DNA of 60,858 bases, the filler included, from Sphacelaria rigidula (lineage: Eukaryota): the NCBI GenBank assembly GCA_964200075.2. It is 9 parts of 9 records of this genome, joined end to end, with 100 filler letters (N's around TTAATTAATTAA, not from the genome) between each part and the next. Parts side by side here need not be neighbours in the genome. Positions count along the whole stretch, not along the records: positions 33,869 to 40,541 come from CAXNAA020018710.1; 8 more parts are not named here. The stretch is one strand, 5' to 3'. Shown in pieces: positions 1-60,858 of this stretch. Each line of letters begins with the position of its first letter. Position 1 is the first letter of the stretch. A program made the translations under genes and the position numbers. The notes beneath the pieces are model-generated. The model made no database searches. It had not been told where the DNA came from and saw only the letters and a program-made list of their open reading frames with translations.

Positions 1-48
1 AGATTTTAATCCTCCGGGTTCTCATCCTCAATCAAAAGCACCATCCTC
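1..48. mobile_element. Right end of palindromic MITE family A (truncated by contig start)
   Basis: AGATTTTAATCCTCCGGGTTCTCATCCTCAAT matches the right termini of the copies ending at ~10477 and ~12891. Confidence 0.7.
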
Positions 49-2396
49 AACATAGATGATTGGCTGTTTGTAGCAAAAACCAACGATAGTGACTTCAAGC
101 TAGCGGCAGAGAATCCCAATATTGTGTCAGATGGTGGTGACCACTCGCTGAGAACTTCCAAGCAGAGCCACCTAGGGATGTCGCACTGACCTCCCTACCA
201 AGGTGGCCATGCAGAACGAATAAGAACTGGAATGTACACACCAGTTCTCAGGGAACGTCCGCTTCGACTGATTCAGCTTTTCGGTACGTTGTTTGTTGAG
301 GGTCCTTGCGTCGGTGCCATACGTCCATTAAATTTTTCGCATAAACTATTTGAGGATAAACAACGCCGGAACTCGATGAAAGCCTAGCCACCGATGAGAC
401 GAGGACTTTGGTTATCGTCTCACCCCTTCATCTCATAGCTCGTACCCGTTCCGAACGTTTGACCATATATTAACATCGACAACCGCAATGTCTGCATAGA
501 GCTATTTGTTTGAAAATTGGTGTGGAAGAGACTTAGCGACTCCTGTTGACACATTTTTGTCTCGATCTGAGCCCGGAAAAGTTGAGGCAAGATTTGCAAG
601 CAACTCGCCGATGTAACGTCGTAGGACCCTTCTTCTTCATTTTCCCCGTCGGCTTACTTCTCTTACTTTCCATCCATCGGGAAAGTTTGGCCAATCGTAT
701 GAAAAACACAAGTCATCCGACCTGTTGTCGGCGAGCTACTTGCGAAACACGCCTCCCTACAAAATCCATGTCTCTTTTCGAAAACGTGAGCTGCGCGTAG
801 GCTTTTCTTTTTCATGCGTGCATAGTATTCGCATCAACTATGGGCTCTTCTTTTTCGATCTTCCACGCTAAAATCAAGTAAGTGTAACGCCTCGGCGGGG
901 TTTCCGCTTCAAAATGGCCCCTATTGAACAAGACGCAGCAGTTTTTGGGAGGAAAAAAACATGAGAAACAAACACCTATTATAGCTGTGCGTGCCGATAG
1001 TGAATGTCGAATCCCAGAGCTCCGGGCTTGCTGAGCGTCTACCATTATCTGCGTCTTATCTGCTTGGTTGGCCCGCGCACGTTACTAATTTCAATGTCAA
1101 GAAGAACACACTCCTCTCACACGTCATAACCGGCCCGTCGCAACGATTTCTGTATCGGCGACGGTTCCTGCCGTCGACCCCATTCATTCGGAGTCCCATT
1201 CGAAATCGTATGATAGCAGGAGACTTTATTCTGTGGACAGTGCGATACCCGAAAGGTGCGAATACCTTGACGTTGGAGTCCGGCCTTCTCGCTGCTCGAA
1301 CTCTGCAATCCACTGTTGTATCTCCTTTTTCTTCGCCTTCCGAAGGGCTTTCAGCTCCGTTGTGTCCATGATAACTTGCACGTCCGTGTGACGGCCTACA
1401 CCTCTGCAAACACTCGTCGACGGTAGCGTCGCTACAGTATTGTAGTGGATAAATCTTGAGCGTGTGATCTACCACCGGCGTGCATCCATCTGCGGCATTC
1501 CATCTTGACTTCCTGGCGAAACCTCAGAGATAATGGTGCTCAGCGCGAAGCTAAAAGCGGCGAAATATGTCTCTACATGAATGCACTATGACCACCTATT
1601 ATTGCCCGCAGAGTGCAACAATGGGTCGAACTTTGTAGAGTGGACAACCAACCTCTGCAAGGGATTAATACAGGGTTGAATACAGTATAGTGGAAAGCCA
1701 CCATGCACTCAGCCACATCTCCATCCAAAGTGCACACGTGATTTCAAACCACCCAGCCCGTGAGTCTGAAAAATCTTATCGGCCAGGATCCCGCCGTAGT
1801 TTGCGGGCTAATAGGGACGGTTACACTATTCCGTGAGTGGTTCGTGCAAGACATAAGAGGATACACGTGACCAAAGTACTAGCCTGGCTTGGCCAGATAG
1901 AAGGGGATTCCAACTGTACATGATGTGAAGTAAATAGGTTGGTGAAGGAGAGGGAAGATCTTGAGTAGACGCCACACTCACAGGACTTTGTCGAAGAAAG
2001 GGGTTGGACGAATGCTCTGAAGTCACTAAATCACTGCGGCATCAACAGGTTGTGAACACTAAAATACGTCATCAAGTGATTAACTCAGACCCGTTGTCAT
2101 TGCTGTTGATGGGATATAATGTGAAAATATCCCTTACAGTATATCCCCTACCTCTTCGACTCGGTTGCTGTAAGTACCGGTGACCCATGTTTTCCGATGA
2201 TGCATGTCAAGTGAGAGATCGATGAATACCAACCGAAATGTGTCCAACCCATTGACCGCCAGGGGGGGTCATCTGGGTCCTACGTTCATTTTTCAAGTGA
2301 AATCGATGTCAATTCCACAGAGTTTACTCGCCCTGACGATCAAAGAAAGGGTTGAAGGGGCTTGCGACCAAGGGCCAGCAGTCGATCATCGAAATT

Positions 2397-2678
2397 GAGG
2401 ATGGAGCTAGCCACTGAGGATGAAAACCCGGACGATTAAAATCTTCGTTTCCACACCAAATTCGTAATATGGTTCCATTCCTTCACCTAGGTCCTGCTGG
2501 TATAGCTCTTGACAAGTACTACACGCCAGACGATTGGGGATTTCGATAACCGAAATGTTAGGGTCCTGGGTGACGAACCAATGTCGGGGAATTTCGGCGA
2601 TCCGACCGGATCACCTAGATTCCCCCAAATTGTTTTCACATGTAGGACCCAAACATTTCGGTTATCAAAATCCAAATT
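2397..2678. mobile_element. Partial copy of palindromic MITE family A
   Basis: Aligns by eye with 10092-10477 and 12544-12891 (GAGGATGAAAACCCGG...ATATGGTTCCATT...GGACCCAAACATTTCGGTTATCAAAATCCAAATT); right end missing. Confidence 0.75.
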
Positions 2679-2844
2679 AGCTGCACATTCTGCTGCCTCA
2701 ACCTCTGCTGTATCAAATATTTTCCCGCTGTTTTACTGGCATGCGGTCTTGCTGCGAAGAACTTCCGATAACTTTTGCCCTTGAATCCGTCCGTGAGTAG
2801 TATGTGAATGGCAGCGGGGGAAAGAAATGAAAAAAATCGACGCG

Positions 2845-2872
2845 GTGTGTGTTTGTGTGTGTGTGTGTGTGT
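2845..2872. repeat. (GT)n microsatellite
   Basis: Direct reading of the sequence. Confidence 0.9.
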
Positions 2873-5800
2873 TGACATCCCATCTGTATTTTTCGGTATA
2901 TATATGAGGGCGCACCAGCCGACACAGGGGTTCATTTTTATTTTTTATTAGTACTCCACCCTCCTGTTGCGGTGCTTACCTTTATTTTTTTCGCGAGAAG
3001 GGTTCAGCTGTCCATTTCCCTCGTCGACCGTCAAGTCGAATTTTGTGTACCCACGACATCGTCGCTCTCAACTGTTGGGCGTTGTGTGAGAAAAAATCCT
3101 AGCGGGGGTCCTGAAAATAATCCCATCCGCCAGGTACCAAATTGTAAGTCAAGCCCATGATACGACGTACGCCAGGTAACGAGCATTCTTATCTAGATAC
3201 GGTCTTGTGTCGAGAAAAAAACAGTTTTTCTCTACGGTTGACCGTTCTTGGACTAAAGTGCAAATTTGACCAAAACAAAATGCGAAGATGTTGTCCTCGA
3301 ACCGTCTCAACGAGTAGTAGTAGATGGAGCAAGTCATTCCACGGTGTCAAACTCCGCTTAGCTCTCGTTCAAGACATGAAACGACGAACGACCAAGCATA
3401 TGTCAATACACGACTATTATTTTGTTCACCGTAATAATGAGCGGCGTACAGAATCAAACCCCAGGGAAAGAATATTTGTGCACCGCCACCGTGGCACCCC
3501 TCCCTGAGGGGAAACATGGGTTGATGCCTGGAGACGTGTTTGTCTGTAGTCGTCCCGAGAACCGGGCGGGACCTATCATGTAAGGAAAAGACCTGGCGAG
3601 ATACACCGAACCTGTTTGGAAGACTAGAACTGGTTGCCGAATCACTGAATAATACTTGAGCAGGTCATCGACTTTCTTCATTGAATGGTTGGTTATGCCA
3701 GCTCGGGTACTCACCCTCAGTAATGACGGAAACGAGTAAGAAGAATCGCGGAAGGGCAATAACTGGCACAACCTGGACAAGAAGTATGACTGTTCCGTCT
3801 TGTGCAGTGGACAATACATTGCACACTGTACGCAGAAGACATCTCAACAACACAATCATTGGTACAGGGTGTGACGAATATCTCAACTCCTGTCCTTCAG
3901 ACACGGAAATCGATTATATTCACGCTCACATCCCAACAACACACATTCAACACAATGAGCGCATCTTCACGCAACTCAGAGGCTTCGACGCGCGACTTTT
4001 CGTCGGGGAGCCATACTCATATACCCCCTTTCAAATCCCCACTGTTCCTTTGGAGCGAAGCACATGTAGGTTTCTCGGAGTTTTTAAATGGTTAGAGAGG
4101 GCAATTGTTTCAGGCTGTTTCCGAGCCAAACAAGGATTTTTTTACATCCAGACAGCACCCAGGGATTTTTGTCAAATCTCTCTCGGGGATAGATACAACT
4201 GCGATACGGTGCTACAACGCAGTGGCGCCCTCTTCGTCACTCCCTCCCCGCCCCCCCGTCCTGGAGGTCTTCTGGGTATGCCTTCAGAAAAAAATGACTC
4301 TTTGCTCCTTGAGCACCCTGGTGATTGCCGACACCGATTCCGTGAAATCTGATGTGGTGGTGAAATATATCAAGAGAGCGTGCTTTGAACGTACCAGCCA
4401 GCCTAATGGTGAGTTCATTACTTGAGGGTGAAAAACATGCAGTTCGGATATTTTTGTCAAATGAATTTCATAAGTTGCTGGACATTTTTCTGTACTACGC
4501 GCACAGCAGCCACAGACGCGATGCTGCTGTGAGGAAGAAAATGTCGTTCGCCATTACCATCGAACACTAGAATGTAAATAGATTGCATTCAATGGTCACT
4601 TCCGGGAGATTCAACGACAGATTTGTTACAACCACCCAGTCATACGGATCTTATCCTCCCCCCCCTCCGGACCGTCTTCCTCAACCACTTCCTCGATCCT
4701 TCGCCACGCTACTTCTAAAACAAGATGCTATCCTCCCTGTGCAATCGATCCTACGCACAAAACGCTGGAACTTGAAGGACTTCGAACAAAGCACATTTGC
4801 CGTGCAGATCCAATGAGTGTATATATATGTGTGTCGCCGCTCCCTTAGGAACGATCCAACGCGCGGTGCGGCCGTCGCTCCAATTATCTCCGGTGAAAAC
4901 ATGAGAGCGGCGTCAGATGAAGGCCCTGTCCTCCAAAGTACTTTGCGGGACCAGCGGACTATAACATTGAAACCCGCATAATGAACGTCCTGCAAGCGTT
5001 TATTCATAGACGATGATGATCCTTCCAGGCCTTTGTGCTTCGCCCCCACCCCCCTTCCTCGTCCCCTCGTAATACGCCGCCTAGCACATTACTTCTTCCA
5101 GACACCTGTAGCAGAAACAGGTAGCACATGCATGGACGCACCAGTGATCGCACAGGGGTGGAGGCAGACAGCCGGGAAACGACGAGTACGGGTTGTGAGA
5201 AAAATCAATACACAGACAGATAGGTATGCGTGCAGACCGTCTTCAAGGAGGTTTTCGACACGGCCGTGTTCGACTCGAACTCAAAACGGTGCATGTATGG
5301 ATGATCACGATTCAAGGGCAAGTGTGCATCATGTCAACATACTGTACATACAAACGTCTCGTGCGTGCGCAAAATTAGTCGACTGCGTACACGCAGCGTA
5401 AAAGAGGTATATAAGCCCGGGGGGGGGAGGCGGGGGCTGGACAGAGGATGCACACACGAGAAACAGGGGCAGCCGCACAGTTGGACAGGTTTTCATTTTC
5501 ATCGGTCTAGCCTTGCTAGTCGGCCATCACATGCATCTTCCTTCACCAGGAAAGCTCTGCATACGGCTTGTGCACTCAACCTACCCTGGTAGTACAGTAC
5601 CACCCGTAGCACCGCCAATCGTCAGAAATCCTCTTGAGGTTTCAAGCAGATACCTCGTTTACACAAATGCGCAATAACCATGACAGCAACAACATTGGGG
5701 CGGCCGCCACCACAGTTCCGATGCACTTGGTCACTTTCATCATGCGTTGCATCAGAGGCACATTCTCAACATTGGCCTTGGTTTAATCGTGTACACCTGG

Positions 5801-6674
5801 GTGTGCGAGGCGTATGCGTCCGCGGGTGCGTACGTGTGTTACAATATCAGCGCAAGCACGACATGAAATAGATCATGTGGCACATTTTAGAGCAGCTTTG
5901 TTGTCATTGATTTAGTTCACTTGGCAGTAACAAGTTTCTTGGCTGCTCTACATGGCTTTGCAGGAATGATATACATGACAGCCAACAGCGACATACCCAC
6001 CGTACACACTTGGTGCGACATGTTCACGAATGGAACGCCTCAAACCGAAGTATTGCGGAATTTGAAACGCAACATGACCAGCGCTGGGGTGACATCAACA
6101 ATGCAAAATAGGTGCAGCTTTCACAGCAGGAGGAGGCCAGAAATATTGACTGGTCGAAGAGAGCACTCCAGTTCGGGGGAGGGAGGGATTTACAACATTC
6201 ATTCAAGTCGACGCACGACAAGCTCACGGACGGCCGTCTCACCTGCTTTGTATTGCGCAGAGTAGAGCGCGTGGAAGGTGATGCCGATGCCCAGTCCAAC
6301 CCCTCCCCATATGACGATCGTAGCGCCGACCTTGAATCCCGTCGACTTGTTGTCGAACACCAGCTGTTCCGTGTTGCAATGTTCCACGCATACGGTTCCG
6401 GTTGGTTTTGGATTGGATTTGTATTTTTTCCATTGCGCATGCAATGAAGATCACGTGTTCACCGGTACACAGCAAACATACAAAAATACAACCGAGATAG
6501 CCGGTGCAATTGGTGCGCACGCGCGATGACAGGGCGGGGGAGCGGGACGCAAGAAGGCGAGGGGAAGGGGGGGTTACACGGAGCCCAAGACGATAACTGA
6601 GCAACGTTAACCCTTTTGGAACCGTTGATGGAAAACTGAGGATTTACAACTGAGGTTTTTCCCACAATACATGG

Positions 6675-6774
6675 NNNNNNNNNNNNNNNNNNNNNNNNNN
6701 NNNNNNNNNNNNNNNNNNTTAATTAATTAANNNNNNNNNNNNNNNNNNNNNNNNNNNNNNNNNNNNNNNNNNNN
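6675..6774. other. Artificial contig linker N44-TTAATTAATTAA-N44 (also at 13449-13548, 20223-20322, 26996-27095, 33769-33868, 40542-40641, 47315-47414, 54087-54186)
   Basis: Eight identical 100-bp spacers carrying stops in all six frames; intervening segments are 6674,6674,6674,6673,6673,6673,6673,6672,6672 bp. Confidence 0.98.
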
Positions 6775-6870
6775 AACCCAAATATCAAGCGCTGTATGGC
6801 CGTCTTTTTCGTGACACTTTTAGCTGGTTTTGGGAGGGGGCTATCGTAGAAAGTTTCTTCATTTGTTGCA

Positions 6871-7102
6871 ACAGGCTCTGAGTTGCGCCCACCAATGTCT
6901 ATTGCTAATCACAATAGGATCTGCCACACGGCCACCACTATGTATTGGTGGCCAGAAGAGGATCTAAATTGCGCCCACTAATGTCTTTTGAGGGTCACAA
7001 TGTCATCTGAATCGCGGCCACCAATGTATACCACTGATCACAACGCAATCTGAATCGTGGCCACCAATATCTGTTGCTCACCACAAAAGTAGTTGAATGG
7101 CG
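6871..7102. repeat. Degenerate 43-bp tandem repeat, ~5.4 copies
   Basis: Units start with CCAC(C/T)A at 6889, 6932, 6975, 7018, 7061 (exact 43-bp period) and share ...CACAA...ATCTGAAT.GCG. Confidence 0.8.
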
Positions 7103-7879
7103 TCGATTACTATTAATACAGTAGCGCTATGTACGCATATTTTTCGATGTGTTTTCCGCCTTATTTCACAGAAGCTATGGCCAGCTTTCGCCTCAGGTGG
7201 TTGCGTGTTCATGTGTGAGCGGTAATGCCGTCGATGTCATAAGACCACTGCAGTGAGCAATATATTCTCCAAAACCTATCGTTGGCGTCACTGGCTATCG
7301 ATAGGTGCCCTCGAGAACAATCGGTTGTTAACGGCAATTGCCATGTTAATGTATACCCAAAAATGCATTGTTGGCGGCAGAGGCTATCGATAGATGGCTC
7401 ACCAAATCTTTTGATTACGGCTATGGCTATCGGGAGTGATCTTTATATATTATAATTGCCATAGGCTATTGATCGACTATTGCAACATCTGTTGTTCCAT
7501 GCAATACATATCAATATATGTGTTTCGCCATCTATCGTGTTTGACGATATATATCGACACGTTTCGACCCGTGTCTATTGCCGCAGGAATGGACTATTAT
7601 CGTATCCATTGTCCAGAGTGTGGTGATTTCGTTCGCTTTACTGCCGGTCATCCGTGTATTTCAGTGCCTTGCCGACACATTCCTATCAATTCATTCACTG
7701 TGTGTCTCGGTCGTATCATGTCCGTAGGTTCTGCGACGTCGACTGAAAGAGGTGGCGGCTGAATCGAAATGCGCAGGACGTCGAACGAGACACACGGACG
7801 GCATCTAGTGCATTCGCGGACGGCAGTGTTATCCTTGATGTGTCGGTGTGTGGCAAGCACTTGAGCACGCCCTATGCGT

Positions 7880-8250
7880 TTTAGGGGAAAAGGAAGTACG
7901 TGGTTGGCTGCTTCGTAGAGTTTACGTTGAAAGTGATTCTAGAGCTACAGTTTCCAGACCCGAGCGGTGCAACAGCCTTTGTGAGGAGCTACGCCACCTG
8001 AGGTCGTGTGCAGTATGTAGTCTCAGTCGGGAGGCAACCTTTGATGAAGTGGGTCCAGTAGATGGGTCCGCAGAGTGTCGCCCCAGCGTCTTCTCTTGTA
8101 CAGGATAAACATAGTGGTGGGGTGTTGGAAATGCACTGTACTGAGGACATGTCGGGTAGTTAGAGGGAGACAGCAACGTTTCACAACTTCTACGCACATC
8201 CGCGGCGGGAGATTCATTCCCTACTTGTTGGTCGAGATCTACCGCTGTGC
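7880..8250 (-). pseudogene. Possible decayed 3' end of a non-LTR retrotransposon ORF2 (CCHC finger region)
   Basis: Minus strand, with one frameshift, reads TCPQYSAFPTPHHYV-LSC...YWTHFIKGCLP, resembling the C-x2-C-x8-H-x4-C and W..F.KG.LP tail of LINE ORF2; weak. Confidence 0.25.
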
Positions 8251-9621
8251 ATTCGTTTGGAACGGGTATCAGAGTCAGCTCTGGATTGGTGTGTACCTGG
8301 AGCTTTTCACCAAAAGGTATGTCGCTACACCGTACCGTGAGAGCGATTTTGGATTGCATGATTGCATGCATCGGGTGGGAGCGGGGCCCCTCGGCCCCTC
8401 GGAGCCTCGTTGGTGGGGTATTTGTCCTGATGCCGTGAAGGCGTGTAGGGTGTCAAACGGTATGTATTGAAATAGGGGCTTGACCCCCGATGGTGTTGTG
8501 TATTAAGCAGCAGCGGAGATGGTGCGCCCGAAGTGTCGCTGCTGCTGTCTTCATATCCTACTTTGTCAGTGAATGCCATTCCCTTGCACAGGTATTGTAA
8601 TTGTTTTCGGCTTACCTGCAGAGCCATACGCTTGTGATACTACCACTCCGTGCCTTCCTAAGGATGCGGTGGGTCGTTCTTCTCCGCGCTTGCCTCTGCT
8701 GTAGGGCATCATGCATCAGGAATGGCACGGAAGTTTCTCGTGCCAAGAGCGCGCTCTGGCGGTTCGTGAAATTAGTGTAGATGCTATAATGCCTGTAAAT
8801 GAACCGAAATGCGGTTCATGATCTCTTGATGTACGTCATTTGGCGTACCTATGCGTAAAAAGTGGTGAAATACGGGGTATTGGTGAGGGGTTTAGGGTGA
8901 CGCCAGGAGTGCTTTACATCAGTGGCTATGCGCGTAGAGGGCATAGGGTGGGTGTGAAATGTTTGGTGCAGGTGTGGTACCGGTAGCGTGAGGTTCTGCC
9001 GTAAAATCCTCTGTTTTCATGTGGAATTTGCTACGAGCCCTGTTCGGTAGAGTTCTTATGGGGGCAGCAGTAGAAGAGGCAATCGATATACCGTCTTATT
9101 CGCTGTTCAACCGCAGTGCTCGACGACAACGCCATCTTCGCTAACACCCTGAAGCTAGGTGTAGTACCCTGCAGTTGTAGATTGCTTCGTGGCTCCTTTG
9201 GGTGTTGAAAATGTGGGGTTTATCATGTACACTGCATGCAGCAGATTTCGAACTTTGAAACATTTCGATACATTTCAGATGATGGATTTTCTATGGAAAT
9301 CATAGTCTAGGGTGGTCAAAGTATGCGCTCCACTTGGCGAACGTTGCGGCATTGTGATTCTAGCTCCGTCGTCACGGACTAGATGCTAACTTCTCGCCGC
9401 GCCGTGTGCGCGTCGGGCGCGGTCAAGAAGGCAAACAGCCGAAACATGTGTGAACTTGATGATGCGGCAAATAGGGGGAAACAGAGCGAGCGTTACTGGG
9501 TGAAAGGGTGCCTTAGTTGAAGTAAAACGTAGTCCATGCTGCTCGCTGAGCAAAGTAGATCAGGAGGGCCACGAACGTGCTGATCCGAGATTTCCGCCCA
9601 AAACATCCGAGGGTGGCTGTT

Positions 9622-9762
9622 TCAAACGGAATCCGTTATGGGGTAGGCCAGCACGCGGCCAATCGCAAGGCCTAGAAAAAGGCAGCCCTTGCCAGTGTCC
9701 GGACAGTCCTTCGGGGCGTGGTGCACCCAGATACATTTAACCCTCCACTGCTGCTTCACCAC
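9622..9762 (-). CDS. Terminal exon of WD40-repeat protein (VVKQQWRVKCIWVHHAPKDCPDTGKGCLFLGLAIGRVLAYPITDSV*)
   Basis: Acceptor ...ctcgcacag|GTG, 141 nt = 46 aa + TGA, phase 0, compatible with upstream exon 10771-10935; beta-propeller-like pattern (VKCIWV...LFLGLAIGRVLAY). Confidence 0.7.
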   Translation of the reverse strand: MVKQQWRVKCIWVHHAPKDCPDTGKGCLFLGLAIGRVLAYPITDSV

Positions 9763-10091
9763 CTGTGCGAGTCACGTGAGGAGAACGGGTTGACTGAGTG
9801 CCGTGCTGATACCGGGGACCAACCAATCTGGATGGGTTCCATAGTATTGCGAGTACCGGTACTTGTAAAACAGGGTGGATCATTTACCTCTTCCGGACGA
9901 AATGTGACGCCAGCATCCTTCCCCGGTGAGAAGCACGATTACCAGACGACGATTCCAAACATTTTGGAAGTTCAACTGGGATTCGCACGCGAATGTGTGT
10001 GCTGCGTTGATGTAAAGAGAACGTTTTCAGTATTAGTGTTTCGAGTGCGGGTACGTCCGGAATCGGCTCACAACACGGGATCTTACGAATT

Positions 10092-10477
10092 GAGGATGGT
10101 TCTTCTATTGGGGATGGGAAACCCGGAGAACTGAAATATTCGTATCCACATCAAATCTCCGAAGTATGGTTCCATTTCTTCACCTACTGATAGCTACTGA
10201 TAACTGCTACACGCCATGGAAATTTGGATTTCGATCATCAAAATGTTTGGGTCCTACGTGAAAAACCAATTTCGGAACTATTTTGGCGTCCGTTCAGACA
10301 TCCGGAATTCCCCAACATCAGTTTTTCACCTAGAACCCCAACATTTCGGTGATCGAAATCCAAATTTTCACGGCGTGTAGCAGTTGTCACAAGCTATCAG
10401 TGGGTGAAGAAATGAAACCATATTTCAAAGACTTGGTATGGATATCAAGATTTTAATTCTCCGGGTTTCTCATCCCC
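10092..10477. mobile_element. Palindromic MITE family A, full copy, inside the WD40 gene intron
   Basis: Left GGGGATGGGAAACCCGGAGAA is inverted to right TTCTCCGGGTTTCTCATCCCC; the inverted similarity runs nearly to the centre. Confidence 0.85.
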
Positions 10478-10770
10478 AATTTGAAGATTCCGTGTTTCAT
10501 GCGGAAATAGACCTCGTGGGAATTCAAATAGTTTCATTGGTCAAAAGTTGTTGATTCGTTCAACGCGGTTTTGCGGATACTGCGTCAGAATTGTCATCCA
10601 AGTTACTCCTCATGTGGAGGTACTGCCGCTCGCCACAGTGGTATCCGTGATGTGACTAATTACCTATAACCAGCTGAAGATCTGCAGTTTCGTGACAGCA
10701 ACCAACCATTTGTTCATTGCAAGGAACCATCGAATGAAGGTGACAGTCATGACCGTGTCGCGCGACGTAC

Positions 10771-10935
10771 CCGCTGTAGGCACAGGGTGCCCAGGCTCCA
10801 CACCCTCACATGGCCTTCGTCGGACGCAGAAAATAGATGTGAGTTTGTCACCGAAAGTGCCGTGATCGCCCTCTTGTGCTGTTTGAACGTGCAAAGTATT
10901 CGGTGTCCAAATGATTGCTCCGGGACTTGCCACAC
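10771..10935 (-). CDS. Internal exon of WD40-repeat protein (VWQVPEQSFGHRILCTFKQHKRAITALSVTNSHLFSASDEGHVRVWSLGTLCLQR)
   Basis: Clear WD40 repeat (F-x-x-H...ITAL...LFSASDEG.VRVW); acceptor ttatccag|GTG, donor CGG|gtacgt; 165 nt, phase 0-0. Confidence 0.85.
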
Positions 10936-12543
10936 CTGGATAATCGGCATGGTACATGGTGAATTGCGCGAGGGATCATCCGGTGAAACGTGCTTGACGA
11001 TTGACGCCAACACAAAAATATATCCCATCAGGGGGTCCAGTATTTTGAAACCGAGACGCATGCGAACAGGGCCAGCTTCTGGGCACTTGACCAGCGTCGC
11101 ACGGCACGATTTTGAGAGTTAGAAGCTGAAAATCTGACACAAGGTTCATATCAAGAAGAGGAGTTGTTGTATTGCAGCAGTCAAAAGAGAAGGGGCGGGA
11201 AAAATGACAGCCAGTCGGTGTAAGATTGTGATGAAAAATGAAACTGTCCTAACTCAACAAATATCTCAGTAACAGTGATGACCATTTATGTCCCTCAAAT
11301 CTTCTCCCTGCAGGAAGGTGTCATTTTGGATAAGGCACCGGAAAAGCCAGTATTTCGCTCGATGCAAGAGCACGTATGTTTCGCGGGTACCTCTCAGTAG
11401 ACATCTCGCTCGCATATCGCGGGATATTAGGGTGCATTCTGTTTGCATTTAGGCTTGGAGTGTACTTCCTCTGTGCCATAAGTGAAGGTCCTCATGGGCG
11501 TTTAATCGTTTGGGTATATCAACGTTGATGATTATCCTATGGTTGGGTTCGTGAGAGGTAAAGCGCAGACGGAGCTGTTTAAAAATAATGAAGGAGAAAA
11601 AGGTGTTTCCATCACAAAAATGATGTCGAAATATACCCCATTGTGATCCTTTTTGATCCATCTATACCCCATCATTGACCGATTTTGGACGTTTCCACGT
11701 CGAGCACAAGCAATTACATGCTGACAAAATGTTGGATGGGGCGTGCGTAGGTTAACATCACGGAGATGTCCAAAATCAATGGTGGTTTCGCGATTTTTCG
11801 TGTTCCCGGGTCTCTCATGTTTCCCTGGGGAAACGAGCGCAAAATGGCTGTTTTTAACCAACCTACTTTTTCTCGGCCGCGCGTCTGCATGGGTCAAGCA
11901 CCTATGTTGTAGGAAGAATGGCGGTTTCAGCTAAAAAAATGCCGACGAATGCCATAAAATGATCGAAAATCAAATATCACACCGTTAAGGGTCCGTGCAA
12001 TCAAAAGGGCCTTTACTTATGGCTCAGAGGAAGTATATATTTATTTGCTCTCCGCATTGTGTGTAGCATGGCGCTACCGCGTTGCGAAGCGTTCCGCTCA
12101 ATGCGTTTCATTTTTCCACTTCTGGGCGGACCCTTTTGCACTCGGAGGTCTCACTTGTCTCGACCGCTCTTCATTTGTGGAATCGTCATTATTTTAACTT
12201 GGAAATTGAATGAGTATCATATTCAGTTGCGCTGGATTATGAAGTAGCGTAGCAGCAGCAGTACAGACAGGGGGAAAGTACAGCTAGTCGAGACGATGTG
12301 CAATGCGTGCAAGATTAAAACACGCTCGAGGTGTGCCACTCCTGCCTTGAAAGTAGTCTGTACTCAGTGTTGAACGATGGTACGCTAACTATTTCAGACC
12401 GTTGTATTCAGCTGCTGATGAAAAAAGTTCGAATATATTTACGAAGAGAGTCTCCTCGAAAATGGGGCTCAACGTTGGAACGGGCTTCAACCCGCCTTTG
12501 GATATTAACACTTGATTTTACAACTTGGAGATAAATTTTTATT

Positions 12544-12891
12544 GGGGATGAGAAGCCGGGGAATTAAGATCTTCCTATCCACACCATATCTTCGAAATAT
12601 GGTTCCACTTCTTCACTTGCTGGTAGCTGTTGACAACTACCATACGTCATACACGTTTGGATTTCGATAACCCAAATGCTGGGGTCCTTGGTAAAGAACA
12701 AGTTGGGGAATTTTGGTGATCCGATCGGACCCCAAAATTATTTCTTCACCTAGGACCCCAACATTTCGGTTGTGGAAATCCAAATTTGCACGGTGTGTAG
12801 TAGTTGTCAAAAGCTATCAGTAGGTAGAACCATATTTCGAATATTTGGTGCAGATACGAATGAGATTTTAATTCTCCAGGTTCTCATCCCT
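12544..12891. mobile_element. Palindromic MITE family A, full copy
   Basis: GGGGATGAGAAGCCGGGGAATTAAGATCT ... AGATTTTAATTCTCCAGGTTCTCATCCCT; homologous to 10092-10477. Confidence 0.85.
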
Positions 12892-13548
12892 AATTTGTAA
12901 AATCACGTGTTTTGGGTGGATTTATGCCGAAATAGTTTGCGAAACGAAAGCAATCTCGGATAGTTCGTGTATGTTGAAAGCTAAGCAGATGTGACTACGT
13001 GCCCCGATGAATGCGGTGTACATGTGTGTGTGTCGATGGCGATGGCACCGAAGCAGCATTGGCGGAGAGGAAGCTCCTCGCCCATTCCCTCTGCGTGTCT
13101 TCGTTCGGCGATTCCAAATAATCGCTGAAGAGATTGGCATCATGTTGCCCTCACATACCCGTTTTTTGTGCCCTTTCGTCGGCACAAGAACGGTAGGCGG
13201 CTAGTTGTACAGTCCGAGAGATCGATTACTTTCTGCCCCTCTTTTTGGACAGGATGTGCCTCTATGCGGTACAGAACACGTCGGAAGGAAGGGTGATGTT
13301 TCTGTCACCGCTACCCCCCTTGTCATATACACACGCCCGAGCAATGACCTTAGCGCGAAGATCCAATCACGCCCGTGGGGGGGGGGGGGGGGGGGCGCTT
13401 GACATTTTCTCCTGCCTGCTCGAGTTACCGCAGTTCGCGCCCTCCCGTNNNNNNNNNNNNNNNNNNNNNNNNNNNNNNNNNNNNNNNNNNNNTTAATTAA
13501 TTAANNNNNNNNNNNNNNNNNNNNNNNNNNNNNNNNNNNNNNNNNNNN

Positions 13549-14838
13549 GCGGCGGAGGTGAATGCGCGAGACGCGGTTCCTAGTCACGTCGCGAAGAGAG
13601 GAAGCAATAATGTGTAATACACTTCAAGCATTCACTGTAGACGTGTGAAAACGGTGGTACGAGATCCCGCGACAAACCTCACCCCTCAGATTATCAGCGA
13701 TACACACTCTGCAGGATCCCAAACGAAGGATTCGAAGCGTGATACGCATTCTGTCTGGCATGCCGTGCCCGTTTCCTTCGAAATCTCCGCGTCGCGACTA
13801 GAAGGGTGGGAGGTGACAAGACGACCCCCGACTGATGGCCTTCTCACAAGCCCGTCCCATAAATTAGGGCACTGAAGGGCAATAATACGTTGTCTGGGTA
13901 TAATGGTGGTTGTGACGGCTTTACAGATGGGTTCTATACGAAGTTAGAGGGCAGACTCGGCCGACGTGAAGATAGAATGACAAGCTCTTTACTTGAGATG
14001 AGCCAAAATTTACCCAAGCATCGCACTTATTCTACTATTTCGAAGCACTCGTCAAAGGTTTTGGCCGTTGTCGACCCGAACAGCCCTGGTTTTACCAGCA
14101 AGGTTTGTCATTGAAGAAGGCAGTGGGGTCCAACACACGGTAATACGTCAAACTAGTGGTTGATTCGCGATTGTGATTATCGTTCGTTGTTTTTTCATAA
14201 TGTTGATTCTCTCCGGAGTTTAGAAGGGGGGGTGTGCGGCCGATTTCGGGCTCGGTTATTTGTTTTCACTCGTACGAACGGAGCACCGAATGAAGACACA
14301 ATATGCTTTCAACCGAAAATTGACCAAAAATATAAGACAAAGATCGGACCAAAATTCGGGCAAGGTGATGGGCCCGTACAGTTTAGGGTATCCTCTTGTA
14401 TGGTACAGGGAAACTATATTTGACTCGCAAATGCGTCAAGAAATATGCAAAAAGACTACAACTGGTGCGTAGGTGCCCGCTAGCCTCATCACCACCTTGT
14501 CCTCACTGTGCGACCCTCGGACGGCGAAGAAGCAAGTAAACAAGACTCGATATGAACACCGTTCGTCTCGCCCGAAGCACTCTCACCTCCACTGTGTATC
14601 CGAACGGCTGCGCGGCGATCTTCATGACCTCTCCAGCAGTCTTCAGCAGAAGAACCGGCGACAGGAGTCAGCAATGCCGGCGGGGTCGTGTCGGCCGGCA
14701 GCTTCGACGGGAGCAACCCTGGGCTCACATATACTGCGCCGCCGACATCGTGCTGTAGAGAAATAGAGGGTGAAAACGAGCCAGGCGGCAGTTGGAAAGA
14801 TTGGTGAGAGTTCAAGACACCTTTCGAAAACGAAAAAT
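13549..14838. repeat. Left arm of ~1.3-kb inverted repeat (partner 18195-19462); truncated by contig start
   Basis: Continuous reverse-complement similarity, e.g. 13549 GCGGCGGAGGTGAATGCGCGAGACGCGGTTCCTAGTCACG vs CGTGACTAGGAACCGCGTCTCGCGCATTTACCTCCGCCGC ending 19462; extra block 15183-15225 vs 18091-18133. Confidence 0.95.
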
Positions 14839-14911
14839 TAGGGAACACGACCTTCAATTTCGCATGTATACTCTGTGACCACGGGTTCGAGAGATCGAGC
14901 TTATGTGATGG

Positions 14912-14948
<37 letters not shown>

Positions 14949-17542
14949 CGTCTAGACGTGGTGTCGCTCTCTGTACCTTGAAGAGCCCAGAGGAGAATAC
15001 TTTATGGAACGTCTTCACCATGCGATCATCCACCACGACGGAGAGACTGGCATCTGAGAGAAGGAGCTCGATAGGGCGCCCGCCTTGGAGGGCGATCTCC
15101 AGCAGCTGCGTACTCTCGACCCCAACACCAAGAACAGCGTCGCCCTTGTTGGTGAACCTTCATGGATATGAAGAGGCAACGACTCCCTCTTTGTGTCATC
15201 TGCGAACGGCGGTGAGGGCAAGATGTCTGGTGTGTCAAGTATGAACTGCGATACAAAATAAGGGACGGCCGGCAGCAAGTCTGTGCAGCTGTATACAGGC
15301 AGTGGTGTTGTACATTCCTCAACCAGTACTACCGGAAAAGATACAGTTGACTTCCATGCCTGAGCATCGAAGCCGGTCACCGATCAGCTCGCGACAGCGA
15401 ACATATGTCTCGACTTTCCTAGAATAAAGTCAACTACCGACGGGGAGTAACGCACCAGCTCCGAGGGCCGTGGAAGTCTTCACTTGTAGACCGCCTCGAA
15501 TTCCTTCAAGGCATCACCTTCCTGTTCTTCAGCCGGCAGGCTTTCTCCTGTCTCTGATGTCGTCTTGTCCACGGACGATATATAGTCCCCCACGAACAGC
15601 TGGAGATCTTCCAACTCGTACGTAAAGCTTGTCGTACGTGTTGCGGGGAGACAGAGTCTCGCCGACATCGTTTAAAGCTCTCCAAAAGCAGGCAGGCAGC
15701 AGCAACGCCTGCTTTTTCACTGTTGTGGGATGCAGGCCGCAGGCGGCGGTGCAGTGGATTGTGTGAGGGAGGGGTGGGGGGTGGGGGAGATAGAGCGAGG
15801 GCCAGCGACAACATCCTAATATTGCGGTTAGTTGCAGGTCGCGATCGGTACATGTTACCCACAAAGTTACCTGTACTCGTAATTCGACCACGTACCTGGG
15901 TCATATCACTCTCGCATGAGTACTGATAAGGAATGTTTTCCGATAACACCTAACTTTGTAGCTAGCACAACGGTATCTTTCTTTCGAGCTCTGCTTTCGG
16001 AATAATGGTGACCAATTTGACGGGTGTCAGGTGCTATACCGCTGAAACAATCCCACCAGTCAGGCAGGTGAAAAGACCTAAATATTCCGGTATTTGTCGA
16101 CACGTTTCCCATTCTCTGATCACGCTTCGGGTGCACATGGCCACTTGCACTAAGGATCACAGGATATGTGTCGCGACATTCTGACGGCCAGGGCATGTTG
16201 AGTCGTGGTCTCGAACAATATAGGTCTAAACGTGGAACAACGCCAATTTCATCGTTGCTGTCCAAACATGACCAGCCCGCTCATGCTGTCATAAACGTAT
16301 TGGCATCGCCTACTCTCGAGCACCCACTTATCAGAGGAAATAGTGTGGGTAGTGCGTCCATGCATCTTACAGAGGCGGGCCGCCTCGTGTTCGCGACCTC
16401 GGTTGAACCCACGGAGCGGAGCATCGAATCATGTGGGCATACGGGCGGCTTGACTCCAAAAAGAACGAGAGCACGTGCCGTCCCAGAAAACCCGGTAAAC
16501 ATGGGATCGATGTATGTTTCTGACGGCTTCGTGTGTAATCGTTTCTTCACAAGAGCGTTTGCTGTGTCGAAGAACCTCGTTGAGAACGCCAAGAGGAACC
16601 CGGTGCTCCATCGGTGTCGAGAACCACGTGAGTACAATATCTTGTATATCGTCGCCAAGTTGGGGCAGATGTGTGACGACCGCTGTCGTGTAGCAAAGCG
16701 AACATATTATCACGTAGATTTCACAACATACGTCGGTACTGTACTAGGCGAGCGCGATGTCAAAATAGACCGAAAATGTGTTCTACCACAGCCTGCTGTA
16801 ACCGTGCTTTACTGTAGCGCCGGCCAACACACACCGGCTCACTGTTTCTTGTTGTCGTACCCAGCGAAAACAACCGGTACAGGTTTGAATCTTGAAATCA
16901 ACTACTGTATCTAGGTTTACTGTAATGCGACCGTGGTCCGCCTCGGGACAGTTTAATCGGCTGACAGTCCAGGAACATTCGCGGTTTCCAGATATCAGGG
17001 GAGGTTATACGAACAGCCGGAGAGCTCAAGAAGTCAACCATTTGTTTTTGGAAGTAAAGAATCCGCTCGCAGTCGTTCGGGTGTACCTGGCCCTTCTCGC
17101 GTTGCCAGAATAGCTTCACACTGTCTGTAGTGTTGTTGGGAAACACGGATCAGAGACATCAACAGCGTGCACGCAACGACGGAAACTGAAAGGTGCTCGT
17201 CGAAGACATACTGTTCTATACTATACTGACTTTGCGTGCACTTGACTGCGGGCTCAAAACCGGTCAGGGACGTTCCTGTATTATTGTTGTCTATATATGG
17301 GTCCTACATTCACGTGTCGCAAAAATTATATCCACCTAAATAGGTGGATCTTTGTTTCCAGTATTCTTTGATCATGACCGATGCCGCGTTGTTTTTTAAA
17401 CTCGGGAGCCCACACATTTTTAATTAGCTGCCCGTTACGCATGTGTGCAAACAAAGTGAAGCCTTCACGTGTAGTACCGTGGTGCAGCCAGTAGTCAGTG
17501 ACCATATCCTTTGCATCTGCATCCACTGCCATGGATGTGCAG
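13650..17542 (-). pseudogene. Decayed multi-exon gene of unknown family
   Basis: Phase-compatible GT-AG exons 17336-17542, 16921-17120 and 16371-16682, then exon-like blocks from 16257, ~15675, ~15200, ~14750 and ~14105; in-frame TGA at 16429-16431, several TAG/TGA stops and frameshifts downstream. Confidence 0.6.
14874..14946 (+). mobile_element. 3' tail of a non-LTR retroelement (LINE/SINE) with (TAA)n tail
   Basis: TGTGACCACGGGTTCGAGAGATCG motif also at ~32101 and ~50776, followed here by a long (TAA)n run. Confidence 0.6.
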
Positions 17543-18194
17543 CTGCATATGAAGACGGTATAGTACTGTGTTCTATTGGCAAAGCACAGCTACCTACTGT
17601 GCTCGCGAGTACAACCCGTGCTGTAACCTGGCAGAGTACAGCCTATACTCGGACATGAAGTAGTACAAGAAAACAAATACAGACTACAGCTGTACCGTGT
17701 TTGCGAAGTATAGTCCATAGTTGTAATGTCGTACTGCTCGCAAAATCCACGGCCCGTATCGTGAATACTCTTCCCTGCTGCAACACCCTGGCACTGATCG
17801 TACTACTTTTACGGAGGAGAGTGAGCATAGTTTTTACGGAGGAATAACCTTGGGAACCGCCACAAGCATCGAAAGGTTTTCGCAATAAAATTACAAACAA
17901 ATGCACTCTCCGGCTGTTGTGGGTGGTGTCGCTCATCATGGGAGAAAACGTCGGCCATTTATAAAATCCCGTGTTTTTCAGGGGAATCTGGAATACAGGA
18001 GCAGTGTAAGAGACAGGAAGGACCGGAGGGTGAATTTGTTCCGTGTGAGTACAGAATTTCACAAATTGCAGACAGACTATTGTTCAGGAGGATCTTGCCC
18101 TCACCGCCGTTCGCAGATGACACAAAAAGGGACCCTCAAGTCTTTCAGCGAATCATGGAGGGAAAAAAGGAACGCGATAAACGCAGGTGTAAAC

Positions 18195-19462
18195 GTTTTC
18201 GTTTGTGAGAGGTGTCATGAACTCTCACCAATCTTTCCAACTGCCGCGGGCTCGTTCTCACCCTCTATTTCTCGACAGCACGATATCGGCGGCGCAGTGT
18301 ATGTGGGCCCAGGGTTGCTCCGGTCGAAGCTGCCGGCCGACACGACCCCATCGGCATTGCTGACTCCTGCCGCCGGTTCTTCTGCTGAAGAGGTCATGAA
18401 GACCGCCGTGCAGCCGTCCGGATACACAGTGGATGTGAGAATGCTTCGGGCGACCCAAACGGTGTTCATATCGAGTCTTGTTTACCTGCTTCTTGGCCAT
18501 CCGAGGATCGCACAGTGAGGACAAGGTGGTGATAAGGCTAATGGGCACATACGCCCCAGTCTTGTTCTTTTTGCATATTTCTTGACGCATTTGCGAGTCA
18601 AACATAGTTTCCCTGTACCATACAAGATGATACCTTAAACTGTACGGGCCGATCACCTTGCCCGAATTTTGGCTTTGTATCTCTGTGTTATATTTCCGGT
18701 GAAAAGTATATCTTATCTTCATTCGGTGCTCGGTTCGTACGAATGAAAACAATTAGTCAGACCCGAAAATGGCCACACACCCCTCTTTCTAAACTCCAGA
18801 GAGAAACAACATTCTAAAAAAAAACGAACGATAATCACAATCGCGAATCAATCACTAGTTTTACGTATTACCGTGTGCTGTCCCAACCGCCTTCTCCACC
18901 GACAAACCTCGCTGGTAAAACCAGCGCTGTTTCGGCTCGACAACGGCCAAAACCTTTTACGAGTGCTTCGAAATAGTAGAATGAGTGCGATGCTCGGGTA
19001 TATTTCGGCCCATCTCAAGTAAAGAACTTGTTATTCTATCTTCACGTCGGCTGAGTCTGCCCTCTAACTTCGTAACGAACCCATCTGTAAAGCCGTCACA
19101 ATGACCATTATACCCAGACAACGTATTATTGCCCTTCAGTGCCCGACATTATGGGACGGGCGTGTGAAAAGGCCATCAGTCGGGGGTCGTCTTGTCACCT
19201 CCCACCCTTCTAGTCGCGAGGCGGAGATTTCGAAGAAAACGAGCACGGCATGCCAGACAGAATGCGTATCGCGCTTCGAATCGTTCGTTTGGGATCATGC
19301 AGAGTGTGTATCGCTGAGAGTCTGAGGGGTGGGGTTTGTCGCGGGATCTCGTACCATCGTTTTCACACGTCTACAGTGAATGCCTGAAGTGTATTACACA
19401 TTATTGCGTCCCCTCTTCGCAACGTGACTAGGAACCGCGTCTCGCGCATTTACCTCCGCCGC
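18195..19462. repeat. Right arm of ~1.3-kb inverted repeat; second (plus-strand) decayed copy of the gene's downstream exons
   Basis: Reverse complement of 13549-14838; contains exon-like HDIGGAVYVGPGLLRSKLPADTTPSALLTPAAGSSAEEVMKTAVQPSGYTVD between ctctatttctcgacag and gtgaga. Confidence 0.9.
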
Positions 19463-19604
19463 GTGTGCAATCCAATTTGGTCACAGTTTTCGAGTCTAGA
19501 TCAGGTCAACAGGCTGCGCGTGATCGCGGAACAAGGCCAAGACGTCGCCTATCCGAACATTCCCGTCTGGGGGAAGTAAAAAATAAACGACACTCCGGAG
19601 GACG

Positions 19605-19622
19605 CCCTAACCCTAACCCTAA
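19605..19622 (+). repeat. Interstitial telomere-like (CCCTAA)3
   Basis: Direct reading. Confidence 0.8.
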
Positions 19623-19768
19623 CAACAACTGAGGAAAATATTGGAGCCTGGCAAGGAGACGTATAAAGCAAAGGCGGCGTTATACCTAGAAGCGGCGGAG
19701 ACATGCCCATTTTTCTACCTCACGTGGGAAGCAACGGTCTATGATGCGCCCATAGATATTTGTCGCAG

Positions 19769-20038
19769 ATTCCCCATGTACAACTTGCCGCCGCTGTAGG
19801 CAGCGAAGGCGGAGATAAACACGCTCTCATTGCTTGTGTACCAACACCTCGCGTGCGGAGCAGTAGATTAGCGGCGAAGAAGCCTGTAGTCATTGGTGCC
19901 GGGGATCTTATTGTAAGGGGCCCTGGATTTAAGAAAAGATGGCTTGGATTCACCCCAGCCGCTAGTCCCTGCGACGATGATGAGGAAGACGATGCAGATG
20001 AAGGTGAAGACACTGCCGATGACGGCGCGGGAGATTGA
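19769..20038 (+). CDS. Probable terminal exon with acidic C-terminus (IPHVQLAAAVG...DDDEEDDADEGEDTADDGAGD*), unknown protein
   Basis: Acceptor tatttgtcgcag|ATT, 90 codons to TGA; lies downstream of the plus-strand gene copy in the right arm. Confidence 0.4.
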   Translation: MPHVQLAAAVGSEGGDKHALIACVPTPRVRSSRLAAKKPVVIGAGDLIVRGPGFKKRWLGFTPAASPCDDDEEDDADEGEDTADDGAGD

Positions 20039-20322
20039 CGGATATCATGTTTGCGGCTTCGGTTTTGAATACGAGGGTCTGTTTTGATGGGGTTGGATTG
20101 GGATAGGTTTTTTTTTGGGGGGGGGGGGGTTTATGGTCCTGTCGCGTTGTGCGTGGTTTTGTTCCGGGGGTACCCGTTGATGAGAGTAGACGGCGTCAAC
20201 GCTTGTCGATCGCAACCGATGGNNNNNNNNNNNNNNNNNNNNNNNNNNNNNNNNNNNNNNNNNNNNTTAATTAATTAANNNNNNNNNNNNNNNNNNNNNN
20301 NNNNNNNNNNNNNNNNNNNNNN

Positions 20323-20353
20323 CAATGGTCACATGACTAAGGCAAGCAACAAA
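20323..20353 (-). repeat. Poly-G-headed dispersed repeat family B, fragment at contig start
   Basis: Reverse complement of GGGGGGCGTACTCATTTGTTGCTTGCCTTAGTC...GACCATTG, as at 29285-29370 and 47244-47314. Confidence 0.75.
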
Positions 20354-20856
20354 TGAGTACGCCCCCCCCCCCCTCCTGTTTTTCCCGATGCGAAGCTCTG
20401 GGGGCCGGGCTCCTGAGAAGTATCACCACGTGCCGCGTTGCTGTACTCGAGCTCTTTTGTCGGGTTACCCATCTATGCCCGCTACGCTCGTAGTACGAGA
20501 CAGTACGGAAAGCTGTACTGTTGTTGAACCATAGTAAGAGGACCCATCCGATAGAGTAAACCGCTCCAAGGACCGAGGGGTAAATGAGCAGCAGTCAGTG
20601 TAACAACAAAATAAATGTGGTTGGTTGCGCTAATTTCTTCGATTTTTCATCTGCAGTCGTGAAGATGATCATCGTGGTTCTTAAAATCACTCATTTTCCT
20701 CTATGTATGCTGCTAGAGTGGGGAATGACCGCGTGGCTGGTGGGAAAACGCGTTGAAATTGTCTTTAAATTATTTTTTTCCACCACATTTTGTGACAAGT
20801 CCCACGTCTTGCAAATATCTAAATGTACCCCTAGACATGTTCAAGATCCCTTGACC

Positions 20857-21648
20857 CTACACGGCAATTCCCGTTCCATCGATTAGGCACCCCGTAAGGA
20901 CTCGACTAGAACGGGGAAAACATGAAGGAATCGGGACGAGACGCGAACGGTTCCCGTCGCCCTCCAAAACTGGGACGGCGCGGGTTATGCAGGAAAGTGT
21001 GCCCGTGGAAAACCACCGTACTCGGAAATTCACCCCGTTCCGTAGCAGTTCACATGATAATCCCTTCCTGTAAAGGGCCTTGATGAGTTTTCTCTCCGAT
21101 TGGGATTTGGGGTATTGCGAGTCGCATGCCCATATAGGTAGCGGGGAAACTCCTTTGAAGAGGACGATTTCCTGATCGGGTGCCGGTATCACGGCGTTTG
21201 TGGTTGGCCTGAACGCTTACCCTGCAACGGGGTCTCAGAATGATACATATGACCCCCGGTGGCTTGGCTTGGCTGGACCAAAATTAGCGGAAACCAAACG
21301 CATATTTCCAAGCAAGTCCGTTAAAACGGGATTTCGCCGGTCTTTGATCAAATCAGATATTATCTTCCCGTTCTCCCCTTTCCAGCGACGGCACTACCCG
21401 CGATTCTCTGGTGCCACGACGAGCGTCGCAGGGTATACATTGAGCAGGAATTTTCAACATTTTAATTTGAAGACCACACCCAACGCGACGTGGATGGTTG
21501 AATGCTCGTTTTGAAGAACGAGGAAAAACTCCTGGGAACTCGTTAATGTCACGTTGTTTGCATAATTAGGAAGAATATTTGTATCCACACCCTCCTCCCC
21601 CACGGTAATATTTTGTACAGGGCTAGCTAGGTAGATGCCGTTGCGCAT
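20857..21648 (-). pseudogene. Decayed intronless ORF of ~260 codons, unknown product
   Basis: ORFs 21454-21648 and 20857-21192 are in the same frame and are bridged by protein-like sequence with four in-frame stops. Confidence 0.3.
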
Positions 21649-22004
21649 TTGCAGATCCGAGTAATAATATTACTCCATTGATACCTCCTCGCTTCATTTA
21701 TTTGCCACAACTGCGTCATCGTTGCCGTCTTCCTCAGATGAAGACTTCGTTGACGTCGGAGCCGATCGACCTGGAGGACGCTCTTGACATGACCGGGGTA
21801 AGCCTTGACGGCAGACGATTGCTTACTGGTTCGGATGATGGCTGAAGTTAGGGCAGGGCTAGTGCGAAGGCGAGGGGTAGGGGTAGGGTTATGATCCGGA
21901 TAGGGGCTGCAGGCGACAGATACATTTTTCACAGTAGTACGTGATTGTACTTCCTGTAGGGAGTGTTAGTGTGACTCCAACTGAAATCCCAGCGGATCTG
22001 TTAA

Positions 22005-22123
22005 CCCTTTGAGAACCCTGTGTTTATTCTTTTTTTGTGTGAATCGGCATTCAATTTGACTTGAAAATGACAGAAATGATGCCGATTCACGAAAACAAAA
22101 ATAAGGACTGGGCTCCTCAAGGG
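22005..22123. mobile_element. piggyBac-type MITE with TTAA target-site duplication
   Basis: TTAA|CCCTTTGAGAACCC ... GGGCTCCTCAAGGG|TTAA with internal inverted GTGAATCGGCAT/ATGCCGATTCAC. Confidence 0.75.
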
Positions 22124-23105
22124 TTAATTCACGACAAGCAATCAGCCAATCAACAGAGTGGAGGTTAGGTCGTCAGTGAATCAAGAATGCACCGGGCCGT
22201 AGGTTACGCAGTGTAACGTAGATGATCCGAATGCATCACCCAAGGCGAACTGAAGCCCCAACTTGGGGTTGTTCCGTAAACTGTGATGGTCACGCCGCCG
22301 AAGGTGTTGTCACGTGGGGATATCTCGAGATCGTGCGGTCATTGAAATCCTCGGGCAGTGTAGGTCGTTGTTTTACAGAGAATACCGATCTTGGGTTCCA
22401 TATTGTCCCGGGTGACGGAACTCTGTGAACCACGGTTACACGTTTGATGCTACGGTGAAATGGGAATGATGGACAGTTGATGGTGCGCCTTGTGGCCGGT
22501 GAAGAGCGGAAGGCGGCTGTTTTTTTTTTTGGTATTATCGGGTTGTTCGTTTTTGGCATTTGTCTCTGTCACGCTTTAGTCGAATTTTTTTCACCTACTG
22601 TTTTTCGTTTTCGTGCTTATTGGTTCTTTTTTCAAGTTGTGTTGCGTTCTGCGTGTACAACTCGAACTCTTCACGTGCTTGTTGTCTGCGGTTTTGGTCA
22701 ACCACGTGAACTGACAGCAAGTTCAGATGGGAATTTGTAGCGCTTGGGCCCGAGGTCGTAACATTCCTCCTGTCCACGAAACGATATTCTTAGCCACGCC
22801 TTACTGTAGGTGACGGAGTATATCACCCTCCTCTCCCTGACAGACGATGCCACCTGTCGACCTAAATACAGCGGCTACACCGTCAAAGTTCATGTCACCA
22901 AAATATTCCGTTAAGATCATCCGGTAAACAAGATTTGTGATGGTGCGGGGCCTACGTTGTAGAATATATCGAGACTGAACATCTTGCGTCGTATGCGGGT
23001 GGGGGGGGCGGCGCGGGGTGCTGTACCGTCACTTACGGCGTGTTGTTGCTGCGTCGCACGTGTGTTGATTTTGTGCATTATTTCATGATGCTCGTGTGGT
23101 TTCAG

Positions 23106-23235
23106 CGACATTCGGGCCACGTGCTGTTGAGCGGTACGACTCTGCTGGACCAAACAGGCAGTTCCGGTGGAGAAGAAGAGGAGTCACAGCTATCAACGAG
23201 CACCTACCTCGCCGGTGTTGCTTCCAGTCTCCCCG
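23106..23235 (+). CDS. Probable exon of an unknown gene (RHSGHVLLSGTTLLDQTGSSGGEEEESQLSTSTYLAGVASSLP)
   Basis: Acceptor tggtttcag|, consensus donor CCG|gtaagt; ends in phase 1, compatible with exon 26794-26919. Confidence 0.45.
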
Positions 23236-23563
23236 GTAAGTCAGGTTTGAGAATAAAGAATGTCACGAAAACAAAAAGAAGAAATATTCAAAGCTTTGCT
23301 GGACATCTGATGCACGTAAGGAGCAGTTCGTTTGCGGCGGTGTGGCTGGCGGCATTGGGTCGCGTGGTATGGTCGGAATGAAATCTTTTCTGCTCCTCTA
23401 CCTGTAACTCGCCTCCTGTACCTCTCCCTTCCGTCCTCGTGACAAGCCCGAAATTTTAAGGTCAAGCAATCCCTCCCTTGGTGCAGTGCTGGGTTAGGTT
23501 TAGGGTCGGGGTTGGGTTTTTTTCATACGCCAATGATCCCCGTAAAATCGAAAAATAGCGAGA

Positions 23564-23665
23564 GGGGGGTGTGCTCATGATTCGGTATGCCGTAGTCGTA
23601 TGGCCACTGACCACGCATCCTCAAATTGCCGGTATGGAGCCCGCCGGGTTTTCGCCGGACCAGAC
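23564..23665 (+). repeat. Repeat family B monomer
   Basis: GGGGGGTGTGCTCATGA...GCCGTAGTCGT...CCACTGACCACGCATCC...GGGTTTTCGCCGGACCAG matches 29167-29273. Confidence 0.7.
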
Positions 23666-25175
23666 TCGCAATCGCCAAGCGCTAGGCGCCGTGTTGCGTT
23701 TGGTGAGTCGCGTGGAGGCTGAGCTGTATCTCACTAAGATCGTTCGACCCGAATCGTACTCATCGTCTTACATATGGATGATCGCCTCGAATGAGTGGTT
23801 TTGATTTCTGGTCTTGCCTCCTCCAGAAAAAGCCACAGGTTACACTGCCTGATGGGTGTCTCACCATTCAAACACTGCGTGTTATCATGATGCCCTTTGC
23901 GCAAAGTTGAGGTTTTCCACCCTGCGCAGTGTAATGTAACTCGACCACCATCATGGTTGACGCAAAAAAACGCAAGCGAAGAAGAAAGCAGTGATCTGGT
24001 TGCCTAGCCGACGTGGTAAGTGGCGTGTTTTTACAGCGTAGTGGCCAACAGACTCCAAAGGAGAAAAGAGCAGGAGGGGGAGGGGGAAGTTAGATACCTC
24101 AATCTAGTGTAGCGAGTACTAACTAGTCGAATTCGGGGGTGGACTGTATGGACCACTTGGCGTTCGTGTGGTGCTGTCACTACTCGTTGTGACGTCGAGG
24201 TAATGGAGGACGACCATACAAAACCTCGTGGCGAGGCTGAATCTCAGAATATGAAAATACTGCACAGATTGCAATGAATTCAAACTTCTTGCGTGGGTAG
24301 ATGTGCGCGTTGTGTCGATATATGCAATTCCCACTCCATGACCTACAAAACCAGCGTATATACTTTTATGTTTTACGTTCTATAATGAAAGTACAAATAT
24401 GAAGAGGAGAAACAAAAACTGCAGAATCTCTTGCTGCACTATCGGACGCAGTCTTCGAGTAGAGGGGGCACAAGATAGCGACAGGGGACGGGCTGGCAAA
24501 TGACGTTCCACACACATGAAGCATGCCAGACCCTCTCCGGGCGAAGGCCCGGAAGGAGTAGTAGATTGTTTTCCCCCTAGCAGCCAGCGTGGACGTATAA
24601 GGCAGGGAGAAACGCGGCTCCCTTGTTACTCGTAGAGACCGCTAGCGTGAGGGTGTACCTGTGCGGGTGAAGTATTCAACCCAGCGTACCTCTTCTTTCA
24701 TTCCGTTCGAATGGAGGGTGCTCGTGGGTTTGGGCTGCGCTTGCGGAGTAGGTGTCCACTTGAGCACCAACCTGCATCGACGGGAAGGGAGATGATGCAA
24801 CTTTCCCCCCCAGAGGCTTGTATACGAGTGTGTTGCTGATCCGGCTTTTCTGTGACTTTAGCACAATCTGGACCAACGATTCCGTTGTAAGAAATGTACT
24901 GCGTACAGTGTGTGTTGTCGTCCCTCTATTCTGGACGCCGGTCTACACCTTTCGGTATATGTGGGCGCACCAGCCGGGGTCACACAGGAGGAAGGCCAAC
25001 ACAGGAGTATTTTGTTCAGTATGGAATCTATTGTCTGTTGCAATAGGCGCAATAGTCGATACCGTACGCGTTACACTTTTTGACTGTATTCTATCGTTAT
25101 TGTCCAGGGTGTGGACTTTAGTTCCAGACGACAACCGGATGGCGTTTTGTCATCTCGTGTTGCGGATACTTCCTG

Positions 25176-25960
25176 GTGTTTACACATGGTCTATGCAACT
25201 ACGGTTTGGTCTGAAACCTGCTTGACCTTCGCTGATTTCGTCGTCCTTTTCTCGGATCGTTCCTACTCTATCGTTCAGAATCTTACAGAACGTTTTCCCT
25301 ACCGTCCTCAGTAGCTTTATCCCTCTCTATAGTTTCCTGGGTCAGCCTTGCCTCCTTTTTTGAAAAGGTTGATGACTACTCCTCCTCTCCACCTCTTGGG
25401 TGTGTCCTCGTTGTCCTAGATCCAGTTATACAGCATAACCATCATGGTAATCATTCCTTCTCCCCCGTGCTTGAGAAATTCATTCACTTGTTTCGTCTGC
25501 CCCTGCTGCCTTTCTGTTCTTGAGTTTCGCTACGTACTCCTTTACTTCATCTCTGGTGAATTCTCTCTGCAATTCTTTCGAGCCGCTATCCTCCCATTTT
25601 GACGCGTTGCATTTGCCTCTCCCCACGTGTTGATTTCTCTCTCGAATTCCGTGTTGAACTTCTTGTTAGGTTTTATTCCAAGTTTTACGGTAGTGCTCGA
25701 CTAGCACTTCTCTCTTCCCCCTCGAACTACTGACCATTTTACCGTTCTGGGCCCGGAGTGTGTCTGTCCCGCTGTCCCTTTTATCCCTACCCACATTTGT
25801 TTCACCCCGCCATCGAAATCTCCAATTTTTTTTTCCCCTACATCTCCCCATACTACCTTTTTGTTCTTGTTCTATTCCATCTGTTTTACTTCCCTTCGAG
25901 CTTTAGAACACTCCTCCCATCCTGCCGTAGTTTTACCCGATATGTATCTTGCCTGGTACC
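25176..25960 (-). mobile_element. Decayed LINE (non-LTR retrotransposon) ORF2 fragment, N-terminal part of the reverse transcriptase
   Basis: Minus strand: EFTRDEVKEYVAKLKNRKAAGADE...PKRWRGGVVINLFKKGGKADPGNYRGIKLLRTVGKTFCKILNDR...EGQAGFRPNRSCIDHV, the canonical early LINE RT motifs, with frameshifts and stops. Confidence 0.92.
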
Positions 25961-26793
25961 GTCAAGGGGGTACTGTAGACCCCCACAAGTACCCGTCGAG
26001 GACTTGTCACCTTTGCACATTTTGTTGCGAATGCATCGGTCTAGAGAATATTTGCTCAAAACATGTCTGTGTATTAACGGTTTTCAATTCGCGTATGCAT
26101 TTGACAGTGAGATCACTGTCTCAGACCCCGACCTCCACGGACTAAGACTAACGTCCACTACAAAATCCCTTCAATAGTTGTTTTGAAAAGAGATCGGTTC
26201 GTAACAAGACTTGGGTGTCAACTGGTGCGAGTTACCTCACTATAGCCGCGTGCCTAGCCGCACATAAGCACACGGGTGTGCGAAGCTGAGGCGCTGGGCG
26301 CTCCTGAGGCGCTATCGCAGTCGATGCCGTGCAACTCACATTTTGATTATGCGTGAAATGATATCTCAGCACTGTGCATGGCTCTATTCTCTGTTGTCCC
26401 GTACTGCACTGTATTGTACTTCACATCCAAAAGTCGGGTACGTTTTAATATGCACTAGTGGTTGCCATGGATGATGTGCTGTCTCCATCACTGTACTCTC
26501 AACATAACCTTTTCTGCTGCAGTTCTACTGTCGTTCGTGACTGCTGACTTGTGCATGGCTATGCCTTCCACGTATTGCGTATCGACACCCCACGACGAGC
26601 AGACACGCACGCGAATGACCATGCGTTCTTGTTGCTCACACATATGTATGTAGCGATTTATTTCATTCACCTGTGCAATAACAATCGTATCAATCAAATC
26701 TGGTTTGGTGTGTTTTTTACCGCTGTTGCTGCTGCTGTTGCTACTGCTCGCCTTATTGGTTCTGTATGCACGATCTTGTGTCGCACGTCTTAG

Positions 26794-26919
26794 AGTCGAC
26801 CCCGGACGGTGGACTTCTCTGCTACGTGCTCAAGACAGGGGTATACTCCCTCCAGGGTGACCTAAGACGCGCAATCGACTTCGGTGATCATGGCATACGA
26901 GAGGAATCCAAGGACGCCG
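26794..26919 (+). CDS. Probable exon of an unknown gene (STPDGGLLCYVLKTGVYSLQGDLRRAIDFGDHGIREESKDA)
   Basis: Acceptor cacgtcttag|, donor GCCG|gtgagg, 126 nt, phase 1-1, open frame. Confidence 0.5.
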
Positions 26920-27095
26920 GTGAGGATTTCCGTGAATTATTGAGGGGATGAACCCCCCCCCCCCCCCCCCCCCCCCGCACTGGACAGGGGACAACNNNNN
27001 NNNNNNNNNNNNNNNNNNNNNNNNNNNNNNNNNNNNNNNTTAATTAATTAANNNNNNNNNNNNNNNNNNNNNNNNNNNNNNNNNNNNNNNNNNNN

Positions 27096-27154
27096 GGATG
27101 CGAGGTCAATGGTCTGATGACTATGGCATGCATGATCATGAGTGCACCCCCCCC
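27096..27154 (-). repeat. Repeat family B fragment at contig start
   Basis: GGATGCGAGGTCAATGGTCTGATGACTATGGCATGCATGATCATGAGTGCACCCCCCCC; near-identical to 47415-47468. Confidence 0.8.
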
Positions 27155-27180
27155 ACCCCTTCACAGATGCGAATATCACA

Positions 27181-27534
27181 CACACGAGGCCATTTGGCCA
27201 CCCCGAAAAATACCCCAGGTCGGTCAACTTTTTGAGCCTCCAGGGGAATTATACGCCTCCGGAGGGGTGCGCGGCCCTCCAGCGGAGATTTTTTAGTTTC
27301 CTTCAGAGGGAGTAAACCCCTCCGGAGGCTTGTTTTTTGCCTCCGGAGGGCGGCTCATATCTCCGGAGGCATTTTACTACCCCCGAATTCCTCCGGAGGG
27401 GTGCGCGGCCCTCCAGTTCGGTAGTGTTTAGTTCCCTCCAGGGGGATTCAAGGCCTCCGGAGGCTTGTTTTGCATCCGGAGGGTCGCGCATCACTCCGGA
27501 GGCATTTTGGGGGGTAGCCAAATGGCCGCGTGTG
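27181..27534. mobile_element. MITE with CAC...GTG termini and 2-bp (CA) TSD, CMC/EnSpm-like
   Basis: TIR CACACGAGGCCATTTGGCCACCCC / GGGGTAGCCAAATGGCCGCGTGTG flanked by CA on both sides; eight internal TCCGGAGG cores and a ~130-bp internal duplication. Confidence 0.75.
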
Positions 27535-28214
27535 CAATCTGTACTACGATTAAGCATAAATTCAAACCGTAGGATTTTCCGCGCACTCGACAACACTCTA
27601 CTTATTTGTGTATACATATATATATATATACACTTACCCACGTCGGCATTACCCAGTATTTCATTATACCTTGGAAAATAAAAGACGACAAAATGAACAA
27701 CAAAACTTGAAAATCAGCAACGGACTGCGCCTCGCGAAACAAGATGCTGATGATGAGCACGTTTGCCGTGAAAATACTCCCGAGTGAAAACGCGACGTAC
27801 TTCTTTTGACGTGGAGTCGTGACGACTTACGCCAGCAGATGACCGTGGGAAAGAAATATCGTTCTCTCGATATCCACAAGCAGACTGATTTTTTTTCTCT
27901 CTCCTTTCAGCTCCTACCTCGGAAAAGGTGGACGGTATTTCCAAGGTTATGCCCACTGCATCAGCATCGCAGACGAGAAAAAAACCCGGTAGGGGTGCAC
28001 TTTTTGTGCAAAATGTTGTCTGGTTCAGGGGCTCCTGACGATTGTAGATGCACACAAGAATATTGGTCAGGGTATCCCCATTTGCAAGTTTATTCGGGAT
28101 ATCTTCAGCACATTGGAATGAATAGTAATCCTGGTGTACTCTTCACATATTCCACAAGTCGTGTTTTGGATTAGGTAAACGGCTTCTCTAACAATTCTAA
28201 CGTCAGAAAATATT

Positions 28215-28606
28215 TGTGCACCCCCACCGTACCGTACGTAGGTTCACTCTTTTTTCTTTGCGCCGTCATACATTCAACCCCCTCCACTTCCTCGGGACGA
28301 ACGAGCGCGTTGTCTCGGGGAATCAATGTGTCTCTTCCTCGGTACCGGTGTGCCATTTTACTCTTTGCGGATCGGATCGGCACTGTCACACCCCGTCCCG
28401 TCGAGTTTTCTCGTCGAAAGTTCTCTCATACCGTTGTACTATTATATCACTCTCGCGTTTTCACCTCAGCATTCTCGCCTCCCGTCGAACTTTCTCCTTT
28501 TTTTTTGTATTGGCTGCGTACTGTCCTAGCACTCTCGCGTATTCAGTTCAGTACTCTCGCGCCCCGTCGAATTTTCGTCGGAATTTCTTTCCGCCTACTA
28601 CTACTG
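28215..28606 (+). repeat. Probable dispersed repeat with internal CTCGC..CCCGTCGAA repeats and (CTA)n tail
   Basis: Three recurring CCCGTCGA(A/G) blocks and a CTACTACTACTG end; only one copy in this window. Confidence 0.35.
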
Positions 28607-29166
28607 TATCAGCACCCTCACGTACTCAGCGACGGAAAACAGACAGACTGTGCTCAAAAATATATATATCGTACGTTTTATGCCGCGGCTTTCGATTCCG
28701 CCACCTTCCACCCCAAATGATTGCCGGTGTGCACCACTTATTTTGACCACCGCGGCGCAACGGCAGGAAGTCTATGCTCAAAATCATCATCAGAAGGCCT
28801 TATGGGTATAAACACGTTGTTGCTGTTTGGGTCGCAATGCTTTGCCCCAGCCCTCATGCAACGGTGCACGGGGTAGGAGAGACACAAGTCTTCAGTCCTG
28901 ATGATGGGAGAATATTCTCAGTTGACTTTGTACACAATCTGTATCCTGTGCAGTCGAGTGTCTACTCGTGGCACGCTGTGGGTGTAAAAAAACTCACTGC
29001 GTGGGGATCGCAAAGCTCTGCATGTGCCCAGGCGGGTCATGCATGCACACAAGAGATGATTCTCTACAAGACCTCCACGTCTCCACCAGCAGTATCCTGT
29101 ATCTTGGACAAACCAGACGGAACACGCCGGGTATAACAAAACACCCACTTTTTATCATGCTACGAC

Positions 29167-29372
29167 GGGGGGGAGGGGGGGTACTCATGACCTTGCATGC
29201 CGTAGTCGTCCAACCATTGGCCTCGCATCCCTACAAAGCTGGGACGGCGCACGGCGGGTTTTCGCCGAACCAGGGGCGGGGGCGGGGGGGGGGGGGGGCG
29301 TACTTATTTCTTGCTTGCCTTAGTCGTTTGACCATTGACCACGCATCTCTTTCGAGACGGAGCACCGTTGGG
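29167..29372 (+). repeat. Repeat family B dimer (two related poly-G-headed monomers)
   Basis: Monomer 1 (G)n GTACTCATGACCTTGCATGCCGTAGTCGTCCAACCATTGGCCTCGCATCC; monomer 2 (G)n CGTACTTATTTCTTGCTTGCCTTAGTCGTTTGACCATTGACCACGCATC. Confidence 0.8.
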
Positions 29373-31684
29373 CAGGGGGGGGGTTGCTTCACGAAAAAAA
29401 AGGCTCGTAGATGTGTCAGTCGACCTAACGCACTCGTGATGCACTTCTATCAGAGTATAAATGACGTCAAGCAGTATAAACGTCCGACCAACCGTTGATA
29501 GTTTGAAATACGATCTGTAGTTGAATCTCGCAAAGAAATGCCCCGAAATACCCCCACCCCCTCTACCTGGACATGACTCCTTACGCTGTTGTACTGTACA
29601 CTCTTGGGGTTGAGAAGCTTTACACCCGTAGAACAGAGCACTGCGAACGATAGGAAAACAGCGCTACCCGATGTACGATGAAATAATCATGGGAGTCTAC
29701 AACCCCAGCAATGCTGCATCCTTTTACCCACAAGAATGCACTGAGTGCTAAATTACCACTTCACGAGGGCCTGTGGCAGTGTGTCACTAGATAAGGCCGT
29801 GCATGCGCACACGATAGATACGACACGATCACAAAAATCTCGATGTCCACATTCATACCCTTTTCTCTGCACAAGCCCACACAGGGACAGCTCTCACCGG
29901 CAACCACCTGGCCAGAAACGCGCTGTCTTGAGAGAATGAACGTTTATTTCGACTTGCTGACTTGGTGCTTCACTCGCGAAAAAAAACAAAAGCAGTTCGA
30001 GTAGTAGAAGTCTCGAACTCGTTGGAGTCGTTATCTGTACTGTTGTATCCGTCATGGGGGCTACGGCTCGGGCCATGCTGGTTCAGCCGTGATAATCTTA
30101 AAAAAAGGTTCGCGTAATCTTGAGTCAGGCTCGTCGGAATATTAAGAAGAAACATGAACTCAGCAGTCTTGCGTCAGACACACCATATGTATATATATAT
30201 ACATATATGTGTGGGTGGGTGTCTTTCGAGTGAATCCGCGATATTATGATTTCACCTTGTTGTTGAGTCAGTTCATAATTTCACCGAAGGGCCCCAGATA
30301 ATTTGAGTCAGGCTCGTCGTTATTTTCCGCGAAGGACTTGGCACTAGATTATCGAGTCAGAATCACCTACATGCGTTATGTCTGGGTTAACCCCTAATTT
30401 TTACAGCAATAATAGTTGAAAATGAACCACTACTACTCAATTTCCGCGCGACATGAACACTGCATCATTTCAGTATGGTATAAAGCTAGTGGTGATTCAT
30501 CCGATGGGAATCAATCGGGTTGACGGGCTAAGCCCTTACACCGCGAGGATAGTCCATCTGGATCATTCATATTTTCTTCATGTGAAATTGATGCCGATTC
30601 AGTAGATGGCCCATACCCTCGCCGTCGAGAGGTTCAACTCGGTTGCAAGTGTTGCGGGAACATGTAACTCCCTCAACTCACAAGATTCCGGAATCTTCTA
30701 ACGTATACCCTTACACCGCCAGTCAGTATGGGTCATCTGGTAGTCATTGGGAGATCGAGGACAAAGAAATATAGAATCTGAAATATTGAACAGTAGTATA
30801 TCTTATCATATTCAAAAAGGGTGTGGTGGTGCTTGTATATACGTGAATAGGGTCAGTATCATCACCAGCATTTCACGCCAACCGGCAATAAAGTTGTTCC
30901 GAAAAGAGGTATGTCACCCGAGGTGTTGAAGTTGACACGAAAGTCACAAGAGCTCGCATGGGCATCCACTTGCAGAGGTTCTTCAGTTAGTCTAAAGACT
31001 GCGCCAGGGTAGGTCATCATGTCGCGTCGGCATGAGCTCCATTTGAGATATGAAAAACGAGACCAACATGGCCCACCCTGCCTGACGGTGAAGCTGCCAA
31101 GTGCATATATAGTACGCGTGGACGTTGTCAGCATGATTCATGGTTATGGCAAAAAATATAAGGACACGTTACGTTCGCACCTTCGGAGAGCTAACGATTT
31201 CCAAGCTCGCGATATATATAGCGTACGCAGCAATCCCATGATTTTTGCTTGCAATCGGCGCGCAGGTGCCGATTCGAGCTCTGCTAGCACATATTTTAGT
31301 TTCAAGGCACTCCGTGTACATCCTTTGCTCGCCCTAGGTTCTCCCTCCGCGTGGGCTTGAGGTTCGAGTTTCCGCCTCCGGGTTATCACCAGAAAAGGTC
31401 AAAAGATCCACATTGTGACGGTGCAAGTTTTGGAATCACTCTTGACCTTTCGCATCGACATCCAGGGTGGTAGTCGTCGTAGATTATCTGCTGAATTAGC
31501 ATAACTATGTCCTCAGTGCCTATTGAAGACGACCGACGGGCGCAGTACACTTGCTATAGTGCTTCTGCCGTCTCCCGAACAGCTCTTGTAGCTGTCTATG
31601 AGGGTGCCTGGGGCTGTCGATTTGACCGTAGCTTGGTAGCCATTCTAATCCACTGTCTCCCTCCCCAAGTTTTTTTTCTTCTCC

Positions 31685-31885
31685 AGAGAGTTTCGGAGAA
31701 CGCTTTTTGGTCATTTCAGAGTGCAAATATCTCAGGATCAGATTGTAACGAAAAAATATTTGCCCCTGGTTGAATGTGGTACCCCCTTCACGCTTTTTCG
31801 ATTATCAAGTTTTTTTTCATTCTACGCTCTGATCGTGAGATATTTGCACTCTGAAATGACAAGAAAGCGTTCTCCGAAACTCCCT
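31685..31885. mobile_element. Hairpin MITE with ~70-bp terminal inverted repeats
   Basis: GAGTTTCGGAGAACGCTTTTTGGTCATTTCAGAGTGCAAATATCTCA vs TGAGATATTTGCACTCTGAAATGACAAGAAAGCGTTCTCCGAAACTC. Confidence 0.8.
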
Positions 31886-32059
31886 TGTATACTTATGTTT
31901 GCAAATCTGATTAGTGTGCTTTTACCTCACCCTGATCAACTCGGGGGACGCTATTTCTGTTCTGTTTTCTTGACTTATCTCTTGTTATTGTTATATAGTG
32001 TTGTTTTGCTTGTTTGTCTTTGGAGTTTCAGAATAAATAATGGGAGCTTCATCTTCTGC

Positions 32060-32235
32060 AAGGAGTGGCGGGGACGGTATTAGAAAGCCGAGCCCAAGTC
32101 TGTGACCGCACGGGTTCGAGAGATCGGGCAAATATGCAGAAAAAATAATAACTGCAATAATAAGTAAATAAAATGGGAATGAAAAAGAAAAATAATGAAA
32201 AAATAATGAAAACGCTAATAATAACAAATAACAAT
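32060..32235 (+). mobile_element. 3' tail of non-LTR retroelement family with degenerate AAT-rich tail
   Basis: GGGGACGGTATTAGAAAGCCGAGCCC...TGTGACCGCACGGGTTCGAGAGATCGG; matches 50745-50820 and 14874-14900. Confidence 0.6.
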
Positions 32236-33868
32236 GTTCCAGTTGAAAGCAAACTGAATCTAAGACCGACTTGTATGGCAGTCGCAACAACGGATCTGTA
32301 CTGTACGCAGATCAGGGGGCCTCAGATCCGGATTGTATTAACCCCAATTTGGCCTAATTCGGGGAAGCTCAGATTCGTTTGTCACGATTTGAGAATCATT
32401 TTACACGAATCTGAGCGCAGATCCATGAAAAATCGAGGTCCCCCGAATCTGTAGCAACTGTCGTACGTATGTTGACGTGCAGTGATGGGGCAACAGGCGT
32501 TCGATATTTTTGCAACAAGAGCAGCGGACAGTCTCGTGACAGCACAGAGAGTCAGTGCCTGCGAGCGCCGGCTGCTGGAGCAGCTCCGCACGGGATTTGA
32601 CAAGCGGATACGAAGTGTTCACGCCGTATCCTGCGGTGATGGAAAACTCTTCTGCTGCACTGCGCTGCTGTATATATCATCATAACCAACGGTACTGTTG
32701 GTACTGTCCTACACTCTGCTGTCGGGGTTGTGGCAGGGTGATGAGTGACGCTGCACTCGTGAACTCTTGCCGCACACTGTGCACTGTTCTCGCAATACCG
32801 ACTGTACCATAATGTATTACCACGCGGCATTATCTTCTACTGTGATTGTGGAGTGTGCTGCACTGCATCAAACCCTCGGGTACCATGGTACTACGCTGCT
32901 CTTCACAGATGATTCCCTGCCTACCTATTCTTCGGCTTCACTGTGATACCACACCCGCCCAGAAAATGACCGTTCGTGTACAGAACAATTTCAACAAATC
33001 TGTGAAGCCACACAGGGGTATACACGAATCTGAGTCCCCTCGATATGGCACAGATTCGGGTCCCGCCAGATTCGGGATTGGCTGCTATACAAGTTGGTCT
33101 AATAAGACCCATCAGATGATCCGTCCTGACGAGTCAAGGGGAGAATTGAACGATACTTGACAGATCAGTGTGTTCTACAATCAATCATACATACCAAAAT
33201 TCTATGAAGCAACCATTCGCATATCACTGAGATCCTAATTGACGCACGACCCAAGTTAGACGCGAAATGATCGAAAATACTACACTAGGCGTCCAGGTAC
33301 TTCGTATGTCGGGTGAGATTTGACCGCCCCCCCCATTCGTCGCCAAAAGGTCTTCACCACTACTTCTGACTGATGGTCACACACACATTTTCGTGTGAAC
33401 GGGCGGCACCATATTTTCAACATCTTCCCTGACGTGACGTGTTACCCCTGTGTTTTGTGCTCTCGAGAAGTATATTTATCATGCAAGGTGAGGGCATGTT
33501 TTAGGGCGTGTCTTAGCACCTTTTTTTTCGATCGAAAAAGTGCGACCGAATTTTTTTCTGCCTATATGATGGGTCCACCGCATTTATGTTCCTCGAAGGC
33601 TTCAACTCAAAATTACAATTAGGGGCGCGCGGAGAAGAATGAAGAATGCAACGAGTGAAGAAACATTTTTTTTACGATCGAAAACATGCAGTCGAAAGGC
33701 ACGAAGCGGCACTTGACTCTTGTCTTACAGACCACCACGCCAAATAACACCCGTTCACAGGACCATACNNNNNNNNNNNNNNNNNNNNNNNNNNNNNNNN
33801 NNNNNNNNNNNNTTAATTAATTAANNNNNNNNNNNNNNNNNNNNNNNNNNNNNNNNNNNNNNNNNNNN

Positions 33869-33913
<45 letters not shown>

Positions 33914-33935
33914 GCAACAACAACATCAACAACAA
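33869..33935. repeat. (CAA)n microsatellite at contig start
   Basis: Direct reading. Confidence 0.95.
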
Positions 33936-34494
33936 CCGTTACCGCTTCCGCTTTCATCAGTACCTCTGTCCCCATCTCGTCTACCAGCCCCGCTTTTGCA
34001 TAATTCGTTGCAATTCGCTGCCATCCCTTGTCCGCTTGTCTCGCCGCTCTTGTCGCACTGCGCGTGCGATCTGAGCTGCATCGTCTCCCTAGGCCGTGTT
34101 TACCAAGGGTACCAATGGTTGTGAACGGCAGAGATGACGGTGCTGTTGATGGTGAGGATGAGGTGCTTGGGGTACCGGCAGCGCGGGTGTTTGTTCCCTG
34201 GTCATCGTCGGCATTGTAGATGGCGCGGTGTGGGCGACTCAGCTGATATTAGTGTGTACTGTGCTGCTGACGACGGCGGTGTGTATGGCGCCACCGATGT
34301 CGGCGGTCAGCATAGCGCCGCCGATGACTGCCGATGACGGTGTGGGCGGCCCCGCCGATGACTGCGGTGTAGATGGCGCCGAGCCCTGGTCATCGACGGA
34401 GTTGCGTAAAATTTCCCCGCCTTTTCCGGCCCCGCACGGTTCGCAGGGTCGTCTTACCCCTGCCCCCCGCCCCCCGCTTCGAGAGTAGGAATGG

Positions 34495-34582
34495 TGCTCC
34501 AGACGGTACTCTGCCTCGAAAGTGATGCGTGGTCAATGGTCAAACGACCAATGCAAACAAAACTGACTACACCCCCCTCCTC
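34495..34582 (-). repeat. Repeat family B monomer 2
   Basis: Reverse complement similar to 29285-29372 (GGTCGTTTGACCATTGACCACGCATC..TTTCGAG). Confidence 0.7.
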
Positions 34583-34989
34583 CCGTTCGTGGGCATGGAG
34601 AACAGCAGATATCGAGAACCGCTCGGTGAAGCGCCTACGGCTGGGGTTTCCCCCAAAGACTCGCTGTCGACCGGCCTTCACTCGACGTTGTTATCCTTCT
34701 CTTCGGTGGGCGTCTGGATCGCTTGACGTTGTACGAGGGAGCATGTAGGGGGTATGTACGCCCATTTTATATGTTTGGTCGCAACTGTTTGTCCTGTTTC
34801 GATCATTACCCGATTGACATCCCGGGACTATCTCGGGGCTGGGCTGAGGTATCAGCATCTCCGTGATTTCGGCTGTAGCGTTCTCTCTTGTCCGGGTTTC
34901 AAGAAAGGAATGGGACTACTGTTCGGTGGCGATCCTTGCGACATCTCATGTGGCGTCATGTTACCCGGTTTAGCTGAGGTGGTAACACA

Positions 34990-37470
34990 ATCCAAAGTAT
35001 AGCACGTCCGGTATGTTTGTTTCGGCCACAGAACTTGACGAGTGAGAATACGTTGTTTCGGGTATATTTGTGATACCTCCCACAGAAATTTTCATATTCT
35101 GTTTTGGGTACATTTTTGAGAATTGAATTTTGGCCGCAAGGCTGGCTGACTCGATGATGCCTATTGCACACTCATCAACACTGTTGAACTGTAGAGTGTC
35201 TACGGTTTGCTCTTGCTTGTTTTTCTCGCGGTCACAGACGTCGGCAAATACACCCTTTCCGAGAATTCATCTCACCGTCGCTACGTACCACCTCTACATT
35301 TCTAGGAGAAAACTCTGCGAGGTTCTTGGCTAAGTACTGTTCGGCCTCACCCCTCGAGCGGAAAACGCATAGTATAGTGTACCAAGAGTATTCATCACCA
35401 ACTATCATGTTGCACCACTTCACGCCCCCGGATCTAACTGGTTGTGGCCCTGAAAGATCTATGCACACTCTGGATGCTGGCGGAGCTGTTCTGGTGTGAG
35501 TCGACCTTGGTACGGGTCGTCGGAGTCCTCTACCCTCCGAGCATCCACGGCATGATCTCAGCTCGGCTCGCAGCTCCATCCTGAGCTACTTCGCGGTCTT
35601 GCGCCGGGGATCCTCCCGCACTCGAGCGTGGGAACAGTGAATATTGGTGTCGACGATCTGGGGACTAGGTATCGCCCCGAAAAATCCCGATTTCAGGAAT
35701 CTGTGCTGGCCGAGTACCTTCAGGGTGTCGTCGGACATCAACTCTACTAAAACCCCGTCATGGCATACGATGTAGGTGTGTCCTGCGGTCAAGATTTTGG
35801 TCAGGGGCAAGAGATAAAGATAGACGCCTTGTGGCGTGGTGTACATTCTTGACATGCAGCACCTCACGACGTCCGTCAGATCGGGAGGAGAGCGTCAGGT
35901 CACTCCTGCCAACGATCGGGTACGTACTACCACCCGCACACCGTAGTACCCTATTCCTGCACGCTCGGTACTCTGTGTATCTCATCAGAGCCAGGCACAA
36001 AATTCTGGGTTGCCTCCAAATCAGACGGCTATAGTTCGCTTCCATTCTGCTGTTCAACACCCCCCGTCTACAGACGGTACCCTCGCCTGTGGTGTCTTAC
36101 GTAGTCATCGTCATGTCTACGTCGGTGAACGCCTCTGCCTCGGCATCCGAGCATATGAAAGCGTCGACTCCGTTGCTTACCGAATCCATCGCTGTGACCA
36201 CATCTTCTCCATGCTCTAGAAAATCAAGCAGTGTGCGCATTTTCCGCGCTTGCCGTAGTGCCTCCCAGGGCGGAGTCTCGCTCGGTGTGTTCTCCTCTAC
36301 TGGCAGATGTGACAGCACTAATTGCCAGCTCCTTGCACTGTGAAGACTCGACAAAGGGGAGAGTATATTGGTTTTGCATACTATTCAGTGATCTCTTCTT
36401 GACTCGCCAATCGAAATGTAAGCCATAGACCATAAGCTCCTCCCGATCTGCTACCAAAATCCCAGATGCAAGAAATCAAGAAGCCAAGTGGGACGAGGTG
36501 GGCATCTCGCGACGTGTGTGGTACTTAGGTCATTATGGAGTCTCACTTACGTGCTTGGCTCAATCGCCGCTTTGCCCCGCTAATCCGAATGCACTTAATC
36601 TGACCTAGTTGCACAAGTATCCTACAGCTCGTACACATGTACAAGGATCGAGTCTGCGCACATCCGAGTAAGTGCCACTGCGTCGCAGCGGCCGATTGAC
36701 TTTTTGATGATGATGCCGATGATGCCGATGACTGACTGCTTGTGCCCTGGTTCCCGTCACCACGACCTGAACCCTGGCTCTTCCCCGGGTTTTCCTTCCG
36801 GCGTGAGCAATTGGGTCCGCCGGTTTGACCCTTGACAACAAGAGCTTCATTCCCGGAGGTAGTGTTCCCTCGACGACCTCTTGGTACCTCACCATGTTTT
36901 CTCGCGAAAGAGGACCCGCAGGATTGTCTAGCCCTCTCTTGTGAAGACTTTACTCGGGACGAAGGGGATTCTTCGTATTTAAAGAGAGTCAGCAAGTTTA
37001 TCAGGATCATATGGTCATCGAACGGTCTCAGCTATCGAGCCACATCCTCCATTTCGATTTGCTTCCGAAATCGCGTATTCTCGCACGCCAATCTTGACAT
37101 ATTCGTATATTTCCAACAACGTCAGTCTGGATTCATTATTCAAATCTCGGGGCTTTATTACTCTCATCAGCTCATGCCAAACATCCTTGTCTGTTCTAAT
37201 ATATCAGGGCTCGCGACCAGTATCTGTTTACCTGTTACATTCGCTGACTTTGCGTTGTCTTGCCTCCGGGCGAAGCACTGATAACTCCGTGTGTTCCACT
37301 TTCATAGCATGCGAGCTATAGGTAGACCTGGTGAACATCCAATCGAGGCCTTTGCTTCTCGCAAAGTTTATTAAATTGTGTCTGAAAAAGAAGAATTATG
37401 AACTCCTTTAAGAGTGATTCGATACGGCAGCCTTTACAATAGATATGCCTACGATATCATGGCCACTCGA
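34990..37470 (-). mobile_element. Decayed Ty1/copia retrotransposon (gag, protease, GAG-pre-integrase, integrase core)
   Basis: Minus strand: VDTNIHCSHA..RE...RKTAK; CRGCSEGRGLRRPVPRSTHTRTAPPASRVCIDLSGP...MIVGDEYS...VEVVRSDG (copia integrase); upstream VLRCAGGSTYPIVGRSDL (protease region) and gag-like relics; many stops and frameshifts. Confidence 0.88.
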
Positions 37471-38463
37471 ACCGTACAGAGCGACTGAGTCACGTTTGGA
37501 GTCCAAGTCTCTAGCTTCATCGCTTCCAACCCTGCGGTCGCCCCTCTCTCGATAGCTCCGGCGGCTTCACGCCACGCTAGGTTCGGCTCCACTGTCAGCC
37601 TATTGCAGCGGTTATGTCGCTCGGATTCCCCGCGCAGGGAATCCGTTGCTATCGATGACGTTACTCCGTTGCAGGCCACCGGACTCGTGTGCTTCTTCAA
37701 AACCATCTACCCGACTCTGTCAGGCAAGCAAACTTCATTGCACACCCCTAGCAAGCTCAACCAGTACGCAAAACGAACTTGTCAACCGGCTCGACGTTTT
37801 CTTTACTGAGCGTTTTTGTCTGTCCTTTATCATAAAGTTGGAAGAAATTTCTCACCATGCTTTCAGAGTCTCGATAATCTGGCATCCACTTTACCTGAAA
37901 AATGATATCTTACGAAACTGTAAGACTGCAGGTTTGATCAGGTTTGATCATCTCAGCGTACGTACCCTGCATCCTTGGAGCAAGCGCTCAACGTTGAGCT
38001 ACACAGTTCGGTGAGACGAGCGAATGAGTACCGTGCAGAGCGATAAGGAATACGAGTGAGCGTCTTGCATATCAAGTGGATATTCATCCACCTATTGCGT
38101 GAGATAGACCTTGGGGTGTTGATTTGTTGTGAATACACGACAAGATACCGTGGCAGGTTGTTCGGACCAGTATGTAGCATTCAGTATGAAAGCGGTATTT
38201 GCGTAGGTTTTTACGAATTCTGACAATGTGAGACGTACGTACAGAAAAACAGTACGGTGTCTGTCCTTGTTTCCCAGCTGCAGTGCCGCTGCCAGCAGAA
38301 AAGTTGGCCATCGCAGCTAGGTTGCCGCACACACGAGTACAGATACCATCACCAGCAACAAGCAGCATTCATCTAGCAGCGGCCGACCGGTGTATGCAGC
38401 ACAAGTAGGGAGAAGTAGGCACGAACTAGCGCGCTTCGCAGAGGATCGATCGACTTTTACAGC

Positions 38464-40038
38464 ATGTCCGGCATTGGCGGGGGCGCGGCTCAAGCAGGCG
38501 GAGATGAAAATCTGGCACCACACGGAGACGGCATAGCTGGGGTGGGGGCCGGTGGACTTCCCATAGCCGGCGGCGGAAGCCAAGCACACCAAGGCGGCGA
38601 GGGGGTGGCAGGGCATAACAATCCACACGCGGCAGCAGCAGCGGCAGTCGACCAACCTCAGGGCGTAGCGCAAGCACCCGTCATGTCGCAGCAGGTGTTC
38701 CAGCAGCACATGCTGGCGGCCGTGGCCCAGTTGACCAATCGCCTGCAGACGGTCGAGAATAACCAGCAGCCGCAGCCGCTACAACTGCCACACGCACCCC
38801 CACAGCAACCACCGCTGCAGATCGGGAACGGGTGGCAACAACCACCACAACCGCATGTTTCAGCAGCTGGCGCGCAAGCGGCGGCACAACGGACCGCAGC
38901 TGAACAGGCGGGTATAAAAGCAAATGCAAAACGTGCCGTCGACTCGTGGCGGGCCACCACTGGGCCTATGTTTTTTCTCCTGAGGGGGGGCTTTGACGTG
39001 AGTGAAGATCTCACTTTCCACCTACAACAGCTCACGCTCAAGAAGGTGGCTTACGTTACGCACGCATCCGCTAACCAGCTTCACACCCTGGCCAATTTCA
39101 AGACAATGGACTTCAAAAAACCGGTGCCACCAGGCTCGACCCCCATGGATATGCCGGCTGATGTGCATTTTCACACGTTTGTCGCGTCCCTGTTCACAGT
39201 TTTGCTTACCCCCATGGAGCACGCTCCCGAATTATGCAAGACACGCACGCGCGCCCTTCAGTCGGAGTTCGAATCAGTAGCTAACCAAGTAAGGGAGTAT
39301 ACAGATTACCACTACACATCACTGTACCCACATAGAACGACGGTCCGCGACAAGCTTCTAACAGCCATGGACACCGGCATAGAGGAGTTCTTCTACCGGG
39401 TGGCACTTCAGGCACAACAGCTCCGCAGGACTTACCCGGCCGTAGTTCCGCCGTCGACGACGGGGGAGCCGGTAGCGGCGCCGGCTTTTACAAAACTTAA
39501 AGCCCTCGTCACCGAGGACGGGCCCAACTGCCTAGTTGAGAAGTCCGCCTTCTGGCAAGCCGGCGAGGCAAGGACAAACAAAAAACGGAAAGCGACATCG
39601 CAGGCAGGCCCCCCAGCTCCCCCATCTTCGAGCATCACCACGCCGGCGGGACCCCCGTCGACCTTCGTTCAACGTAAAGTCCAGTGGCAGACTCCAAAGG
39701 ACGTTTGCGTATACCACTGGCAAAACATACCGTGCACGCGCAACAACTGCAAGTTTTCTCATGATATCGTGTCCCCGCTGGCATCCGGGCAGGCGCAGGT
39801 TACGCCGACGCCGACAGCGCCGGCGCCGGCCCAGACACCACCACCGATCCCGCCCCCGCAGCCTCCGGCAACCCCGGCACAGCAGGCACCATCTCAAGCG
39901 CATCAACTGCCTGCTCACCAGCACCAGCAATCGGCGCCCGCCCCGGCACCGGTAGCACGATATTCACACAACTACGGAGGGCGCGGCGGGGGAAGGGGGG
40001 GTAGCGCCGCTGGCGGGAGAGGAAACGGGAGCGGATGA
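38464..40038 (+). CDS. Intact 524-aa Gag/ORF1-like protein of a retroelement (DIRS/Ngaro-like or other), with CCCH zinc finger and RGG tail
   Basis: Longest ORF in the window and intronless; low-complexity G/A/Q/P ends, helical core, KKRK, C-x8-C-x4-C-x3-H at 39706-39762, GGRGGGRGG C-terminus; class assignment is inference. Confidence 0.65.
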   Translation: MSGIGGGAAQAGGDENLAPHGDGIAGVGAGGLPIAGGGSQAHQGGEGVAGHNNPHAAAAAAVDQPQGVAQAPVMSQQVFQQHMLAAVAQLTNRLQTVENNQQPQPLQLPHAPPQQPPLQIGNGWQQPPQPHVSAAGAQAAAQRTAAEQAGIKANAKRAVDSWRATTGPMFFLLRGGFDVSEDLTFHLQQLTLKKVAYVTHASANQLHTLANFKTMDFKKPVPPGSTPMDMPADVHFHTFVASLFTVLLTPMEHAPELCKTRTRALQSEFESVANQVREYTDYHYTSLYPHRTTVRDKLLTAMDTGIEEFFYRVALQAQQLRRTYPAVVPPSTTGEPVAAPAFTKLKALVTEDGPNCLVEKSAFWQAGEARTNKKRKATSQAGPPAPPSSSITTPAGPPSTFVQRKVQWQTPKDVCVYHWQNIPCTRNNCKFSHDIVSPLASGQAQVTPTPTAPAPAQTPPPIPPPQPPATPAQQAPSQAHQLPAHQHQQSAPAPAPVARYSHNYGGRGGGRGGSAAGGRGNGSG

Positions 40039-40067
40039 GGGCGCGGGCTCTGCCCACCGGCAGGGCC
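40036..40067 (+). promoter_or_regulatory. Candidate stop-codon readthrough signal: UGA + 7-nt spacer + 9-bp hairpin
   Basis: TGA GGGCGCG GGCTCTGCC-CACC-GGCAGGGCC (8 Watson-Crick pairs + 1 G:U); the same frame stays open to the contig end. Confidence 0.4.
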
Positions 40068-40541
40068 GACATTGACAGGAGAAGCGGGTAGCGACGTAAA
40101 CACGATGTTTGCGGACGCCTCTAGGTCTGTGGGGCTTATCGGGGCACCTTCACCTGGGTCGGTCCCAGCGACCGTGTTTCAAGGTGAGAGATGTAGAGAG
40201 CAGACAGAGATAGCGGTGCCTTGCGACTGGGTTTGCGAACACAGGGGGAACCAGGGTTACGAAAAAAACGGGGTATCAGTGTGCCCTCGGCAGTTTGTCA
40301 CGTCAGTTCACTCAGGACAAGATCGCGTAACCCACCAGATAGTAAAAACCCATTCAATGCCGCTCCCACAGGCGGTCGGCGTCGCGCCGCCAACAACAGT
40401 AACCCCTGGTACAGTAGAACAAGACACGCCAGTTTTGCATGCAGCAGGGACCAGTTACGCCATTCACGAACATGGGGCCAGTTACCCCTTCAGTGACCGT
40501 GGGGCCAGTTACCCTTTCAGTGACCGTGGGGCCAGTTACCC
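40039..40541 (+). CDS. In-frame continuation after the Gag-like stop (>160 codons, truncated by contig end); possible ORF2 leader
   Basis: ORF 40072 is in frame with 38464 (offset 1608 nt); the two other plus frames close within ~60 nt of the stop. Confidence 0.45.
40447..40541 (+). repeat. 27-bp in-frame tandem repeat (GASYPFSDR), >=3.5 copies
   Basis: Units at 40447, 40474, 40501, 40528: GGGGCCAGTTACCC(C/T)TTCAGTGACCGT (first unit diverged). Confidence 0.95.
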
Positions 40542-40641
40542 NNNNNNNNNNNNNNNNNNNNNNNNNNNNNNNNNNNNNNNNNNNNTTAATTAATTAANNN
40601 NNNNNNNNNNNNNNNNNNNNNNNNNNNNNNNNNNNNNNNNN

Positions 40642-41441
40642 TTTTGTTGGAACAGAGACGGCCGGTGTCTGAATGGGTTGATGTTTTGCCAGCCGCTCAG
40701 TGGGCGTTGAATACTTCTTTTCGTGAAACCTACCGTAACACTCCGTATTGTGTGATGTTTGGGCGTGCGCCGCGTACAGCATTTTCTGCACTGGTTTCTG
40801 TCACTGGCGACGAGTGCAACGTCGATGTCATGGATGCTGATTCGTTGCGTGACAAGGTTCGAGGCGTGGTTGGCGAGCAAGTGCCGGTTTGTAACGAAGA
40901 GCAAGCTGCTGTCGCGGTGTCTCGCGAAACCAAACGCAAGCTTGCTCAGGGCCAGGCGGTGTTGCCCAAGTTTGCAGTTGGCGATTTCGTCTTGTATGCC
41001 CGTGTTCGTAGGCAAGGTGTGACGCTCAAGTTGATGCCCACATGGACAGGTCCGTGGCGAGTGGTTGGAGCCGATCACGCTCACGTGTATTCGGTGTAGA
41101 ACATTGTTTCTGGCGCCGTGCACTTGGCCCATGTCGCTCGTTTGTGTTTCAATGCTGACCCGCAGTTGCACATCACTGCGGAACTAGACTATGTACATCA
41201 TCATTCGTATGCTCAAAGTGAATGTCGGATGAATGCTTTGGTGCACGTCGTTGAGGATGACAATGGTGATGCCATTGTTTTGGTCGATTGGGAAGGGTTC
41301 GGTGCTGAACATTGTACGTGGGAGTCTCTTCGCAAGATTCATTTTTATGCGCCTGAATTTGTTTCAAAGGAACTGCGTAAAGTGCGGTTGGCTCGGGCGC
41401 TGACAAGTAAGTTATCGTCGGAGCATGGTATCTCTTTGTGA
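40642..41441 (+). mobile_element. Ty3/gypsy pol C-terminus: integrase core end, GPY/F module and chromodomain; pseudogenised
   Basis: WVDVLPAAQWALNTS...TPYCVMFGRAPRT; FAVGDFVLY...KLMPTWTGPWRVV; VLVDWEGFGAEHCTWESL; one in-frame TAG at 41097-41099. Confidence 0.92.
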
Positions 41442-42926
41442 TCTGGCGCACACAAATTCGCCTCGGTTTTTGCTGATTGTCAACCTCGTTCGTTTGTCTG
41501 GAACTCGCTTTGAGGGTGCTGTAGCCAAATGATACCCAGTCGTAGGTTTCAGTATAACGCACGCATGATTGAAGCAGTGGAAGGGGATAGGGGATCCTGG
41601 ATTGATGGCCCTTATCTGTCTGACCTTGCTGCTGGCCCATGATGCGATCTGTTTTTGGATCACTCCGCAATAATAACAAGTTAGAAGAAAGGACTTGTCG
41701 AGCACTAGGCCAGTGCTACTGGAGGAGTCACTCGTTGACAGTTGTCTTGTCAAGATCGTCTGACAGAGGCTATAGTCTGCATCATCACGAGACTGTCGGG
41801 GCCTGGGAATGTGGCAGCGGATTTCCCATATCAGCTGCGGATCTCCGGGGTGTTTCACAGATGATTATGTAGCATTCCACGCTTGTATCTCTACACAAAA
41901 AGCAACACGGTTCAACCCGGTGGCCAGGCGCCCCCGACGTCCATACAGTTCAAACGCGCTGCTCGTCACTTCGCTGACTTGCGTAACGAGACTGGCGCAT
42001 TTTGCCCATATACGGTACACGCTCTTGGAATAGCTCGTGTTCTGTAGCACTATCCCGAAGACAGGCTGCCTACTGTCGCAACACCTGTGGTTGTGAGACC
42101 ACTTGCTACAGCTCAATTTAAGAATCGATACGACAGGTGGTTGATTGGGCTTCATTCGGCCAAGACAAACGAGAACGCACGGTTTCTTCTCAAAGCAGAG
42201 AACTGAAGATGGTGAGGGAGAGTGGTTGCGTGTGCATGGTCGAGTTGATCAAAGCTCAGCGCATTCAAATTATTGGAACAAAAACCAAACTCTACACGCA
42301 CGTGAGTGTAAAACGCATCCTCAACACTGACGTGTTGGTGTCATGAAGCTAGGAGGCGTCTATGATCAAATCTGGGGTTCTACAGTTGCGGGTCTAATTG
42401 AGCTTGACTAGTCCGGATGTGAGACTGATAAAAAGGTACAGGCATGAGTCCTTCAGCCCTCTTGCGGTACTCGCCCGGGTGGAGCCGATTGTTGAGCCAT
42501 TGCTATAGCCGGAGAGCAGCTGAGAGAGCATTGAAAGAAGCGATAACGAATACGAGTGAACGAGAGTCTTTCGTATCAAGTGGATATAGCTTACTGCGTG
42601 AAGCTATTGTGGTGTTAGCTGATTTGAACACATCTATAACCCGATCCCTTGTGAGGACAGAGCTGCCCGTGTTGGCCTTGGAAGTATCTGACCTCTGATC
42701 CGACCGGCCTGCACCAAGAGGGTGCATCCCGCCAAACACTATAACATTGGTTTGCCACCTCACAGACTGGATTCTTCCTCAACCTACGTGAATACAGTAT
42801 GATTCTCACGAACGATGGCAACACACTGTCGTATCCTACGAGCTTGCGTGACTAAGCTTGAAAGATATCGAACATCAAGGATCCACATCGAGCGGTCCTT
42901 GTACCTAGGGTCATTGTTGGTAGGAT

Positions 42927-43024
42927 TTTACTCATTATGCTAGCACGGTTTTACTTAATAGCGACCCGACATTATTTTCAAGATAAACGAAGTCTTCAAA
43001 ACCGTGCTAGCATAATAAGTGAAA
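42927..43024. repeat. Small inverted repeat / mini-MITE
   Basis: TTTACTCATTATGCTAGCACGGTTTT vs AAAACCGTGCTAGCATAATAAGTGAAA. Confidence 0.7.
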
Positions 43025-44360
43025 GCTTAAATTGTTGGGGTTGGGACCCTTTTTGAGGTGAAACCTATTATGCCGCTCATTTGCTACGGAGTTAGAAATC
43101 CAGACAGAAACGGACAGCTAGATTACTGGCGGTATGAACTTTTAACACACGCCATGTGACTCTCAGAAAACCAATACTTTCGCGGCGGTCAGAATGAAAC
43201 AACCAATAGCTTGCCGTGTTTGAAAACTCACACTATCCAGGCTCTGCGTGCCCGGCCCGTTTTGGTGTACGAAGAAGCCACGACATTCTAACGTACTCAC
43301 CCGACCCTTTCATGAACGGGACGATGGACGAATTCTGCTACTATTGTATCAATACGGAAGTATTGGGCACTGCCCTGCAAGGACCGACCGTAGCGACGAG
43401 TGATGTCACATGCTGTTGCCACACTCAGTCTGTCAGAACGGCGCTTGTTATGGTAATGGCATTTGCTTTGCCTAGACAAGCTTCTTGAGTGTAAGGTGTA
43501 TCCACGGGCACGTTGTTCCTCCACATTACAAGACGTTGTTTATGCCGCGTGAGCGGACGCCGCTATCCGACCAGTTTTAGCAGCATCGAGTTTCCATGCA
43601 CGATACGAGCAGGGCCAGCCCAGTACGGCATCTTCAGGTTGAAGGCTTTTAGAATATTGCTGATCTGAGTCCTAGTGCACATGAACATGAAATCATTCGG
43701 GTATATTACGTTGCAGGCTGACGGTGTACCCGATATGCGGGGCGGAACGCACCGCCTCCTATGTGGCACATCTAGTCATTACACAATATCTACCTCATGA
43801 TTGGAGCAATGCTACGGTAGGAGTTGCACTTTTTGTTTTTGGATCTCTTTTTCTAGGAACCCAAACATATGGGGATTACTATGCAACCCAAATATCTAGA
43901 AACCGGACTCCCAGAAACATGGTGTCTGCACGCAGGGGCCTTTTCGTGAATCGGCATCAGTTTCAGTCTTTTTCAAGTAAACATGATGCCGATTCTCGAA
44001 ATGAATCGTCCAACACCCCGATCAGCGCCAACAAACCTTTTCGCTAAAAAGGTGCAACCCTTAGCGTGGCATTGCTCCAATCACGAGGTCGATATTGTGT
44101 TATGACTGGATGTGCCACATAGGAGGCGATGCGTTCCAAACGCCCCGACCGCCCCACTTCTGTATAGCTTGTACCTTCATATCAGCATACTACATACTTG
44201 GGGTTTGGACGCAGCTCGTTGACCTTGCACGGTTGATGTTGGGTGAGTCAAGGGTAAACGACGTGAATACAAGAATAGTAATTACACATTCTCCTCTGTT
44301 TCAGAGCACCTACTTTGAGAGGCTTTCACTACGCTAGCTACACGAGAGCATGGCGGGGCA

Positions 44361-44626
44361 TGTTTGAGGAAAACTGATTTCAGTCAGTAAGTAGGGGGAA
44401 GTTTGAGGGTGATTCACCCGTTGAGCGTCTAGTGCAGTCAAGCATATAAGGAGGAGCATTCGAGCAAAACAGCAGCAGAACTTGAGCGTTGAGCGCAGAG
44501 CACAGCAGCATCAGAGCCTGAGGGTTGATTGCAGTCAAACAATGTTGAGGTGAACGGCCTTTTCAGTGTAGTCTACAGCATTGATCAGCCACGGTACAGA
44601 GGTATCCGTCTTCACGGGTTGTGACA
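44361..44626 (+). repeat. Putative 5' LTR of the downstream copia relic
   Basis: TGTT...GACA boundaries, CATATAAG box, located ~260 bp upstream of a gag-like start; no second copy seen. Confidence 0.3.
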
Positions 44627-44886
44627 GTTACATGCGGTGGGATTTGATACAATAGTAGGCGTATGTCTTGTACCTACGTACGCAATATTTGCTTGTCACG
44701 GTATTGGGGTAGCCACACCCATCCACTTCCTTTTCTTCTTTCTTTTCCTTCCTTGACTTGCTTAGTCAAGCTACGTAATACTTCTCTTCTACAACAACAT
44801 GATCGGCTCAGCCGTGTCCTTTGATCGACTTCATCGGTCGTGTCTAGCTGTCCCTGTTTACGGATCACGTATCAAGGAACAAACAA

Positions 44887-45830
44887 TGGCTACCACAAAC
44901 GAAGTAAGCACTGAAGAAAGGTTGGTAGAGAAGTTGCGGCTCATAGAAGTAGAGCAGGCAGAAATAGTACAGGCCGCGACGCAAAAAGCAAAACGTGATG
45001 CAATTGCAGAGTATGAAAGAGAGAAAACTGGCATTTTGATAAGAATACTGGACCACAGGGCAACCCTGTGCACACTTACACAACAGAAAACAGAGATCGT
45101 TTGAGCAGCCCACGGGTTTTCCCCCAAACTACGCAAGATGATTGCATAGTAGGGCAACGACTCCACGCGAACATCGTACGAGTACGTAACAACAACAGTA
45201 TTCACCCTTGGAACGGATCGTTAAAGGCAGGGGAGAGCCTTGAATCAAAGTTTCGGGTGTTCCATGTACAGAGGTGCGGATACCTTCTCCAACAGAGGTG
45301 TTCTGAATATATTTTTTCACAGGTCCCTATTCGTGTGTTTCATGAGATGACGGATGGACTGAGGAGACAGCATGGGTATGAGGCAGAAAATAAGGCTCAA
45401 CGAGCTTGAGACATTATCTTAAAAAACATCACGGCGCCTTAGAGAGTGGAGAATTTGTCGATCCTTGGTTCACCTAGCGAAGCGTGGGACTATATTGTTT
45501 AGTACTATAGCGTTCCCCCCATATTGAGACAGGTCGCCAAGAACAAGAGTGGACTAGTCTGGAGATGGGGTTGGGAGAATCACCCCTAGAGTTTTTAAGC
45601 AGGGCAAACCTGATGAGGCACAGGAGACATCAGTATGGTAGTGTGGATTCTGAGTTAGACACTAACAGGCACTATGCGCGCCGACTGCCATCTGAGTATG
45701 AGATCCAGCGAGGTATCCTTCTTGCGATGCCCAAAATAGGCACTGAAATTTTTCAACGTACAATAACAACCGCACATGCTGCGTTGGAATTATCTAGGAG
45801 CAGGGTAGGATCGCCGAAAACCATGCTCTT
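44887..45830 (+). mobile_element. Decayed Ty1/copia gag
   Basis: GSPSEAWDYI...EQEWTSLEMGLGESPLEFLSRANLMR...G...ELDTNRHYARRLPSEYEIQRGILL resembles the copia gag (UBN2-type) core; stops and frameshifts; no pol follows. Confidence 0.7.
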
Positions 45831-47243
45831 GCCACTGCAGCTCACGGAGTTTTTCACAGTGACGCATCGGTTGGACGACGGAACAACAGCGGTAATTAAA
45901 TATTGCCTACCTAAACACTAGGGCATGTATACGTGGATAAACTCGGATACATGCGGGGTAGATTGATGACATACCATGGGTACCGGATATCGTCTGCGGT
46001 AACAGATTGTTTTATGACTGAATGTCAGGCATATGAGGGAACCCAGAGTGCGGTCTTACCTTCCCGGATTATGCCCGCATCCCTCGGCGATGCGGCGAGC
46101 GATGAGCTCACCTCGACATATCAGATCTTAGCGGGTGTCAGTGATGCTCGCCTGTAGAGGTGTGGGAGAGTATATAGTTATTTTTTCTTCGCTTTATGTT
46201 TTTGTACGAGTGTAGTGCGGAAGAGCCCTTTTTCGTTGAATTTTGAAATTCCTCAGCGCAATTACATTGTGCCGAAGTGATGATGATTCAACTGCATGAG
46301 GACTCGTCTAGGGTGAGCTAGTGTGATGAAGCTCAGTGGCATCGCAAGATATCACGATGTGCGGGTCTGCTCGTAGACCCTAGGTTCCGTGGTGCGTTGA
46401 TACCGTGTTTGCTACTGCCATTAGTTAGGATTGTTTGGGCGCGGCCAGATGTCACCCCGAATCACCTCGATCAGTGGCTGGCTTTGCCTCGGTCGCCGAC
46501 CTAGCTCAGCTACTCTGGCGCCATCGCTACGCTATGCTCCTGTGGCTGCGCCCCGGCTAGTGAGAGAGCTGCTTCTAAATGTAATATGATGCCATTAACA
46601 CGTGATTTCCCCATCAGCAGTTTACATATAGATGGACCTACGTGTGATTGTGCTTGATGAAAAGTTAAAGGTCGTATGGTGTGCTCACGTGAGAGCTTGG
46701 TTTTGTTGGAACCAATGCTATCTCCTGGCACTCGTACTGAGAGACCCCAGCCAATGCATTAGCTACTACATCATTATGACAATCAGCGACCGAGATACGT
46801 GGTAGGGTCGGCATTTGATTTGCGCACGCGCTCATGGACAGTGCAGGCAGTACAAAGCTGCACGTTGTACAGGATGTTTTCACGTCAAATTGTCAGCAGA
46901 GAGAACCGATAGGTAGTCCAGCGCTGGCTGTGCTGGTCGTTGCCTGCTTCTCTTTCGAATACTACTATGCGAAAGATATACACACTGCATGCAAACAGTG
47001 CAGAAAGTACAGACCGGGTGTACCTGTACATAAGGGATTACGTAGCGTTTTACAAATCCCGCTATTTTGTTTCGATCAAAAGCTTGAAAATTGCCTGGAC
47101 CCAACTCGACAACGGTGAGAGAGTTTCGCTCAAATCAATTCCCCCCCGCTCCCTTCTTGCTCCTCGAACAAGTATGTGCCAAGACACCCTTTAAGTTATA
47201 TAAAATATTTAACATTTCTACCTCTCCAGAGTCATCCTACGAT

Positions 47244-47314
47244 AGGGGGGGGGGGGCGTGCTCATTTGTTGCTTGCCTTAGTCGTTTGACCATTAACCAC
47301 GCATCCCTTTCGAG
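47244..47314 (+). repeat. Repeat family B monomer 2 at contig end
   Basis: (G)n CGTGCTCATTTGTTGCTTGCCTTAGTCGTTTGACCATTAACCACGCATCCCTTTCGAG. Confidence 0.85.
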
Positions 47315-47414
47315 NNNNNNNNNNNNNNNNNNNNNNNNNNNNNNNNNNNNNNNNNNNNTTAATTAATTAANNNNNNNNNNNNNNNNNNNNNNNNNNNNNN
47401 NNNNNNNNNNNNNN

Positions 47415-47468
47415 AAGGTCTATGGTCTGATGAATATAGCATGCATGATCATGAGTACACCCCCCCCC
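47415..47468 (-). repeat. Repeat family B monomer 1 at contig start
   Basis: Near-identical to 27102-27154. Confidence 0.8.
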
Positions 47469-48914
47469 TCCGTCCATTTATCACGGAGTTGTTAGATCCT
47501 TGACACCGACAGCGTGGAGGCTTTCCGTAGACGCCTGGCAAATCCACACGACCCCCTATCCTACAGCCAGGCGAAAGCCTCGCGTACCGCCGACGGAATC
47601 TATCCATCCCCGATCCACAGGGCGGGGCATGCCGCGACGAAACAGTCCCGCCAAGGTATCTGCACCATCCGCCCATGTGCTCCGAGCAAATTCCTTGGCC
47701 TGAAGGTCGCCTGCACAGGGAGTCAAGGGTTAGAGGTGACGGGCGCGGCACGGACACGGCGAGCGCAATGAAATATTGAAAACACAGAGAAAACAGCGCG
47801 AGTATCGTGTGCATCGCCGAAGGAGTGGCGCGGATGCAGTGTGCATCACAGCGGCGCACGCACAACGTGCGCCGGCCACGGCATCCTGTCGCCGGAATGG
47901 CAGGCATGAACAGAATTTGGTGTGGGAGATGGGCGCTGAAGTACGGAGGCATGATGTAGTGTTCATGCCATAGCACAGAAACGGCGAAAACGAGATAATA
48001 TGTGAATGCGAACCCGCGGTTCGACAGAAAACTACTCGTATCGTAGCACAATACTGCTGCCGCGCCCTGCTGGTGTCATGGGACTATTATATCACCAGTT
48101 GGATGGACGAAATGTGGATTCCATCCCCCAAGGTTTGTCTTCTTTACTTTGCGCATGTGAGCTCCCAACTTCATTCCGATATCAGTTGTTTCGACAAAAA
48201 CATGGCCCGATCGCGCAGCTCTATTAAAAGATACGCGTCCTTTCGCATGCCATGGCAGTACTGCACACGGGTATTAAGAGCTCTCACTAGGGCTTTCGAC
48301 AGAAAACACATGTAGAAAACGCCGCAATCACCAAACCGTTGAAATCATTCTATTTCGTAATTTCCGCACCGCGTTCGAGCACAGGGTCGACGCACTTGGT
48401 GGCCGTCTCGACATCGAGAACACGTTTTGACGGAGGCGTCTATGGCGGTTTGCGCACCGACGGCATAATGTGCTGAGTGAGTGTCTTGCAAAAAAAAGCG
48501 ATGGCAAGTAAGTTTAGCGAAATTCGATCTTATAACTCGATTTGAGTCGAAGCGAATTTTCAAGCTTTCTATCGGAAAAGGACGGTGAAATTCGTGAAGC
48601 GCTATATGGTCGTTTGTGAACATTACAGACAGTCCGTACTGTCTGCGCTGTTTGAATGCAGTGTATATTGAGTTCGTGTCTGCATGTTTCGTGCAGCAGG
48701 ATGTGAGAGAGGAGCGGGCAACATGCAGAACCTCCACGGCAGCACCATCTGTTCTCTCTGCCCACAATGCGACGTGAAAAGGACTCGGATAACGCGCAGC
48801 TTTGCACATGCATTGTGTCCATGACCGCGTCCGCGAGGGGTTGGCCACCTTGCCACGCCGTTCTAACCTTGGTCCCTACGATGAAATAAGATGGCCGAGT
48901 TTCCACACGTCGGA

Positions 48915-50360
48915 CGAACACGAGTATGAATCGTGGCTTGCACTCGTTGGACTGCTAGTGGTGAGAAAAAGTATTGGGGTGAGTACTAGAATAATTACTC
49001 GTGGTGAAAAAAAATGAACAGGGCTAGTACTCGAGTCATTGGTCGTTGTGGGAATACATAAACAGGGCGAGTACTCGAATCATCGCTCGTGGTGACAAAA
49101 AATTATACGTCGGACTAGTCATTAGTCGTCGAAACGACTGCACTCGTGGATATATTTTAAAACACAACGGGCATGACTCGTGTGCTCGAGTCATCGTATC
49201 TTTTTACAACGAGCAGCGACTCGTGTGCTCGAGTCATTCAGTTTTTTTCACAACCAGCAATGACTCGTGTGCTCGACTCACTCAGTTTTTTCACAACCAG
49301 CAATGACTCGTGTGCTCGACTCACCCAGTTTTTTCACAACCAGCAACGACTCGTGTGCTCGAGTCATTCACTTTTTTTCACAACCAGCAATGACTCGTGT
49401 GCTCGAGTCATGCAGTTTGTTCACAACGATCAATGACTCGTATGCTTGAGTCACGAGTTTTTTTCCAACGAGCAACGACTCGTGTGCTCGAGTCATTACT
49501 TTTTCACAACGAGCAGTGACTCGTGTGCTCGAGTCATATTCATTTTTTCTTCACAATGAGCAATGACTCGTGTGCTCGAGTCATTTTTTTCAAGAACGAG
49601 CAGTTACTCGTGTACTCGAGTCATTATTTTTTTTACAGCGAGCAATGACTCGAGTGCTCGCCCTGAAAAAAATGCAATTGTACTACTCGAGAGATATTCT
49701 CCGCTGCTTTGGTAAAACTCTAATCAGTATGTGTGTGGGGGTGCTTGGATCAACTGGAAACGAACTTTGAAGGTTGACGCTTGCACATGTGCAGACATGC
49801 ATATTAACTTCAAGATTCTGGGTTCAAGATCGTCGAAGGGCTCATTACAGTTACTTGCTCGTCGGATTGCTGGCTACTCCACTCAAGTCGTTCATCATGA
49901 ATAATGACTCGAGTGCTCGCCCTATTATTTTTTTTCACAGCGAGCAATGACTCGAGTACTCACCTTATCAATTTTACTCGCCAACGAGCAGCCCAACGAG
50001 TGTGAGTGCCACGAGTCATACTCGTGCTCGTGCGGCGTGTGAAAAAAAACGTAGGGCGAATACTCGATTCGTTGCTCGTGGTGGCAAAAATTAGTAGGGC
50101 GAGTACTCGAGTCATTGCTCGTAGTGGCAAAAATCAATAGGGCGAGCGCTCGAGTCATTGCTCGTGGCGGAGAAAATTCATAGGTCTAGCACTCGAGTAA
50201 TTAATTGTTCGTGGTGGAAAAGATCATGACTCCAATACAGGAGTTGTCGGTCTTGGTGAAGACAAATAAATAACTCGAGCACACGAGCCGTGCTCGTGGT
50301 GTTTTAAAGAAACATTAACGAGTGCACTCGTTTCGACGAGTAATGACTCGTCCGACATGT
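48915..50360. repeat. Foldback-like complex of ~41-45-bp units built on the quasi-palindrome AATGACTCG(T/A)GT(G/A)CTCGAGTCATT
   Basis: About 11 tandem units at 49170-49665; inverted blocks 48918-49045 vs 49903-50025 and 49105-49195 vs 50270-50358. Confidence 0.85.
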
Positions 50361-50744
50361 GCAAGTTTTTGCCGACAAGATGTACACACAGCATACGCAA
50401 CTACTGCAGTGCATCCATCCCTGTGCTCAACTCCTGTTCAATGCTGCAGGGTTGCGACCGTAGCCAACGATGAGTGGTGTGTATTAGTTTGCATGATCAT
50501 GTGGACGGATGGTATGTGGCGTGGTACTCTGTAAGCTAGGGATCCAGCGCCTCTTCGTGCCTTTCCCCCGCATTTTTGTTAGAAAATGTTGGCTTTACTA
50601 TTTTTCACTTCTTCTCCGCTCGCCACTAAGGCAGTGTCTCGGCATATCATATTTTGATCGAAACGTGCAATGGAAAACAGAAACTCCGATGAAATAGGTC
50701 GTAATTTGAACCAGCTTCAAAATAAACCACGACAGCTGAACAGC

Positions 50745-50822
50745 AGGAACGGTATTGGAAGGACAAGCCTACATATGTGACCACGGGTTCGAGAGATCGG
50801 ACAAATGTGCGGAAACAATAGT
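50745..50822 (+). mobile_element. 3' tail fragment of non-LTR retroelement family
   Basis: GGAACGGTATTGGAAGG...TGTGACCACGGGTTCGAGAGATCGG. Confidence 0.55.
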
Positions 50823-51274
50823 TTGATACAAAATCGGTGACATCACGTCCTATCAAATCAGAGTCTTCCTTTTCCACAGTACATTTCCCATATAAAAATT
50901 ATGTGCGAAGGCACGCCGTAATGATAAAACAATCGTTGATGCCAACTAGGAGGAGAATCCGGTGGACACATGCAATGACAATTTTTTCTTCCACCACACT
51001 TTTTCCAGCGACAAAAACATACACGAAGATATGTCATCCATGGGAGGGTGTTGACGTCAAAACATGATGTGTTACTGCTGGTACACACCCTCCGCCTTTG
51101 CGCATTCGACGCCAACCCGCGGCGGGCAGGAATCGCTGAATCAAACCTGATTGGCCCCTCTGTACCTCTCCATACATGAGGCTCGTTCCCCAGTTGAGAC
51201 GAACGCCTATTCCGTGGCAACAGAAAAAGTGAACGCCGTTCGCGTCGCGGTGTTCACTGAGCGCGAAAGGAACA

Positions 51275-51400
51275 GGTACGGTAGGTACTGGTATCTTGAA
51301 ATAACGTGGTATCGTGGGTATCGTAGGTATGACACTTGAAAATGCCCGATTGGGTCGGTATCGGTAGGGTATAAGATGTCCAAAATACCGGTACGGGGTA
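51275..51400 (+). repeat. Copy of the ~75-bp GGTACGGTAGGT...GTATCGTAGGTATGA...GAAAAT.CCCGATT unit
   Basis: Matches the array at 52300-52745. Confidence 0.7.
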
Positions 51401-52299
51401 CCTGCCTTGCCCTCTATACCGATTTTAAAACCGTCATCCGGCAGTGCGGAGAAGCGTTTGAGATCCCTGTGCAAGTTCGGCGATCAAATTATTGATGTGC
51501 TCAAGGCGGGCAGCCCCACCCCTACACGCGCACAACGCACAACGCTAACCTGCAGGCCTCAAAGCACACAGAACCCCATCATGATCCTCAGCTGGATTGT
51601 TGCAATCAGCTGACAGGGTGAGACACCCAATCCATGGATCGATCATGAGTTCTGCGTGGTGATTTTCGTGGTTGTTGACGTGGTTGCAGGGACGAGAGCA
51701 CTCTGAGGATAGAGCAGTAGTGAGTGCAAATTTGAAATTCAATATTCAGATTTTCATTCCGAAGGGGTAGCGCTGTTATTTGTGGCACGAAGGTCTTGCA
51801 CTTGTACTTAAGGGGAGGTACAGTAGTACGCAAGGGCAGAGTTTGCCTCTCCATGTGGTTGTGTAGAGCACCCGGCAATGGTGCAGTAATAACGGGATAT
51901 GTATATATATATATATATGTAAGGTTATTCATTTGGTAATTTGGCACCTTGTTATCTAGTTTGTATGCCTCCCGCGACCCCTCACGTTTTCTTCGTTCTT
52001 GTCCTCCTTCTCGTTTTTTCTCTCTGCTTGTTTGCACGCGGAATATTATCGTGTATGATGCTCATCTTCATGAATTATGAAACAATGTACAGCACCGTAA
52101 CGATGAAGAAATGTTTATATCCATTTACCCAGAACATCAGTATACATAATAATAAGTTCATCGAATTGATCCGAACACAAAAATCAGGGGGAATCTGGGT
52201 GTATATTACTTGTGAAAACAAGACGTACCTGTTCTGACAACTTCTAGCCTTTGCGTAAGTTGGGACCAGCTGCTGCACCGGGGGGTCGCATCGCGTCCG

Positions 52300-52745
52300 G
52301 TATTTACCGGGGTGTTGAATACCGTGGTTTGCATGGGTATCGTAGGTATGAGTTTTGAAAATATCCAATTGAACGGGTACGGTACGTATTGGAATATCGA
52401 AATATCGTGGTATCGTAGGTATGAGTTTGGAAAATACCTGATTGAGCGGGTACGGTAGGTGTTGAATTAGCGCAATACCGTACTATCATGTATATCGCAG
52501 GTATAAGTTTTGAAAATACCCGATTCAGCGGGCACAGTGGGTAATGAAATCTCGGAATACGGTGATATCGCAGGTATCGTAGGTACGAATTTTGAAAAAA
52601 AACGATTGGGCGAGTACGTTAGGCAAGTAATAAACCCTCGAGACACCGTGGTATCGTGAGTATCGTAGGTATGACATTCGAAAAAACCGATCGAGCGGGT
52701 ACGGTAGGTATTGACATCTCGAAATACCGGTGAATCGGGTACTAA
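52300..52745 (+). repeat. Degenerate ~75-85-bp tandem array, ~5-6 units
   Basis: Recurring GTATCGTAGGTATGAGTTTTGAAAATACCCGATTGAGCGGGTACGGTAGGT. Confidence 0.85.
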
Positions 52746-53345
52746 AATATTAGTTACCTTTCCGAAGGTGCCTGTACAGTCTGTGCTGTCATCACATACA
52801 TGAAAACCGGAGCATCGATAGCTGCCCGTAACTAGAGCGTGACTGTAGGCGCCGCACGTGTATGTAGTGTGTTGTGTGCGCTTTTTTTTAAAGCAGCAGG
52901 TCGCCGACGTCGCACATCGCACACTCGCGAGTACCTGTGAAATAGGCCGCATGGCACACCTCCCTACGATACCTGCCAGGCTTGACGTGGTGACGGCCCC
53001 TGTACTGTTGTGCAGTATGTGCACAGACAGTACAGGACGAAAAACAACTTCACACTACTCCCATACTGTGTATTTAATATATATTGAAGTATATGCAGAG
53101 AGTGAGTATTTGCTGAACACGGGCCGGTTTGATGCGATAGCGCCTCCTTATGTAAAGCAAGTGCGGTACCTCTCAATAACACCGCCGTCACGCAACGGTA
53201 GAGTGCTACATATTACTTACTGCACCGTGTGCCAAAACGGACCTAAGCTCTAAGCGTGATTGGGTTCGATGGCAACGACACCTCGCTAAGCAGAGTAGGT
53301 AACACACGGCCTCATCATGCACAGATACACCAGAGGCTTGTCCTC

Positions 53346-53685
53346 ACCTGATTGCGGTATTCCTTGCAAACGTCGAACCCCACTTAGCCACCACGCCTCC
53401 CAGCACAGATCAACATGAGCCGCGGCCGCCTCTATGAGCGCGTCACCCTTCACACTAGCGTCCAGCCCCGAGGTTGACCCCATTGTGTATTCGCCGCCTC
53501 GCCCAGACAGCTGTTGCAGCCTCGTGAGCGAACTCTCGAAGATGGTGTCGGAAGTGTGCGCAAACCTTCAACGATTCATCCGCAATAACGGTCGCATCTC
53601 CATCAATGTGAGCGTCAGCCGCAATGTGCTCTGGATACTCGTGGTGGGGGCTCGCGTGTTGCGCCGTTAGTTTCATGTCAGGTGC
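53346..53685 (-). pseudogene. Exon-like, protein-like segment of unknown identity, probably frameshifted
   Basis: HEYPEHIAADAHIDGDATVIADESLKVCAHFRHHLREFAHEAA and GDALIEAAAAHVDLCWEAWWLSG lie in different frames between ataccag| and CAG|gtgagg. Confidence 0.25.
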
Positions 53686-55659
53686 TGGTATGTAGCTAGG
53701 ACGACGCAGCTGAGGGTGTACTGAACAACAACAGTACAGGCAGTGCAGTGCACTCTATCACAGAAGCAACAAAGACACACTTTCATAAATTGATATCTAT
53801 GGTTGGATAATCATTTATAAAAATGAGATTTCATGCTCGACAGCGGGATAGTCTTACAGAGTCTTAGCGTAACGGAACAAAAGTGCTCATTTTGACGACC
53901 GTGATTGGTCAGAATGGTCATCCCGCGCCTCTCGGGCCTCGCGCACGGCTCATAATTTTCCGCGGGAAACTTCCAAATACACATGGTTGAGTGCGTAAGC
54001 TGCTCTGCTGCTCTGCGGAGAGACACCCCCCCCCATCAAAAACCACCCCCCCCCCGAGCTCTGGAAACCCCCGGATGTCTCGGGACNNNNNNNNNNNNNN
54101 NNNNNNNNNNNNNNNNNNNNNNNNNNNNNNTTAATTAATTAANNNNNNNNNNNNNNNNNNNNNNNNNNNNNNNNNNNNNNNNNNNNCTGAATAGATCTAG
54201 TGTGTGCGCGGGGGGCTGTCAAGTGCCATAGGCCGGTTTGCTCCCTGTCTCGAGAACTGCGCGAAGAAAATATTACAGCTGTCGCATACTAAACGTAGGA
54301 AACTCGGGATGGAGCGTGTGTTATGCTCGGCACAGGTTCGGCACAGGTGCGAACAGTCCATGACGTCTTCAATACGTCTTCAATATCCCTCCGCGTTCGT
54401 ATTTTTTTTAGTTGACCACGGATTTTCGGTCGGTAAGGCCTTCATCCACCCCCATAACTGTTCACGAGTGTACACGTACCGTTTGACGAACTTCACTTGT
54501 TTTGTCCGATCAAAAGCTTGAAAAATCGCTGGAATCTAACTCGAGAAGAACGCGATTTTCGCGAAAATCAATTCCACCGCCCAATTTTTTCCACCGAATA
54601 AAAACGTGCTAAATACCTGCCTTCAGACGGACTCTAACAGGAGCCGTACAGATTTTGTTCTTTAACAATTTTGAACGGGTGGTCACAAAGAAAAAGACAC
54701 TTGTGGATCAAAATCGCCTAGATTTGGACCCCCGAAATTCTGAACGGACCCAAAAAATTGCTGAATTCCGGCCCAGCGCTCAGAATTGGGGAACGATTCT
54801 AAACGCTCGATAACCTGATGAGAAATTGTCACAAGAAATAAAATCAGACATGTTATGTTCTACTGTACTGGCTCTCTCGTGCATGTGCTGCACCTGTCAC
54901 TGCACAACCGTGTGTTCAGACCATGCCAAAACTGTCTGGTCTGCTGGAGTAACCTGAGCTGCTGTACTGCTATTTTGTTACAAACAACTGCTGTCGGCAG
55001 GCAAGTGCTGTCTTGTTGAAGTTTAAAAGGTTCTTCAGTTTGTATTTGTTGCATGTTTCGCAACGAACAAGGTCCTCGGTGCGCAGGGCCAGCAATCCTG
55101 TCCTGTAGCTGATAGGTAGTGCGGTTCCCTGCAAAGACGATTCGATCTGCACTGAGATTACCTGAACTGCTGTAGTACTGTTGTGTCCCTGTCAGTGCAC
55201 AAGTCTAGACACTGCCGGAGGCGCCATCATGTGTTGGACGCGTTGGGTCGTTTGTAAAACCAACGATGTAATTTGTGCCCACATCCATCATTTCCATCTT
55301 GTAGTTAAACTGGTGTCATTGCACTTAATGTTGCAGTGCGTTCGAATTCTACGAAAACGGTTTGATCTAAGCTGGGAATTGCCTCAGATGCTGAATCGCC
55401 GATGGTACGGTCTGTACTACAGATGGGCGGGAACAAAATGCTGTTGACACAAGTTGGAAAAGTCACGTGATGGCTGAGCAGTCGTGATGTCTTCTTGGGG
55501 TGTGACAATTCCGAATATACAAACTCAAGAGAAGCAGGTGAACCAGTTGCGGTTCATCGTGAAAACAAAGAGGGTGGTAGTCACGGAAAAAGTGGGACAG
55601 TCATCCTAGAATAATGAGTAGCTCATGTACTGTACAGGTCGTGTACCGAAAGTCGACAT

Positions 55660-56697
55660 ATCAGAGAGATTCGGAAACACTTTTTTGCATCATAGAGTCA
55701 AAGTGGGAGGAAAAATAACCGGTAACGGTGCACTCCCCGCTGTGAAGTGCTTTTTAAAACGATTATTTCGAAGTCAGAGAGTCGTTTGCACCTCTTAACT
55801 CTGAAAACCGTTGAGCCTATTCATTATTCATAGAGGAGCGCAGAAGAACGCCCACCTTCACCACCATGCTCACTGGGACATCCGTCACAACTGTCGTGCT
55901 CGTCACAATGGACCATGCACGAAGTAGAAACGCTTTGCATCGCCATCAGAAAACCTTCTTGACGCTGCCACGGTATCAGCATTCGCTTGGTTGCCATGAG
56001 TGAAAATTCAAATGCTCGGCGGATACACGCCGTTGCCTTGGGTGCAGTTCCTCATTTTTGTCAGTTTCAGCTAGAAGAAGACACTGTCAAAGATCCGTGG
56101 TCTACAACAACACACAAGCAGTACTACACCTGGCTACATCGCCATTCCGTTTGAGGTCATGACTTCTTGCGCCACGGTCATGGGTGACATTTTGGGAAAT
56201 ATTCACGATGCGGCCTTGTCTGTTGTTTGAAAGTGCTCCGTACTGTGGCAATGTACTACTGTACGAGTGACTGTGCGGTGTCGCTGTCGTTTACCGTACC
56301 GCAATATACTTTTGTAGGGTTCTGCATTGCACTCTCTGTACTGCACTGGCTGTACTCCGCACTGCACAGCACTGCAGCACTACAGTACCCTGTGGTACGC
56401 CGTGGTGGATTGAAGTACTACAGGTGCAATGGTGCGTAGTGTAGGGTGCGTACGGTGCCGCAGGGTTCAGTACAGTCAATGCTGTGTCGACCTGTGCACT
56501 TTCGTACTCCACGCTGGTCGATGGTCGATCGCACATTCGGCGGCACAACCTGCGATCAATCACTGCGTAGTAAAGGACTCAACATCAAGCCACGTCTCAT
56601 CAGCTTCCGCTATGAACTTTTCAACGTCCGCTGGGAGTTTCAGCGCCTCCACTATGCGCTCTCACTCCATGATAAAAAAATCATTTTCCGAAACTCC
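55660..56697. repeat. Left arm of ~1.05-kb inverted repeat (partner 59452-60510)
   Basis: Continuous reverse-complement similarity, e.g. AAATGCTCGGCGGATACACGCCGTTGCCTTGGGTGC vs GCACCCAAGGCAACGGCGTGTATCCGCCGAGCATTT. Confidence 0.93.
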
Positions 56698-57627
56698 TTC
56701 GTCAGAATAGTGACGAGTTGAGTACGAGCTGTGCCAGCCCCAAAACGGATTTAAGCTCTCGAAGCAATATCCCACCGACACGGACGAGTTGGGACGCGAT
56801 CCGCATATCGTTTTATCGTCTCATTAGGGGAAAGGTGCCCATTTGCTCAAAACTCTGGGCCAATATTTTTCGTTGATTGGACCCTGCCTAGGAATTCCCA
56901 TACCGTACGGACATAGCGTCCACACTAAAATCTGTACAAAACGCGGAAATATACACTCAGCGGGTGATGAGTTCTAGTGTGGACCTTCTCTGGAGCACGG
57001 GGAGACGGTAGGTACCCTCACCCTCACCTAACTCCTTATTTATCTCAAGATATGGCGCACATAAGCTTTCATACAAGAATCAAATAATTACGAGCAGATG
57101 CACTAGATGCCTTAAATCTGGATATCGCGACTCAGTTTATGACAGCTGTGCTATGAAATTTCGTATAGAGAACCGCTAGTGCATAATAAAACAAACTAAA
57201 TAGCTCGACGTTTTTCGTTCTTCTTCATATTCCCCAATGTTTTTCGTGTTTTGTAGCGGAGTTTTGAGGAGAAATGGACATTGATTGCTCCTAGGCCTCA
57301 TCTCAATTTTTTGGCTCAACCTTTAGAATTGTGATCTGAAGCTTAGCATGGAGAACCACGGAGGTGCGCCGTTTGAAAAAAAATGGGCCTTAATTTTTTT
57401 TCTCAAGGAGGTTAGGGCGTTCTCGTGAATAAAATGTACTTTCCGCACTAGAACGCTCTAAACATGTGAAAAAATATTTAAAAAAACAACCTGAACCATC
57501 GACTTTTGGTTACTATCCCCTAGCGCAAGCCTACACAATTTTTTCATGCACAAAAACCAAACGTGGGCCGGTGAGTGGCCTGCGAAATGCGGTTCCGAAT
57601 TTCTACCGACCTGTTTTTGGAAAGGTG

Positions 57628-57883
57628 AATGCGCCGGCCAATGTTTTGAGTTGGAGCGTAAAATTTGGTATGGACAATGCATCGGGCATGGAAAGAAAAA
57701 AAACGGAAGCACAAAAAGTTTGTTTTCTATGAGTCAAGGGCAATCATCAGTTCTCAGGTATCAGTGAAATGCCCTCAACTCATTAAAAAGAAAAAATGTT
57801 TCTTTAGTATCATATTTTTCAATGCCCTATGCATTGTCTATACCAAATGTTATGCTCCAACTCTAAATATTGGCCGGCGCATT
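57628..57883. mobile_element. Hairpin/MITE-like element with ~68-bp inverted repeats
   Basis: AATGCGCCGGCCAATGTTTTGAGTTGGAGCGTAAAATTTGGTATGGACAATGCAT vs ATGCATTGTCTATACCAAATGTTATGCTCCAACTCTAAATATTGGCCGGCGCATT. Confidence 0.75.
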
Positions 57884-58877
57884 GGCCTGCAACCTTCAAA
57901 TCCCCCTTCAGGCTGGTCCAGCTCGTACGAAGAGACGAAGGGATCAACAGTTTGGATAAACCGCTCTATAGTATCCAAGAGAGACTGATTTTGCCCAACG
58001 CCATCACTTTCCAAAGCGACCCACCTCGAGTAAGTCTACCCGCTCGTCATCAGTTTTCAACAGAGAAGAGGCTGATTATATTTAATGAGAATTCGGCCGA
58101 GTGAAGCGCCAAGTTCAAACTAACTTTCTTTTATTGCACAAGCAAGTGTTTAGCCAACACTGTGCAGCCTCTGCGAGCTCTCTTGTCAGAGCTGGGTTCA
58201 CCCGTTGAACCAGTTGTTCCTGTCACGTTGACACTCGAACACTAACAACGTTTTCGTGAGATTGGGAGTAGAGCGCGGATTGAGGGTGGCTTCGATCATT
58301 CGCATTAACTTACGCATTTTTTCATCACGTGTGTACTTTTCTTTGCCTCCATCACTGCCGTGTGCTTACAGCTACACGTCGATACCCTACTCAGGGATCA
58401 AGGGCCTCATTGGCAAGCTAACCCTAAACGATCCATTCACTGATTGGCCGTTTTTCACTCTCAATCGTACCCTTTACTCCCACCCTCACGAAAACAGTGT
58501 TCGCTGTGTTTTTTGTACACAAGGCACGACAGTCATATATATATTTCAACACGTGAGAGACTCACCACGTTTACAGGTCTGAACATCAATATTTGATTGC
58601 AGCAATAGGTTTTGAGTTTTGTTGTGTGACTACAGTACAACACCGTAGCCTTCAGCACCAGCAAAGCTCCATCGAGGACGTCAAACTGCAGCAAGAAAGG
58701 AGCGTGATTGTCCCACCTACCAGCGAGGATATCAGGAGAAGAATTGAGGTGTGGATAAATTAGATCCGTCACGGAGACGACGAAGAAAATTGGGGTCAAG
58801 AAACATTGAGGTGTGAATAGAAGTGACACAGGTTGTAACGGACATGTTGATCTGGAGAGCCATCCGTTACTGAAGTC

Positions 58878-59455
58878 ATGAGGAGCCTATGGAAGTTTAA
58901 CGGGACAAATTTCCTCGAGTGCAACAGTTTCACCACACATTTGGGAGTTTCAGGAATTATTTACGGCAGAAATCGTCCCGAAGAAATTCATGAGCTTCGG
59001 CAGCGACAGGATGTAGAAATACCAGAACCCGTTCAAGCGAAGGTGTCGCATTTGAATGAGACGGTTGGATAACTGAACCATGTCACAGGGTGAAGACCCA
59101 GACATCTTTCTCATCATGCAAGCTTAACAAAATTCCCAGATGAAATCACTCGCATGAGGGAAACAGCAACGGAAGAGCGTTCAACAAATGTAGTCATAGA
59201 ACGACTAACTAACTGATGTTTACATATAAATCAAGTATAACGCTGAAGAACGCGATCATGATTTTAGTTTGAAAGTCATTGAGTCAACGATGTGCAATAT
59301 TCACGTCAACCGAATAACGCGTGGTGTTTCGAATGAAACGTCACATGGTGAAGATAGTGCTATGATTGCAGCATCGCCTGTAGAATATTTTGGGGGGAAA
59401 ACAAGACACCGAGTGAGGTGTTTCACTTGCCGTAAGATACACCACAATAGAGATT
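58878..59455 (+). mobile_element. Decayed Ty1/copia gag with zinc-knuckle remnant, truncated by the right repeat arm
   Basis: KFNGTNFLE...MSQGEDPDIFL...DEITRMRETATEER...IKYNAE.DHDFSLKVIESTMCNIHVNR...RCFTCRKIHHNRD. Confidence 0.75.
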
Positions 59456-60510
59456 CGGAAGATGTTTTTTCTTATCACGGAGTGAGAGTGCAGAGTGGGA
59501 GCGTTGAAACTTCAGAGTGACCGTTGAAAAGTTCATAGCGGAAGCTGATGCGACGTGGCTTGATGTTGAGTTCTTTTCTACGCAGTGATTGATCGCAGGT
59601 TGTACCGCCGAATGTGCAATCGACCAGCGTGCAGTCCGAAAATGCACCGATCAGCACAGCATTGACTGTACTATACCCTACGGTACCGTCCATACCCTAC
59701 ACTACGCTTGATGGCACCTGTAGTACTTCAATCCACCACGGCGCACCATACGGCACTGTAGTGCTGTGCAGTGTAGAGTACAGCCAGTGCAGTACAGAGA
59801 GCAATGCATAACACTACAACAGTACAGTGCGGTACGGTGAACTACAGCGATACCGTACAGTCAGTCGTACAGTAGTACAGCACCGCAGTACGCAGCACTT
59901 ACAAACAACAGACAAGGCCGCATCGTAAATATTTCCCAAAGCGCCACCCGTAACGGTGGCGCAAAAATTCATGACCTCAAACGGAATGGCGATGTAGCCA
60001 GGTGTAGTACTGCTTGTGTAGTGTAGACTACGAATAGTTCACACCGTCTTCTTGCAGCTGAAGCTGGCGAGAGTACGGAGCCGCACCCAAGGCAACGGCG
60101 TGTATCCGCCGAGCATTTAAATGTTCACTCATGGCAACCAAGCGCCTGCTGATACCGTAGCAGCGTCAGGGAGGTTTTCTGATTGCGATGCGAGGCGTTT
60201 CTACTTCGTGCATGGTCCACTGTGACGAGCACGACAGTTGTGATGGATGTCCCACTTTTTGCTTGTTATTGTATATTCATTTTGAACTGGCTGTGATCAT
60301 GGTGGTGAAGGTGGGCGTCCTTCTTCGCTCCACTATGAGCAACGGAGTGAAACGACGGTTTTCAGAGCGAAGAGGTGCAAACGACACCCACGCTGAAAAA
60401 AACGCCAGAAAAAATACTCCATAGCATGGAGTGCAACGTTACCTGTTTTATTCCTTCCACTATGACTCTAAGATGGGGAAAAGCGTTTTCCGACACCCTT
60501 TACGTATGAT
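59452..60510. repeat. Right arm of ~1.05-kb inverted repeat
   Basis: Reverse complement of 55660-56697, with a ~40-bp insertion near 60254-60292. Confidence 0.93.
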
Positions 60511-60858
60511 ACCCACATTTATGGCAAACGAATCTCCATAATGTTTGGACCCCGATTTTGAAAAAATCGGGGGGACTTAAATTCGTGAACACAAAATCGG
60601 GGGGACTATTTTATGGCACAGACGGTAGACTATCACAGATTTGTGAAACGGTTCTGTACACAGACGATCATTTTTTGCATGAGTGTGGTACTGCGTTCTC
60701 TGCATGAAGCTGAAGAGCAGGCAGGCGGTACAATCAAACAATCCTACGAGTACATTGTCGTACCTTGATACCCTAGGGTAATACAGTGTAGGACACTTCA
60801 TCAGTACAGTACATGATAATATCTTGTGGTAGAACATGATGGCACAGTCGGTATTGCG

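Follow-up and report, generated by a model that had tools for sequence, protein, structure and literature searches.

The window analyzed here is a stretch of 60,858 nucleotides of Sphacelaria rigidula DNA (assembly GCA_964200075.2), in which contigs of about 6.7 kb are joined by runs of N and neighbours across a run of N are unrelated. The features of interest lie on the plus strand of one contig, which occupies positions 33869-40541; the contig that follows carries, at 40642-41441, broken frames which resemble the integrase end and chromodomain of a Ty3/gypsy element. An intact gag-like reading frame, ORF1, occupies 38464..40038 and encodes 524 amino acids from the ATG at 38464, with a Gly/Arg-rich tail at its end. 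Substitutions shared among copies of ORF1 were skewed to synonymous changes in the gag frame (ratio 0.52). A CCCH zinc-finger-like motif (C-x8-C-x5-C-x3-H) was located by pattern match at 39706..39762, and the Pfam Nab2-like CCCH profile matched the protein below its cut-off (E=0.16). Among the eight families of related elements described below, CCCH-type motifs upstream of the gag stop were also present in families C, D and H, while the pattern used for family A, that of the window element, was not found in families B, E, F and G. None of the 8000 candidates scored was a gag homologue from outside this genome, and the ESM Atlas search with gag was uninformative (best score 0.88).

ORF1 is closed by a single TGA (40036..40038), followed by a 7-nt G-rich spacer, GGGCGCG (40039..40045; family pattern GGG-NRC-G), and a hairpin at 40046..40067 consisting of a 9-bp stem (arms 40046-40054 and 40059-40067, with one U-G pair) and a 4-nt loop. 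The gag frame then remains open for 167 codons, as the start of ORF2 (pol, 40039..40541), up to the contig edge. The other two frames past the stop close after a median of 11 and 16 codons in family A, and the ATG overlapping the stop opens a frame of only 18 codons (40035..40091), which is out of frame with gag, is not conserved, and is probably incidental. Recomputation thus reproduced the layout given in the original prediction, namely a 524-codon frame with one TGA, the spacer and stem-loop, more than 160 open codons beyond, and prompt closure of both other frames. The first in-frame ATG past the stop is codon 23 (40105..40107), at a position which differs in other families. Taken alone, and in such GC-rich sequence, the window hairpin is not clearly above chance, with a z score of -2.1 in a 101-nt segment (5/200 shuffles) and of -0.3 in a 60-nt segment (69/200 shuffles). 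It rises above chance because it is conserved: a motif search of the 244-Mb genome returned 66 matches compared with none in the reversed control, and the hairpin recurs at the same offset in all eight families.

A DNA search of the same genome with the window element gave 36 matches. Paralogue homology begins at approximately 38172, and the 286-nt stretch at 38172..38457 recurs 6.6-6.9 kb downstream in copies L039 and L040, where it is flanked by two B repeats. It is therefore the 5' terminal repeat A1 of a set of split direct repeats (A1..B1 A2 B2). In L040 the A repeats lie at 1284-1569 and 7853-8138 and the B repeats at approximately 7604-7853 and 8230-8555, and L039 is alike. Past the stop, the order within the element is a 27-nt tandem array, RT with RNase H, and a tyrosine recombinase (YR) ORF; the 27-nt (9-codon) array begins in the window at 40447..40541, and paralogues contain 13-18 copies at 27-nt spacing. 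The A1..B1 A2 B2 layout is given in PMC8547959, as excerpted, as defining Ngaro elements. PAT-like elements have the same layout. The window element is a Ngaro-type YR retrotransposon, an assignment which draws on repeat layout and motifs, library matches being weak. A short motif closing repeat A just ahead of the gag start (window 38445-38466; near 2035 of L088, as oriented) was similar in families A and B.

Inspection of the post-stop ORF by eye located RT and RNase H motifs. RVT_1 was matched in 6/13 aligned pol homologues (best E 2.7e-4), fell below the curated cut-off on a family-C copy, and was annotated on 33% of members of the ESM Atlas cluster for pol, at 0.96. The YR motifs R, HxxR and Y could be aligned in four natural ORF3s, with single-copy changes present; library matches to this ORF were weak, Cre (E 0.012) ranking under a ribosomal S1 match and Phage_integrase reaching E 0.26. 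Pol ends shortly past RNase H, and Pfam, which is insensitive on these proteins, returned no methyltransferase domain. A PDB search with the pol alignment gave nothing significant, and no match to the element was found among the viral contigs searched. The RT tree was built from copies of this genome. In contigs from two sequencing runs, X5 and X8, position 1281 of L040 is followed by position 8557 with 5 other letters in between. This is an empty site, which gives an element of about 7.3 kb, and the L040 insertion may be polymorphic. Long inverted repeats, possibly MITE-like insertions, were seen at L049:5927-6565 and L040:9210-9652, one of them within the element.

Related copies were collected by RT search, which gave 151 matches; 40 of the more distant were fetched, followed by 40 further loci, of which 29 were among the 66 motif matches. 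The RT search led to families B-G irrespective of the junction, and the motif to family H and additional copies, so that with many copies gathered by motif, conservation within families is inflated. The resulting 87 junctions fall into eight families (A-H), with RT identity of 29-55% among A-G. A stop codon was kept in 79/87 copies, and TAA was used in none. Families A (21/25), B (34/35), E, G and H use TGA, while C (8/8), D (9/12) and F use TAG. With regard to family A, 30 loci were reduced to 28 on removal of one duplicate and one lacking the site, and 23 of these 28 distinct copies kept TGA, the exceptions being TGG (two copies), CGA, AGA and CAA; these five are consistent with the 6% decay of the surrounding sequence. 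A sense codon at this position, against which the prediction was to be checked, is thus the exception among paralogues. Fifteen related loci without the motif were excluded from the 87. Four of these had decayed junctions (TGA twice, TGG and TGC), one had a deletion, and ten had no match to the junction. The stop is the modal state in all families, which rules out a nonsense mutation in a decayed copy, and the use of UAG by three families rules out selenocysteine.

The spacer and hairpin were compared across the same families. The spacer is 7 nt in all eight, with 5/7 positions invariant among 13 representatives, and in each of the eight family representatives the stem is placed alike, its first nucleotide lying 8 nt past the stop. 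Stems have 8-11 bp and loops have 3-4 nt that differ between families. All modal stem pairs in A-G are standard pairs. Relative to family B, both sides have changed in family A (C-G to U-A) and in family E (G-C to A-U), whereas the changes in C, D, F and G are by wobble, and F and G gain two pairs. The spacer-hairpin unit measures 26 nt in family E and in H (copy L170), 29 nt in A-D, and 32 nt in F and G; as its length varies in steps of 3 nt, the frame is kept. Family H had appeared to break the frame by virtue of a 31-nt unit in L136, a reading rejected since L170 has the 26-nt unit and L136 carries 5 extra nucleotides. In two further relatives, L171 and L172, the junction has decayed. The hairpin is therefore conserved well beyond the window, non-conservation having been named at the outset as evidence against readthrough. 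Formal covariation of the stem is borderline: 98% of cells were paired, compared with 33-56% when the alignment was slid, with 25-32/500 shuffles reaching the observed values, in an alignment of related sequences with family E off by one pair. Four of the nine stem pairs never vary, and single-sequence folding was weak in 6/8 families (z -0.3 to -1.9). Third positions of Gly codons in the junction are fixed while adjacent amino acids are variable, from which we infer a constraint at the RNA level. Rfam gave one match on the junction, at chance level, and a motif scan of metagenome contigs returned eight matches, none with pol.

To determine whether the stretch after the stop is translated in frame with gag, we followed the frame toward RT. 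The stop-to-RT frame is 0 in families A-D, copies of E, F, G and H being too broken or too few, and a -1 frameshift is thereby ruled out. Natural copies with an unbroken frame from the stop into the RT region are L083 of family B (835 aa), L098 of C (536 aa) and L113 of D (423 aa); these match the modal phase of their family in every interval save, for B and C, the last one, which closes the aligned stretch on its 3' side. In family A, the 471 codons open past the TGA in L033 overlap an RT frame of 806 codons in L034. The modal phases of all family-A intervals (support of at least 75%) sum to 0, although most copies have private frameshifts and only 4-7 of approximately 20 keep the phase on their own as far as RT. 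The linker from stop to RT contains long in-frame tandem repeats in family B (L083, L099, L101), the 9-codon repeats in A, and no such repeats in C and D, and its length differs between families by several hundred codons. The frame extending past the stop, as proposed originally, thus leads into RT and RNase H in these four families.

Shared substitutions past the stem favour frame 0, with ratios of 0.32 in family A (p=0.002) and 0.42 in D (p=0.006), over stretches which include codons past the first Met; for the pre-Met stretch alone, selection was not significant (B, p=0.18; B and C together, p=0.075). The first in-frame Met codon is 23 in A, 79 in B, 85 in C, 18 in D, 30 in E and 80 or 165 in G, with none in the 107 codons of F. 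Ahead of the point where B and G have their first Met, a block of 25 codons shows 52-64% protein identity among A, B and G (13-16/25 residues), with third positions most changed and second positions least. In family C, alignments with pol homologues of other assemblies cover codons 9-85, a stretch that lies ahead of the first Met. The peptide encoded by the stem's 3' arm stands at the matching place in three proteins from outside this genome (P0002, P0053 and P0173), a hint at protein level that other organisms may have the signal as well.

We consider programmed readthrough of the gag stop, stimulated by the spacer and hairpin, to be the probable explanation of this arrangement. Separate translation of pol, from an internal promoter, by reinitiation, or at a downstream AUG or non-AUG codon, with the hairpin serving as an initiation or promoter element, appears unlikely. 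An in-frame ATG is present at codon 23 in most family-A copies, families A, E and G have an ATG overlapping the stop, and a minor promoter is described within the Tca2 junction in the excerpted text of PMC2194720. However, no start codon is common to the families, and protein conservation extends ahead of the first Met. Stop-start reinitiation at the overlapping ATG was rejected, as this codon does not share the gag frame and is missing from B, C, D and F. Separate initiation would, in addition, not keep the frame across the hairpin or from the stop to the splice-like donor described below.

A fusion of gag to pol by alternative splicing, as in copia, with the stop spliced out or bypassed, seems quite improbable. 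While the elements do carry strong splice-like sites, and the stop reads as YAG|G in the three TAG families, five families have TGA instead. No GT donor upstream of the stop is common to family-A or family-B copies, the single candidate being a GC-type site 1.4 kb upstream in A, and the 30 nt ahead of the stop are only 23-34% pyrimidine. Past the stop no acceptor position is common to families, and no common donor-acceptor pair bypasses the stop. Closure of the downstream frame, a splice bypass and independent initiation had been named in advance as outcomes that would count against readthrough; the frame instead reaches RT, with neither a shared bypass nor a conserved start codon found.

It is less probable still that the short context suffices to make the stop leaky, with the hairpin kept for another role such as packaging, dimerisation or priming. 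LTR elements with short contexts such as UGA-C are described in 10.1101/2022.12.06.519325, in the part seen, and the invariance of much of the stem is as compatible with protein binding as with a structure; yet the base past the stop is G and not the C listed there as favourable, and the stem stands at a fixed distance of 7 nt from the stop in eight families. Finally, A-to-I editing of UGA or UAG to UGG on part of the transcripts is very improbable: a single A-to-G step leads from either stop to UGG, no copy uses UAA, and among the non-stop variants TGG is the most frequent (3/8 among the 87 junctions, with one further among the motif-less loci), but the stop lies outside the stem, these tiny numbers are consistent with transitions, and ADAR is, to our knowledge, animal-specific. 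The TGG copies are L037, L100, L134 and L155, too few to tell from ordinary transitions.

Splice-like sites were found in a second position, between the stop and the YR ORF. A phase-1 donor is predicted in the window at 40181..40189 (cut 40183|40184), the putative partner being an acceptor just ahead of the YR ORF. Donor-like sites in phase 1 past the stop were present in 20/25 copies of A, 30/35 of B, 7/8 of C (two candidates), 7/12 of D, in E, and in 3/3 of G; in family F the donor is off phase in its two (broken) copies. One of the two candidates in family C (L121-L127), 60 nt past the stop, is of GC type. Of 42 copies scored, 36 have a YAG|G acceptor where the YR ORF begins, and in all seven families the YR frame is entered from it in phase 1, some copies shifting frame later. 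Most copies of B, C and G and both of F have no in-frame ATG from stop to donor, and no Met from the acceptor to the first conserved YR helix. A phase-1 donor past the stop and a phase-1 acceptor ahead of the YR ORF suggest that YR may be made as a Gag-readthrough-YR fusion, and if the splice is real, YR would depend on readthrough. Contigs of four sequencing runs cover L040, and none of the 15/85 joints listed was a GT..AG joint at the predicted sites.

With readthrough as the preferred reading, a single transcript from repeat A1 would carry gag and pol in one frame. At the gag stop, UGA in five families and UAG in three, most ribosomes would terminate, giving Gag. The GC-rich hairpin, which starts 8 nt past the stop where mRNA enters the ribosome, would slow termination, and a minority of ribosomes would insert an amino acid and continue into a Gag-RT-RNase H protein, in whatever ratio this leakiness might set. 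Splicing from a donor 60-170 nt past the stop to the acceptor at the head of the YR ORF would probably yield a second readthrough product, Gag-linker-YR. Taken together, these steps would amount to two stacked switches under one promoter, a spacer-hairpin signal making UGA or UAG leaky and a post-stop splice choosing between RT/RNase H and recombinase, with both enzymes made solely as readthrough Gag fusions by a signal of about 30 nt that reached the design of murine leukaemia virus (MuLV) independently and without a pseudoknot. We lean only slightly toward this fuller scheme. The prediction of a retroelement that may express an ORF1-ORF2 fusion is supported by the in-frame RT/RNase H and the conserved junction. 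The element is of the Ngaro-type YR class, the stop is UAG as well as UGA, and readthrough itself is inferred from the sequence.

In organization, the closest described elements are the Ngaro elements (DIRS order) of Cafeteria burkhardae (PMC8547959) and Ngaro-1 to -8 of Ectocarpus (PMC12477816), which in the excerpts of these papers have the same A1-[gag, RT/RH, YR]-B1A2B2 layout and a length of about 7.3 kb. The Ectocarpus annotations also include, as here, a zinc finger in ORF1 and variable internal tandem repeats (PMC12477816). Unlike the gag-stop-pol frame described here, both sets are presented as separate ORFs, and term searches of the portions of the two texts at hand returned no mention of readthrough or of an in-frame gag stop. 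These papers list three ORFs and are, in those portions, silent on how RT and recombinase are translated, to which the junction offers a specific and testable answer; it would also explain the frequent lack of a start codon in the recombinase ORF, and Ngaro annotations may be too short where pol or YR is taken to begin at the first AUG. Our literature search found no paper on readthrough in DIRS or Ngaro elements; in-frame stops could be mentioned in the founding accounts of Ngaro (Goodwin and Poulter 2004; Poulter and Butler 2015) or in Repbase, which lie outside the texts covered here. The putative short, structure-based signal thus falls in an element class and lineage for which no printed precedent was found, and a candidate stimulatory hairpin which has comparative support and follows both UGA and UAG is new. 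The eight natural variants, with two stop codons and three stem lengths, are a ready mutant series.

Conserved in-frame stops between gag and pol occur in LTR elements, namely Tca2 of Candida albicans and Tj1, Tosmo1-3 and Tcry1 of fission yeasts, each with one such stop conserved among relatives (PMC2194720 and 10.1101/2022.12.06.519325, both as excerpted). Unlike the present element these encode an integrase, and the fission-yeast elements conserve a UGA-CU context, whereas the stop here precedes G. The Tca2 junction, although similar in look, is reported in the same excerpt of PMC2194720 to have given no readthrough in a yeast reporter. In alphaviruses a 3' stem-loop raises UGA readthrough (PMC8310308, in part), but these are RNA viruses with a structure of about 150 nt and with C past the UGA. 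The nearest parallel is Moloney MuLV, in which, according to the part of PMC8310308 consulted, a stop, an 8-nt purine spacer and a 3' structure produce approximately 5% readthrough. As in MuLV, gag, stop and pol share one frame, G follows the stop, and a purine-rich spacer leads to a 3' RNA structure. In contrast to MuLV, the spacer is 7 nt and not 8, UGA is used as well as UAG, and neither protease nor integrase is expected in a YR element. Loops of 3-4 nt which differ between families leave no room for a second stem or a pseudoknot of the MuLV type. The MuLV-type architecture proposed for this locus thus holds for the single in-frame stop (A-D), the G-leading, purine-rich 7-nt spacer and the 3' hairpin (eight families), but with a plain hairpin in place of the pseudoknot.
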